Source: Phallusia mammillata (lineage: Eukaryota). From it: a DNA stretch of 64,000 nucleotides. The translations under genes and the position numbers were made by a program. The notes under the pieces were generated by a model. That model made no database searches and was not told the DNA's origin. It saw only the letters and a program-made list of their open reading frames with translations. The stretch covers positions 1,364,001-1,428,000 of the forward strand of contig OZ281500.1 of assembly GCA_965637545.1 (NCBI GenBank), in the 5' to 3' direction. Shown here one piece after another: positions 1 through 64,000 of this stretch (positions are counted from its first letter, which is position 1; each line of letters starts with the position of its first letter).

Positions 1-466
1 AAACCGTTAAGATTCACCCAATTCAACATTGGAAATTTGTTGGATAAGCCGTGGTACCCCATTCAAATCGAATTGTTTTTGGTGTATTTCATCTACATCG
101 TACCGTTTCATTTAAACTGTTACGTTTTTTGGTATTTGCAACCCAATTTATTTGGATGGCTTTACCAAAAACGTTTATCTCCGTCACAAAAACGTGTATC
201 TATTTGTTGTTGTTTTCAAAAATCGAAACAACAGTTTAAATTTATCTGCTGATGACGATATAGTGCAAATTACTACGTCAATGTAGCGACCACCTCCATC
301 GAAACAAAAGCAACAGGTCGCCCGAAATATCCGCTCACTAATTTGCGCGATGCACTGCGTCAACGTGCGCCACCGAAAATAGAATTCACGCAAATGCCCG
401 AGGCCGAAAGACGCAAGTTAAAGTTAAAACAACTCGAAACCTGAACCTCGACGATCCTGTACACAC

Positions 467-480
467 GTAACCATGGTAAC
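467..480. promoter_or_regulatory. RFX X-box motif
   Basis: GTAACCATGGTAAC fits GTNRCC-N2-RGYAAC exactly; target gene not identified. Confidence 0.35.
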
Positions 481-2735
481 CGCAACGATGCGTCACGTGG
501 GCCAACGTTACCAACACGTTTAAATTTTGTTGCAGTATATCACGCGTTTTTTTGACAGCTCCCTTAAATTACAATTTAACTTTGCACTTTGACGGTTTCG
601 ACCTTTAGGGCGACCCGTACAAACTCCTGCAAGAGACAGATTCACGCGAACTAGTTTTAGCAATATGTAATTTGCGTGAAAATGATTGATTGAGCCTTAA
701 ATGTCTTTGCCGCAATTCAGATGCGAACCACAGTGCAGCGAATCGGCTAAGCACGGGATGGGAATATTTACATACAAACTTCCATCCGTCATGATTTCAT
801 CGCATACTTATAAAGGTTACCCAGGAAATGTCAACAGCAGCGGGTTTGCGGTTGGTATTTTGCAAGCGGCCTACATGCAAAAAGGTTTGCAGGATTTTCC
901 CAGTTTCCTAGAAATACAATTACAGGAGGACGGAAATTTTTTGAGAATATTTGGCATGTTTAGAGATTCTATAACAATCCAACTCAGCAAATCGCACGAT
1001 TTTTGTGTCGTTTTTTTCTGTCATCTTTACGGTAATTAAAAAGCAACAATAACCCTTTAGTTAGTTTTGGCCCAATTCTGGCGCATAGATTAAATACGTT
1101 GAAATAAATCAAACTTCAATTGGATAAAGGATTCACAATAGTGGAACAAACACGCGACGGTGACAAAAAGGCCTTTTCAAATAAACTCAACGCAAGCATT
1201 TAGGCTTTAGTCAGTTTTTGTCCGATTCTGGCGTGTTTTAAAGTGAAATGAACTGTATTAAATACGTCGAAATAAATCAAATTAAAAAAAATGGATTTAT
1301 AAAAGTGAAAACTGACATGTGACAAAAAATATTTATAAATCAACACCAGCATTTAGTGTTTACGAAGCACGGTAAAAATAACAACATTTTCACGTGCGGG
1401 GTGCATGGGTTTCAAATGTAACTTCGCAGTTTTCCGAATGCGAAGCAAAGCCCGCAACAAAGCCTTGCAATAAATACATGGTATGGATTTGGAGCGGCTT
1501 GCGTAGTTTGTGTTGAAAACAAAACCGCACGTCGTCATTCGCCGTAATCTGACATTTTCACTCGCGTAAGCCGCAAGTAGCATTCAAGAAGCATCCACGT
1601 GCGATTTCAAGGTCACGCATTTAGACGTTGAAGGTCAAATTCTCGAGCGTACAGTCATCGTGGTTTTATGAAATGTTATAGTCAATGGGTTATTGGATAA
1701 GCCGCTGCTTTCAAAAGGTCGCAGCGTGTGACGTCGCAGGTTACGTAAGGTTGACTGATGGGCGATTTTGTAAAACTATTTGTTGCATCAAAAAGTTCTG
1801 CAAAGTTCGGAAGAAAACTATTCAGCAATAAAGGTAAATCACTGGGCTAACCGGGATGTCACATATCGGGTTAAAAACTAGGGCAGTTTGTCAAGCCAAC
1901 TAAATTCCGTCTTGCAATAACCGTTCAAGGATACACTTTTTGGTAACCATTTTTAAATTTGAAAACGCAGTTTCTGATTCACTAAACTAAGATTTGCAAA
2001 TAATCAGACGAAAACGCGGCATGTCAAATACCACAATACATTAACAGAGCATTCGTGTGCATTAATCTTTTACAAATCTAAGTCCATTTAAAAGGTAGTC
2101 TGGCAACAATGTCAAAAATACATCACATTTGCACTTGTCAGGTTGCGACAATTACCCACCGCGAGAACATGGACTGACACGTATTTCGCGTGTTTTTGGT
2201 GCTAGCGGCAATATCAAACAACATTATCCGGAAAGTCACAAAATATCCGGTTATAAAATGTGAATAAAAACGCAAAGTGCACAAGGAGAAACCGCTGACC
2301 TTTTCTGCAAGATATATTTGCAACTTTACTTAACAGTATAAGAAGTTCGCACGTAGATGAGCATGTTTCCTGACATACAACCGCCGGTCGTACACGACGC
2401 ATTCATAACGCACATGCCTTACAACATAAGCAAACACAAACTATATTTCTGTACTCAACAACACAACAATAAGCGAAAATAAATTGTTTGAATTCTGCAC
2501 TAAACAAACTAAACGATACATATTGGTCCATAGAAAACATTTTAGCAACTTTTTGGTCCAAATAGAAACCTATTGGCAAGCAGCGATTCCCCATAATTCT
2601 ATCAAACATATTCCAAACTCAAATATAACATTGCAGCAAGTTAACAGGCAATAAAAACTTGGCAAAGGATCCTTTTTATGAAAATGCGAAACAGGTGTTC
2701 GGCGATTTTTCGCCACAGTTATAAAGTACGATGTT

Positions 2736-2899
2736 GTTACGTAACTTTGGTGTTGTTGCGTAACTCACGTAAAGAATTACGTAAAAAACGAAGTGTTACG
2801 TAAAATCCGAAAAGTTAATCCGAAAAATTATGCAACTGGGTGAAAGGTTATGCAACTAAAACTGACACGTGTTATGTCACCGAAGTTGAGTTACGTAAA
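2736..2899. promoter_or_regulatory. Homotypic cluster of bZIP (PAR/NFIL3/C-EBP-type) sites
   Basis: Nine matches or near-matches to RTTAYGYAAY within 164 bp. Confidence 0.5.
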
Positions 2900-5800
2900 C
2901 ATTTCAACTTGAACTTTATGGTGATGCAGTAGATTTAAGATAATCTCATCCATAAACACAATTTGTATTTGGGGTCAATTATTCTTGCCCATTTTTCGAC
3001 GTGGCCAATTGTAAATGCAACAATACGTACCCGAGCAAGCATTCAGCAGTTGTATATGAGCAGACTGTATATACGTTTAGGCATCTACGCTTAGCATCAA
3101 AAATGTCAGTGTAATTTAGGTTTGGTCAAAAGCCTAATCAAAAGTTCAAACAATTTAAACTTTGTCTATCTATTACCGTCTTCAGATAAAGAGTTACGCA
3201 AAATCTATTGAACAGAAATGCTATTTGCATTTTACATTTTGTTTATTTTTAAAATAATAATTCATATGCGACAAAAAGCAAAATCACAAACCAATGTAGC
3301 ATCAAAATTCTGTCACACTATTACAGAGAGTTACGTCATAAATCGTAAAAATTGAACTTCACCGCTTTTTGAACGTTCAAACAACGTCAAAACCAATAAA
3401 GGGTGAAAGTTTTGGGGATGGTAAAATGTTGATGACCTCGTTCATTCAACCATAACGTAATAATGACGTAATTTAAAGGTTCTAGTCGAAGTTTGCGAAA
3501 TGTTTTGCCGTTCTAAGTAGCAACAAGAAAAGGACGCCGAATCGTGGTGAAAACAAGCGACAGGAGCGCTTTAGTGCGTTTCAAAGGAAAAGAGTCAGTT
3601 ACCAAGTTTAGGGATTATTTTCTGCTTCACATCGTATGTATGGAAGTCGTCGCTTCGCCAACAGACTTGCTTTTGCTTTGCCCGTCACACTCCCAGCAGA
3701 CAGGCCTTTTAGACGCCGAGTAGTAGGTATACATTAACGCCAATGAAAGCAAAACCGACACTGCGCCTGACCTTGACCAAGGTCAAACGTTTTGGCAACT
3801 CCGTTTCAAGCTCAACACGCAGCACACAGTAGCGCGGCTTCAATTTCAGAGCAGCGAAGGTGACTTTCGTTATTTTGACCTTTCACTTCACCCGTGAACG
3901 AGCGAGGCGCAGAGAGCTAATGGAAGTCACGGTTCAAGGCCAAGACTGGGTCCACAGCGCCGCTAGTGACCAAAACTATAGGATAATTTGCTACTTGTAA
4001 ACTATATGATATTGCAACTTGTTTGCAACTGCAATTTCAATTGTGTAACGTATGTAGTGGATGGATGCAGAGAGTTCCATCTATATTTTGGTGGATGTTT
4101 AAGACACTGGCTTCACTAATGCATTCACATGAAAACGGATGACACATTTACAAACCAAATGAAAACTTAGAACTCAAAACATGTCAACATATTTAGTGAC
4201 GTAACACTTTACATTTGTCACGAAATAAGTAAAAGTTTGTTTATCGGTCGAAGGTGATTCGATTCGGTGTGACCCCCATTATGGAGAGGCGCCACCTAAT
4301 GTACAATTTCAGCCCACCCCCGCGCCATCAAATGCTGTAATTGGCGACGCAAACACATTTCCATCAGTTAACGGCCGCCGCCCAAAGCAAATTATCGAGT
4401 TTTACAGCAAGAACTTCGCAGGAATGACTACTTGCTACGACTGTAACATTGTCGCGCGCCACGAGACGAAGGCTACCGCGCGTGGGACGGTGTCAACTAA
4501 TGCGAGGCGGTCTCATTACAACACAGAGGTGTTTGTGTAATTGCCAATTGGTCGCGACGTGTCATTATTATCAGCGAAAGCGTGGAATTGCGAAAAGTTC
4601 GGCGCCAATACGACCACAAAGTTCATTTCTGTTACGTAGGTTCTTGTAATGCAATGACCTTATTCTGCAGTTCCGGAGGAGACAAAAAAATCCCTTTTCC
4701 GGAAAAAGTTGAAAATACAATTCCAAAAGACACATTGTATATATTCACACAAATAGTTACGCCATTTTTCGCCAAGCGAATAAAATTTACCAAGTTAACG
4801 TCCGGATTAGTATTTTGTTAGTGATAAATTGTTTTAGAATTTTAGTTTGAAGTCGTTTTCATGTTTTAAAGGCGCATGTCACTGTAAAACAGCAATCTAA
4901 TCTAACAAAATAGATCTTGGTTTGGTACCAAACACCAACACATCATATTTGAAACCTTGAAGCTTAATTCATGGTTAAGCGGGAAAGTAACCGTCGGGCT
5001 AAACAAATAATAGTAAATATGCCCTTTTAAATACAATTCAACCACACTGCACCTGTAAATGACAAAAATCAGGTTATACTCAAGCACTTTTTGGTGAGGA
5101 GTTTGAAGAAAAACGTGCCAACTGGAGTTAAACACAGAAAACTTACAAACTTTCCTTTCGTACAGAAAGTTTGGCAACAAAATGGCCGGTGGCCCGTTAA
5201 TGGAAAGCAGCAAATTTCTGGCCAAAGTCCCACATACCACACGTCCATCCACGCCCTTTGTCTACTCAGAGATGAAAGTCGCGATGTTAGAGTGAAATCG
5301 AAACAAACCGACCCACATGGGGCCAAACCTTGGAGGTGTTTTGGGGCCGGTGGCTCACTTTCGTCTGCTCCTCGCAGTAGCAAAGTGAAGCGACTTTGAT
5401 GCGAGTGAAGAAATAAAAAACAAAAGTGCGCGGCCGTACAGAGGCAAATGCCTTTGTGTGACCGGGAGTGGAAATATTATTGCTAGCGTCGATTGGCCGT
5501 TTCGTGGGTTCTTTGGGGTCGCGGTAAACATGTTCGGAGAGGCAGGGATGGTACTCAGTCGCTTAAAAAGACTTGGAAGCAGAAACGCTTTTGCGATTCA
5601 AGTTAAAACACTTTCATTGAATTTTTAACAAAGAAATTATACTCTTAAGTTCACTATTCACGGTTTCAAAAATCCTAACCATTTGATAATGACACAAGTT
5701 GCTGTTAAAACCTTATGTTTTATACTAATTTGCTGGCTTTGTTTGTTTCTGGTTTAAATAATACTCGGTCATTTTAAAGCGAAATCGTTGCCAATTTTGT

Positions 5801-7963
5801 CAATAAACAGAAAACACATCGATGTATTCTTTATACACCACTACCTTGGCAGTAATGTTTATGATTAAACTACTTTTAAAGTCCGTGTATAGTGTTCCTA
5901 TAAGAAAACACATCGTTTAATTAGTCACTGTCGCAAACACAATAACACTACAAAGACTACGGAAGAGTTTTGATAACCTTTAGGCGCATGCAAGACAAAC
6001 ATAAGATGCGTTTTTTCTATCAGACAACCGACTGCTCGAAATAAGCATTATCAACAGTTTTTAAAAACTTAGCGGCCTAACCCTACTGTTGAACGCTAAA
6101 AATGTGCGGAATAACTCAATGAACAATGCACATAGACAGTGAGGCGGTTTACGAATTGCACGAGTTTAAAGCATGCCACCGGACGTCGCGGACAAGTCGT
6201 GAGCAATGGGAAATGGGAGGGGCCGCTCAATATCGCATTTTGTTGACAACAAATTTGTGAATGAACTACGGCGCGGCGTGTGCATGTTTGCCCAACCTTA
6301 AGACTGCTTAGGCGGGGTAGAACCACGGGCCGACTTTGACCGCAAATTCAAGCAGTTTAGACGGCTTATCGGCGCTAAACAAGACGATCGTGCAACACGA
6401 AACAATCGCAAACATTCGACGTTTACTCGTAAACGTGTCGGGGTTGTTATCTACACGTATTTAATTGAGGCATCACAATTGTTGTCTGCTGCACAGCGGT
6501 GATTTGTATCACGTATGAAAGTTGTGTATTGATACAGCGGTTCGTGGCATGTAGGGAGAACGGCACTCTACTCTCACTATTTGTTGTGTGGATAGTTCGC
6601 GTCTTTGTAATCAATAGCGCGCGGTTTCAATTGCTTCAGGTGCTTAATAAATGATGTCAGTCACTTTGTTACCATAACGACAGGTCAAAATGAACACAAA
6701 AATGACCACCTTCTTTAGTTAGACACAGACAGAAAAACTTGCATGTTTTAGGGATATTTGAACCATCGTTTTATAGAAAGTTTAATGACAAGAAAAAATA
6801 AATTTATGATGTAAAACTGTAGACTATATGATAAAATTAAATTGTCGCTTTGTGGATGTTAACGCATGTAGGGGATTGTCTCACGAAAAATGTAAGAGCC
6901 CTGGGCCACAAAAGAGAGATTTTGCACAAAATTTGACAAAATGTTTTGCGTTTTCAGGACTAACAAGCACCACAATTGTAATTTATACCAATCGTTGACT
7001 TTGAAAATAAGGTCCAATACTGTTATGTAGTTTTTGAGAACAGTGATGCTCAAACTGTGTGTTGCAGCGCCGTGAAAGATTTCCAAATGTGCCGCTGAAA
7101 ATTGGATATTTCTAAGTGCAAACATTCTCTGGTACTTCATGACGAAATGACAAAAAGCTGGTGTATATGGCGACGTTTCAGAAGCTTTTATTTTTGTGAT
7201 TGGTCATTGCCAACCACAGTTAAGGGGATGAAAAGAGTACTACCAGCCTGGTATGGCAATATTTTTGTACGAACATTGCGAAAAAACACCATCAGATATA
7301 TATATATATTTAATTATTTCTTTTGTAATTTTAAAACAAAAAAAAGCAAACACTTGGCGGCCGTTGGTGAAATAAGCATCCGCGATGCGGCCGTCATAGC
7401 AATAAGGCTGTGCACCCCTGGTTTCGTTCTTTAATGTTGCGCATGCTTGAAAAGTTCGAGAACGACCGGTGTATATTCTTTCATGAGTATGTTAATGACA
7501 AGGCACTCCACACCGATGTGAGCACCAGAGATTTTCCAGGCGACCATCTTAAGCCACCCGTGACGTGAATGGCGCCACTCTGGTCACGTGGTATGTTTGC
7601 ACTTCCGATTATAACGCGTCAAGAGTTGTTACTTGTACCACGCGACAGAAACCGGACGCCCCCGGTGCCAGAAACGAATTTTCAAATGCCATTTACTGTA
7701 TGAAGTGTAAGCCTACTGTAATATTTTGAGTTGATTTGGTGGTGGTGTGTAATGTTTGTAGGGATTACCGATGACGAAGATTGACAGACATTCATACAGC
7801 TCTTGGGCAAGATGTCGCCGTGCCTGGTTGTAGAGGCGGCAGGCGGCAGGTATCATTTGGACACATTACATTGAGCTTAATCGCTTTTGTCATGTTTGCA
7901 TTCGATGGTTGTGATGTAAAGATATGGTTTACCGATGCAGAAATAAGCCAGAACAATTTATAC

Positions 7964-8185
7964 CAGTAGTTCTTAAAACTGTGCTTCGCGACGCCCTGGT
8001 GCGTCGTTTCAATTTTCCTAGGGCGTCGCAGAATAGTTCAGTTTCGTGGCTTTTTGTTGTTGTATCAATAAACATAACTTTAATAATAAGTTTGCACATT
8101 AACTTTTATTTGCTGGTGCGTCGCAGTAAGTCCAGAAATCTCGCAACAAAGGGCGTCGCAACAAAAAAAAGTTTGAGAACCACTG
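7964..8185. mobile_element. hAT-type MITE
   Basis: TIR CAGT(A/G)GTTCT(T/C)AAA; exact 8-bp TSD ATTTATAC on both sides. Confidence 0.85.
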
Positions 8186-8784
8186 ATTTATACTGTCGAA
8201 AAACAAGGCGTTTAATTTTTCTCCACCAATACGAACACACAAACATCTACGGACCTCGAGAATTCAAATTAAGAATTGTCAAACACGTTTGTGTATAATC
8301 AACCAAACCATCCCTTGTATATTTCATCAGAAAAACGATAATTGTAGAAGCACAAGAGTTGTTAAATCTATGGAGAGACAATTGCACTCTTTTGTATCAG
8401 ATTATTAAACTATGCAGCAATGGGGCAAAAAGTGAACAGGTGTTTTTCAAATTTCACTTTTGGGAAGTGTAGGTCAAACTTTGGAATACTATGAAGCACC
8501 CATTCTTGACCAAGCGCATGTAACAAGCCAACGTTAGACAGAAAAAACACGCCCAAAAACAGTAAGTGTCCATTTAAGGGTAGGGGATCCATAATAAGTG
8601 ACAGAGGTGGACACTTTTTTCCAGAAAGTAGGTCTTGTCCGCCGGAGAGAGAATAAAATGCAAACCTTTTTATATTTTCAAGTCGCGCAGCTGACAACAA
8701 AACCAAGCACACCGACTCATGTGCACTCAACAGAGTGAGATTTTATTTCGAGCGCATCAATAGCGCCACCACGCGGTAACAAAA

Positions 8785-12771
<3,987 letters not shown>

Positions 12772-12789
12772 TCTCCAAGCTTGCCAAAT

Positions 12790-12800
12790 CGAAAAGAACT
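12790..12800 (-). promoter_or_regulatory. Probable 5'TOP pyrimidine tract / TSS region of RPL3
   Basis: Minus strand reads GAGTTCTTTTCGATT about 25 nt upstream of the ATG; ribosomal-protein mRNAs typically start in a pyrimidine tract. Confidence 0.55.
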
Positions 12801-13957
12801 CGGAATCACGTGTCAAATAAATTTTCGCACACTTCGTTACGCATCAATAATTTTGTTTTATTTTTTTAAACCGGGGATTATTTGGTTTGGTTGTTTTTAG
12901 GCTGAACTCAATCCGTCAAACCCATTCAAAAAACTCGAATGTGCAAAGATTTTTAAACAGCGCGTGTACAAGGCTTTCCCATTTTTAAATTTAATTTGAT
13001 CTTTTGTCTTTTTTTAAGGCAGTTTGATTTATTAACATGCAGAAACAGTCATTCAAATAAGTTTAAAAAACTTGTAAAATTAAAGTTTATTGGTTTAAAT
13101 GTCCCGTACGATGCAAAGGCCTCTCGGCATTATAACTGTCTATTGCCAACCATGCGTACTGTAGGTCAAGCGAAAACATTAATTTTTAAAACCGAAAAAG
13201 AAGCTACTGGTTCTCGTTCAAAAGGCGTAAATGAACCGTCGTTGGCCAATACAGAAATAATTGATCTGACTCATGGGTGAACCTAATTAACCAGCTCCGT
13301 TTTCCCTTAACGAATGCACACGTAATAAGCAACAACAGCAACAGCGTTGAGCTATTATCTTTAGCCCCATGATGACTATAGACGCAATGAAGTTGATTGT
13401 GGTAAGGTTGGCAACATGTGAAAATGCCTAAATCTGGTTTATTGTGTACTTTAAAAGTCCTTGTTACTATTGAAAGTGACTTCATGTAAAAAATCCCAGT
13501 GGCGTATCAGTCATTCCTCTTTTTAGCTCAGGGTAATTTTGAATGCACTACAAGTGCAACTAAGAAAACTTTGGGAGGGAATGTCTTTCGCCACAAGTCG
13601 GTAAACTTGACCTTCGCCCTAGTCCTAGTTCATCACCATGTTCACCATTGCAGACTATTATCAGACCCTAAATCGACCAGCTAATGAAATGTTCCCTAAA
13701 GTAATGAGTAATTAGTGGTTTAGTATTAGAAGGTGTGTCTCTCTACTTTACAAATGCATTTTAGACAACAGTGTTTTAGTCTTTAACAGTGCTTTCCAAC
13801 GTTCATGAAGCCAATTACGACTGCTGCGCATTATGTTCTGCATTTCTGCAAATCTGTATGGCACATAAGAAAGAAAAATATTAGGAACAAAAAGGCTGTA
13901 AAAAGAGCGTGAGTTATAATGAATATTTTTTAAGGATATTCAGCTTGATTGAAAACA

Positions 13958-13997
13958 TGTACTGATGATGACAACAGAGATTGTCGAAACGTCTACA
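13958..13997 (+). ncRNA. Minimal type I hammerhead ribozyme (intact core)
   Basis: TGTA-CTGATGA-T-GACAA cagaga TTGTC-GAAA-CG-TC^-TACA: stem I TGTA/TACA, 5-bp stem II, palindromic ACGT helix III, GUC cleavage site. Confidence 0.75.
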
Positions 13998-15111
13998 CGA
14001 TGTATTCTATATACACCACTACCTTGGCAGTAATGTTTATGATTAAATTTTTTTAAGGAATTTTAAAATGTTTGCACCCATCGACCTATAGGTTAGTATA
14101 CTAACATTGTCACACGGACCTATTGAGCCTATAAACGAGTTTCAGAGGTGCAAGCATATCAGCAATGTCTTCGTAGGTTTTCGTAGAAAAAAGACGCTAT
14201 GCATTAAATGAGCAGCCATTCAGTAAAGCAGAACAACGCGAGTGCGTTGTGTCGTGTGCACTCTCATTTCCACCTTATAGCCAGGACGCGTGCAAGTTAG
14301 AGCAAAAGGGTAAAAGGCAAATGAAGACCTCTTCTACGCACATCCGTTTCACATACGATCGGCTTTTGTGCGATGCTTAGGCTGCATAGTTCTCTTAAGC
14401 CAGATGTTGAAAAGCCTAAGGTTCGAATTCATCAGTGAGTTTCAAAGAACTACGTTTTAGACAAGTCTAAAATTGATGCAGGCACGTTTTCTGTGCATCT
14501 TGAAACAGTTTAAATGTTGCATAGAGGATTACATTCATTTCAGTGTATAGATAAAGTTGTTTATGTCTGGCAGCAACAACTTGCTTTGTAAAGATAAAGT
14601 AAATTTTATTTAAGCTAAGTTTTAAAAAAGGGACAAGGATTATAATTTCTTTTAGGCCGTTTAAATTTGAAGTAGATCATTGCGGAGAAATCACATGCAA
14701 ATTGATTAAAAAATCACTTTAATGATGGAAAAACGTTGCTATAGACTGCTATGTACGAAAAGCTGTTTTATAATTCATAACAGGAAAAGCCTTAAGCGGC
14801 AAGTGTTTTCGACCTATTTAAACAACGAGGCGATATGTATTTCAATTCACAACCAACAATCGCATTTTAGACAATATCAGTCTCGTTAAACAATCACATA
14901 AATATATATTTTAAGCCTAACCACATAAATACTTGTAACTATTTGAAGGTTTTGAGACAAATATTTCAATATTTCGTTGAATTTTTTACTCCTTTTAAGA
15001 AGCCTTTGCTCTTGCATGCTGCTTTCCGATATATCGCGGCAGACGGAAAATCAATAAACACAAAACCAGCATCGGAGCACGATTTACATGCACGAAGGTT
15101 TCATTACGAAG

Positions 15112-18100
15112 ATGGCGAGCGAAGAAAACCAAATTGTCGAGCTTAACGTGGGCGGCACAATCTACAGCACGTCAGCAAAAACTCTGACGTGTGTTCTACC
15201 TAAATCCAAGATGGCGGCCGGTGTTCGCGCGTTCATTTCCGGCGAGAGTGCAACGTCAGACGGAATTCCATTCATTTGTGACGCAAACAAACGCATGTTT
15301 ATTGATCGTGATGGCGTCACTTTCCGATTAATTCTCGAATACCTGAGAAAAGGCGCAGGTGGTATCGCTATTTCCGACTGGCTGCAAAAGATATGCCCTG
15401 ACGTCATTGAGCGTCATCGCTTACGTAGTGAGGCTGAGTTTTTCGGCCTTGATGAACTGGCATCGATTTTGAAAAAGATTGAAGCAAGGAAAAATTTCGT
15501 GGTGGGTATAAAACGTTTTTCGCACCAATTATACAAGTAAATTAACTTTTGGATTTTAATATTTGAATCAATGATGTAAAAACAGTTTCGATACGAACTT
15601 ACTTTAGTTTCGGGAAAACACTTTGTTCAACGCAAAAAGAGTTACAAAATTGTTATATGACAAAAAGTTACAATAATACATTTTTAAAAGTTTTATTATT
15701 TAAGCTAGGGGTCAAGAACCTGTTATTCACTGCGGACCGGTATGAAACTGAATTTTTTATTACGGACCGGCCTTTTAAAACCACAAATGTTCAGCACTGA
15801 AAACTAATTAGTTATTACAACTTTGATTCAATGTGAACCTTGAGCAAGTTTTATGCGGCCCGGTAACGAATCCCTAACGGACCGGTGGTTGCCGACCACC
15901 AATGTAAGCGATCAAACAACTTCTGTTTAATATTAATCTATATTTAATTTCACCCAGACTGGGAACAGCGATCAAGCACAAATTCGATCCACTGGGTCCC
16001 AGGGACAGCCCCCTTTTTACCCCCGAATCTACCAGGGACCTTCCCCAATATCGAGAAACGAGACAGACTCGCCCAGCAGGTTTGATTGATTTTCCATCTT
16101 ATGATGTTTTCAATGTTACACAACACGGATTTTAAACAGACATGTTTAAATTTCAAATAATAAGTTGCATTCACAAACAACTAAGTCGGTGTGTAATAAA
16201 ACAAACACAAAAATGGCAAAGGAATTGTTGTACACTCGCATATGTTAAAGCATATAATGCAAGACAAAAGTTACTTCAATGAGTTCGCTGTTTACCACAA
16301 ATTGAAACTCAACACGCACTCTTTTCAACAATATTAGCGATAGGCAATTATCACATTGCAATGTAATTTCATTATCACATTGTAATGTATTTTCATTTTG
16401 ATTAAAGTTATGAAACCAGGTGAGGGAGGGCAAAAAATGATATCAATGCCTTACAACGGTTTAAAAAAGGGAAAAGATTCATGTGCCCTATAGCGTACCC
16501 CTCTAGTTATTGATTTAGGTATTGTAAATATAAGACAGTTTCGACAATCGTTTTTTGGAGGAAGTAAACAGGCTCAAAAGTTGAGGTTAAGAGCCATTGC
16601 TGCACAGAAAGAGGACAATGCTAACTCCTTCGGTGCTATCCACCCACTTTCAATAATAGCCATTATGGGCTTTGCAAAACACCCTGGTTTGCCCAAATCA
16701 ATGTTATAACAGTTGCAATGTTGATTTTTTTAGGGTTAACATTCTTGAATTTTACTATTGTAAGAATTTACACTGACTGTTCTTTCAAGAAAGCAGCAAG
16801 CAGCAAGCAGCGCAATTTGGTTCCCCTTTACAAATACTTTAGCAACTATAGTATACTCTATAGAGGTATACCTTCATCGGGTTTCTGATCGTTTTTAACA
16901 CCAAGCGCATATAGTTTCATGCTTGTAAATTATTACTTGAGGAGCATGGAAACGTTTGAGAATGAACTGCTGTGAACGGCAGATTGTAATTACAGACCGG
17001 TTTCGGTGCATTTACTCAATTACCTGTAAAATCACACCTAGCCATAAATAAATCATACAAATTGATGATGGACAGTCGTAAGGGTTTCCTGTGTCCCAGC
17101 ATGTTGTGTCGTAAATTAGGAGCCACTTAACTTGCATTGCTAGCTGTGATGCAACGGTGTGAGCTGTTGAAGCAGTTTGGTAAATACAATTCACTTGTGA
17201 CTTACATCACATGCAAACGCCAAATGATTTAAGCGCATCTGGTTTTCCAGTTATTTGGTAATTAGTACTGAAAGTGGCTGTAATTTTGTAAAAGAAAAAC
17301 GACGCAAAATTTCGGAATTGTAGGTTCCGAGAATAGCAGAAAAACAACGAGCAACCTAAACCTCAAATTTTAAAACGTTTTGCACAAACTACAATATTTT
17401 TCTATGGAATAAAGCATGTAATTTAGGTCACGTAATATTTCTAAGATCGCTTAAAAACACTATCGATTAATTTGTTTCCTAAAATATTTACAATTTTTTA
17501 TAGCCTTTCCAGTCTTGGTGTAGGGAGGCTAATAACCGACAGTTATGCAACGAAATAAATAAATTAGCATTTGCGCGTTTTATAATAGCTAACTAGCATT
17601 TTGTGCCCTTTCCAAATTCCATATTTAGATGACAAGTGATTGAAATGTGCCAAGGTTTTACTTTTCCGTTTTATTCATCAAGATCGCAGCTGTTGAAACA
17701 TAACTGGAAGTTCACCTACCAAGCGTTGATGGTGTGCTCAAGTCATCTATTGCCTGAGTGCCAATTAGGCTACTTTTTGTGGGTCGTTTTTCTGCGATTT
17801 TAAAGATTCTTGATGACATGCCTAAACACATCAAATATGTGTCCGCAAATAAAATCGCTTGACTAATAAAAGGTTAACTCATAACTTGAGAAACTTAACA
17901 GCGATCCCAATTAAATGCAATTTGTTTTGAAAAGATACGATTGCTCTGCATTTTTATACAACCAACTCAGTTTACATGTTTTTGAACACGTAACAGGTTT
18001 TACTTCATTATCAATCCGTGAAACGTCGAAACAAAAACAACATTACTTTTTTTCCGATAAAATGTCACTGCTGGTCATTCAAACTTGTATCAAAGTCTAT

Positions 18101-21100
18101 ATAGGCCTATGTTCGTTCCATGAAATTCTTAGCAAGCGCCGAGTCTAAGATATCCAGGCTAAATCTCTTTTTAAGCCTATCAGCACCGTTTTTGTGGCAA
18201 TCGATGGCTGTTTGTAGCAACGACCTTCCTGCAAAATATCGATTTACGATTTTGGCGACACTTTCCCAAATCAGTTTCCCATTCTAGCAACAAAGTAACA
18301 TACTCGCAGGTCAATCAATTTTCTGCATCATGTTGCCTAGAGCAGCGTAGTTGATATGTACTCATCATTTGAATAAGGAACTGATGATGCCATTAGGCGA
18401 AATATATATATTCCATTGAATTCATTGACGCATTTCGTAACTTGGAAAATGCTTTCCATTCTCAGTCATCAAAACATTGTTTGGATATTTCACATTACTT
18501 TAACCTTATTTTTTTCAAATAGGTTTCTCTGTATTTCGTATACTGAATGCCTAAATATATTAAATGCCTAAAAACGAAAAACCTAGCGTTAACTGTGATC
18601 ACACAATGCGCCCACCGTCTAGCTGCCTGCTTCACTTATTTTACTGAAATTAAGTTGGAATTTTTATTACATTTTTCCGACTCAGGGATCAGTTTAGTTC
18701 AACCGAATAGATGACACGCTTGCCAAATCTTGGCACTCGAGTGATTTTTCATAGCACGCCAAACGATTGCGTGTTTATATTAAAGTAGATCTGCTAAGCT
18801 TGATTTAAACATTTGCATTGTTTGTTACCTGTTTCTTTATCATTCGATAGTCTTACAATTCAGTCTACACCAGTGGTTCCCAACCTTTTTGTAGTCACGG
18901 ACCCCTTTTATAAATTTTATAAATCGGGGGACCCCCAACGTAATTTTCCGTCTTTTTATGTTTGACGTTTGTTGCATACCTTGTTATGGATTTTAGGCAT
19001 TTTAATCCACCCTCGCAGTCCTTTAATTTCAATGAAGTTTCTGTATTGTAGCGGTCAATGTGCGCTCATTTTGACCTGCACATTTTCGAGCACATTGTGC
19101 AAAAAACGCTCGCATGCCCGTCTCCCAATTAAGGTGTGATAAACAGGGTGCCACCATATGCAGGATTGTAAAAACTGTTAAGAAACTTAAAATATTTTCT
19201 GTTGGTTAATGATAGAAAACATATGTGCCTCCACGGACCCCCTGAAACCATCTCACGGACCCCAGGTTTGGAACCACTGGTCTACACGCACACATATGTC
19301 TGCTTTTTGTTTGTAAGTTGGCACGCGAAGTCATTAACACATGAAAATAACAAGTAAATTGGAACGCGTCGCTTAAAAGGTTGCCGACCCCTGGACTAGA
19401 TTCTAGTGGGTTTTGCAGCAATATCACTTAAGTTTTTGGCTCAAGTACACACATGTGCCAGGCATATATATCAATGTACATTGGCCAGAAGAGCTCTACA
19501 AACAAGTACACACATTTTTCTATACTCGGCTAACTCATAACTTAGACTGTTGCGACTCTAAATTATGTTGATGAATTTATTCCAGGTCGTTAGACAGAGT
19601 TATGAGCACAGGATCTTTATCACAAAACCGACCCTTTTACATTACCATCGGGTACCGGAGCTCATATAGCGCGACAAGAGATTCAACATCATTGGAGAAG
19701 TTTCGTCGAATCACCAGAATTACAGTGTCCGGCCGGTCCGATATTGCAAAAGAGGTTAGAGGTTACATTTATTCTTCTTATACTTTCTGTTTTTCAGTGC
19801 AAGTTTGTTTAAATATGCAGAAACAGTTTTGAATCTGATAGTGTTAAGAATGTAATTGTTTGAAAACAACCCTAATTGTTCATGACAATAAGAAGGAAGA
19901 CATGGGACTATTTGAATGATGAAACAACTAAAAATCAATCATTTGTTTCGTTTGGGTAATTATCAATCGTTTCACTCTTGAGCAGTGGTTCTCAAACTCG
20001 GTTTTTGGGGCCGCATGCGGCTCCCAACTACTTATTTTGCGGCTCGCACCAGACCTCAGAAAACCACCAAACATTGCTATTTTAGCTTTCAAAGTAATAA
20101 TCTTTAGTGATTTTCTCAAGATTTCGTTTTTTTGCGGCTCTCTACACACTTAAAAAAATACCATTTGGCCCCGACAATAAAACAGTTTGAGAACCACTGC
20201 TCTTGAGCCATAGCCGTACACTTTATTCAGTGGTGGGATTCAAGGTTTTGTCAGCCGTTTCTATTACAAAAGTCATATTTTTCAGCCGGTTCTGTTACAA
20301 AAAGTTCATTGACCGTAACCAGTAATGCTAACCGGTTCGCTGATCTCATAAAACTTCGTAAGACGGTTCTATAGAACCGGTGCGAACCGGCTGAATCCCA
20401 CCACTGACTTTTATTACATACGGTATAAAACTATTTCGCCCAAAAAAACTAATCTACTGCATTGTATGACTGAAAGTGTGTACTGTGCCCACCAAATTTC
20501 ACAGTACGCCAGAGGGCAGGCGCCATTGCCCATGTTACGAAGTCTTGGTGTAGATGTAAATGTCTGATGGACAACAATAACAACATCACTTATACAAACC
20601 AAGCTAGTAGGAAAACAAACGGTTATAGCCCTATTGTTTCACCACGGAACAGGCCGTACCGTCTTCCTCTCTTACTAATCACTGTCAAAACAAGAGCCAT
20701 GCATCAATTGACGATGTGGTAAGCGTGCAACAGGACTGTGTGATGGTGTATATCAAAACGCTTCGGTGCTGTACGCCATGTTACTTTCAAAAATGATTTT
20801 GAATGTGTCAAGCACCCCGAGAACAATGTGAGCAATATTAGATGTGCACGCTGTGGCCACACACCAGTTGATGTGTAGCATATATTTTTACGTACTTGAG
20901 GATATACACAAGCTCCCTGGGTACACCAAAGGCCACTGTGCGTGTATCATTAGATGTGTACGCTGTTACCACACACCAGTTTATGTGCAGCATAGATTTT
21001 GATGTTTTTGGGCTTACATGAAGACCCTGAAAACACTTAAAAAGATCACTGTGAGCAACATTAGATGTACACGATGTGGTCACACATCGTTTTATGCACA

Positions 21101-22775
21101 ACATCAGTGTTTCAGTGAAGAGCATTGCGTTGGGATGCACACGCAATTTTGTGACATATTGCTGTCTTCTGTCACAGTTCACAAGGGTGTGTGATGCATT
21201 TCCATGGGCCCAAATTTTCACACTGGTTCGGTGCCAGTTGTTTGCTGGATCGATACTTCGCGCTTCAACGAATGTAAATCGAAGCAGATTGGCCACACAG
21301 CTGACCACCGATAAGCCAGATCAATAAAACACTTGTCCATCAATATTAGGGACACAAAACTTCAGAAACATTCAATTTGTCTGCGGGAAGCTTGTTGCGC
21401 AACTAATCAATGCTAAAATTGAATCAAAATGCAAGGAGAAAAAATGCATGGTAGATCCGATGAGTTTGCAGTAGGTGACGTTGAGAAATATAGAATTTCT
21501 ATCTAAAGTTACACGCCACGGGCCCAGTTATGTTTTCGCGCATTGCTGTTACAATTGATACAAGTCCTATAAATCGAATTGACACGGTTTTTCTAAACAT
21601 AACAAATGTCACTTCGGACTGTTAATACCAGAACCTTATGTAGCCTACTATCCCTTCCACCAACTTATGCAGTATTTAATTTTTGGATAAAAAGCCATTT
21701 TCGCTCACAAACGGGAGATGTGTTGTATGACCAAGTTCATTTGGGGCACAAAATTCTACAAAACAGATGTATGTGGTAACGTCAACTTAAGGAGCTCTAC
21801 TTTCGCCTTGACATAAAAGTCGTGGTCACATTACATAGAAACAGTAGAAAATGATAACATACTGAACCATGAACTGTTACACTCCAAGGCCGCGATTCGC
21901 TATCTGTACAATACGTTTTCTGTAATAAACCAGTAGCCTTCCTAAAAAGTCACACAGGTTTAAAATAATAGACAACGCATTCATACAGTCACAAATGCAG
22001 TGCAACCCTCAATGAACCTTAGTATACGCTCTGGCGTAATCGGTCAATGACGATTAGCTTGCTTATGTGTAATGTAAACTCAAGGATTTAGTTCAAGTAG
22101 GCTATATGTAATTCTGAATTAAATATTTAATATTCAGCCTGTAATTTACCAGGTTGAAATTATACAAACCTAGAATGCACACACCATACTTTGGCAAAAA
22201 ATGGGATTGGTTGATTTTACAGATCACATACATTTATTAAAGTAGCAAATTTGGCGATGTACACCAGATTATCATGTTTTCTTAAAAATCTTCTTAGATC
22301 TCTACCTTATCATTTTTATGTAAGTTAATAATAGCCACAAAATACAAATGCTTTAAGTAACACACCGCTTTTATACCAAAGCTGTGATTTATTTTAGACG
22401 AATCATATATATAACCATGCATACACTATAGTGAAATGGTTTATGACATTGCATAAATGATTGCAGTGATCAATGCGTCCGTGGCTTTGCGTTCTAGTTT
22501 TCAAACAATAAAGTATGTTATATTAACAGGTTTTTCGTGATGACTTGAACGACAGTCGAGATCCAGACCGCTACCCATCTGACGGTTACACCAGCAGGTA
22601 TTATCTCAAGCACAATTACCTGGAGCACGCATTCGAAACATTGGCAAGCAGAGGGTTCATCCTCAGTACATCGTGCTCCAGTGGATCCAAGACTCTGCCG
22701 GCACAGGCGAAAGAATACAAACAATGGACCACTTATGTAGAGTACGTCTTCTACCGGGCACCCTGGGATGAATAG
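15112..22775 (+). CDS. KCTD8/12/16: BTB/POZ + H1 domain protein of the KCTD8/12/16 family; exons ~15112-15536 (3' boundary uncertain), 19586-19754, 22530-22775
   Basis: IVELNVGGTIY...FIDRDGVTFRLILEYLR...LRSEAEFFGL (BTB); YITIGYRSSY...KFRRITRITVSG and VFRDDLNDSRDPDRYPSDGYTSRYYLKHNYLEHAFETL (H1). Exon 2 needs a phase-2 donor, satisfied by AA|GTAAAT at 15536; an extra small exon is not excluded. Confidence 0.9.
15706..15901. mobile_element. hAT-type MITE
   Basis: Degenerate TIR TAGGGGTCAAGAACC / GGTTGCCGACCACCA; TSD ATTTAAGC/ATGTAAGC. Confidence 0.7.
18377..18414 (+). ncRNA. Minimal type I hammerhead ribozyme (AUA site) in KCTD intron 1
   Basis: GGAA-CTGATGA-T-GCC atta GGC-GAAA-T atat A-TA^-TTCC: stem I GGAA/TTCC, stem II GCC/GGC, 2-bp helix III capped by a palindrome. 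Confidence 0.6.
18871..19279. mobile_element. hAT-type MITE
   Basis: TIR CAGTGGTTCC(C/A)AACC; exact TSD GTCTACAC. Confidence 0.85.
19983..20199. mobile_element. hAT-type MITE (related to 36526-36740)
   Basis: TIR CAGTGGTTCTCAAACT; exact TSD CTCTTGAG; GCCGCATGCGGC subterminal palindrome. Confidence 0.85.
20228..20406. mobile_element. ~178-bp hAT-type MITE, copy 1 of 3
   Basis: TIR CAGTGGTGGGATTCA; near-identical copies at 29460-29639 and 30549-30724; TSD ACTTTATT, imperfect. Confidence 0.85.
20826..21130 (+). repeat. Three ~111-bp tandem units; dispersed family with a second array at 55005-55290
   Basis: Unit core ATTAGATGTGCACGCTGTGGCCACACACCAGTT recurs at ~20840, ~20952, ~21063. Confidence 0.75.
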
Positions 22776-24498
22776 ATAATCATCGAAAAAGCAAATAACC
22801 GACAACCTTACAATTTAAGACCAGAAATGGACACATTTGCGTGATAATTCCTTGTCATTTACAACCAACATGTGCTAGACAAAAATCTTACAACTGGTTT
22901 TGTTGTTTATCTTTGGGCAAACGAACTAGTAGAGCTATTCGTTGTGGCTTCAAATCTGACCGATGACTAACTGACCACAGCTTAATTTGCTTGCACCCTT
23001 CGACATCGCACTTGGCATATTTTATGCCGCAACTTAATGACGTTTTGGGTTAGAGCCGGGTTTGGGGCTTGTACTTTATTGTTTGGGCTTGCCAACAACT
23101 TTGAGTGACGTGGTTGGGTTTTTCCTGGTCCCACAACATAAAAGTTGCGAACTGTTTGTGACTTGCGTTGCTTGTACACAACCACATTGCTTGCCAGGCC
23201 CCAAAATTACGATCTATTTGCTGATCGAACAATCAGGGCGAAGACATAACCCCAAAACACCCCCTTGCTGTTTGTTGTTTTGTATTATGGGTTTATATTA
23301 CACATGCTTATGTTCTGCACGCCATTTGCACCACGCTTTGCCATTCTATGATTTTATCCATACAGATTTTACAACCAGCTAATACGCAAAACACTAAGTG
23401 CATGTGTTGCTAATCAGTTTTCCTCGCTTCGTACACATGTTTCCAGTTCTACATATTATTGTACATATATTTCTTTACGTTCTGTGCATTTGTTTCAATT
23501 TTGTTGCGTGCAGTGTTGTCAGGGCGACCGTAAGTGTTTCTGTAAAACTTTCTTGTTATACGTAATTTACCCGTACACTTTTTGTATGTAGGTATGTGCG
23601 CCGTTAATGTCGAATTGCACAGAAATACAAATGCTGCAGTTTAAGCCTCCTTGCAGAACACAGTTATTCGCAATGCTGCATTTTCCCCACATGTTTAATT
23701 AACTTAAACTATTAGGTTGGTTGTCATGGTTACCAATTAATTTTGCACTTGTTTTGTTCAATGATGTTTTTGACTAAATTTCTGGTGGGTTGAATTTGTC
23801 AGTTACTTCGGTGTTAGACCTACAATGTGTCGCTATTATCTGTAATTTAGTCCTACAGGCTTTGGTCCTTTACGGGCATTGTGAATTTTCATACATGTGT
23901 TGAGGTAGCTAAGCTTACAGCAGACATTTAAAAGTGACAGAAAATTCCTGACATTAAGATGAAAAGGGCAAATTTCCTGAGTGAATTCAATTATCTCCAA
24001 CTTAATGCCAAAAAATCAATCATCTTTTGCTTGGGGGCCAGGAAACGAATACCTGTAGTTAAGAAAGTATAAGCCTCCTAACTTTTGCACAGTCGAGCTT
24101 TCTCATCGCAAAGGGGTTGAATAAAGGTCACTGTCAGAGGAGTGGGTGTGATGTCAAGACACAGGCTGTTTTGAGCAGGATGCGAGTCATGCATTCATAA
24201 AATTTAAAGTTCAGTGTTTGATATACAGAGTTCATTTCAAAAACAGAACGAGAGGCATGCTATACCTGGTGGTAGAGTTGATTGGCATGTTTTTTCTGCA
24301 TTAGAGCCACTTTAAAATCGTATAGTCAAACTATATAGCGATTGTTTTTATCTAGTAGGTTGAAAAATCTCAGAATTTGTTACAACCGCTGTTGTCTTTG
24401 GCCGAACGAAACATAATTTTCGCAAATAGCAAAAATTTCAATTTTTTGAACTGTCGTAAAAAATTCTGCTAAAAAATAAAGCAAACCTTTTCGTGACG

Positions 24499-27400
24499 TC
24501 ACAAAACGCATGAGTTTTTGTATCGCGGAAAAGGCACAGCGTCCCGGATGTTACGGATGTCGAGGGCAAAGGTCACAAAGCGGTCGAACCCCATTCCGTA
24601 ACCGGCGTGCGGCGTGTTGCCATAGCGACGGAGATCCAGGTACCACTCGTAGGCAGGCAACAGACCGAGGGCGGTTAACCTTGAAGTGAGCTTGTCAAGG
24701 TCACTCTCGCGTAAACTTCCTCCGCACAATTCACCAACCTCCGGGAAGATGAGGTCGACTGCTGCCACCTAAAGTTTAAAAGTTTAAGGAACGAATAAAA
24801 ATCACAAAGTTTTCACGCGAACACTCTGTTACAGTGCTTTTCAGACTTTCTTGTTTTGCGACCCAATTTCAAAAAAAGGAAATTCTACGTGACCCCTTGA
24901 TGGGTATATAGCCTATATACGTGAATGAAGCTTAAACAATAAATTTACGCACATATACCATTTATTGTGACAACGACATATTCACGCATGATGCTCCGCG
25001 ACCCCAAAATCATATTTCCATACCCCAATTTGGGTGCCCACCCACAGTTTGAGAAGCCCTGCTCTATTAACCCGAAGGAAGAAAATAATTTAACGTACCG
25101 TTTTTCCATCCGAGTTCACTGGCATGTAAAACGGCTTCGAACCACTTGGAAAATCCACGATAAAAACAGGAGTCGAGTCGCAATGTTGGACGAGAAAAGT
25201 TTCGTGATCTGAGTTCAAATCTTCTCCCCAACTTGGTGATGCAGTTTGCAAATGTTTTTGGTGTTTTTCCAACAATTCAATTGCTTCGGTGTAGCTCATT
25301 CTAAAACATATTTTCACGCAAAACATATTTAGTGTTAAACTTGAAATCCTGAAAACGCCATGATGAGTCTTTAGCGCAAGAGCTCACAAGGTTACAGGTT
25401 CTAATCCCATCTCAGCCACTTGTGTTTTTCTGAGCAAGAGACTTAAGAAAAGCTGATGAGTAAAAAGTCACCAATTTCGTTCCTTGGGCATTACACAGAT
25501 CACAACAAACAATTAAAACTGCATTCTCAAGTAATATATTTGTTAAGAAGAATCGACATTAAACAATTTGTATGATTAAAAATTTGTGGTTATAAGTGAA
25601 AGGATTTGTTCCTTTTTAAAATGGTCAGAAATGTTACAAAAGCAAGTGACCTCTATATTTACAACAACTTTGACAACGGACATAAATGACATACTTACAT
25701 CACATACTGTTTGCTTGCAACTTTTTCAAGCTTTGATAAATGGCCAGGAGAGTCTTTCTCTATCGTAGCAAGATCCAGCGAACAATTTAGAAGTAGTTCT
25801 TGAAGCAAGTATTTAACACTGCTTTCCATCAAATTCACCATGTCTGCCAGATCCTAAAAACACAAATCAATTTAATATGGGGAAATGCAATCCCACTTAC
25901 ACTTAAAAAATAAGCTGTTATAGCAACTCCTATCTAATTTTCAAATTATTCAAGTTCTTCATTAGTGGTGCACTTGCACCGAATTTATGCAAATTTTGCT
26001 ACAGCTGTTTAAGAAAATAGCTCGTTTTGCCCAGAAACTCAAAGCTTGCAAGAAAGTATGTCAGTTGGTGATTTCTATTCTCTTATTCTCTTACCTTGGA
26101 ATGTGCCAACTCTGCTTCCAGCATTCTAAACTCATTCAAATGCTTTCGTGTGTGTGACTTCTCAGATCGAAAAGCTGGGCTAAGGGTGTACACATCACCC
26201 ATTCCCATTGCACAAGCCTCAAGATGCAGTTGCCCTGATACTGAAAGAAAAGCTGGTGCTCCGAAGAAATCCTCAGATGAATCAGATGATTCTTGCTCGT
26301 CGATTTGGTCAGGCTGGACTGAGAAGACATTTCCTCCAGTTTCGCAGTCACTCGAGGTCAGTATAGGGGTATGAATATGCAGAAAGCCTTTCTCCTAATA
26401 AGATATTTCAGTAAGTGCTAACAATGCAATCATGTCTGGTCAAATGTTTGTGCTGAAGTAAATATTTCAAAGTTTTGTATGTATTGCAGGAAGTCTTGTT
26501 TGACTCCCCAATATGTCATGCAAACCATCAAACCACAAGCACAAAAACAATATTTTGTGCAGATGATAAAGAATCAGAAAATCACACAGTGAAAAGTTTA
26601 TACAGTCCAAATTATTACTTCTTGTCTGATTTAAGATGTGCAGAAAGCATCAAACGACATTTGTTCTTCTACTATTTGCTTTGATGCTAAAAGCCGGTTG
26701 AATGTTTTCAAGAATTTTTTTCAGCCAATTCGGCACACAGCTTTTTTATCAAAGTTGAAAGTTCATCTAACCATGTTCATAGTAAAGAAAAACCACTCAG
26801 CAATTGGAAAAGGTTCACATCAAACAATTCATAAAACATACAAGTAGTACAGCTGCTTGAGGGATCAAAGTTGTAAAAGCTTCAACTTTGCTTGACATGG
26901 TCAACTAGAGTGGTACTAAATACCACATGTTACCGCATAGTGTGTGGAATGCGACGAGCCCCAACAAGGGTAAATGAGACCCAAAACCCTCACCCCACCT
27001 GAATAACCATCACTGCTTTCAAAAGTCCGCAAAATTATAGTTATTCCAAAGTATATATTTGTATCCATTGAAACTACTTACCATGTAATAACACATGATA
27101 TCATGCAGTATTTACTACCACAGGTCACATACAAATACAAGTAACAACTTACCTGAAAGAACTTATGCATAGCCATCTCCACACAATTGCGAGCTCGTAA
27201 AACTCCAGCCATTTTGTAATGCCTCATTCGAAGATGCAACAGTGATCGTAAATGCTGCATGTCATAGCTTGCATTCTTTTTTAAAGGTGCATCCTGTAGT
27301 TCCAGAAATCTGATTTATTATTTCGAATAGCAAAACCTAATGCAAAGATTGGGCCATTAAAGTATAACTAGTCAATTACTACGCAGAAATTTTGTGGACA

Positions 27401-28427
27401 CAAATTTTGTTGATAAAAGTCTATTTGGCAGGTGATATGATTAAGTAGAAATATCAGATTGCATTTTAACATAATAACATACGCAGGTGGTGTAACCGTT
27501 TTAATTAATATTTGTATATTTTTAATCAATATTAATATTGATCACGTTATAACAAACCTTATGATCATAAAAAATAAAGTCATAAAGTAACTCAATACCT
27601 CAGCATATGTACCAAGCACATCCAAATCATCACATAAAATTTCGTATTTGTTTTTTTCATTCTGGATTGACTGTTGTATTTTTCCCCTTACACTAATTGA
27701 TGTACCAAACTGCACCCTCCTAAAATCAGGAAGTCATAATGAAAATAAGAATGTTGTAAAGGTTACTATAAAATAGGGTCTTGTTTTTTGTGTGTGTTTT
27801 GCATTTTGTTGCTTTATAAGAAATTTGTCCTGCAAGATATGTCATTATCCTGATGAAGGCATCTTGTATAGGACGTCGAAATGTTGATTGTTTACAAAAA
27901 AACTGCTGGATGAGCAACACTTGGTTATACATTATGCCTAGCAGCAATAGCCTATATTATGGTCTTGTCAAGTTACAACTAAATTTTGCAATTAAATAAA
28001 TACTTCAAGTGTATTTAAATGCAAAGAAACACATAAAATTTCAGTAATTAGAAGAAAACATTGCAGTATTTGTAATTTACAAACCTGTCAAACAAATCTT
28101 TACTCATGACAAGTTGAATATTTTGTGCAGTAGATCCATCATTGATATCAACAAATACATGGTTTTTCATTTTCCTTACAGATCGAGTCCATCCCTAAAA
28201 TCAAACCAAATTTTATTCTTAACAATTTAGTTACACTACCTACACACACTACAGTTTCTAAACTAACACAGATGAAAAATATTAATTACAAGTACCTGTA
28301 CGTCAGCAGATTCGTTGTTTTTTCGCCCCTTGAGTATGTCTTTAATTCTAACTTTCTTGTAACTTTGAGAACGGAAATTTCTCGCACAATAAAACGCATG
28401 TTTCTTTACAAACATTAAACTAGACAT
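24499..28427 (-). CDS. NARS2: Mitochondrial asparaginyl-tRNA synthetase; 8 exons: 28296-28427, 28085-28194, 27599-27719, 27153-27293, 26095-26394, 25699-25853, 25099-25300, 24499-24768 (476 aa)
   Basis: Basic presequence, OB-fold GWTRSVRK...VDINDGS, class II motifs FLSVSGQLHLE, FRSEKSHTRKHLNEFRMLEAE, ELCGGSLRE, PHAGYGMGFDR; 1431 nt in frame. Confidence 0.95.
24832..25061. mobile_element. hAT-type MITE in last NARS2 intron
   Basis: TSD CTCTGTTA/CTCTATTA; homologous to 11036-11238. Confidence 0.8.
27770..27960 (+). mobile_element. Hammerhead-bearing repeat family A (Penelope-LTR-like), degenerate copy; ribozyme motif 27844-27891
   Basis: CTGATGAA-GGCATCTT gtat AGGACGTC-GAAATGTT-GATTG; flanks shared with copies at 31346, 47341 and 52000. 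Confidence 0.7.
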
Positions 28428-28908
28428 TCTTATGTTATTTTGTCTACTCCGACGCCATAAAACCTACAAATTGATATGTGAAAACACTTGATAAAGTCAA
28501 GTGAAACGTACGCAGACACTTTTTTGCATTTCACGACATAAACATTCATTTTGCAAAAACATTCATTTTTCGTGGGGAAAGACAACTATTCGTGGGTTTT
28601 CGACTATTTTTGCCTGTAGTTTGTTGCTGCTTTAACGTCTGGGGCGACAAAATACACAAAAGTTGTGAAAAAAAATTGGCAGAAACAACGTTTATTGGCA
28701 AAAAAAAGCGCAGGAAAAAACAAAAATGTCTGTTTGTTAGTTTTGCTATGCATGGATGGCCACGACGCACATGTATAGTCACGTGAACGCACTGAAGCGA
28801 ACAAAAAGGGAACTGCAGTTTCTGCGTCAGGTAAACAGAAAAATCGTTTTTTTGTCACGTTTATGATCATCGTGTTTGTTTGGTATCTAATTTGATGGTT
28901 TTCAACAA

Positions 28909-31900
28909 ATGTTTCGAACATTTCAACATATTAGATTCCTCAGCAAAAGATTTATTAGCCCCCAAATAAAGTCTACATCTCAAGAACGAGCTACGTGTTT
29001 GAACTATCAAAAGCCGACGTTTGTCCGACTATTTTGCACCGTAATGGACATTGAATCTATGAAGGTATTGTTTGTGAAATCATTTTTATGTGTACCTTTA
29101 AATCTTGTTTATCAGTGGAGGTATAGTCTACTTAGAAGAATAAACTACCTTTTTGTTATTAAATATCTAATAAAAAAACACTATATACTTCATGTTTTTA
29201 TGTTCTGTGATTATTTGAATGGATGTAAGGCATTAATAAGTATGATGTACATAATATATTCAGGTTGTGGAACTTCGTGCTTACCTAAAGTCGAAAAACC
29301 TTTCAACAAAAGGCAACAAAGAAGAATTGCAATTGAGGGCAGTGTCATTTGCCAGCGATAAAAGTCAGACAGAAGATGCTTCTTGTAATTATAAATTGTT
29401 TTCATGACTTGTTCAGTTTGGAGAGCACACGCCAGTCGGTTTTGAACTTGCAAAATAATCGGTGGTAGGATTCAAATTTTTTATCAGCAGGTTCTATCAC
29501 AAATATCATATTTTTCAGCCGGTTCTGTTACAAAAATGCCATTGACAGTATCCAGTAATGCTAACCGGTTTGCTGATCTCATAAAATTTCGTAAAACGGT
29601 TCTATAGAACCGGTGCGAACCAGCTGAATCCCACCACTGGATACACCATAGCATTTATTAAACCTATGGGTTTTTTTTAATTACCGAATTGTTTCATTTG
29701 GGTATAACATTTGCTATGGACAGTAGACAGAAAGGTAATCTACCAAAGTTTGTAATAACTCACTGGTTTGTGCTCTCTTAGTGGACAGGAATGACAACAG
29801 TGAAAATGCAATGAGCGTTGCTTCTGAAATTCCTGAAACAGCGAGCAAGGAGCCAGAAATTTCCGCAGAAAACTTAAACCCTGTAAAAGAGGCCATAGAC
29901 ACCAACAATGGCAACTTTATTAAACCTGAAGGTTTGTTTTAAAAGAAGTATTAAAAAGGACAAACATGGGAATTAAAATATATATATCACCAGTTGCAGA
30001 TGTTGAAATGTCAGAATTTGAGAATGAAAGGAAACGAAAAGGTGACGATTTTTATCCAGGACAGAAGAAAGTAGCAAAATGGTTGCCAAACACAAAATCA
30101 CCTCTTATGCTACTGAATGAAATGAAACCAGGTAAAACTTTGCATTTTTACTGCTTTTACATAAAATGTTGCTTGCAAGTTTGTAACTCAAACCTAATGT
30201 TGGCAAAATTCATATTACAGCAATTTCCAACATATACAAGAGGCAGAAAAATGTAGTTAAATCTATTTAAATTTTATTATGTACAGTGTATGTTGTCTTG
30301 TTAACCGTTTTTTTTTTCATCAAATGGTCTTAACTGTAAGGTTACCGTGGTTGCAGGTACAACAATCAGAGTTTCAGCTATTTCGAGCCCTGGAAACAAT
30401 CCTCGGTTTAAGGCAACAGCAGAAGTGAATGGGCAACAATTCTGTGCTGAGGGAAACAACAAGAAAGAAGCAAAGCAAACCCTAGCTGCACTTATACTAC
30501 AGTAAGATATAATGTACCACTATGTGGTCTGTGTGAAAGGCATACCTCCAGTGGTGGGATTCAAATATTTTGTCACTCTGTTCTATCACAAAATATTTTT
30601 CAGCTGGTTCTGTTACAAAACGTCCATTGACAGTAACCAGTAATGCTAACCGGTTCGCTGATCTCATAAAATTTCGTGAGACAGCTCTGTAGAACTGGTG
30701 CGAACCGACTGAATCCCACCACTGCATACATCCCATTTGTTTTTTTGAAAAACTCTTATTGATGTATTTGCCAAATTGGAACAAAATAAATACCAAATGA
30801 GTCATCAGTTTAGCATTTATTTTGCAAGTTGATTTTATTAGCCTGACTCAATGACATGAAACACAATATAGCTCCTGCTGCTTGCCAAAACTTTTTATTC
30901 CATTTACCAAATCTATAAATATTTGGCACCAATGCTCTTCACGTCTTGATCCCAATTTTTTCTACACAGGGAGTTACATTACCAGTTTGCTTCTCCTGTA
31001 ATTCCGTTTTACAATCCCAGTCCAATTGACTTCACTTCTGACGACATCGAATTTCCAATCATGCCACAGGTTAATTTTATTGCTTCTGTTGTTTTTGAAC
31101 TTAGATTCGTTTTTGCAAGTTACACAGAATTTCTATTAATTCCAGCCTCGACTATATTCATCTGGACCAACTTCACCAGTGATGTTTGACTCTTCTCCTC
31201 CTGCTCCTCTCACTCCTCCCCCACCTCCTCCTCCTTTTGTTGCTATGGAAACTAGCACTTCTCCAAAACCAAAGAAAAAATCAGTCAATACAGCTGAGGG
31301 TGAGTGCTGGTTTAAAATCTTAACACCAAATATGTTTGTTTTACCATTATCGTGATAAAGGTGTCTTGCATGAGACGTCGAAATGTCGATTGTATAATAA
31401 AACTGCCGAAAGAGCAACACTTGTCTATGTATTTGTTCTACTTAAATTGTCTCTTCTTTGTATGTAAAAAGTCCCCGTCCAAAGGTCTGCATTTAATTAA
31501 GATGATTAACACTTCACTATTGTTTTAAAGCTAAAAATAGCAGCAATTTATTGTTGTGTTCAGGCAGGAATCCAGTCTCTGTGTTGAACGAAATGCTGCC
31601 CGGCATACCGTTCAAATGCATTGAAGAAGTTGGGATAAAGCAGGAAAAAACTTTTACAATGGAAGTAGAAGTTAATGGAAAAAAATATCAGGGTTATGGC
31701 AAAAACAAAGTAGGTTAATTAGAAATAATAACATTTTCTGGTCATTAACTTGGATTGTTTTCAGAAACTTGCCAAACTCGGTGTTGCTACAAAAGTTTTG
31801 CAAGAAGAGTTTGGCGTTTCAACACAAGCAGGCGATCAGAGGAGTGTATCAAGCAACATGATCACTGATGTTTGTGTTGAGGAAAGTGCTGGGGTAAGGC

Positions 31901-34900
31901 CATAACTTCACCAATTTCACCAAAAACATCAAGTTTATAGAGCTCTGCTGGCAAATGTATCTTTGTATAAAATACATTTGCCAGAACAGTTCTATAAACT
32001 TGATATTATGCCGGCAGCAATAGCTTATATATCACCAAAACCATGTTAAGTTGTGAAGCTATCAAATTTTGTGTGTATTTTCAGAACTTGCCAGATTTGG
32101 TTTACAGTCTTGTGAGGGAGAAATTTTCAGATTTGACCAACAATTTTTCATCTGAATTTTCCAAACACAAAGTCCTAGCTGGTATTGTTATGACAAGAGA
32201 AAATGGTTAGTCCAAATTTTTTTTTGTAAACTGAGTGAAAATAGAGTTGCTCTGCATTCTATGCAAGTGAACTGGTAAGTTTGTGAACACCTATTTTGTA
32301 AAAGTTTTATTTTTTCAAGTTCGACAAATATAAATGCTATACACAGGATCTGTCCCTCTAACAGTAGGCATGTTAATGCCATAGATCACTGAGTCAAAAC
32401 TGTTTCAATAAATGATTAATTAAGAAGCAAATGCATCTGACTCAAAATCAGTAGACATATGCTTGCATAGGTGAAATATATATCTCGTTTTTAACAACCT
32501 TGTGTCTACTGATTTTGAGTCAGAAGCATTTGATTCCTCATTATCAAGTTAGACAACCCTTTATTCTTGCTTTGTTTTGTTGCAGGTCCAAATGTCACAG
32601 ATGGGGAGGTAATATCAGTTGCGACTGGAACAAAGTGTGTCAAGGGTGAATTCATATCCAATCAGGTTTGAAACAATCTCTGTTGGCTGTTTATAATTTA
32701 CTCACATCCAATTTACAATCATCTTCTTTGCAAGGGTGCTGCATTGTTCGATTGTCATGCTGAAATTGTCTCCCGTCGTGGTTTTCGAAGATTTATGTAC
32801 CAGCAGTTAATTGAATATGAAAAGTAAGAACAATGCAATTGTGGCAACACCCACCATAACACAAGTAAATAGGGACAGCCATAGCAAGCATTGGTTTTGT
32901 GGCATATATTTTGATATTTTTTAAGTGTTTCTGTGTAAAATCACAAAGTAAAAACTTTGTGATTAGTAAATTTTATGTATATTTATTTCCAACTTTATCT
33001 GTGGGACTGCTTTTGGAAACAAATGAGATGAGGTATATGTATTTTGAAGAAATGAGGTATATGTTGTTGAGCACACTTACAGAGTCCAATTCTTAAAAAA
33101 CTATTTTTGCAGCACACTATGAAAACTCTCATGGCACGTTACTGAATCGCAGTACAGAAAAATATATATTTGTGCATTGAAATATGTAATGGAAACATTT
33201 AGAACTGTTATTAAAGTTTATTAGTCAACTTACACTTTGTGTAGAAAGCAAATGCAGAGACAGTGAGAAGTTTAACGTTAGGTTGATTTCAGAAACAAAT
33301 CCACTTCTATTCTGGAGCACACTGGTTCTGGTCGATTCAAACTGAAGTCGGATGTGTTTTTTCATCTTTACATCAGCACATCACCTTGTGGAGATGCTAG
33401 GTTGTTCTCCCCACATGAGACAGAAGGTAAGGGACATTTTAATGAAAAAAAAATGAATGTTAGTTTTTATTGAAGTCAATTGTGTGTCAATGAAAAATCC
33501 AACATTAGTCGATGATTTTTAAGGTGTTAACACTTAACAGCAATATGAATTACCTTAAAAAGGGATTGTTTTGAGCATGTTGTTTTTCTTAAGTAGATTG
33601 TGTATAAGACTGATTTTACCCTTTTAGTTTTATTCTACCTTGTACTCTCGTGCCCTTGTTTTTAACATAATAGGAATTGTTTTTTATTGTTGATAACAAA
33701 ACTTGCTATAGATGTGTCTGTGAGAAAAACAATTTGTTGTTATTGTAGAGTCCAGTGATAATCATCCAAACCGAAGATCAAGAGGAAGACTACGAACTAA
33801 AATAGAGAACGGAGAAGGCACAATCCCAGTTGTGGATGAAGGGTTTGTTAAAGAACACGGTCGAAGCAATGTTCAGCAAACATGGGATGGAATTATTAGC
33901 GGAGAACGACTTCTTACGATGTCATGCAGCGACAAAATAGCAAAGTATACTTGGTTTAACACTTGATAATGTAAATCTCAAAATATTGAACAACTAAAAA
34001 TATAGTTTAAAAAGTATTAAATGGGAATAGTTTAGTGCAGACTTGAATAACAAAAATAAAAAGTGTTTGCAAAACTTAAAAATCACTGCCTTGTTTGGAG
34101 ATAGATATGATAAAGCGTGATTCTTCCAATAAACTGAAGTGCTGTTAGGCTACATTGGTCAATACGGCCCAGTTCCTGACAATAGCTGCACTGATGAGAC
34201 ATTGTAGGTTGAAACAGTATGCACTGTCTTCAGGTTACTCATCATTTATTGGCTTAAAGCAGATATGATATAATTAAACAATCAGTAAGTCCCTTTCCAA
34301 TATCCAACATAAACTATAGTGGTACAAGAATAAAACTCCCTTATATAAGCAAGTAGTGTTATTATGAACCAATGCTTCACAAGATCCTTTAGGACAGGGG
34401 TTCTTAAACTTTTTCAGTTGTGTCCCCCTTTACACTGTTTATTTATTCTCACGCCCCCTCCCTAAAAATGTTAGCACTGATGATGCTTGTCTTGTTTTTT
34501 GTAAACAACATACATCGTATGTCCGCTTTAAGCTACTGTCAAGTTAGTTCCAATCGTTAGAAAAAGCCACTTCAACGCGGATAAGTTGCGAAAAAAGCGC
34601 GTGCACAGAGCCACGGTGCCAGTATTCTTGTAAACTACGCATATGTCGCCCAGAAATTGTTGATGCACTAAAAGTCAATCTCCGATGCGAAATTAAGAAC
34701 AAATAAAGAATGTACAGCCGACTATATAGTACAGGGGTCACCAAACTACGGCCCGCGATCCCATTTTTTAGGTTTGCCAAAACGTATTGATGACTTTGTT
34801 ACTGTCAAAAATTAATCTACTCCTTACGAAAGTTTACTGCTACGACATGTAAAATTAATATTACCGACTTTCATAGGATTGCAACGCCCAGGATTGATCC

Positions 34901-37018
34901 AAAGCCAGTTTATTACGTCACAGACAAAACAAAAAGTGTTAATTGTGCGCAAACAATTGCCTTATTTTGTTACTTGTGACGTAATATACAAACATGCCTT
35001 GTAAGATGAGACTAACTATAAAATTTAACAGATTTTAAATGGGTTTTTAAAAAGACCATATCTTGGCACCCCTATAAAAATCGCCTCGTGGGCTAAGTTT
35101 GAGAAGAGGGCACTAGGGCATGTAAAGTCCGCAGTGGAAAAAAGTTTGGTTAGTACAACTGGACATCCATTTCAGAGCAATGAAATGTTTACTTTAAACA
35201 ATAAGTTCGAAATTAGCGCCGACATAATTCCAATACATTCATTTACAATTGTTTGCAAGTGAAAACTTTGCAGCCAGATTGTGCTGCGCCCCCCTTGCGA
35301 ACCCTTCACGCCCCCCTAATTTTCATAGAAAATAACTTGTGCATCCCATGGCAGTTAAAGTCCAGGTTTACTTTTTATTGTAGCAGGGGTTTGACTTGTA
35401 ATTGTTAAAACAAGACAAAAGAAGGACTGAAATGAAAAACAAGGACATTCCTTAAAAAAAGGATTTGAATTTTTCTAAGACATTGCCCTTCAGAATAGGG
35501 ACAAATCTTAGAAATAAGAATGGTATGGCAACCCTGTTTAGGGCAGACACAACAAGAAATGCCATGTCTTTTTTCCAGGTGGAATGTCGTTGGAATTCAA
35601 GGTTCTTTACTGAGTTTGTTTATTGAGCCAGTCTATCTATCTAGCATCATGCTTGGGTCTCTGTATCACGCCCAGCACCTTGAAAGGGGGGTGTTTTCTC
35701 GAGCAAGTGACGCAATGAGGGCAGCACTACAAGAAACTGACGACATGGACAAATTATTTCCTCAAAACTACAGAATGCACCGGCCACTGCTAGCGTCAGT
35801 CAGCAGCTCAGGTTGGACTTTCATAATCTATGTTTCAAATTTATAAATTCGTTTTTATCACTAGTTAATGTTTACAATCCAGTTAGGTTGCCTAGTGTAA
35901 AATTCTTCAAACAATATCGCAGAGTAACTGGAAATTTTCGTCAAACAAATACCTTTCAAAGTGAAAAGTCAGAAGCAACTTAGTTTAAAAAAAGAACAAA
36001 AACAGTCACACCTTGTATTTAAAAATGTTCAAAAAATGTTATTTCACAACAGGAAGGCGGATGGCAAAAAAGGCACCAAACTTATGTTTTCACTGGACAT
36101 CCGGGGATCCAACTCATAGTATTATCAACACTGGCACTGGTAAGGCTCTTAACACACTCATTACCACCATTATATTGATGGCAATAACATGTTCAATGCT
36201 TATCAAGGTCGAGCAGATGATGGCGCGTCCTCCAATCTGTGTAAGAAGGAAATGATGAAAATGTTCATGGATGTGTGTGTGAATAACTCGTCAATTGTGA
36301 AACCTGATTCATTTGATCAAAAAACTTACGGGGAATTAAAAAACCTTGCAAGCGGTTATCAGGTGAAAATTTTTGCAAAATTATTTTTTTTAACTATTTC
36401 TGTTGTTTATTATGTTGGTGTGTTTCTTTTGTTTTCAAGTATGTTTTTTTGGTGGAGGTTTCTGGTACAAAAAAATACTTTACTGCTAAGGGCTGATTTC
36501 AAGAAAATCATATTATGGTATACATCAGTGGTTCTCAACCTTTTTAAATGTCAGGGCCAAATGGTAGTTTTTTAAATGTGTAAGGAGCCGCAAAAAACGA
36601 AACCTCAAAAAAACACTAAAGCTTATTACATTGAAAGCTAACATAGCAATCTTTGGTAGTTATTTTAGGTCTGGTGCGAACAGCAAAATAAGTAGTTGGA
36701 AGCCGCATGCGGCCCTGAGAGCCACGGTTGAGAATCACTGGTATACACAGTCAAGTCACATGAAGTACTAAATATTAGAAGCTGTAATATGCTTAACACA
36801 AAATCAATTCAAACACAGTCAAAATCAGTTCCAAACTCGTTCATGTTCACTGTTAAGTTGCGTTGCACATGGATTGTATGTTAAAGTTGATTCATCTTTA
36901 TCTTGTCAAACAGGAACTGAAGTACCAAGTCATGGGTGGTTTCACGAAAACCAACTGTGGAAGATGGATCGGTAAACCCAACGAGGTTGACATGTTTACT
37001 TACCAGCCCAAGAAATAA
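28909..37018 (+). CDS. ADARB1: ADAR2-type dsRNA adenosine deaminase (SAP + 2 dsRBD + deaminase); 18 coding exons: 28909(or 29044)-29064, 29264-29363, 29782-29931, 29994-30131, 30357-30501, 30970-31069, 31146-31299, 31564-31709, 31765-31893, 32085-32205, 32586-32665, 32735-32823, 33293-33426, 33749-33944, 35579-35811, 36053-36139, 36208-36362, 36914-37018
   Basis: dsRBD1 ([12 protein letters not shown]...GNNKKEAKQ), DFTSD linker, dsRBD2 ([11 protein letters not shown]...GKNKKLAK), deaminase motifs [39 protein letters not shown]-terminal [11 protein letters not shown]; phases consistent (2418 nt, 805 aa from the upstream ATG). Exon-2 donor GTCAGA is weak. Confidence 0.93.
29460..29639. mobile_element. 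~178-bp MITE, copy 2 (ADAR intron 2)
   Basis: Aligns end-to-end with 20228-20406. Confidence 0.8.
30549..30724. mobile_element. ~178-bp MITE, copy 3 (ADAR intron 5)
   Basis: TIR CAGTGGTGGGATTCA; TSD CATACCTC/CATACATC. Confidence 0.85.
31340..31430 (+). mobile_element. Family A copy with mutated ribozyme core (ADAR intron 7)
   Basis: ATTATC-GTGATAAA-GGTGTCTTGCATGAGACGTC-GAAATGTC-GATTG-TATAATAAAACTGC aligns to family A. Confidence 0.65.
34185..34234 (+). ncRNA. Type I hammerhead ribozyme with full helix III in ADAR intron 14
   Basis: GCTGCA-CTGATGA-GAC attgtag GTT-GAAA-CAGT atgc ACTG-TC^-TTCAGG; perfect ACAGT/ACTGT helix III; G10.1-U11.1 wobble and one mismatch in stem I. Confidence 0.65.
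34395..35320. mobile_element. Cluster of nested/truncated hAT MITE fragments in ADAR intron 14
   Basis: Left-end motifs CAGGGGTTCTTAAAC (34395) and CAGGGGTCACCAAAC (~34732) plus right-end-like GC blocks; ends not paired confidently. Confidence 0.45.
36526..36740. mobile_element. hAT-type MITE in last ADAR intron
   Basis: TIR CAGTG(G/A)TTCTCAACC; TSD GTATACAT/GTATACAC. Confidence 0.85.
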
Positions 37019-37824
37019 ACAATCATGCAATGTTGAAAACATCACTGCCACTTCTGCTGTATGGCAGTAGAGAGACATCATTTGTCAGTGGAAATTTTTC
37101 AATCATGTCAAACTCTGGATCTTTCCTCTTTCACCTTTAACCCCATTTCAACGTATTTTTTTTCTTTCTAGCAGTTCTTCAAGTTTTATTAGTTTTTATT
37201 CTGGTATGTTGCATTTTTGGTGTGTGGTGATATGACTGTGTATGTTTCGTGGAGGGTTAGTGATATTTTATAGTGCAAGGTGTTACTTTTTTGTATGTAC
37301 CTGAAATGAAAATTTTTGTTCACTCCATTTGGGATCTGTTTTGATCTAATATAGACTTCAACATTTTTGCAATTGAGAAAGACAACTAAGTGTATTAGAG
37401 TCACCAGAGCATGTGTCCATAGACCCTCATAAAAGTGGCTGATTCAACCATAAAATGTCGGCACCCTGTGAGTGCAGCAAAAATATTGAATAGATAAGTT
37501 TAGTTTACAGTTTATGCTTTGCACCACACAACTACTGTCAGGCCTTTGTAGCAAGTATTGCAGCTGTGACATATATCATCAAACCTATCCTTCATTTTAT
37601 TTCAAAAAACTGATACAGAGGTAATTGCCAGCTTATCAGCATTAAATTGAACCCCAATAAGAATGGAACGATCTATAACCGAAAAGAAAAGGCCTGAAAT
37701 GTGACATTATATTTGCCTGGCCTGGGCACGAAACAGTTATGGGCATAGCACAAATACAAACGCATCACCATAAGTCAATAAAACCCAGCAGAAATAATAA
37801 GAATGCAAGATATAGAAACACAAA

Positions 37825-40800
37825 TCAGTCGCTGTCAAATCTAATGGAGTTAACTGTGTTTGAATCAATGTTTCCACCGCGGTAACTTCCACGTTTTTTC
37901 TTAGTTTTCTCGTGACGGAAACTTTTGCCTTTGGTGTGTTTCAAAGTGTCATATGCTGCTTTGCCCCAAGAATCATTCTGTTGAAAATATTTGTCATGAA
38001 AACAATACAGTACATTTGAATTTCATAAACATTTTTGTTGTTGTAGCTGGCATATAGGAAAATATTTGACAAATGTTTCATCCGCCAGATTGCACTATTT
38101 GCCCATGTTATCATTTACCCAGCATGTTGCTAGATAAAAAATGTCAGCCATGTATTACAAGTTCTTTAAAACAACAAGTATTTTTGTGTAGTACTACAAT
38201 GTTGACTGATAACTTGGTAAAATACCATATAACAGAGCAGCATAAACTTAATGTTTTTCAAACAACTTTTGAATTCTTGTATTAGGGTAAAGTTGTATAT
38301 TTGATGGATTTGATGCACTAACCTTGGTTTCAAATGAATTGCTTGAGAATTTGTAATTGACCTCAATCTCGTCGTCGTTTACTCTACGAAATGGTGTGTT
38401 AGGTGCTGACTGTCAAATCAAGTGGGGAAGCAATGGGTTGAAGAGGAATATTATGTATCAGACTATGTTATGTTTTTTAAGTGTTTTTTGACTGGCAAAT
38501 ACAGGTTACCAGTTCTAGCACAAAATCACTCTAGACCTGACTAAACCATAGTGTTGGCCAACCATATTAATAACTCTATTTTGATGTAAAGTTTTTAAAG
38601 TAGTGTAACATAAATGATCCAGGCATTATGAGATCATTACTGATTTTTTTAGGTTGTACAAACTTACAACCACACAATTTACAGTTAAACAGCTGGTCAA
38701 ATACAAAAACACAGGTCATAAATGATGTTGCAAAAATGTTTCTCACTTTTTTATCAGATTTCTTTCCGGACGTTGGTGTTTTGTTTGTAGAAACAGGAGT
38801 TGATACTGGTGTCATTTCTAAAAACATAAAACAAAAACAATTAACTGCATTGGCATCGACGCATCAGGGTTAATCCCAGTATGTATATATTTATCTTAAC
38901 TGTATGGCCTAATTATTTTAAAACTTCAAAAACTTTCACACACCTGACACAGAGTCATTAGCTTTTCCTTTCTTAGCTTTCTTGCTTGGAACAGGTGTAT
39001 TGGATGCTGAGACATCTAATAAAAACCAAATAGTAAAAAGTAATACACAACATTAAAATAGAGGTATTGGTCAAAAATATATTGGTTCTGTTTATAAAAG
39101 TACAGAGGTTCAACTGTTTGGTAGGTCATGATCAGGCCAACACAATGATAATTTTAATGTATAAAAGACGAATCAACTTGAATTGTATCAGGATATGAGT
39201 TTCATAATATCCTGAGAAAAAACAGTGAATGAAATCTGCACAAATAAATACACAATGTAGTACATTTTTTAAAATGAGTAATAATAGTTTACACACAACA
39301 AAATGTGATTCTTTTATCTCCACATAACACGTCCGATTGAAACGAACATTATTAACCTTTTCTTTTCACTGCTGACTTGGTTGCTGCTTTCGGAGTTGAT
39401 TTGGCCTTTGGAGTCTAAACAAAGTTAACTTTTAAACACATATAAATGTACCACAACACTTTTGTCAATCATTTTCTGTCAGTCAACTGACAAGTCATTA
39501 ACACAGTGAGTATGAAAAAGGTAAATGACTACTTTAAACAAGCTAAATATTTCCCTTTTTAACCAATCAGGCCCAATTATCAAAGCATGGACTATAATAT
39601 TGTTTGAGTTTGTTACATTTTTATCCTTGATGGGCAGACAATGTCTGAATGCTTTATGCTCATGATGAGTCTGCCGATAAGATGCCTATTTTTACTGCAA
39701 GTCCATTGAACCCTTTTTTAGTTTAATCCCGCAGATTGCAGTGGGTTTGAGTAATCAGTTGAGTTTATTTTGCCGGGTAAAACAAATTGTAGAAGCACAA
39801 TCGCGCTAAAATATTCACCAAGCCAAAAATGCTAAAAAGCAAACACAAGGTTATAGGGATGTGCCAAAACTGTAAATGTTCTGTTTGGTCGAGCACCGAG
39901 CATCTCACCTTAATGCTCGGTGCTCGGACGTCACTACAAATCCCCTTTCCACGTTTTATCTCTACATGGCCTCTTTCGTCACCGGCGGTGTTGTATTAAG
40001 CTGTACATGCCCATAAAGTATGCGTTTTTCCAACATCAAGTGCATTTGAAAAATCATTCGTCTTTGTTCATAGACACCCTTTAGAACACTAGTTATGTAT
40101 ATTAGCAGGGCATGAATATGCAAATTTAAGTTTGTGCAACTGCTCGGCCGAGCACCGAGCATTAAAAACAGCGATGCTAGGTACCGAGCACTCGGGTTCT
40201 GGCCCTGCTCGGCCCATCCCTACAAGGTTATGCTAACCACTTGACCAAACGATCCACCTGATATTGTTGGCTTATTTTTTGCACAAAATAAATAAAATAT
40301 TCAGAACACTGTTTCTTATCCAATAAAGTCACAACAATATAAGTTAACCTTTATAACTGACAGGTTTCCATTGGTGAGTGCTTTTGTGGCTTTGGTCTTT
40401 TGTTTTTCTTCTTCGCTACTTGAGTCATCATCAGATGAAGATTCTGATGAACTAGATTCTGCTTTTTTGGGAGCTGAAACATAATAGTTGGGTTTACAAA
40501 GCGAGAGTCTTGTTAAAAGTAATCAATGTGTCATGACCAAAACAATTCAACTGCTGTAATCCAAACAAATTTCATTTGTATTAAAGCAAGAAAGGGTGTA
40601 TTGTTATGGAACTGAAATAATTAACAGGTTGGAAAATGTTTATTTCCAGGTTTAAATCAGTTGAAAATCTTGTAATGAATAATATATTTCTACAAAAAAT
40701 GTTTATAAAGGGCAATAAAAGGGGATTAAAATTAGGAAGGCTAATAGTACATAGTTCGTGATATATATATACAATGAAAGGTGAAAATCTTTGCAAGAAT

Positions 40801-43800
40801 GGGAATTGAACAGGGAATGAATTCTAGAATTAATTTACCAGAATTTATAACCAAAATAATGAAACATATAAACCTGATTTGGATGTGTTTTTTGGTGGAG
40901 CTGGGACTTCATCTTCTGAACTGTCACTGGATTCATCTGATGTTGAAGCACTCGAGTCACTACTGTCCATATTTTTAGGCAAACCCTTCACAATTGCAAC
41001 AGGCTTCTTTGATGCTGCTGGTTTGGCTAAGAATAAAACACATTTGTAAACAACTACATGGATCAGCGGCTCCCAACCTTTCTGGTGACCCCTTGATATG
41101 ATTTACCAATTTGCGGTGATCCCAAGGATAAAAGTAGAATAGTGGTTTTCCTATATATTGCCAGTTTATATATGCTACATCATATTTAACGATGTATCAC
41201 ATACACCACTTAATATATTTATAATGGATATATATTTGGCACCTACATTTCATTGGGTCCCGATCTTTTTCCTGGCACTTTCTACCATAATTGTTTCTGC
41301 AAGCATAATCTAATGGGCATATGCGATTTTGTAACAGTAAAAAAGGGCACAATCATTGTTAAATTGGAATAGTGGTTTTCCTATATATTCAATTTTACAG
41401 AAACTGTGACATATTTACGCACCATTCATTATAATTGTAAGGGATATATATTTGATGGATACATTCAGTATAGTACCAATACTTTTGTGGCCTGTTATAA
41501 CATAATTGTTTTTGTTAGCAAAAACCAATGGGTCCCCACACACGCGCCGTTAAGTTTCTACATACCAACAATATTTCAACCAGTGAAAAAATGGTCAAGT
41601 GACGACCGCGTTCATGCGTGAAGCAGAGGCATTTTTTCCATGCGCCACTATCATCAATCACTCCCATTGCGTCAGCTGTGCACTGAGCAACAGGCAAATA
41701 CAGTCATGACGTCATACACATCGCCTGGCCCTGCCGTGACCCCGCAGCGTTAACGTTTACAGTGCAATATCACTAACATCGTAACATCTTAATTCAAAAA
41801 AAGTAAGAAAATAGTCAAGTGACGAGCAGAGGCATTTTTTCCATACGCCACTATCGTCAATCACTCGCATTGCATCAGCTGTGCACTGAGCGAGAACAAA
41901 TTTGACAAAAGACAACATATAAAAACATATTTTTACTATTACTGAGCCGATTGCACTGAAATTTTTAACAGCCAACAAGGAGAACCCTATACACAGCTGT
42001 TTAAAATTTCAACAGGTTAAGTCTTGTATTTCTGACCTCATTAACATGATAACAAACAAAAAAATATTTGGGGGTAAATGGGTGAAAATGGATATATACA
42101 ACTTCAAGTTACAAAATACATTAAAATACGCTGCAATGTACCAATCAAAAAAGTAAGAAACTCCAGAATCATCTGCTTTAGCAAGTATAGCCATTTTAAA
42201 AATTTCACGTTTTGGGGGGCTGTGGGTGAACCGAGGGATCAAATGGGGTCAAAATTCACATGGACCATCTTTAGACCAATATCTATAATGTGTGTAAATT
42301 TGAAAAAGTTTGAACCATTCTTTGTTGACCAAAACGTGGGAACAAATCCACGTTAAAAATTTCACGTTTTAGGGGGCTGTGGGTGAACCGAGGGATCAAA
42401 TGGGGTCAAAATTCGCATGGACCATCTTTAGACCAATATCTATAATGTGTGTAAATTTGAAAAAGTTTGAACCATTCTTTCTTGACCAAAACGTGGGAAC
42501 AAATCTGTGTTAGAAAGAAAAAAAGAAAAAAAAATATAGACAAAAACAATATGTGTCCCCTTCAGGGAAGGGGACCCATAATTAGTAGGCTCTAAATAAA
42601 CAATGACTGTATTTTTTCTCAACAATAAAGTGGTCGATGAGTTGGGGTTATTGGTCCATGGCCTAAAACGAGTTGGGAACCATGCCAACGACCCCAGGCA
42701 AATTGTCAGGCGACCCCAGTTGAGGTCGCGACCCACAGGTTGGGAATCGCTGACATAGATGAATGCAAAACAAACTAGAAGGGTGGCTTAGCACATTTTG
42801 TTGTTGCATTTACACTATAACCTATTTTAAAACATTAATATATTTCCTATGCTTATTTTGTATTGGGTCCCATATTAGCCATCTTCTTTTATAACCTTAG
42901 CAGTTTCTGCAGGCAAAAACTCCCCACACATGAAAAAAAATGGAAATGTCTTATGTAAGCATATGTATGTTGTGTTTGACCAGGCACCAAGAACTAAATG
43001 AAAAACAATTGCAATGATGAAATGTATGGGCGATACTTTGAGATCACGAAAGCACATGACAAGTTTTCATTCCCAAATGCTAAAATGCATGTGTTCAAAT
43101 GTATTATATATATATATACAACATGTCAATTGAAATAAAAAAGGAAAATCAAGAAAATAGTTTAAACACTGGATTATTTTAACTTAATTTTAAACATGAA
43201 ATACAACATGTCAATTGCAATAAAACAAAAAGTAACAGTTTAACCGAAATTGATTGTTTGGTCAAAAGCAAAATTGGATAAAACACTGAGTTATTTTTGC
43301 TTAATTTTAAAATGTTTGTGAGAAAGGAAACAGTCAATGCTTATGTATATTATTTTGTACAAACTAAATACATTAAAACCTCATACTTGGTTTGGTGTCA
43401 TAAGAGGCAGGTGGAGGAATAGCTGCTTTCTTTGTAGCCGGCTTCTTCTTCGCACCTTCATCTTCTGACGAATCTTCATCACTGGATTCTTCCTCACTTG
43501 AGCTGCTTGACTCAGCTGCCGCTGTCTGCTTCACAACTTTTTTGACTGGTGCCGGTTTTGCTGGAGCTGCTTCTTCTAAATTGTGTAAACATTTTATTTA
43601 AAGTTGTTGGTAAAGCAGAGATTTTGTGCTTGTTTCTAAGAATTACACCAAAATAGCTAACATACTAAATACTTTACCTTCACCAGAGGAGTCATCAGAA
43701 TCATCCGATGAATCACTGTCATCAGATGACTCGGATTTTTTCACAGGAGTAGCTTTAGCAGGCGGCTTGCTATTGGTGGATTTGGTGAGAACCTTTTTCT

Positions 43801-46800
43801 TGGGTGCTTCTTCTTCGTCACTTGAGTCCTCGTCGTCACTGTCATCAGAGTCTGTAGAAGCAACAACTGCTGGTGGCTTCACAGCTTCAACCTTCGCTTT
43901 TGGTTTTGTGATGGGTTTGTCTACTTCCATCTTTTCATCTTCACTGGAGTCTTCTTCACTGCTGCTCTCATCATCTGACGAGGATTCAGGCTTGGCTTTG
44001 ACAGGAACAGGCTTTTTGGTAGCCTTAGAGGTAACCTATAACATGAAGGATTTTTGAATGTAACCTAATTATTAGTAGCACCCAATCTTTTAAAATTACT
44101 GAAATAAAATTAATATGTATATATATATGTGCCAATATTAACATGTACCCATTAATAGTTTATTGCTTACAACTTCATTTTAACAAAACTTGTTTCTAAC
44201 TGTTTTCTTTGACTTGAAAGAATGTAACCTAATTACCAGTAACAGCCAATCATTTAAAATGCGCAAAACAAATATATATATAAGCTGTTGCTACCAGGCA
44301 TAATGACAACTTTATATAGCTCTTCTACTTTATACAATTGATATGTTTGTGTGCCACAAGCGATGTGTGCCCTTTACTGGTTTATTACTTTCTACTTCCT
44401 TTTAACCAAATCTGTTTCTTACAGTTTTCTTTGGAGGTTGTTTGACTTCTTCCTCACTTGAGTCACTTGAATCTTCTGAACTTGACTTAGTCGGTTTTTT
44501 CTGGTAAACATGAGTTGTTGTTATAGCAAGCTTTAATTGAGATACTTTAAAGTATGAAAATGGAAAAACTAGACTTGATGTAAAAACTAGCAACTACAAC
44601 TAAATGCTCAGTTTTGAGCTTGCACCTTTGAAGACATGTGTTACAGTTACAAACATTACCTGCACTAATTAGTTTGAGATTTTTTAAAGATCGAAAAAGG
44701 AGAAAAATAGATTTGCTGTGAAAACTAGCAACTGCAACTGAATGCCAAACTTTAAGCTTTGCACCTATTGTAGACATGTGTTGGAGTTACAAACATTACC
44801 TGCACAACTGCCATGGGTTTCTTGGCAACAGGAGGTTCATCATCTTCTTCCTCACTAGAATCACTTTCCTCCTCACAAGAAGAGGACTCCTCCTGTTTCT
44901 TTGCAGGTGGTGCAACTTTTTTTACAGGTGGCACTTTTATTTCTAAAAAAATAGTTGCATGGTTGGTAACTTTTGGTTATCTTCCTTAACAGTGAAACAT
45001 AACAAATGCACTGCAGATAAACATACCTTCATCAGAGGAATCGTCTGAAGAGTCTTCTGAAGAGTCAGAACTTTCTTTTTTGACTGAAATCATAAAATAA
45101 TTTTGAAAATCTGTTCTCAGTGTAATTTAATGCAACAAGTTGCAACAAACCTAGTTTTTGTGCCTTGCTTGGAGGGACAGCTTCCTAGAAAGTAAGAACG
45201 TTATTTGCTAGTGATTGGTTAACTGTGCATTATCAAACACACTTATAAGGAAACACTAAACTTGGGATATCATATCAAAACTTTAGGCATATCATGTTCA
45301 ATAATAAAAAAAGAACAAAAATACAATTTAAAACACAAAAATACAATTACATCTTCATCAGAGCTGTCTTCACTTTCACTCGATGATTTTGGATCAGAAT
45401 TCCGTTTTTTGGCTTGCGTTTTTTTCACAACATTGTCACATTTCTTCGTCTGGTTTGTTTGCAACCAGGATTCATACAAACTTAATAATGTTGGATGGTT
45501 TGCATCAGGAATTTTCTGCAGGAAAGCCAAGAATTTAAAACTACTATTACGTATCCATGCAGCAACAAGAACAATGTTTAGAAGTTTTGTTACAAAACAT
45601 ACATGTACAGTCTTTTGCTACCCAAACATTCTGCTTTTTCACGTTTTCTTTTTTAAACATTTTTTTGTGGAAATAAACTTACATGTCAATGCCTAGTACT
45701 ACCATATGGCAAGACACAAAAGTGTTTTACCGCCTGCACTACCAATTGGGATACAGGTATTTTTATGAGTGGCTAGGGTTCCTTCCCGGGAATGTCTCGA
45801 CAGAAAATTCTCAGGATTTCCCGGCAAAATTAACTTCTCGAATCCTGGGAAATTTGTTTTTAATTCCCGGGAAACAGACAATCAAGAAAAAATGTTCAAA
45901 TTTCCGCTAGTTGTTACCAAAAAACGATGTTTTGTAATTTTAATTGCAAAGGTGGCTTTCTGATATATATATATATACTTCCATTTTATATATTCTATAC
46001 AATATTTACCAATTTAATATACACATCATTTGATCTACACATATGATTGTTTTCGCAAGCAAAAACGAATGGGTCCCCACACACGCGTTTGTGCGGATTT
46101 ACGGTAAACAAACGTCCTGGATATTTTTAGATTCTTAAGGAAAAACTTAACCAACTTTAGCAATAACCCAACTTTAAAAGTTTTGTCCGTATTCTTTTTT
46201 CATGTCATATAATTACAAAAAAACAGTAAATAGGAACAGGAAAAATACTTTTAATTTAATCTCATGCTTTGACCTCGATTTTCGTTTTGGGGGCTTGTGG
46301 GTGAACCCTTGGGTCATTCAAGGTCGAACTTCAGGAGGATCAAATTTAGATTAATAACTAACATCTGTCCAAATTTGAATAAATTTGAAGCACTCTTTCT
46401 TGACCAAACGCGTATAACACACCAGCGTTAGACAGAAGAAAAAAAAGAAAAAAAATATGGACAAAAACAATATATATGTGTCCCCTTCAGGGAAGACCCT
46501 TAATGATAAAGTAAGTAAGCGTTTTTATACGAGATGGTAAACTATTTTCGCGAATGCGCTACCCAGCGGTACTAGAAAAACCAATTTTATTTTTCGAAAT
46601 TTCTGAATCTTGTTTAATCAAATAAAATTGCAAATATAGTTTTAATCGACAAAATCACGCTAATTAGATACCTCCAGCGAAAATAAACTAATTTTAGCGA
46701 TTGCAATGACATAATTATCCACGAAAAAAAACACCTTTTTTGGCCGGGATCCCGGATTCCTGGGAATTTAAAACATTATTCAAAAGATTCAAAAGTTTTT

Positions 46801-47595
46801 TTTATGTGGAAAAATGATTTTCCTGTAGATTCACATACACATTTTGGGTCGATTGACCATTGGTTTACAAGTGGAATTATACTTTTAGGTAACCTGCACA
46901 AGACTACAATAAAATAAATTACAAACATGATGTAGTTAATGTCAATTCACTTGAGCCCAGTTCAATGCTTTTTTGAGAAATATAGCTTGTCAAAACACAT
47001 TGTCAAAGTAAAACTGAATTTGTTGTGGATCAAACATACAGTTTTTTGCAGAGGATCTATAACAAACACATAAAAAGCTAGCAGAAATTTATTGGCAATT
47101 TAAGGCTCCATTCCGGGAATGTTTTCCTGTTGTTCCTAAATCCCAGAAATTTTGTTTGCAGTTCCAAGAAAAAAAAAAAAGTAACCAATAGACACTATTT
47201 TGAAATGTCAATGATTCAATCGCCCACAAAAAACTTTTTGTTTTTTAAGGTTCCCAGTAAAAAAAAATAATTTTCCTAATCCCAGGAATAAAAATTTTGG
47301 GTAACAAAAAAAAAAGATAACAAAACAGCTTTAAAAGAAATTTGTCTTGCAAGATATGTCATAATCCTGATGAAGGCGTCTAGGCGTCTTGTATAGGACG
47401 TCGAAACGTCGATTGTTTACAATAAAACTGCTGGATGAGCAATACTTGGTCATACATTATGCCTGGCAGCAATAGCTTATTTCATAAACTTACAGATTTG
47501 GAAAGATCCTTGAAGTCTTTTGCCAATTTCTTAAACTTACAGTCCACAAGAAATCGATAAACATACGGGTACAATGCACTGGGCTGAACAGACAT
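37825..47595 (-). CDS. NOLC1: Nucleolar and coiled-body phosphoprotein 1 (Nopp140); first exons 47494-47595 and 45351-45515, many short Ser/Glu/Lys exons between ~45190 and 38750, last exons 38323-38409 and 37825-37977
   Basis: LisH-like N-terminus [16 protein letters not shown]...[11 protein letters not shown]; alternating acidic-serine and K/P/A blocks; SRP40 C-terminus [12 protein letters not shown]...[35 protein letters not shown]...NSIRFDSD*. Internal exon ends are approximate. Confidence 0.93.
39854..40222. mobile_element. hAT-type MITE, TAGGGATG family
   Basis: TIR TAGGGATG(T/G)GCC; exact TSD CAAGGTTA; repeated CCGAGCA/TGCTCGG subterminal motifs. Confidence 0.85.
41064..42752. mobile_element. 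Non-autonomous hAT element carrying a nested insertion
   Basis: TIR CAGCG(GC/AT)TCCCAACCT; TSD ACATGGAT/ACATAGAT. Confidence 0.8.
41513..42583 (-). mobile_element. Helentron-associated (HINE/DINE-1-like) non-autonomous element with internal 157-bp tandem repeat
   Basis: Subterminal IR ATGGGTCCCC/GGGGACCCAT, adjacent partial IR GTCCCC..GGGGAC, terminal stem-loop; two 157-bp units starting at 42204 and 42361; relatives at 46052-46505 and ~8490-8595. Confidence 0.6.
46052..46505 (-). mobile_element. Second HINE-like copy, inside a degraded TCCCGGGA-rich MITE-like element (~45774-47310)
   Basis: Shares AGCAAAAACNAATGGGTCCCCACACACGCG, one internal unit and GTCCCCTTCAGGGAAG end with 41513-42583. 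Confidence 0.6.
47335..47482 (+). mobile_element. Family A copy with intact core and 8-nt duplication in stem II (NOLC1 intron 1, antisense to host); ribozyme 47361-47416
   Basis: ATAATC-CTGATGAA-GGCGTCTA-GGCGTCTT gtat AGGACGTC-GAAACGTC^-GATTGT. Confidence 0.75.
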
Positions 47596-48233
47596 GTCCA
47601 ATCAGCAGATTCTATTCAGTAGATTACAGAAAAACTTTTTGTCTGCCTTATCACATCACTATAGGCAAAATAAAAAAATAGTAACAAACAAAAAAAAAGG
47701 AAATTGAAACCATTGTGAAATAAAGAAAACCCTTCTGCAACAAAAAATCAAATAAATTAACATTTTTACGCGACATAAAAATCAATATTTACTGTTTATC
47801 TGACCACGTAGGTGGGCAAATATCTAAAAAATTACTTAAAACTACTATAAGAAAAACTTGCAATCGTGCCCAAATTTTTCGACAGCATGGGCAACTTATT
47901 ACATCGGATGATCGAACTGTAATATTTTTGCTTTGCTGAAAATATTATTGGGAAAAAGCACTAATAAATATTTTAGTTATCTCTAAAAACATTAAAGCAG
48001 CAGATGCTAAAAAATATATTTATGTGAAACGGTTAAGAAGTTGCAAAACTCAATTTATCGTAATTTGTTCGTAAATTCTGGCAGCGCTTGCGCAAAATAT
48101 ATTTGTTCCGGTTGAATGACTCTTCATGATTGTGCTTTGGCGCGTAACAATATCAAGTAATAAAGTTAAAAATGGTGATTTTTTTGCTTTTTGTAGCCGT
48201 TCCACGATGAATAAGTAACAGCGGTTGCAAAAG

Positions 48234-51163
48234 ATGTCCGGAAAATTATTGTTGTCTAGACCTGGTCTTCAAACGTCTGCATGTTGTCTGGAAAAAGTGT
48301 GTGGAGGTATTGCCATGCTCGTTAAGTGAAGTAAAATAAATTTAAATACAAATCCGTTTTTGAATGTATTAAAACATGTAATGGGAATACATTATATCAC
48401 GCATTAATCCATGAATGAGTTTTTGTATTCCCTTACCGATTATTCAGCTCTAATACCTACTGTACTTTATCATGTCTTATAGTTTATTACTTATTTATTA
48501 TATATCCTTTAGGTCGGTATTTTTCCTTGACATCACACCAACAACATAAAGACAGTCTTTCTTTTGCCTGGAAGATAAACAAACTTAACAAAGAAATAAA
48601 GATTATAAGAAATGATGTCAGTGGTCAGTTTAGACCATTTTTCCGAGGGGGAAAGTATTATGAACCCAGGTACCATTTATGTTGTGATGTTGACTATATG
48701 GTTTGATTATGTTGGAATGAAATACTTTGGAAAGTTTAAATGTGAAAGTATTTTTCTTTGCTGCTACTATAGTAAAAAAAATATTTAATTGATTAACATT
48801 GTTTGCAGCTTACAATTTGTATCCTTTTTTCGATTTTACAATAAAACTATTTTTTGAAGGTTTTGTATTTTTTTCAGTTCCAATTAAGCTAACAATAAAT
48901 CAATAGTCAACTAATAAATGTTGGTGTATATTTGTTTAGCACCAAAAAGAATTTGGATCCACTTGCAAAGTTCAGATACAATCAACTTCACGAGATAAGC
49001 ACTGTGAAACCAACTGATGATGTGTACGTGGTTTCCCAGTTTCTTACGGAAACCTACAGTTTACGCAAAGCTTTGGAGCATCTGAAACATATTGCAGCTC
49101 TTGATTTCGTTGATCCCAAAGCTCATATTGTCATGAAAATAAACCACAGTGAGGTTCTAGCTGGTAAAAAAAGGGTAAGAATTTATTACTTTGTTCGATT
49201 TATATATAATAGATACATATATTATAGCAGTATTTAATAGACCCAATGTGACAATTATATTTTTTCAAAAAGGTAAAAGCAACTTGTTTCATTTCTGATG
49301 TTTATTTATATATTGTGCTCTTGTTTGGACAAATATGGGTAAAATAAACTATTAGGCATAAGGTATTAGGTTAGTTCTCTGTCTTGTTTTGCAACTGGCA
49401 GTAAGTTTTCTAGTGCCATATCTCTTTTTACTTTCTGTTTATAAAACTTGTTTAAACTGATTTTCAATAATTATTTCAAGATGAAAATACATTGGTCTGT
49501 TCCTTTTATTAAAGAAAATACATTGGTCTGTTCCTTTTATTAAAGCTGTTATGTTGTTGATTTGCAGAAAAAAGTGTTTTATTACACTTTCACAAAGCAA
49601 CTACCACATCCAACGAATTATCAAAACAAAGTGTGTGTTTTCACTGATGATGAAAAACTTCGGAACTTGGCTTTGGAAAATGGTGCCTATACAGCTGGAG
49701 ACAGAGAAGTTATCATGAAGGTTTTTATATTCTACTTACAGAAGAAGCATGTTAACCATATAACCATTTTTCCAAGCCTTTTTTTGCTAATAAGCGGATG
49801 ATTTTTCAGACCAGCGATAGGTTACAGTTTTTAAACCACATGTAACTAACTTGATTTAGGATTTATCTGTAGTACTGCAAAATGTTTTTAACCCTGACAA
49901 AACATAACTAACGTAAATTGGCTTGCCTACCTATCAGTGGTCTAAAAATCTGCTTTATTTTTACCTTTATTTGCTTTATGTTATGCAACTGGTGTGACAA
50001 CACCAGCATGTGATACTAAACAATGTTGTTTTTTGTCCATTACAGATAATGCAAAACAAATTAAAGTGCGACTATTACATTTCCACGAAGCAGTTTTTTG
50101 ATGTAATTTCCAAAAATACTGAATTGCAAAAAGTGGTTGGTCAAAACTTTCCCAACAAAAAGCAAGCTACTGTGCTGGATGATTTTGTCGACCAGCTCAA
50201 AGTTTTTGCAAACGAAGCCAATTTCTCAAATGTTGGCTCAGATGGCACAGAGTGTAAGGTAGTCATTGGGCAGGTCAGTTCTTTTGGAAACTAAGACTTG
50301 TATTTTATACTGCATCAATATAAAGAATGTCAATGTAGTTATTACTAGTGATGTACCGAATCGGCAAAATTTCGATTCGGCCGAAACCGAATATTCGGTG
50401 GTTTTGCCGAATAAATTCGGCCGAATCAACCGAATCATTTATGACGTCACGCGAAGTCGTACGCTATGCGTTTGACATGAAAATATATGTTTATCTACCA
50501 GGCAATTAGTGCAGAATGGTTGTGTTTAGCCCCTATTTTAGTTCTGTGGGGTTTAAAATTGCCTCAAGCATGATTGCCAACCCGACAATGAATTACTGAT
50601 TACTTGTCTGCAGTGATAAAACGATAATGTGTAAAAAAAGATAATGCTTGGCGCGATTTTCGTTGGTACTAAGCAGAAAAGACACGTTTAACGCTTTAAA
50701 TATGCGTTCGTAAAAGATTCGGTTTCGGCCGAATCGCAACAAATTATTCGGCCGAAACCGAATCTTTGCAAAAGTGGCTGATTCGGCCGAATAAATTCGG
50801 CAAACCGAATATTCGGTACATCTCTAGTTATTACCAACTTGCAATTTTGCATAGTGCCATTTTTATTGCTTGCCCATCAGAAAGTTAGTTGTGAATGAAA
50901 AAGTGCATCTCCAAAAAACAGTCAAAAAATTATGTCAGCTTTTCAGCAGTTGCTTTGACCATAAAATTTTATTTTTTGTTTTTTAGCTTGACAACCCTGT
51001 AGAAAATCTTGAAAGAAACATCCTTTTTATTTTGGAAAATTTGTTGCAAGCAAGAACGCTCAGTAAAACCAAAGATTTGTTAAAAAGTGTATCGATCAGC
51101 AGTTTCACTGAATATATCCCTTTCGACTTCAAAGCTGTCCTTAAAAGCGAGGACATAGAGTGA
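48234..51163 (+). CDS. MRPL1: Mitochondrial ribosomal protein L1; exons ~48234-48306, ~48513-48623, 48940-49174, 49568-49720, 50046-50273, 50987-51163 (5' junctions not fully resolved)
   Basis: PTDDVYV...ALEHLKHIAALDF, LPHPTNYQNKVCVFTDD...ALENGAYTAG and LDNPVENLERN match the uL1m pattern; exon 2/3 phase mismatch implies a missed small exon or other site. Confidence 0.85.
50346..50826. mobile_element. hAT-type MITE, TAGAGATG family, in last MRPL1 intron
   Basis: TIR TAG(T/A)GATGTACCGAAT; exact TSD GTTATTAC; arrays of TTCGGCCGAA palindromes at both ends. Confidence 0.88.
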
Positions 51164-51782
51164 AATGCAATATATCGCCCGATGAAAATACCCATACAGG
51201 GAAAAAAGTGTCGTAAGTTCCTCTAAAATAAACCGTTTTATATCTTTACCTGATGTGTGTACATGATTTAAAAAGGCTAGTTAGGTTAGGTTATAGTAAG
51301 CTATAGATGCACTGTAAGCAGTTTTTACTGTAGTTTTTAGATTGCAAATATTCAGAAGATAGAAAGGAAATATTATTGGTTTATGTAGTTTACTAACAAT
51401 ATTTTTGGGTTTTACTGTCATTCTCTTTTCTTGTTTTTAGTGGTATTTAAACTTTTTATTAATTTTGTGTTTTTCTTGACTCATAAAACAGGTTATATAA
51501 CAAATGTTGACTACAAAGTGGTAATGCTGCATACACTGTAACAACACATATGGTTCACTTGTTAGCAAAACGGAACTACCCTGTTTTTATAGTTATTTTT
51601 TAAGTTAAACTATTTAGAGCACTAGGTATGCTGCAAGGTTTTCATGCAATGGATAGAATACATTTCACTTGACTTGCGTTGTTGATTTTTTATTAGAGTA
51701 CATTCTATACACATTTACTGTCTTTACAATATATCTTTGCACATCAGCTTTTCAGGCCAAGAGTTTTATGTGCTGGTTTACT

Positions 51783-54700
51783 CTACAGGGTATAATCATA
51801 ACTTCCATAAACACTGTCCACAAACTTGCTGTCTTCAAGAATGTAGCTAGTTATGTTGCTGCGGCTTGGACAGATTGCAGGATCATAACTGTACAAAAGA
51901 CCTAAAACACAAACAAGCATACATTTGTATCAATAGTTCTGATATATGAAATTAGGAGGACTAAGTTTATCGAAGCGCTTATAGGTGTTTTTTTGCTGGC
52001 CTTTGTAATGTTTAACCAAGTGTTGTTCATCCAGCAGTTTTATTATAAATAATCGACGTTTCAACGTCCTATACAAGACGCCTTCATCAGGATAATGACA
52101 TAACTTGCAGGACAAAACTCTTATATAGCGACAAAGTGCAAAACACACACGGATACATTATGCCTGGCAGCAATAGCCTATTTTTGTAATGTTTGTTAGT
52201 AGATTTTGGTAAGGCCAGCTTCTGTTACCTGGCTGGTTATTGGTCCAATCTCCAGTTTTCTTCTGTGTGAAGTAATGGACGTTGACTTTGTGTTCCTCTA
52301 AGTACTGTGTGTCTTTACGGGTCATTCCCCACCAAACCTGCAAATGAGATGCTTAAATCATTGTGAACTTTAGGAAGTTGTAGAGAAATGATTTTTCGGT
52401 TTATTTAACAACACTCCCGTGTTTCAATGGACTGTTTTCTTTAGAGCAGTGCTTTTTTAGCTTTTTATGTTATTTTTCAACCACTACCAAACCTCTTTAC
52501 AAGCTCCCCTAATCACTTTATTTCCATTTTCTGATATGAGGGTCTTTACTTTCGCCTCTTTTGCCGTATTGTTAAACCCAACTAAGTTCAGAAACGAGTG
52601 GAAAACTCAATGTTTTCGGATAATTAAGGTTTTCAATTACATTTTACCTTTATTGCGAGTCCACCTTGACAACCTTCTCCGGCATCTACCGCAATAACGT
52701 AACTACCAGGCAGAGGCTTCTGTATCGATGTTTCAGTTTTTTTGTCGTTCTGGAAACAAAATTTCAGTAAAGGGCGAAATTAAAATATGTTTGCACCAAC
52801 GTTAATTAGGAATAGACCGAGTATCAGTATGGACCTAGTCACGTGACAACTCTCGCTTGCAACTAGGTAGTTTTTGCGTGACGTAACTGTTGAACATCGC
52901 CCAGCCACTGTTTGGTTTCACGGCAAATCGACGCCAAAAGGTTTGAAGCCTTGATCGGTTTTAGCCTCGAGATGGCTTGATTTTTTTAAAGTTAATATCA
53001 TTGGGTTAAAACTTTTTGAACAATGCCTAATTACTACGTACAAGGGTCTCTACTGGGCATGTTTAATAATCTCGTTGTAATTGCAACCATAGGCATCCGC
53101 AGGGGAGAAATATTTTGCCAACCCACCACATACTTCAGTGATACTTAATATTGTGTTTACTGTATTACTTTGCTACATTGGGATTGTCAATAATGAGTAG
53201 CACTGTCAGATGATATTTGTTCTAAAATACCGTTTCTCGAGCGGCGATATGACGATAACATTGCCCTCCCCTGTTTGTTTGTTTTCCTGCGGACGCCCAT
53301 GATCGCAACAGTATTGGATGTTGGTTTACTTCTACAACATTGTCACTCACGTGGTTAGTTCCGTGGTAAAGATCGTCGAGACGCAGTTTCAGCATCCCTG
53401 CCACTTCTCCTTCTTCCCGCAATGATGATTTCCATTCGTTTTGCTCGATCCTGACGTCTGCGTAGCGAACAACGTCACACAATTACGTCACTGACTAGAA
53501 ACACGCTTTCTGACTTGCCTGTTTTCTTTGAAGTTTCTTTCGGGGCCAAGTCGTCTCCAAAGTCCACCGTGATATTTTCGTTCACTGCTATACATGCACC
53601 GCTGGAAAGTTTTTGAAGTTTAATTCTTTTTACGTTTGTTATGAAACTTGAAAACTTTGACTCGTCACTATATTAAGTCCCTGCTGGCGATACGTAATAG
53701 CGGCGAATCGGGTTTACTATGCACAGCCACTTTGTCAAGCTTTTTTTGTTCTAACCGGATTATGCGATTAGGCGGTGATTTCACCCACAGCATGAGTTTG
53801 GAGCCCATGTATGCAATTAAGCGGATTTTCCGGTTGTCAAATTTGTTTAACCGGATTTGACTGTGATAATGTTTCGGTTGATTGTAATTTCAAAGGGTCA
53901 AGAGACACTAGGTGTAAAAAATAGTGCTGCACATATCAAATAAGTATTGTTTAGAACTGAAAAAAGTTTAAGCTGTCCATAATTTTGCTAAATAACGTTG
54001 GACTTATTTTATTTCCTCGTTCTTGTAATGTCCGCCAGCGAACTGATTTATACTGCAGCTTTGGCCTTTGCCAATTTTGTGACTTAGTTTGTAGGGTTTT
54101 ACGCAAAATTGTCACAAAGAATATCTAAAACAGGGGTGAGATTAGAACCAACAACGTTTAGAACTCGTGGTTTAAAGCCAACTAGGAGCAAAGGATCCAC
54201 CACGGCTAAGACTTACGCGCCCAAGCCGTAGTTGAAAACCACACCAATCTCAGTTTTCCGCCATTGCCATGTTTGATTTTGAAAGAGCAAAAAGAAACCA
54301 TCATCCGGATCCGATTCATCGTCGTCCATATGCACGTGCCAGAACTGGAACGAAATAAATGGTATTTGCTCAACCTTCAGTTTAAAGCAGTGGTTCTCAA
54401 CCTTTTTTGACAAATTCCTTTCTTATCATTTTAAAACATTTTCATTCATACCTAATATACCACGTAGTAAACGCTGAACCATACCAAGATCATTTAAAAT
54501 TGGGCCTTTGATAAACGTCACAGTTATATCCCCAGAGCTAAAGTGTTTATTTATAAACCACATGTAAAAAATTAAAGTACATTTTTCCGTCAAGTTTTAA
54601 AATTCCTGCTCGGTTAGGAATCCCTGCATAGGCCTAACGAAGAAAATCGTCGTTTCGGAATTTTAGTTTAATATAAGATAAGACTACATTATCAATGTTT

Positions 54701-57490
54701 CTGTCAATGTTAACATTAACAGAAGATGTGGTCCGAGTTTTTGCGGAGTCAGTTATTCTTCTACTCACCGTCCAGTTTTGAACCGCACATGGGAAGTGTA
54801 CCCTCATCCGATATAAGCCAGGAGGAATTTGTAGAGGTCTGTGTAAAAATTAATGTTTTTGAAAAAAAATTAACTTTATGCAGAACACATTCTACAAACA
54901 AAATAATGACATATACTATATGCCATATAGCCTACTCGTGGCCGAATTCAACCTAATCTACCGACGCGTAAGATCAACTTGTTGAAACACCGGTACATGA
55001 CGCTTTTAGTATGGTGTGTGGCCACAGCGTGTACATTTAATGTTGCTCTCAGTGTACTCAGGAGCCTGTATGTATGCCCAGACACATGAATTTCTATGCT
55101 GTGCATAAACTAGTGTATGGCCATAGCTTGTATATCTAATGTTGCCCACAGTGGTCCTCAGTGTACTCAGAGAGCGCGTATATATGGTCAGACATGTGAA
55201 AATTAATGCTGCACATTAGCTGGTGTGTGGCCACAGCATGCACATCTTATGTTGCTCTCAGTGTCTCAGGGAGCCTGTATGTATGCCCACAGAGTATTTA
55301 AAAAGTTTGTGTGTATTCTGAAGCAGATGAAAAACTGTAACATTGAACATTTACCTGAAGATTGTTGCCTTTCCTTTCAGTCCACCTTGAGGTGATTCCC
55401 ACCAGTCGGTTACCCGTATTCCCGAACCATCAGTTCTCACTCTAAAAATGTAATAATTGTCAGATGTTTGTGGTCGTGTGGCTCCAATGTTTTAAAGTAA
55501 TCAAAACACCTTAATAATGTTTCGTCTGATGAACGGCCATCGTCGGAAATTGCCCGAACGTAAATCTTGTAGTAGGTCATCGTATCCAATCCCTCGATGT
55601 AAGCTGATATATCGTCCTTGCTTATATCAACCTCTAAAAAATGTACAGGATTTATCAGCTCGGGTCAAAGTTTTTACAGGCTATCGAAAAGCTTATTAAG
55701 TTTATGTAAACATAGTAAAACAGCTCAATTGTCGATTTCGCTGAAGTTTAAGTTTATCGGCCACACGCAGCATTTTGTTTCGACAAATCTAACCCACTTA
55801 CGACTTACCAATTGGGACGTCGTCATCGGTGGTGACGCGAACCTCGTATGACGACACATTCGTCCTTTTCCACTCGATTTCTATGGTGCCTGCGGTCGCT
55901 TCGAATACAGTGATGTCTTCAGGTGCCGCTAGGTCTGCAGATTCACGTGCAGAAACAACATGCAATAAATATACTGATTCTGCATGATCTCTATGCCGCC
56001 CAACAGCACTTCAACATGTTTGCTTTTTCAATTTGTGCTCGAAGCCGCTTATGGTTTTTTTTTCTACGAATCGTAGCTCAAAACCGGCGTATGTTGTGGC
56101 CTACAAACTGCTCTTATCATATCGTACGCATGCGAGTGATAAGAATGTAATGTATAACTTGGTTTATTGCACACGTTGAAAGTCAACTTGTCAAAGCGGT
56201 AGAGTCACAATTTTTGCGATGTTTCTACGTTGGCGAAAGAAGTGATTATTTTTGCAGTTTTAAGGAACCATTTGCAGGGGAATTCATATTCTGTATTCTG
56301 TCGAAGACTCGCAAATACATTGCCATGTTCGTTTGCTTACTGCTAGTTTGTTATTTGTTTAATTACCCGCAGATGAAATGCTTATGCAATTAAGGCCCAA
56401 TATGGCGTTGTGATTTCCTCATGCAACGCCTGCGGAGGTTCGAGGCGACCAAACCGGTTTTCTGATAATTCGGAAAGCTTCTAAGATTCTTATTGAGATA
56501 AGTCGCCCTGTTTTTCGCCCGATTATTTTTGGTAAATGCTAAAATATACTAACCACAAAAACTGCGTTGAAGACCTACAATTTAAACACGTTTTGTTGCA
56601 ATTGCAGTAGCCAGTAGTTATGTTTTGATTTCAAATTTACTGGTTAAACTCAAGTAAATGGGTTTGTAAATAGCAATTGTATTTACGAATGTTTAAATAT
56701 TAAAATGACTACGTTACTGGAGTGAGAATTTTAATCTTTGTAAAGCTATTCTAAATTTCTTGATTCCAAACTCATTTTTCACATTGAAACAATTCGAAAG
56801 ACAAGACAAGCGAGAGATATACCAGGGTATTGTGCTTACTTGTCACAAACTCGTGCGTGGCTTCTGCGCCGTCAGTTCCATTGAGGTCGCTTCCTCTGAT
56901 GCCAACCTCGTATAAGGTGTCAGCCATGAGACCCGCAAACGCCGCCTCTGCACTCTGCGATTCTGCCGCCTGAATTTGGTTGTTTGTAGCCGGGTCCGTT
57001 AAGCGAATCTAAATAAAATCAACGAATGGCGATTTTGTAAACTTGAATTCAATTACCTAAAGACTTTTAAAAGAGGTCGTAACGTGTAAAAACAAGACGC
57101 AATTAAAGTTGTCTTAAGCTTTAGAGTGATGGAATATTAACAACATTTCCTAATATGGTAACAACAGACACGGGCCTAAGAAGAAGCTTGATTTTTGCAC
57201 TGATTAATTATAACACTTATAACACCGGCTTTTGCAATGAAATGATTTTACTAGCTAACCGCTCTTTGGTATTTTTTCATTATGCTACTTAAAAAATGTA
57301 TGACGATTAAAAAATTATTTGCATGGCGTACCTTGTAGCCAGTGACGTCATCAATTGGGTCCCACGTGACGTAAACTGACCGTGACGTCACGTTGCTATG
57401 AATATTCGTGGGCGCCGCGTAGTTACCGAACGCTATCGGCAGGAAACAAGCCAAAAGTCCGATGAAAAATGACGCTTCTGTCCTTTTCAT
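51783..57490 (-). CDS. Secreted protein A: signal peptide + 2 FN3 + 2 CBM2-like domains; 12 exons: 57332-57490, 56840-57008, 55809-55934, 55510-55633, 55355-55441, 54769-54838, 54217-54344, 53519-53601, 53351-53457, 52648-52749, 52229-52337, 51783-51901 (460 aa)
   Basis: Signal peptide MKRTEASFFIGLLACFLPIAFG; FN3 patterns (VYVTWDPIDDVTGYKI...LMADTLYEVGI; IEIEWKRTNVSSYEV...GLDTMTYYKIYVRA); all phases close; exon-for-exon homology with gene B. Confidence 0.88.
52005..52181 (-). mobile_element. Family A copy with intact core (ribozyme 52049-52096), sense to gene A intron 11, with an inverted terminal segment at 52155-52181
   Basis: Minus: ATTATC-CTGATGAA-GGCGTCTT gtat AGGACGTT-GAAACGTC^-GATTAT; the family tail ATTATGCCTGGCAGCAATAGCCTAT sits on the plus strand at the other end. 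Confidence 0.75.
54130..54212 (-). mobile_element. Probable tRNA-derived SINE fragment (similar B-box fragments at ~14420, ~25395, ~61875)
   Basis: A-box-like TAGCCGTGGTGG and B-box-like GGTTCTAATC on minus; no complete cloverleaf. Confidence 0.35.
55005..55290 (-). repeat. Three ~100-110-bp tandem units, same family as 20826-21130 (gene A intron 5)
   Basis: GGTGTGTGGCCACAGCGTGTACATTTAATGTTGC is the reverse complement of the 20.8-kb unit. Confidence 0.75.
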
Positions 57491-58957
57491 TTTCGCACTG
57501 ATCTCTAATACGTGATAATAAAGTAGATCGCTGTGCTGCTGCAACAAACTAAAACGAATGGATTTTGAATTACAACTTTTGTACAACAGATTTGACCAAA
57601 CTAATTCTTGTTTAAACATATTTGCCGACAGCTTTTTGTTTAGCGGGTCAAATTTGCCTCTTTGATTAAAATATTCACGAGGGTCCTAACTCATTTACGA
57701 AGTCTACCGCTCGTTCAATATGATCCATATTTTTAATCGGTACCAACTTTCACTCATCTAGTCTTATATGTAGCATATATGTCTGATGCGACACTTGCTA
57801 ATAAACTCTAAACTGTTAGCGCGTTTATCTATCGCTGTCAAGTTTTAACTCTTTAAATAGTATTTTGACACAAACCGCTGCGGAAATCTTGTGCAATTAA
57901 ACTGGTCTTTGCTTAAACCGAGTTACAACGCTCCGAGCTACTCTCGCCCGTGAGGCTTTGCTGAAACGATTTCATGCAGATAAGATGGGTTTTCGTGGCG
58001 GATGTGTTTGTTATGATCGTGCCAGTTTGCACCTACTTCAGGGCGTCAGATTTGTTTTGCGATGGTTTAGTTCATGATAGGTTGTCGATAACATTACGTT
58101 TGAATTTGACCTTGATGACGAAAAAAATGACCTTTGAAACCATTTGTATAAGATCAGCACCTGATGTTTTTCATTTGATGTTGCCAACTAAACTCCAACT
58201 GCGTATTATCCGTGGTAAACATCCGTTTTTATTTAGTTTTTTCTGACCTGAGAGATTGTTTTTCACCAACATACAGAATTTCGTTGTCGAATGGTTTGTT
58301 TATTGGTACGTATTTTTGGCACACGTTAACGTCAGATAATAAATAGGTTAGGCCTGAAATTGGTGAAATAAGCGAAAGCATAATTAGAAAGGGCACATTT
58401 TAACCAATATTGTGTAAGCATACGTGAAATTTGGAGGGCAAAGAATGCAAGCAAACAATTCAGTTTTCAGAAAAACAAATTTAAAGTTCACATACTGGAT
58501 GTTTTGGCTTTATAACCAACGATAAGGTTATGATCTATTGTGTTAAATTTGAAACGAAAGGGTGGAACAATCAACAATCATTTTTAAACAGGTATGTTTT
58601 TGCGAAACATTCTTTGCCCTTTGGCAGCCAAAATTCGTTTTATTTAAAACAAATGTTACAAGATTTTGTTATTATTAGTTACATATTCGCATTTGTTACC
58701 CACAATATTATTAATATTTTGATGTTTTATAAATATTCGGGTATATGGGAGATTTTAACACGAGTTAGCTTAAAAAAAAACAGACAACAGCCAAAAAAGC
58801 AAGCATTAGCCGAAAAAACACACAAAGCAAAAATGATCATCGCCTTAAACCAAGCGAACCCTTGAATTAAAAAATTATTATCCAATGTCGAGTGCATTAA
58901 CATCATGAAATATCAGATAATTATTGAAAAAAGTGCTTGTGTTGTTTGGTGGTTGAT

Positions 58958-61900
58958 TTAGAAAGAGACTTCCTTGTCGGGTTCGTCCATAACCGCGTCA
59001 ACGATGGCTCCACCCAACATGGCTTGACCAGAGAAAGTGAACTGATTGTCGCAAACGGTTGCGTCGTAACCGTAAATGAAACCTGCGCGAAAATTAAATA
59101 CTATTGTATTCCAAGTCAAGTCAAGTCTAATTTGTTCGCATTGTCACTTTATCAAATTGCCATTGTCATACGGTTTCGTCAAACAGCAAGGACACCGGAT
59201 AAAAATATGGGTTATCGAGTCAAGTGTCCTGTTTTTTAAATGATGCTTGTAGTGTATATCAGCTGATTGCGGAGTAATTTTATGTGTGCAGTACGCATTG
59301 TCATGTACTATGTTTTCCAAGGTATAAGATTTTCTGGTAAAAGTTTCTGAACCTCAAACTATACGACCCTTATTTTTGGAATTCGATCGTACCTGGTTTG
59401 GCATTGTGCCACATGGTGTCATCTGCCTGAATGAAGTAAAGCATGTTGTCTGTGGCACCTGGCATAGTGGTGGTGTCCTTCAAGGTCATTCCCCATTGTT
59501 GCTGCAAAACAAAGGCGCCTTAGACTACAAGTTGAATATCATGTGATGGAATCCAGTCGTTAATTTTAGGCCAGGCATTGAGTTTACCTTGGATGCAAAA
59601 TTATGGTAAGCTTTGAGTGGAAGGAATTTCTCACAGCTTATGTTAACGTTTGTGTTGGGTTACAACGAAATCATTTAAAGTTAAACCCCACGTACCTTGA
59701 TCATGATACCTCCTGGACATCCTGGTCCGGTGTTGAGGGTGAGCACGAATGTTCCTGGGCCTGGTTTCTCAATGGTCTTGTTCTTAAAGACATCATCGCC
59801 CTGTACGTCATAAACAAATTGTTACAATCATGTGTTGGGATATAGCAGGGCTACTCAAATGGCAGACCGCGGTCTACATCTGGACCTTTGAGCCGTTGAT
59901 GTGGATCTTCGGCGCGCTTTTGATTATTACTGCATACACTTTTGCTGTGCACATTTCTGTATCAATTTAATTAAGACATGTTGCATTCGCATTTCTGAAA
60001 ATAGTGTCGGGACCTCGGAATTTTTAAACTTCTGTACTTTGACCTTTGAGAAAACTAATTGAGTATCCCTGGGATATTGTATTTTTAAAAATACACTGGA
60101 TCAGCATTTTGTGTTCAATGCGAGATAAGGTTTTACTGCTTACCCAGTTGACACCGTGGAACATTTTGTCAAGTCTGAACTTGCACCACCCAGCGGCGAA
60201 GGCAACTCCCTCGGTAATGTTCTGCCATTGGTATTGGTCAATTTCGATCTCTATGGATTGCAAAATAATTTTTTACTTTAAACAAAGCAAAACCGCCAAC
60301 AACTTGCCTATATTACTCTCTATACTTTACAAGTGATTGCTGAAAGTGCTTTAATTTGTGATTGATAAAAAAATTTTCATGTAAAGATATTGGTTGATTC
60401 GAAAAATACAGCATTAGCTCAAAATTTCTTTGCTTATTTGCTTACCTTTGGTGGTTCCTGGTGGTGTAGCCCCTGGGTTTCCGACCTCATCTCCGTATCT
60501 TACAACAATGCTGGTATTGACGAAGTCACAAGTCCTGTGAAAATCATGTTTCATTTGAAACGTTTCCCGGATTGGCCGAAAACAGTGAAACATGTATTGG
60601 CAAACGTATTAAAAGCCTAGCCTGCATAAAGTTTTATAACTAGGAGGTTGTTGCTCCTTTTTAACCACTTTGATGCGTTGTTTCTGATAAGGTTTGTTAC
60701 AAACTTTGAGGTATTCTAATTTGTCTCTAACATCGAGAAATAGTCAAGGACCGATTCGTTAACTTACATCTCTTCCTGGAAGATGAAGTTCATTCCAACT
60801 TCGGTTTTCCTCAACATCCAAGGTTTGGATTGTACGAGCTCGTAGTAGCCATTTTCTGGGTCGGATTGGTCCATATCTTGTTTAGCTCCCCAGAACTAAA
60901 ATGACAAAGCGGGATGTTAAAAAAGGCGGAATCAAAAATAATCACATTAACTCAAACTTTCAAACTGTATTTCGATTGTCCCAACCGAAAAAAATTCGCT
61001 TTAAATATCTATGTTACGGTATATTGCTGATAGAAAACATGCATTCTTGGAAAACATGCGCATTCCTTTGACCTGAGTGTAAGCTCGGGGTAAAAATACA
61101 GGACATAAAGTGTGCAGTGTGTGAGTAAGTGGACGGTATTAGAAACCCGAATAAGCACAGCCTAGAGGAGTGATTTTTAAGCTTTGTGTGATTGTCACTG
61201 CTTAAAGGAGTCTAAATCTCTATGCCGCGATGCATTGCTGTTTATGAAACTACTGACCTTGATGTATTGAACGGCACATGGGAGTTGGACACCGATCTTG
61301 TAGACGCCACTGGGAATGTTGACCGGTCTGCATAAACAAATAAAGTTGTTGTTGGTTTTTGTTACCACTCAATTTAGTTGTAGCAATTTAGCATTGTTGT
61401 GGTGTGATGTAGCTGACACCTTAGATTTGAAATTGTAACATGCCCGAGCCAAACATGCGTTGGAAACTTTAGGCCACTTTTCGTATTGCTTTGCTAGATT
61501 TCTTGTGGTAAATTGTGTTAAATCGTTTCTCAAAAGTTTTAACCCATCTTGGGCCTCGTTAAACCATTGTAGCATTGTAAGGTTGTTGAAATGGGCACTG
61601 ACCTGTAAATCATACCGATTCCACCGAAGATACCTGAGCTACCTGACCACCAGTTGGTAATACGAACACCGGTTCCCTCTGTCCTCAGTCTGTTGAAAAT
61701 TTACCAAATTAAAAGTTGGTTTCAAACAAATTGCTACAAATCGCTTTAGTTCAATTTTTGATCATTTGTGGAGAAAGAGAATTGCATTGTTTGAACGTTT
61801 TAAGCTGGTAATTTCGTTGCAAAATATTTTTCGTTATGTCTTATATCTCGTAGATTGAGCACACAGTGTTTGGTTGGATTCGAACCCGGAACCTAATGAT

Positions 61901-63037
61901 CTTACCTGATCATGGTTTCTTCTCCGTCGCCGTCGATTCCGACAGGTGTGATGAAGATGTCGTAGAAGGTGACGCCTTGAAGTCCGGTAATAAGAGCCGA
62001 GTTCTCACTTGGGATGATGTTCATTCCACCTAAAGTAACACAAAACGTTTTAACTATTTATTCAAATTTATGAACACATTCAGTCATTCATCCTTATGAA
62101 TTTATTATGTATATATTTCGCCCTTACAGCATCATCGGTAAAATGTTTTATTTTTTCTAGTTTTCTTTCTTTGCGACTTATAACGATTTCTATTTTCGTG
62201 TGAAATGTTTTTTTTTTGTGATGACGTACCCAATTCGTCATCTTCTGACGTCACACGGATGTCGTACTGGATCGAGTTGTTGACGGGTTGCCACATGATG
62301 TCGAATGAGGTGGTGGTAACTTCACGGACCACGATTCCGGTTACTTTACCGATCACTGATGGGATAAAAGAGTGTGTAAAAATCTTCAAACTTGTTAAAG
62401 ACACAAAACACTCCAATAACCATTGCTATGTACGAGAGTGTTGGACCTTTTAGCTATACTTGTGTAAAGTCTTAATGAAATTGGCTTAGTGGTACTTACA
62501 TGTGGTGAAGGTGAAGGTGTTTGGGGCGCTTTGGGTTTCGTTGCCATCGCTGGCTACCAAGCTACCGGTGTATGTAGTGGAAGGCATGAGGCTACCGAAG
62601 TTAGCTTTGTTCATGGTCACAGTCTCAGTTTGCCCGTTGTTGAGAGTAATCTGTAAAGAACATGATTAGTCATCATGACGTGGCAAAATACGACCACAAA
62701 ATAGATTTTGTTAAGGCTGTTACACTGGATATCGTTGCGAATTGCTTCTTGGGCGATTTGTAGTTTATCACGTTAAATAATCCAACTAATTTTGCCTTCA
62801 AGCCAGATAAAATGCTGCACAAATGGTTCTAGCAGATAAAACAGTTTTGGAAACGTAGTTTTGTGATTGTAACTTTGCACACATTCTCACCACATATTCT
62901 TTGGCTCCTTCGACAAGGTCCCATTCAAGTGCGACGCCAGAAGCGCGTTCGGTGATCGTCAGGTTTGCGGGAGTGTAGAGGAGGGCTTGAGCCGCGGAGG
63001 CAAAGGCAAAGAGAAGAATTGCTGCGTGAAATTTCAT
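58958..63037 (-). CDS. Secreted protein B, tandem paralogue of A; 12 exons: 62891-63037, 62500-62650, 62230-62355, 61906-62029, 61603-61689, 61258-61327, 60768-60895, 60446-60534, 60144-60250, 59696-59800, 59393-59501, 58958-59082 (455 aa)
   Basis: Signal peptide MKFHAAILLFAFASAAQA; two FN3 repeats; seven internal exons have the same sizes (126,124,87,70,128,107,109) and all intron phases match gene A. Confidence 0.9.
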
Positions 63038-63439
63038 CGCGTTTTTATTTGATACTGATTTATGCAAATCTGTGAAGAAATATACACAGTTAAATGAAGT
63101 TGCTTTGGCTGTTCTGCCGACTCAAGTCTCGATTTTTGTTGCCAATGGCGGGCCACTCGCATGAAAACTAGTTTCAACTTCCTGGCTACACAACGCTTCT
63201 CTGTGAAAAGTGGGTTACAGTCAGCTTCATACTGGAGTCAACACGCTAGTGTATCAGCTTCACAAAACCACAACGTAAAAGCCTTATGATATCGCCTTGA
63301 TGTTAGCAACAAAAAGTAGCCAAAAAACTGAGACTGACTTCGATAGGTTTCAATGCTGATCTTTTGAAGCAACTTTTCCTTTCTGTTGTCTCTCTTGCTG
63401 GTGAGCTTGTGTTGCTCTGTGACTTCCAATCCAACCACC

Positions 63440-63640
63440 GGGTCTTATATACCAGCAAGGACCTGTTTAATTTTGATAATTGTCGGCTGATTGGCCTTCA
63501 CATCCTCAGCGACAGCTAAGCGTTACGTAGGTTCGGGGGAAAGGTGTGGGTTAATTACGGTCACTAACTCACTGCTTCGAACAATTAACACGAAACTACC
63601 AAACCGAGAGAAAACTCGTGACCGAGATTGACCAATCAGC
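63440..63640 (-). promoter_or_regulatory. Probable core promoter of gene B
   Basis: TATATAAG on minus at ~63444-63451, CCAAT elements (GATTGG ~63489, CCAATC ~63633), candidate 5'UTR intron with donor GTCAGT (~63340) and acceptor TTCACAG (~63069). Confidence 0.45.
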
Positions 63641-64000
63641 GACGACTTGATCCGAACCTTAATTATATAACGCAGCGATTAATGGTGAAATTATTGGTGT
63701 CGGCCTCATTGTCTAAAACAGCGTTTTTCGGTCTCGCCGACACAAGGAAGCCCGCCCTATATTTTATTACGCGGCTAAGCTGCTTTAATCTTTCCCCCAC
63801 GAATACACATGAATTACGTGCCACGTTTACAGTAGGGTCGTCTTTGATTAGTTTTGGTCAAACACTGAATATACTCACCCACATAAACAGGTGGAATTAA
63901 ATGTTTACTGGTGCAGAGCACATTTTCTCCAATAAACATCACGTTTATTTTGCTTGTTGATCATGACGTAAGTGCTTTCAATTGTTAATTTTTAAGTTGG

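Follow-up and report, generated by a model that had tools for sequence, protein, structure and literature searches.

An upstream in-frame AUG that would give ascidian ADAR a recurrent basic extension, a candidate mitochondrial presequence

Known N-terminal isoforms and the ascidian case

An upstream in-frame AUG that adds a mitochondrial presequence allows a single mRNA to supply two cellular locations, as in many tRNA synthetases and DNA- and RNA-processing enzymes. ADARs are viewed as nuclear and cytoplasmic enzymes, and human ADAR1 yields, through alternative promoters and starts, the p150 and p110 isoforms of different location. In the literature on ADAR and mitochondrial targeting we found no ADAR of the alternative-AUG mitochondrial design, and that on ADAR, SAP, mitochondrial targeting and Ciona returned neither a mitochondrial ADAR with a presequence nor a description of the extension reported here. 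The access of ADARs to mitochondrial RNA is a current question in the field; a 2026 study found that human mitochondrial preparations contain a small part of the ADAR1p150, and could identify no robust targeting sequence in it (PMC13171160). In vertebrate ADAR2R, ADAR2 is lengthened at its N-terminus by 49 residues that include an R-domain like that of ADAR3 (Maas & Gommans, 2009; PMC2626628). This extension is encoded in a separate exon 0 under an alternative promoter and contains a dense Arg cluster (PMC2626628). The survey in PMC9989829 included a single ADAR query from Ciona.

The ascidian ADAR described here resembles alternative-AUG dual targeting in having two in-frame AUGs in one exon and on one mRNA, a conserved internal Met, and an extension that is basic and acid-poor. 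In Phallusia mammillata, both AUGs lie on one mature mRNA, the first weak and the second strong with none between. The resemblance is incomplete: out-of-frame ATGs separate the two starts in Clavelina and Styela, uORFs lie upstream, and the ascidian presequence is a candidate from sequence. As in ADAR2R, an optional basic extension directly precedes the homologous start (MD-I/V-E/D), and the canonical start becomes an internal Met. In contrast to ADAR2R, the extension lies in the exon of the canonical start, has no Arg cluster in three of the four species (Ciona has RTRRKSR) and shares no sequence similarity with its vertebrate counterpart. As with p150 and p110, one ADAR gene would give isoforms that differ in N-terminus and, by prediction, in location, whereas the ascidian enzyme differs from ADAR1p150 in being ADAR2-type with a SAP domain and a candidate N-terminal signal, known from sequence alone.

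The Phallusia gene, its leader and the two starts

The identification of the gene as ADAR in the original prediction was upheld by Pfam, which detects SAP, dsrm and A_deamin domains. In the public Phallusia mammillata protein P0001 these comprise SAP at residues 47-80 (E=9e-10; E=2e-8 on exon 2), two dsrm stretches, and A_deamin (E=4e-94). The best non-tunicate matches are ADARB1-like proteins. Judged by its domains (SAP, two dsRBDs, deaminase) and its grouping with ADAR2/ADARB1 in these matches and in a tree, the gene is an ADAR2-type RNA editase. The spliced model has GT/AG boundaries, differs from P0001 at 9 residues in 812, and has its first five exon junctions backed by RNA joints. Downstream of SAP, P0001 contains a basic cluster, RKRK...KKVAK, a possible (bipartite) nuclear signal. 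Positions are those of the window, that is, the whole 64-kb stretch of DNA that was analysed.

28909..37018, plus strand: whole ADAR coding region, 18 exons, 812 codons (long form), spliced model fitted to P0001
28799..29064, plus strand: ADAR exon 1, minimum extent in RNA, with the 5' leader, the extension and the first 7 codons of the short form
28909..29043, plus strand: N-terminal extension, 45 codons from the first in-frame ATG, net charge +7, one acidic residue
29044..29046, plus strand: second in-frame ATG, strong context gtaATGg, its Met invariant in 5/5 tunicate orthologues
29047..29384, plus strand: SAP domain coding, end of exon 1 plus exon 2 (29264-29384), split by intron 1 (29065-29263)

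The sequence confirms that ATG 28909 opens 45 codons in frame with ATG 29044, and that no ATG, in any of the frames, occurs between them. The frame is closed by a stop just 5' of ATG 28909, at 28888-28890. The start contexts are also as originally described, weak at 28909 (caaATGt) and strong at 29044, and so is the basic, acid-poor character of the peptide, with 8 K+R and a single acidic residue in 45. P0001 includes the extension as its residues 1-45, with one V/I difference. The 45 residues match no family in a Pfam search, lie outside the SAP fold and ahead of it, and are predicted by AlphaFold2, run on the first 100 residues, to be disordered and devoid of helix (pLDDT about 48).

The leader also holds two out-of-frame upstream ATGs (28863 and 28895) that had been missed earlier:

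28863..28895, plus strand: uORF1, out of frame (context tttATGa), 10 codons, contained in each of the four RNA contigs
28895..28969, plus strand: uORF2, 24 codons, out of frame, context ttgATGg

The TGA stop of uORF1 overlaps the ATG of uORF2. From its start, 14 nt ahead of ATG 28909, uORF2 runs past that ATG and stops 75 nt short of ATG 29044. With these two ATGs ahead of it, use of 28909 may be low in Phallusia.

The original prediction had proposed that a 5' intron switches the extension on and off:

28831..28934, plus strand: proposed intron, 104 nt, GT and AG on the sequence, splicing not seen

The RNA evidence consists of assembled spliced contigs from four runs of four studies; such contigs cannot reveal transcript starts or rare isoforms, and rare variants are dropped in assembly. 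The ADAR contigs have 5' ends at 28799, 28836, 28838 and 28858, run colinear to 29062/29064 and are then joined to 29264 (GT..AG). Since these spliced contigs run unbroken through the leader to 29064, position 28909 belongs to the mature mRNA, contiguous with 29044 in contigs from all four studies. Removal of ATG 28909 by alternative splicing of the 104-nt leader intron is thus hardly to be credited: the GT at 28831, in a consensus-like donor (CAG/GTAAAC), and the TAG at 28932-28934, with its AG at 28933-28934, do exist, and a minor spliced form could have been lost from contigs that lose rare variants, but the interval is retained in every assembled contig. One contig (28799-29062) spans it whole and the three others start inside it and continue into exon 1. 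A 28830>28935 joint is absent from all four runs, while five neighbouring introns (four of ADAR, one of the NARS2-like neighbour) were all detected in the same RNA with GT..AG joints; moreover, Clavelina and Styela need no comparable intron. SL trans-splicing is frequent in ascidians, and it was considered at the AG of 28934 and rejected: the contigs reach upstream of this AG, and among the loose ends listed none at the ADAR 5' ends is spliced-leader-like.

Because the proposed intron is retained and both ATGs are on one mRNA, any choice between long and short ADAR is most likely made at translation initiation rather than by splicing. Ribosomes that pass the weak-context ATG 28909 would start at the strong ATG 29044, and those that have first translated the overlapping uORF (28895-28969) may also start there, in either case giving a SAP-first short form with RKRK...KKVAK as an internal basic cluster. 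A start at 28909 would instead place a disordered leader of positive charge at the N-terminus. This leader would most likely be a cleavable mitochondrial-type targeting peptide that directs the enzyme to a minor second location. Use of both starts seems probable to us, whereas the proposal as a whole (a selected extension, a choice at initiation and a cleavable mitochondrial-type leader) is held tentatively, at somewhat short of even likelihood.

Recurrence of the extension among tunicates

The second Met is preceded by 44 residues in Clavelina (P0153), 32 in Ciona intestinalis (P0154) and 45 in Styela (P0155), in each case before the same Met-x4/5-MKV start of SAP. In genomic DNA of Clavelina and Styela the extension lies in the same (first) exon as the second start. 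All four extensions begin M-[L/F], have a net charge of +5 to +8 and contain at most two acidic residues, the first of them at position 16-26. The second Met itself is invariant among variable neighbouring residues, which would be expected were both starts in use. This Met falls on the vertebrate ADAR2 start MD(V/I)(D/E) in alignment, and position -3 of its ATG is a purine in each of the four species for which DNA was available. A word search with residues 1-200 of P0001 returned only P0001 itself, the extensions being too diverged for shared words.

Conservation of the open frame, which had been suggested as a check, therefore holds for four ascidian species of three orders and fails in a fifth tunicate (L003), whose transcript lacks the extension and has the second Met as its sole start; stops in sister species, named beforehand as evidence against the extension, are thus found in one of five tunicates and not in the other four. 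In the tree L003 nests beside Styela, which has the extension, so the absence in L003 appears to reflect secondary loss or an alternative 5' end. Tunicate branch lengths in this tree are 0.6-1.2, and the non-coding DNA of the four extension-bearing species is not alignable.

Firstly, with regard to chance, an in-frame ATG extension of at least 45 codons arose in 1.6% of trials with dinucleotide-shuffled Phallusia leader, and 8% of random ATG-open 45-mers in the window, which is AT-rich DNA, have a basic, acid-poor composition. The caution that such a stretch can arise by chance is therefore justified for the Phallusia locus alone, which lies within the expectation of a genome-wide scan, and it does not extend to the four species together, whose data are far beyond chance. 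Extensions of at least 30 codons occurred in 3.4-4.1% of shuffled leaders per species, so that chance occurrence in four of five deeply diverged species would be of the order of 1e-5. It is these comparative data, and not the Phallusia locus alone, that carry the claim.

Secondly, the upstream ATG might act at the RNA or translation level only, upstream ATGs damping ADAR synthesis, or the frame might be a chance product of annotation, the peptide in either case being functionless. In favor of this are the three upstream ATGs in the leader, the single-locus chance (about 2% for the open frame and about 8% for the composition), the one tunicate without the extension, and the preference of gene predictors and ORF callers for the longest ORF. 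Two Clavelina assemblies bear on the same point: the 132 nt of the extension contain a single difference between them (F2L), against 12 in about 200 nt of upstream DNA and about 4 in 100 nt of intron 1, and the 5' UTR directly ahead of the extension, where about 80 nt show 1 difference, is conserved to the same degree. Within species, residue differences number 2 of 134 in the extension and 40 of 2330 in the rest, too few to separate coding from UTR constraint. Against a functionless peptide, four species whose non-coding DNA cannot be aligned have in common the continuous frame, comparable lengths (32-45) and one charge pattern, and neither frame nor composition is required of a purely regulatory upstream ATG. 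We regard it as a quite improbable reading, and the sequence comparisons indicate that the extension is very probably translated and under selection.

The leader does not have the same design throughout. The first ATG of Clavelina and that of Styela are preceded by G at -3, overlapping out-of-frame upstream ATGs comparable to that of uORF2 lie 5-29 nt ahead of them in genomic DNA, and three out-of-frame ATGs stand between the two starts in each species. Such intervening ATGs are at odds with a leader tuned to leaky scanning; they suggest that the long form is perhaps the main or only product in Clavelina and Styela.

Destination of the long form

By simple criteria, a mitochondrial presequence is a plausible reading of the extension. 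A presequence is N-terminal and about 15-60 residues long, and the ascidian extensions are 32-45 residues that precede the folded SAP domain. In all four species they have the charge and composition of a matrix presequence, being positive and acid-poor with hydroxylated and hydrophobic residues. The processing-peptidase cleavage motif has Arg at -2 or -3, and loose matches of this type (R-x-[FYLI]-[SAT]) are present in all four, the pattern being degenerate and its position not conserved. As to the potential for an amphipathic helix, the maximal hydrophobic moment is 0.38-0.58 per residue, which is not above that of shuffles of the same peptides (z 0.4-1.0).

It is also conceivable that the extension is a translated and conserved basic disordered arm with no mitochondrial role, nuclear or nucleolar, RNA-binding or regulatory, maybe constitutive in some species, and the counterpart of ADAR2R and of the ADAR3 R-domain. 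In the vertebrate ADAR2 proteins P0164, P0178 and P0180, the annotation likewise places a basic extension immediately ahead of the homologous MD(V/I)(D/E) start, and a 49-residue mammalian extension with an Arg-rich R-domain is known (PMC2626628). The RTRRKSR cluster of Ciona and the out-of-frame ATGs between the starts, which suggest a mainly long form in Clavelina and Styela, point in the same direction. However, the extensions of Phallusia, Clavelina and Styela lack a dense Arg/Lys cluster, and the ascidian and vertebrate extensions are not similar in sequence, the latter being the product of the separate exon 0. The arm may moreover be dispensable for nuclear import, RKRK...KKVAK lying after SAP, and the acid-poor mix of hydroxylated, hydrophobic and basic residues with its M-L/F start suits presequences more than nuclear signals. 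We consider such an arm rather unlikely. A mitochondrial destination of the ascidian long form is possible, if on balance doubtful; the stricter statement that ascidians send part of their ADAR to mitochondria by a conserved cleavable presequence from an upstream in-frame AUG is, on the present sequence comparisons, unlikely.

If the mitochondrial reading is true, this ADAR would be the first to have an isoform dedicated to mitochondria, which would in turn imply that A-to-I editing or the handling of dsRNA takes place within the mitochondria of animals. A conserved second start combined with an extension that resembles a presequence and has persisted for hundreds of millions of years would offer a clean, genetically tractable test case, and embryos of Ciona and Phallusia readily take reporter constructs. 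If the extension is not mitochondrial, tunicate and vertebrate ADAR2-type enzymes would both keep an optional basic N-terminal arm before the same ancestral start codon.

As originally described, ADAR stands head-to-head with another gene, the outermost contig ends of the two being about 310 bp apart, with no RNA covering the gap:

28295..28487, minus strand: first exon of the divergent neighbour, with a basic N-terminus from ATG 28427; its RNA contigs extend to 28463-28487 and show the joint 28295>28193

We take this neighbour to be NARS2, the label it had been given; its exon 2 has a match to the OB-fold anticodon-binding family PF01336 that is sub-threshold (17.7 bits against a cut-off of 27). 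The adjacency had been offered as a mitochondrial clue, and it was dropped since it is absent in Clavelina and Styela, where ADAR has other upstream neighbours. In charge and composition, the ascidian extensions equal or exceed the basic N-terminus of this neighbour, whose own status as a presequence rests on the NARS2 label.

Two in-frame starts in the ADAR messenger RNA

In this analysis, we find that exon 1 of ADAR holds an ATG in a weak context (caaATGt) at 28909, which adds 45 codons ahead of a second in-frame ATG in a strong context (gtaATGg) at 29044, with no ATG in any frame between the two. The original prediction had noticed this arrangement, and the sequence confirms it except for the intron discussed below. 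An in-frame TAA (28888-28890) shuts the extension frame just 5′ of ATG 28909. Moreover, the leader contains two out-of-frame ATGs, at 28863 and 28895, which the original prediction overlooked.

Features of the ADAR gene in the window
28863 (ATG), + strand: out-of-frame upstream ORF (uORF) of 10 codons, from a sequence scan of the leader
28895-28969, + strand: out-of-frame uORF of 24 codons overlapping ATG 28909, from the same scan
From ATG 28909 in frame into ATG 29044, + strand: N-terminal extension of 45 codons, by translation
28909-37018, + strand: ADAR coding region, 18 exons and 812 residues, spliced model

The encoded protein has a SAP domain (residues 47-80), two dsRNA-binding motifs and a deaminase domain (Pfam A_deamin, E = 4e-94). 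The linker joining the two dsRNA-binding domains carries a proline run in exon 7 (31146-31299).

The ADAR region is contained in 20 public sequencing runs, 14 of which hold just about one third of a 3-kb stretch, the pattern expected of exon-only RNA. Contigs from four runs of four studies were mapped onto 27900-30500. In all four, the ADAR introns appear as GT..AG joints (29064>29264, 29384>29782, 29931>29994 and 30131>30357) and 28488-28798 has no contig cover, indicating that these contigs are RNA assemblies. The ADAR contigs begin at 28799, 28836, 28838 and 28858 and are each continuous to the end of exon 1; therefore ATG 28909 and both uORFs are present in the mature mRNA of all four runs, as the proposed search for transcripts retaining 28909 had sought. 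Every assembled form keeps the 5′ intron (28831-28934) that was thought to switch the extension, and none of the four runs shows a joint for it. No spliced-leader-like sequence was found among the loose ends listed at the ADAR contig 5′ ends. Since assembled contigs do not mark true transcript starts and lose rare variants, a minor class of transcripts may start farther downstream, and rare splicing may occur; a switch between long and short forms, if any, would most likely be translational.

Conservation of the extension among ascidians

The caveat that a 45-codon open stretch can be accidental is well founded. When the 245-nt leader is shuffled with its dinucleotides kept, an in-frame ATG extension of at least 45 codons arises in 1.6% of cases and an open stretch of at least 51 codons in 5.5%. 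Of the 161 ATG-started open 45-mers of the window (six frames), 8% carry a net charge of +7 or more and no more than one acidic residue, so one such locus would be unremarkable in a genome-wide scan.

A deaminase-exon query against protein representatives returned P0001, a P. mammillata protein of 812 residues (CAB3220008.1) annotated as "double-stranded RNA-specific editase 1-like", which also has the extension at its N-terminus; it departs from the window model at nine of 812 positions, including one within the extension (V45I). The extension is thus already in public protein records, uncommented. The next full-length matches were three other ascidians.

Extensions in other ascidians
Clavelina lepadiformis, P0153: 44 residues
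Ciona intestinalis, P0154/P0007: 32 residues
Styela clava, P0155/P0008: 45 residues

In these three proteins a Met-x(4-5)-MKV SAP start follows the extension, and genomic DNA of Clavelina (L001) and Styela (L002) places it within the same first exon, with the intron after the same "MK" codons. The four ascidian extensions are almost unalignable to each other; they share an M-[L/F] start, a net charge of +5 to +8 and at most two acidic residues, none before position 16. Because shuffling yields an extension of at least 30 codons in only 3.4-4.1% of trials per species, and the species are deeply diverged in the tree (0.4-1.2 changes per site on the terminal branches), its presence in four of five independent lineages has a chance expectation of about 1e-5.

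The fifth tunicate protein (P0157, encoded by the Logan RNA contig L003 of a stolidobranch), sister to Styela in the tree, has no extension: an in-frame stop lies 12 codons 5′ of MEFDHMKV, and the 112 nt of leader in the contig contain no in-frame ATG ahead of it. Positions 1-21 of L003 (…AGATGTGTATAAGAGACAG) are presumably a Nextera transposase adapter remnant, so that its 5′ end is a library artefact and no transcript start. We take the missing extension to reflect either a secondary loss or an alternative 5′ end. The expected conservation in related species is thus borne out in Clavelina, Ciona and Styela and fails in L003. Taken together, the comparisons indicate that the extension is a genuine, conserved trait of ascidian ADAR, and an upstream ATG that is accidental or serves regulation alone has become improbable.

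Between two Clavelina assemblies, the extension shows a single substitution in 132 nt (TTT>TTA, F2L). Farther upstream there are 12 differences in about 200 nt, and intron 1 has about 4 in 100 nt together with a 13-nt indel. The presumed 5′ UTR is conserved to the same degree as the extension over the last 80 nt before the first ATG, which points to exon-level rather than specifically coding constraint. Conspecific residue differences occur at the same rate in the extension (2/134) and the rest (40/2330), a comparison of little statistical power.

Nature and destination of the extension

The extension lies outside the SAP domain, has no Pfam family match, and is modelled by AlphaFold2 as disordered (pLDDT about 48) beside a confident SAP (87-89). 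By simple criteria, it equals or exceeds in presequence likeness the N-terminus of the neighbouring gene labelled NARS2 in the original prediction. Cleavage motifs are loosely matched in the extensions, and their hydrophobic moment is no higher than in shuffles of the same peptides. Of the four extensions, only that of Ciona has a dense Arg/Lys cluster like those of nuclear signals or R-domains (RTRRKSR), and the shared protein body has its own basic cluster after SAP (RKRK...KKVAK), possibly a bipartite nuclear signal; together these weakly favour an organelle-type over a nuclear signal. From the peptide properties, a mitochondrial destination may tentatively be taken as the best single reading. 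Its main rival, a conserved basic arm with a non-mitochondrial role, seems only slightly less likely.

The head-to-head layout invoked for mitochondrial function is real: the divergent, putative NARS2 gene lies on the opposite strand (ATG 28427, basic N-terminus), and the outermost RNA ends of the two genes are about 310 bp apart. In exon 2 of the divergent gene, an OB-fold anticodon-binding domain is matched weakly, below threshold. The layout is no clue to destination, since the protein encoded upstream of ADAR resembles UMP synthase in Clavelina and a sulfotransferase in Styela, which leaves the NARS2 neighbourhood without weight; ADAR synteny is not conserved among ascidians.

The closest described parallel is vertebrate ADAR2R, an ADAR2 isoform in which a separate exon 0 supplies a basic extension of 49 residues that includes an ADAR3-like R-domain (PMC2626628), whereas the ascidian extension shares the exon of the second start. 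Annotated non-human vertebrate ADARB1 proteins (P0164, P0178, P0180) have basic extensions ending in ...QQKYF(T/A) directly before MDVD, in agreement with that isoform; the canonical ADAR2 start is an internal Met in vertebrates and ascidians alike. Our literature search found neither an extension described for a SAP-ADAR nor an ADAR isoform of mitochondria. A metazoan editing survey was queried with a single Ciona ADAR, XP_002128212.1, identical to P0007 (PMC9989829). A 2026 study reported that human mitochondrial transcripts are edited at a low level and that mitochondrial preparations contain a small fraction of ADAR1p150, in which no targeting sequence could be detected (PMC13171160). Among the best 120 ADAR2-like matches, SAP (PF02037) occurs only in the five full-length tunicate proteins (P0001, P0153, P0154, P0155, P0157) and in no other animal's ADAR2; a partial Ciona savignyi protein is missing its N-terminus. 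SAP-ADAR looks like a tunicate innovation.

The second start and initiation choice

The Met encoded at 29044 is conserved in every one of the five tunicates, followed by 4-5 variable residues, and its ATG has a purine at −3 in the four species with DNA. Because it aligns with the MD(V/I)(D/E) start of vertebrate ADAR2 (P0164, P0178, P0180, P0196) and is the sole possible start in L003, ATG 29044 is the ancestral start, with the extension added 5′ of it. Retention of both Met codons is as dual initiation predicts. In Clavelina and Styela, three out-of-frame ATGs lie between the two starts and the first ATG has G at −3, which counts against a simple leaky-scanning design; there the long form may predominate. 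An out-of-frame ATG with an overlapping frame lies 5-29 nt 5′ of the first in-frame ATG in each of Phallusia, Clavelina and Styela.

Overlapping out-of-frame uORFs
Phallusia: window 28895-28969
Clavelina: L001 7972-8058
Styela: L002 7996-8007

Such a uORF could carry ribosomes beyond the first in-frame start, and it may be a conserved tuner of first-start use, or chance; we put the arrangement in three of three species at about 5% by chance, a rough estimate.

Two ADAR introns also carry copies of a MITE-like repeat, about 185 nt long, that has terminal inverted repeats (GTGGTGGGATTCA...TGAATCCCACCAC).

MITE-like repeat copies (83-89% identity)
Window 29462-29645
Window 30551-30730

RNA contigs cover its words 100-300 times as deeply as those of the ADAR exons and show many loose ends there, indicating a high-copy transcribed family.

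What the first reader, a model, noticed from the sequence alone, without database searches (positions are those of the whole stretch)
51783..63037. Tandem pair of secreted FN3-FN3-(CBM2-like)x2 proteins: candidate animal cellulose/tunic-binding family
Seen: two 12-exon paralogues with identical intron phases, a signal peptide, two FN3 repeats, no TM segment and no catalytic domain, then a C-terminal half made of two internally similar ~100-aa units. Unit 1 of B: VRITNWWSGSSGIFGGIGMIY..GVYKIGVQLP..VQYIKFWGA..YYELVQSKPW..VGMNFIF. All four units keep three spaced Trp positions (WW/QW/EW; FW/QW/WW; PW/TW/MW/DW) and alternating beta-strand hydrophobics. Established: CBM2 modules bind cellulose through three surface Trp; FN3+CBM2 is the accessory architecture of actinobacterial cellulases; tunicates make cellulose with a horizontally acquired synthase. 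Inference: these are non-enzymatic bivalent cellulose- or chitin-binding matrix proteins that could crosslink tunic fibrils to protein. I do not recognise them as any named gene.
Basis: partly seen in the sequence, partly recalled or inferred. Interest (0 to 1): 0.85.

Follow-up and report, generated by a model that had tools for sequence, protein, structure and literature searches.

The report
Sea-squirt secreted proteins with cellulose-binding-like modules
A sea-squirt genome carries a tandem cluster of expressed genes for secreted proteins whose tail is predicted to fold like two bacterial-type cellulose/chitin-binding modules, so they are untested candidates for proteins that grip the animal's cellulose coat.

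Summary
Two minus-strand genes of 12 coding exons with identical intron phases encode proteins of 460 aa (51783-57490) and 455 aa (58958-63037). Spliced RNA contigs confirm ten of the eleven junctions of gene B and the first junction of gene A. A third intact paralogue lies just past the window end, so this is a cluster of three.

Each protein has a signal peptide, two FN3 domains and a 270-aa C-terminal half. There is no transmembrane segment and no catalytic domain. Neither Pfam nor PDB sequence searches recognise the C-terminal half.

AlphaFold models of a Clavelina homologue (pLDDT 68-70) were searched against four structure libraries. CBM2 modules came first or near first in every search except Foldseek on the two-domain model. 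For unit 2 alone, Foldseek's five best PDB hits are all CBM2 (probability up to 1.00, TM by target 0.39-0.55).

The three invariant Trp of each unit align with W17/W54/W72 of Cex CBM2a. Profile-profile scores, however, are not significant (P 0.05-0.09), and the disulfide pattern differs from CBM2.

Homologues were found only in Clavelina lepadiformis, where they are labelled uncharacterized. The host genome has CesA+GH6 loci, so it is a tunicate.

Verdict: a divergent CBM2-like family in a new animal architecture. Glycan binding and a tunic role remain inferences.

The parts
58282..63037 (-). Gene B: 455-aa protein, 12 coding exons plus a 3' UTR of about 676 nt (58282-58957)
   Evidence: Model. 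Spliced X1 contigs and the contiguous contig 58282-59085.
62891..63037 (-). B exon 1: start codon, signal peptide, first strands of FN3-1
   Evidence: Highest hydropathy at residues 3-22. Aligns with exon 1 of A, C and the Clavelina proteins. Junction to exon 2 not covered by RNA contigs.
62500..62650 (-). B exon 2: second half of FN3-1
   Evidence: Weak Pfam fn3 hit, E 0.077. Junction 3|2.
62230..62355 (-). B exon 3: first half of FN3-2
   Evidence: Pfam fn3 E 0.0016. Joints.
61906..62029 (-). B exon 4: second half of FN3-2
   Evidence: Joints.
61603..61689 (-). B exon 5: start of unit 1, first invariant Trp (NWW)
61258..61327 (-). B exon 6: unit 1 PxGxY strand and first conserved Cys (C229)
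60768..60895 (-). B exon 7: unit 1, second (FW) and third (PW) invariant Trp, G.NF strand
60446..60534 (-). B exon 8: end of unit 1 with second conserved Cys (C280), then linker
60144..60250 (-). B exon 9: start of unit 2, first invariant Trp (QW)
59696..59800 (-). B exon 10: unit 2 PxGxF strand and conserved Cys (C371)
59393..59501 (-). B exon 11: unit 2 WGMT motif (second Trp) and third Trp (MW)
58958..59082 (-). B exon 12: end of unit 2 (YGYD..C, C425) and stop codon
51783..57542 (-). Gene A: 460-aa protein. Coding exons 57332-57490, 56840-57008, 55809-55934, 55510-55633, 55355-55441, 54769-54838, 54217-54344, 53519-53601 (GC donor), 53351-53457, 52648-52749, 52229-52337, 51783-51901. 5' UTR reaches at least 57542.
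   Evidence: Model. A 1520-nt X1 contig covers 57332-57542 and continues into exon 2 letters. The other junctions are inferred from GT/GC-AG sites, phases and homology to B.
56840..57490 (-). A exons 1-2: signal peptide and FN3-1
55510..55934 (-). A exons 3-4: FN3-2
53519..55441 (-). A exons 5-8: unit 1 (CBM2-like), Trp at DWW, FW, TW; Cys 239 and 291
51783..53457 (-). A exons 9-12: unit 2 (CBM2-like), Trp at EW, WWGMT, DW; Cys 378 and 432; stop

Best explanation
These are tandemly duplicated, transcribed genes of an ascidian for acidic secreted proteins of about 48 kDa. Each protein has a signal peptide, two FN3 spacer domains and two divergent CBM2-like beta-sandwich modules. Each module carries one disulfide and three invariant Trp. 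The proposed mechanism is that of type-A CBM2 modules: the three Trp form a flat aromatic strip that stacks on the hydrophobic face of a crystalline beta-1,4-glycan. The most likely ligand is the cellulose microfibrils of the tunic. Two modules in one chain would give avidity or bridge neighbouring fibrils. The FN3 pair would act as a spacer or protein-docking arm. Shown here: gene structure, splicing and transcription, secretory architecture, absence of a catalytic domain, CBM2-like predicted fold, and Trp correspondence in the alignment. Inferred: surface exposure of the Trp, glycan binding, choice of ligand, and tunic location.
For: Gene models and phases come and spliced RNA contigs. There is a signal peptide and no transmembrane segment, with pI 4.3-4.6. 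fn3 is found twice in the Clavelina homologue (E 2e-16).

Unit 1 in the model of the C-terminal half: the best of 48,161 PDB representatives is CBM2b 2xbd_A (Z 7.1, rmsd 3.1, 85 of 87 residues). Chitinase CBM2 modules 6bt9_B and 5xsv_A follow.

Unit 2 modelled alone: Foldseek's five best of 350,542 chains are all CBM2. These are 5dhe_A (E 2.3e-3, prob 1.00), 5dhd (prob 1.00), 2cwr, 2czn and 1e5b, with TM by target 0.39-0.55. Four more CBM2 entries (6f7e, 6qfs, 1xbd, 3ndy_E) lie in the top 18. VIA-align again ranks 2xbd_A first (Z 5.5, 87 of 87 residues).

ESM Atlas: the first-listed cluster for unit 2 is an fn3+CBM_2 cluster (TM 0.46; rows are in the service's own order and some later rows have higher TM). 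A tandem CBM_2 protein aligns over both units. All these PDB entries are true CBM2 by sequence profile.

hhalign pairs the three invariant Trp of each unit with the W17, W54 and W72 columns of Cex CBM2a. The genome has two CesA+GH6 loci, so the animal makes cellulose.
Against: No sequence method reaches significance. Pfam CBM_2 gives no hit, even at E 10, on the homologues or in the six-frame genome. A PDB profile search found nothing. hhalign gives P 0.086 and 0.064, and column-shuffle nulls give 8/150 and 12/150.

The models are of medium confidence (pLDDT 70 and 67.5) and come from shallow alignments of a Clavelina homologue, not of the window's own proteins. Z scores of 5.5-7.1 lie within the tool's stated background for beta-sandwiches. 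Pilins, cohesins and mu-homology domains score almost as well.

The Cys pair sits mid-domain plus C-terminal, not N- plus C-terminal as in CBM2. Exposure of the Trp could not be measured.

The family was found only in Clavelina and this genome. The tree shows long branches and lineage-specific duplications, which fits a fast-evolving accessory family better than a core tunic component.
Confidence: 0.45

Rival explanations
1. The C-terminal units are generic beta-sandwich modules of an extracellular matrix or adhesion protein that binds other proteins. The resemblance to CBM2 would be a common sandwich topology, and the invariant Trp would be core residues.
For: Z scores for pilin, cohesin, MSCRAMM, mu-homology and alpha-2-macroglobulin domains are within 1-1.5 units of the CBM2 hits. 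Sequence-level similarity to CBM2 is not significant. The disulfide pattern differs from CBM2. FN3 domains are typical of protein-binding matrix proteins.
Against: CBM2 is ranked first in independent searches of both units (VIA-align for each unit, Foldseek for unit 2) and listed first or second in the Atlas searches, using two aligners and two libraries. Foldseek gives probabilities of 0.96-1.00 only to CBM2 entries. Three invariant Trp per unit with CBM2-like order and spacing align to W17/W54/W72.
Confidence: 0.3
2. The modules do bind a crystalline glycan, but the ligand is chitin or a foreign polysaccharide. The proteins would act in the gut chitin barrier or in the recognition of microbes and food particles, not in the tunic.
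For: For unit 2, the four best Foldseek neighbours are archaeal chitin-binding CBM2 domains (5dhe, 5dhd, 2cwr, 2czn) and 5dhe_B is second by VIA-align. Chitinase CBM2 modules rank high for unit 1. Tandem, lineage-specific duplication with long branches is common in recognition proteins. Chitin nanofibres frame the gut membrane of basal chordates including Ciona (abstract of PMC6109156, listed; not read further). Of three RNA-type runs laid from one study, only X1 holds the spliced transcripts well.
Against: Nothing specific. Ligand preference cannot be read from these models. CBM2 members bind cellulose, chitin or xylan through the same face.
Confidence: 0.2

Closest known systems
Carbohydrate-binding module family 2 (Pfam PF00553). 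Examples: Cex CBM2a of Cellulomonas fimi (1EXG), XynD CBM2b (2XBD/1E5B), archaeal chitinase ChBD2/3 (5DHD/5DHE, 2CWR)
   Same: A beta-sandwich of about 100 residues that is the best structural neighbour of both units. Three conserved Trp in the same order, which hhalign pairs with W17/W54/W72. A WNA-like motif at the second Trp in four of six members.
   Different: Not recognised by the Pfam model or by profile-profile comparison. The disulfide joins a mid-domain Cys to a C-terminal Cys rather than the two termini. Unit 2 has an insertion of roughly 20 residues that is poorly modelled (residues 32-52 of the unit 2 model, pLDDT under 50). The units are encoded in four exons each, in an animal.
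Actinobacterial FN3 + CBM2 accessory architecture of glycoside hydrolases and cellulose-binding proteins
   Same: FN3 domains are followed by CBM2-type modules. ESM Atlas clusters with exactly fn3+CBM_2 are the first-listed shape match of unit 2.
   Different: No catalytic domain and no Pro/Thr linkers. There are two FN3 and two CBM-like modules. The only non-family sequence relative found is a fish FNDC7a, matching over 30% of the query, presumably its FN3 part. No bacterial relative was found in the pattern-limited scan.
Secreted non-enzymatic cellulose-binding proteins (CBP) of plant-parasitic nematodes: signal peptide plus CBM2 (own knowledge, not checked here)
   Same: Animal-encoded, secreted, non-catalytic proteins built around CBM2.
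   Different: The nematode proteins have a single canonical CBM2 of clear bacterial type and act on plant walls. The present proteins have two divergent modules plus FN3 and would act on the animal's own polymer.
Animal GH9 endoglucanases with an N-terminal CBM2 (PMC5977491)
   Same: They show that CBM2 modules occur in animal genomes.
   Different: Those modules are attached to a catalytic GH9 domain and are recognisable by sequence. Here there is no enzyme, and Pfam CBM_2 finds nothing in this genome.
Ciona Epi-1, a tunicate-specific protein needed for tunic cuticle and cellulose fibril order (bioRxiv 10.1101/2024.09.30.615758)
   Same: A tunicate-restricted protein with a signal peptide, linked or proposed to be linked to tunic organisation.
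   Different: Epi-1 has trefoil domains and was found to be cytosolic. It has no sequence or domain relation to this family.

Membership tests
CBM2 (Pfam PF00553 CBM_2) | Match to the family HMM at or above the gathering score | tested here: not met
   No CBM_2 hit on the C-terminal halves or single units of P0002, P0003 and P0004, even at E <= 10. No hit in the six-frame search of the whole genome. No hit on the single exons of gene B that were scanned.
CBM2 (Pfam PF00553 CBM_2) | Significant profile-profile similarity to a CBM2 alignment | tested here: inconclusive
   hhalign against 31 actinobacterial CBM2 domains gives P 0.086 for unit 1 (88 columns) and P 0.064 for unit 2. FN3 controls give 0.22 and 0.34. 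Column-shuffle nulls give 8/150 and 12/150. The tool's own hhalign gives P 0.048 over only 15 columns.
CBM2 (Pfam PF00553 CBM_2) | CBM2 beta-sandwich fold | tested here: met
   Tested on medium-confidence AF2 models of a Clavelina homologue. 2xbd_A ranks first for both units (Z 7.1 and 5.5, with 85 and 87 of 87 residues). Foldseek's top five for unit 2 are all CBM2, with probability up to 1.00 and TM by target 0.39-0.55. Atlas CBM_2 clusters are listed first or second. Absolute scores are modest.
CBM2 (Pfam PF00553 CBM_2) | Three surface aromatic residues forming the planar binding face (W17, W54, W72 in Cex CBM2a) | tested here: inconclusive
   Three invariant Trp per unit align with those columns. 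The alignment is not statistically significant. Solvent exposure could not be measured, because the model coordinates are not readable.
CBM2 (Pfam PF00553 CBM_2) | Disulfide between Cys near the N and C termini of the module | tested here: not met
   Each unit has two conserved Cys 51-54 residues apart (B: C229/C280 and C371/C425). Neither is at the start of the module. CBM2 sequences with terminal Cys are shown.
CBM2 (Pfam PF00553 CBM_2) | Binding to cellulose, chitin or xylan | not testable with these tools
   Needs pull-down or isothermal titration experiments on recombinant modules.
Fibronectin type III (Pfam PF00041) | Match to the fn3 HMM | tested here: met
   P0002 scores E 2.1e-16 and P0003 E 8e-10, each with two stretches. 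The window proteins align with them over both domains. Single exons of B give sub-threshold hits, E 0.077 and 0.0016, as expected for half domains.

The most novel reading that the evidence does not exclude
This would be the first animal-encoded, non-enzymatic tandem cellulose-binding protein family that organises the tunic's own cellulose. Its CBM2-like modules (perhaps the whole FN3-CBM2 cassette) would descend from the same actinobacterial-type donor as the horizontally acquired CesA/GH6 gene. That would make it a second surviving piece of the transferred cellulose toolkit, now intron-rich and too diverged for sequence detection.
Probability: 0.1. Interest if true: 0.9.

Novelty: new variant of a known kind. 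Interest (0 to 1): 0.6.

Why it matters
Tunicates are the only animals that make cellulose. The synthase is known, but the proteins that hold, order or cross-link the microfibrils in the tunic are almost unknown. The tunic literature retrieved here names no endogenous cellulose-binding protein.

A secreted protein with two CBM2-like modules is a concrete candidate that can be tested directly by binding assays, in situ hybridisation and knock-out. It also shows that a CBM2-like fold can hide in animal genomes below the reach of Pfam. That matters for surveys of carbohydrate-binding proteins and of horizontally acquired genes.

If the modules turn out not to bind glycans, the family is still a tunicate-restricted, rapidly duplicating group of secreted proteins of unknown role.

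Tried and rejected
- Pfam on single exons of gene B and on the homologues' C-terminal halves or units found only fn3 and nothing for the units.
- A PDB sequence search with a unit 1 profile found nothing.
- Foldseek on the two-domain model gave only low-TM, high-rmsd noise, because the orientation of the domains is uncertain. The domains had to be searched apart.
- The ESM Atlas feature search on the C-terminal half pointed to zincin metallopeptidases at scores of 0.78-0.84. I rejected this: no HExxH motif is present, the scores are in the tool's chance range, and the fold searches disagree.
- Ciona Epi-1 was checked as a possible identity. It is a trefoil-domain protein and is unrelated.
- A scan of bacterial and archaeal genomes for relatives of the C-terminal half matched 162 patterns, none confirmed. 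This is a weak test, because the patterns were Clavelina-specific.
- Pairwise Smith-Waterman alignment of unit 1 against unit 2 is not significant.
- P0001, the top hit of the exon 7 profile search (3116 aa, ten short stretches over profile positions 13-25), was treated as a repeat or low-complexity match and not pursued.
- The spliced window proteins could not be handed to the fold and database tools, because they have no reference. The Clavelina homologues, 32-38% identical to the window proteins, served as proxies, with window and L001 exons as alignment rows.
Full report
**What is in the sequence.**
Translating the minus strand of 51.5-63.2 kb gave two series of short open stretches that are homologous to each other. 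I placed the splice sites by hand.

- Gene A has 12 coding exons between 57490 and 51783 and encodes 460 aa.
- Gene B has 12 coding exons between 63037 and 58958 and encodes 455 aa.
- The exon phases are the same in both genes. All introns are GT-AG except a GC donor after exon 8 of A.
- The proteins are 35-36% identical.

**Transcription and splicing.**
One run of the same organism (X1) holds contigs that skip exactly my introns of gene B. Nine joints have CT..AC ends on the plus strand. A loose end at 59503 reads the end of exon 10. A contiguous contig covers exon 12 and about 676 nt of 3' UTR.

A 1520-nt contig of X1 covers exon 1 and the 5' UTR of gene A and continues with the first letters of exon 2. 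DNA-type contigs of run X2 are collinear with the genome and show no joints.

Both genes are therefore transcribed and spliced as modelled. Junction 2|1 of B and ten junctions of A, including the GC donor, rest on sequence logic and homology alone.

**A cluster of three, and relatives elsewhere.**
A profile of exon 7 finds three places in the 240-Mb genome. The third lies 3.8 kb beyond the window end.

I fetched that DNA as L001 and built gene C: 454 aa, 12 exons, same phases, intact. The order on the minus strand is C, B, A.

An exhaustive HMMER search of 1.84 billion representative proteins with the exon 7 profile found only two full-length relatives. A third hit is a 3116-aa protein with ten short stretches, which I treated as a repeat or low-complexity match.

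Three word-indexed searches of 5.8 billion proteins found only three uncharacterized proteins of the ascidian Clavelina lepadiformis. In Clavelina a fourth member lies in tandem beside P0003 and shows the same exon breaks.

A maximum-likelihood tree splits the three window-genome genes from the three Clavelina genes (99/98 support) on long branches. Duplication was therefore lineage-specific, and the 12-exon structure predates the split of the two species.

The genome has two loci where a cellulose-synthase match and a GH6 match lie about 3-4 kb apart on one strand. This is the tunicate CesA arrangement.

**Architecture.**
- Each protein begins with a hydrophobic signal sequence and has no later hydrophobic segment.
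- The mature proteins are acidic, with pI 4.3-4.6.
- Residues of roughly 22-183 are two FN3 domains. Pfam fn3 matches twice in the Clavelina homologues (E 2e-16 and 8e-10), and the window proteins align throughout.
- The remaining 270 residues match no Pfam family, even at E 10, and no PDB sequence.
- This C-terminal half holds six invariant Trp and four conserved Cys.

**Are there two similar units?**
By pairwise alignment the answer is no: z is at most 2.4. Profile against profile gives P = 0.036 over 92 columns.

That alignment is collinear. It pairs, in order:
- the first Trp of each unit;
- the PxGxY/F strand;
- the first Cys;
- the second Trp (FW against WGMT);
- the Q...W third Trp;
- the G..F/Y strand;
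- the second Cys.

The intron before the second Trp has phase 0 at the same place in both units. I accept an ancient internal duplication as likely, not proven.

**The fold.**
I therefore modelled the Clavelina homologue P0003, with the other Clavelina proteins and the window and L001 exons as alignment rows.

The C-terminal half gave pLDDT 70 and pTM 0.56, and is all-beta. Foldseek on this two-domain model was uninformative.

VIA-align against 48,161 PDB representatives covered only unit 1:
- the internal xylan-binding CBM2b of C. fimi XynD (2xbd_A) came first, with Z 7.1, rmsd 3.1 Å and 85 of 87 residues aligned;
- the CBM2 of chitinase ChiA74 (6bt9_B) and that of an archaeal chitinase (5xsv_A) came next;
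- CBM3, cohesin, pilin and mu-homology domains followed within about one Z unit.

The ESM Atlas shape search listed a tandem CBM_2 protein second, aligned over both units.

Unit 2 modelled alone gave pLDDT 67.5. Its first 52 residues are poorly modelled and the rest score 73-91. The searches with this model gave:
- Foldseek: five best hits among 350,542 chains that are all CBM2 (5dhe_A, 5dhd, 2cwr, 2czn, 1e5b). Probabilities reach 1.00, E-values start at 2.3e-3, and TM by target is 0.39-0.55. Four further CBM2 entries lie in the top 18.
- VIA-align: 2xbd_A first again (Z 5.5, 87 of 87 residues) and 5dhe_B second.
- ESM Atlas: an fn3+CBM_2 cluster listed first (TM 0.46, though some later rows have higher TM).

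A CBM2 profile that I built from actinobacterial genomes retrieves every one of these PDB entries by sequence. They are therefore genuine family members.

Each score alone is modest. The tool warns that Z under 8 is common for sandwiches. The weight of the evidence is that the same small family heads the VIA-align lists for both units and the Foldseek list for unit 2, and is listed first or second in both Atlas searches, with two aligners and two libraries.

**Sequence link to CBM2.**
hhalign of the six-member unit alignments against 31 CBM2 domains gives P 0.086 for unit 1 and 0.064 for unit 2. The two FN3 domains used as controls give 0.22 and 0.34. Column shuffling gives 8/150 and 12/150. 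This is not significant.

The alignments are nearly full length, however. In both units they pair the three invariant Trp with the columns that hold W17, W54 and W72 in Cex CBM2a, as numbered in the 1exg alignment. These are the residues known, from my own knowledge of the CBM2 literature, to form the cellulose-binding face.

The second Trp sits in a WNA or WNG motif in four of six members, as in CBM2. Against membership, the CBM2 terminal disulfide is absent. Each unit instead has a Cys pair 51-54 residues apart.

**Interpretation.**
The best reading is a secreted, non-catalytic protein with two divergent CBM2-like modules on an FN3 stalk, made by an animal that produces crystalline cellulose.

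By analogy with type-A CBM2, I propose Trp-mediated stacking on the flat face of cellulose or chitin crystals. Two modules would provide avidity or fibril bridging.

I put 0.45 on glycan binding with tunic cellulose as ligand, 0.2 on chitin or foreign glycans (gut barrier or recognition), and 0.3 on a protein-binding sandwich unrelated to glycans.

The narrow distribution and fast evolution argue against a universal tunic component. A recent survey of horizontally transferred genes in Ciona lists eight groups, and none resembles this family (PMC13390645). No paper in the library describes a tunicate CBM2 protein.

Origin is open. It could be descent from animal CBM2, as seen on GH9 enzymes (PMC5977491), horizontal acquisition of a bacterial FN3-CBM2 cassette, or convergence.

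**Limits.**
- The models are of a homologue 32-38% identical to the window proteins and rest on shallow alignments.
- Model coordinates could not be read, so Trp exposure is untested.
- Tissue of expression is unknown, because sample names are coded.
- The taxonomic survey is limited to annotated proteins and to one short profile.

Noticed in passing
L001:1415-8704 (G000:C7:1429415-1436704, just beyond the window end), minus strand: A third intact paralogue (gene C, 454 aa, 12 exons, same phases) lies upstream of gene B. The locus is therefore a tandem triplet, not a pair.
   Followed up: yes
L045:15581-19839 (Clavelina lepadiformis OX392439.1): A fourth Clavelina family member (465-aa product) lies in tandem 2.8 kb downstream of the P0003 gene and shows the same exon breaks. 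A mitochondrial ATP synthase B gene lies upstream.
   Followed up: partly
G000:C3:28480812-28484297 and G000:C6:17808396-17813236: Two loci carry a cellulose-synthase match and a GH6 match 3-4 kb apart on the same strand. This suggests two tunicate-type CesA genes in this genome.
   Followed up: partly
window 55048-55263: A 110-bp unit is repeated twice in tandem (76% matches) inside intron 5 of gene A.
   Followed up: no
window 53519-53601 (3' end of A exon 8): The best donor for intron 8 of gene A is AG|GCAAGT, a GC-AG intron. The paralogue B has AG|GTAAGC at the same place. This is not verified by RNA.
   Followed up: partly
window 43626-44057: Overlapping open frames on both strands are rich in Ser, Asp and Glu (runs such as [14 protein letters not shown] followed by KKK). 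This looks like an exon of an acidic nucleolar-type protein.
   Followed up: no
window 57101-63100: Runs X1 and X2 differ from the window at dozens of single positions and a few small indels. These are presumably allelic polymorphisms between individuals.
   Followed up: no
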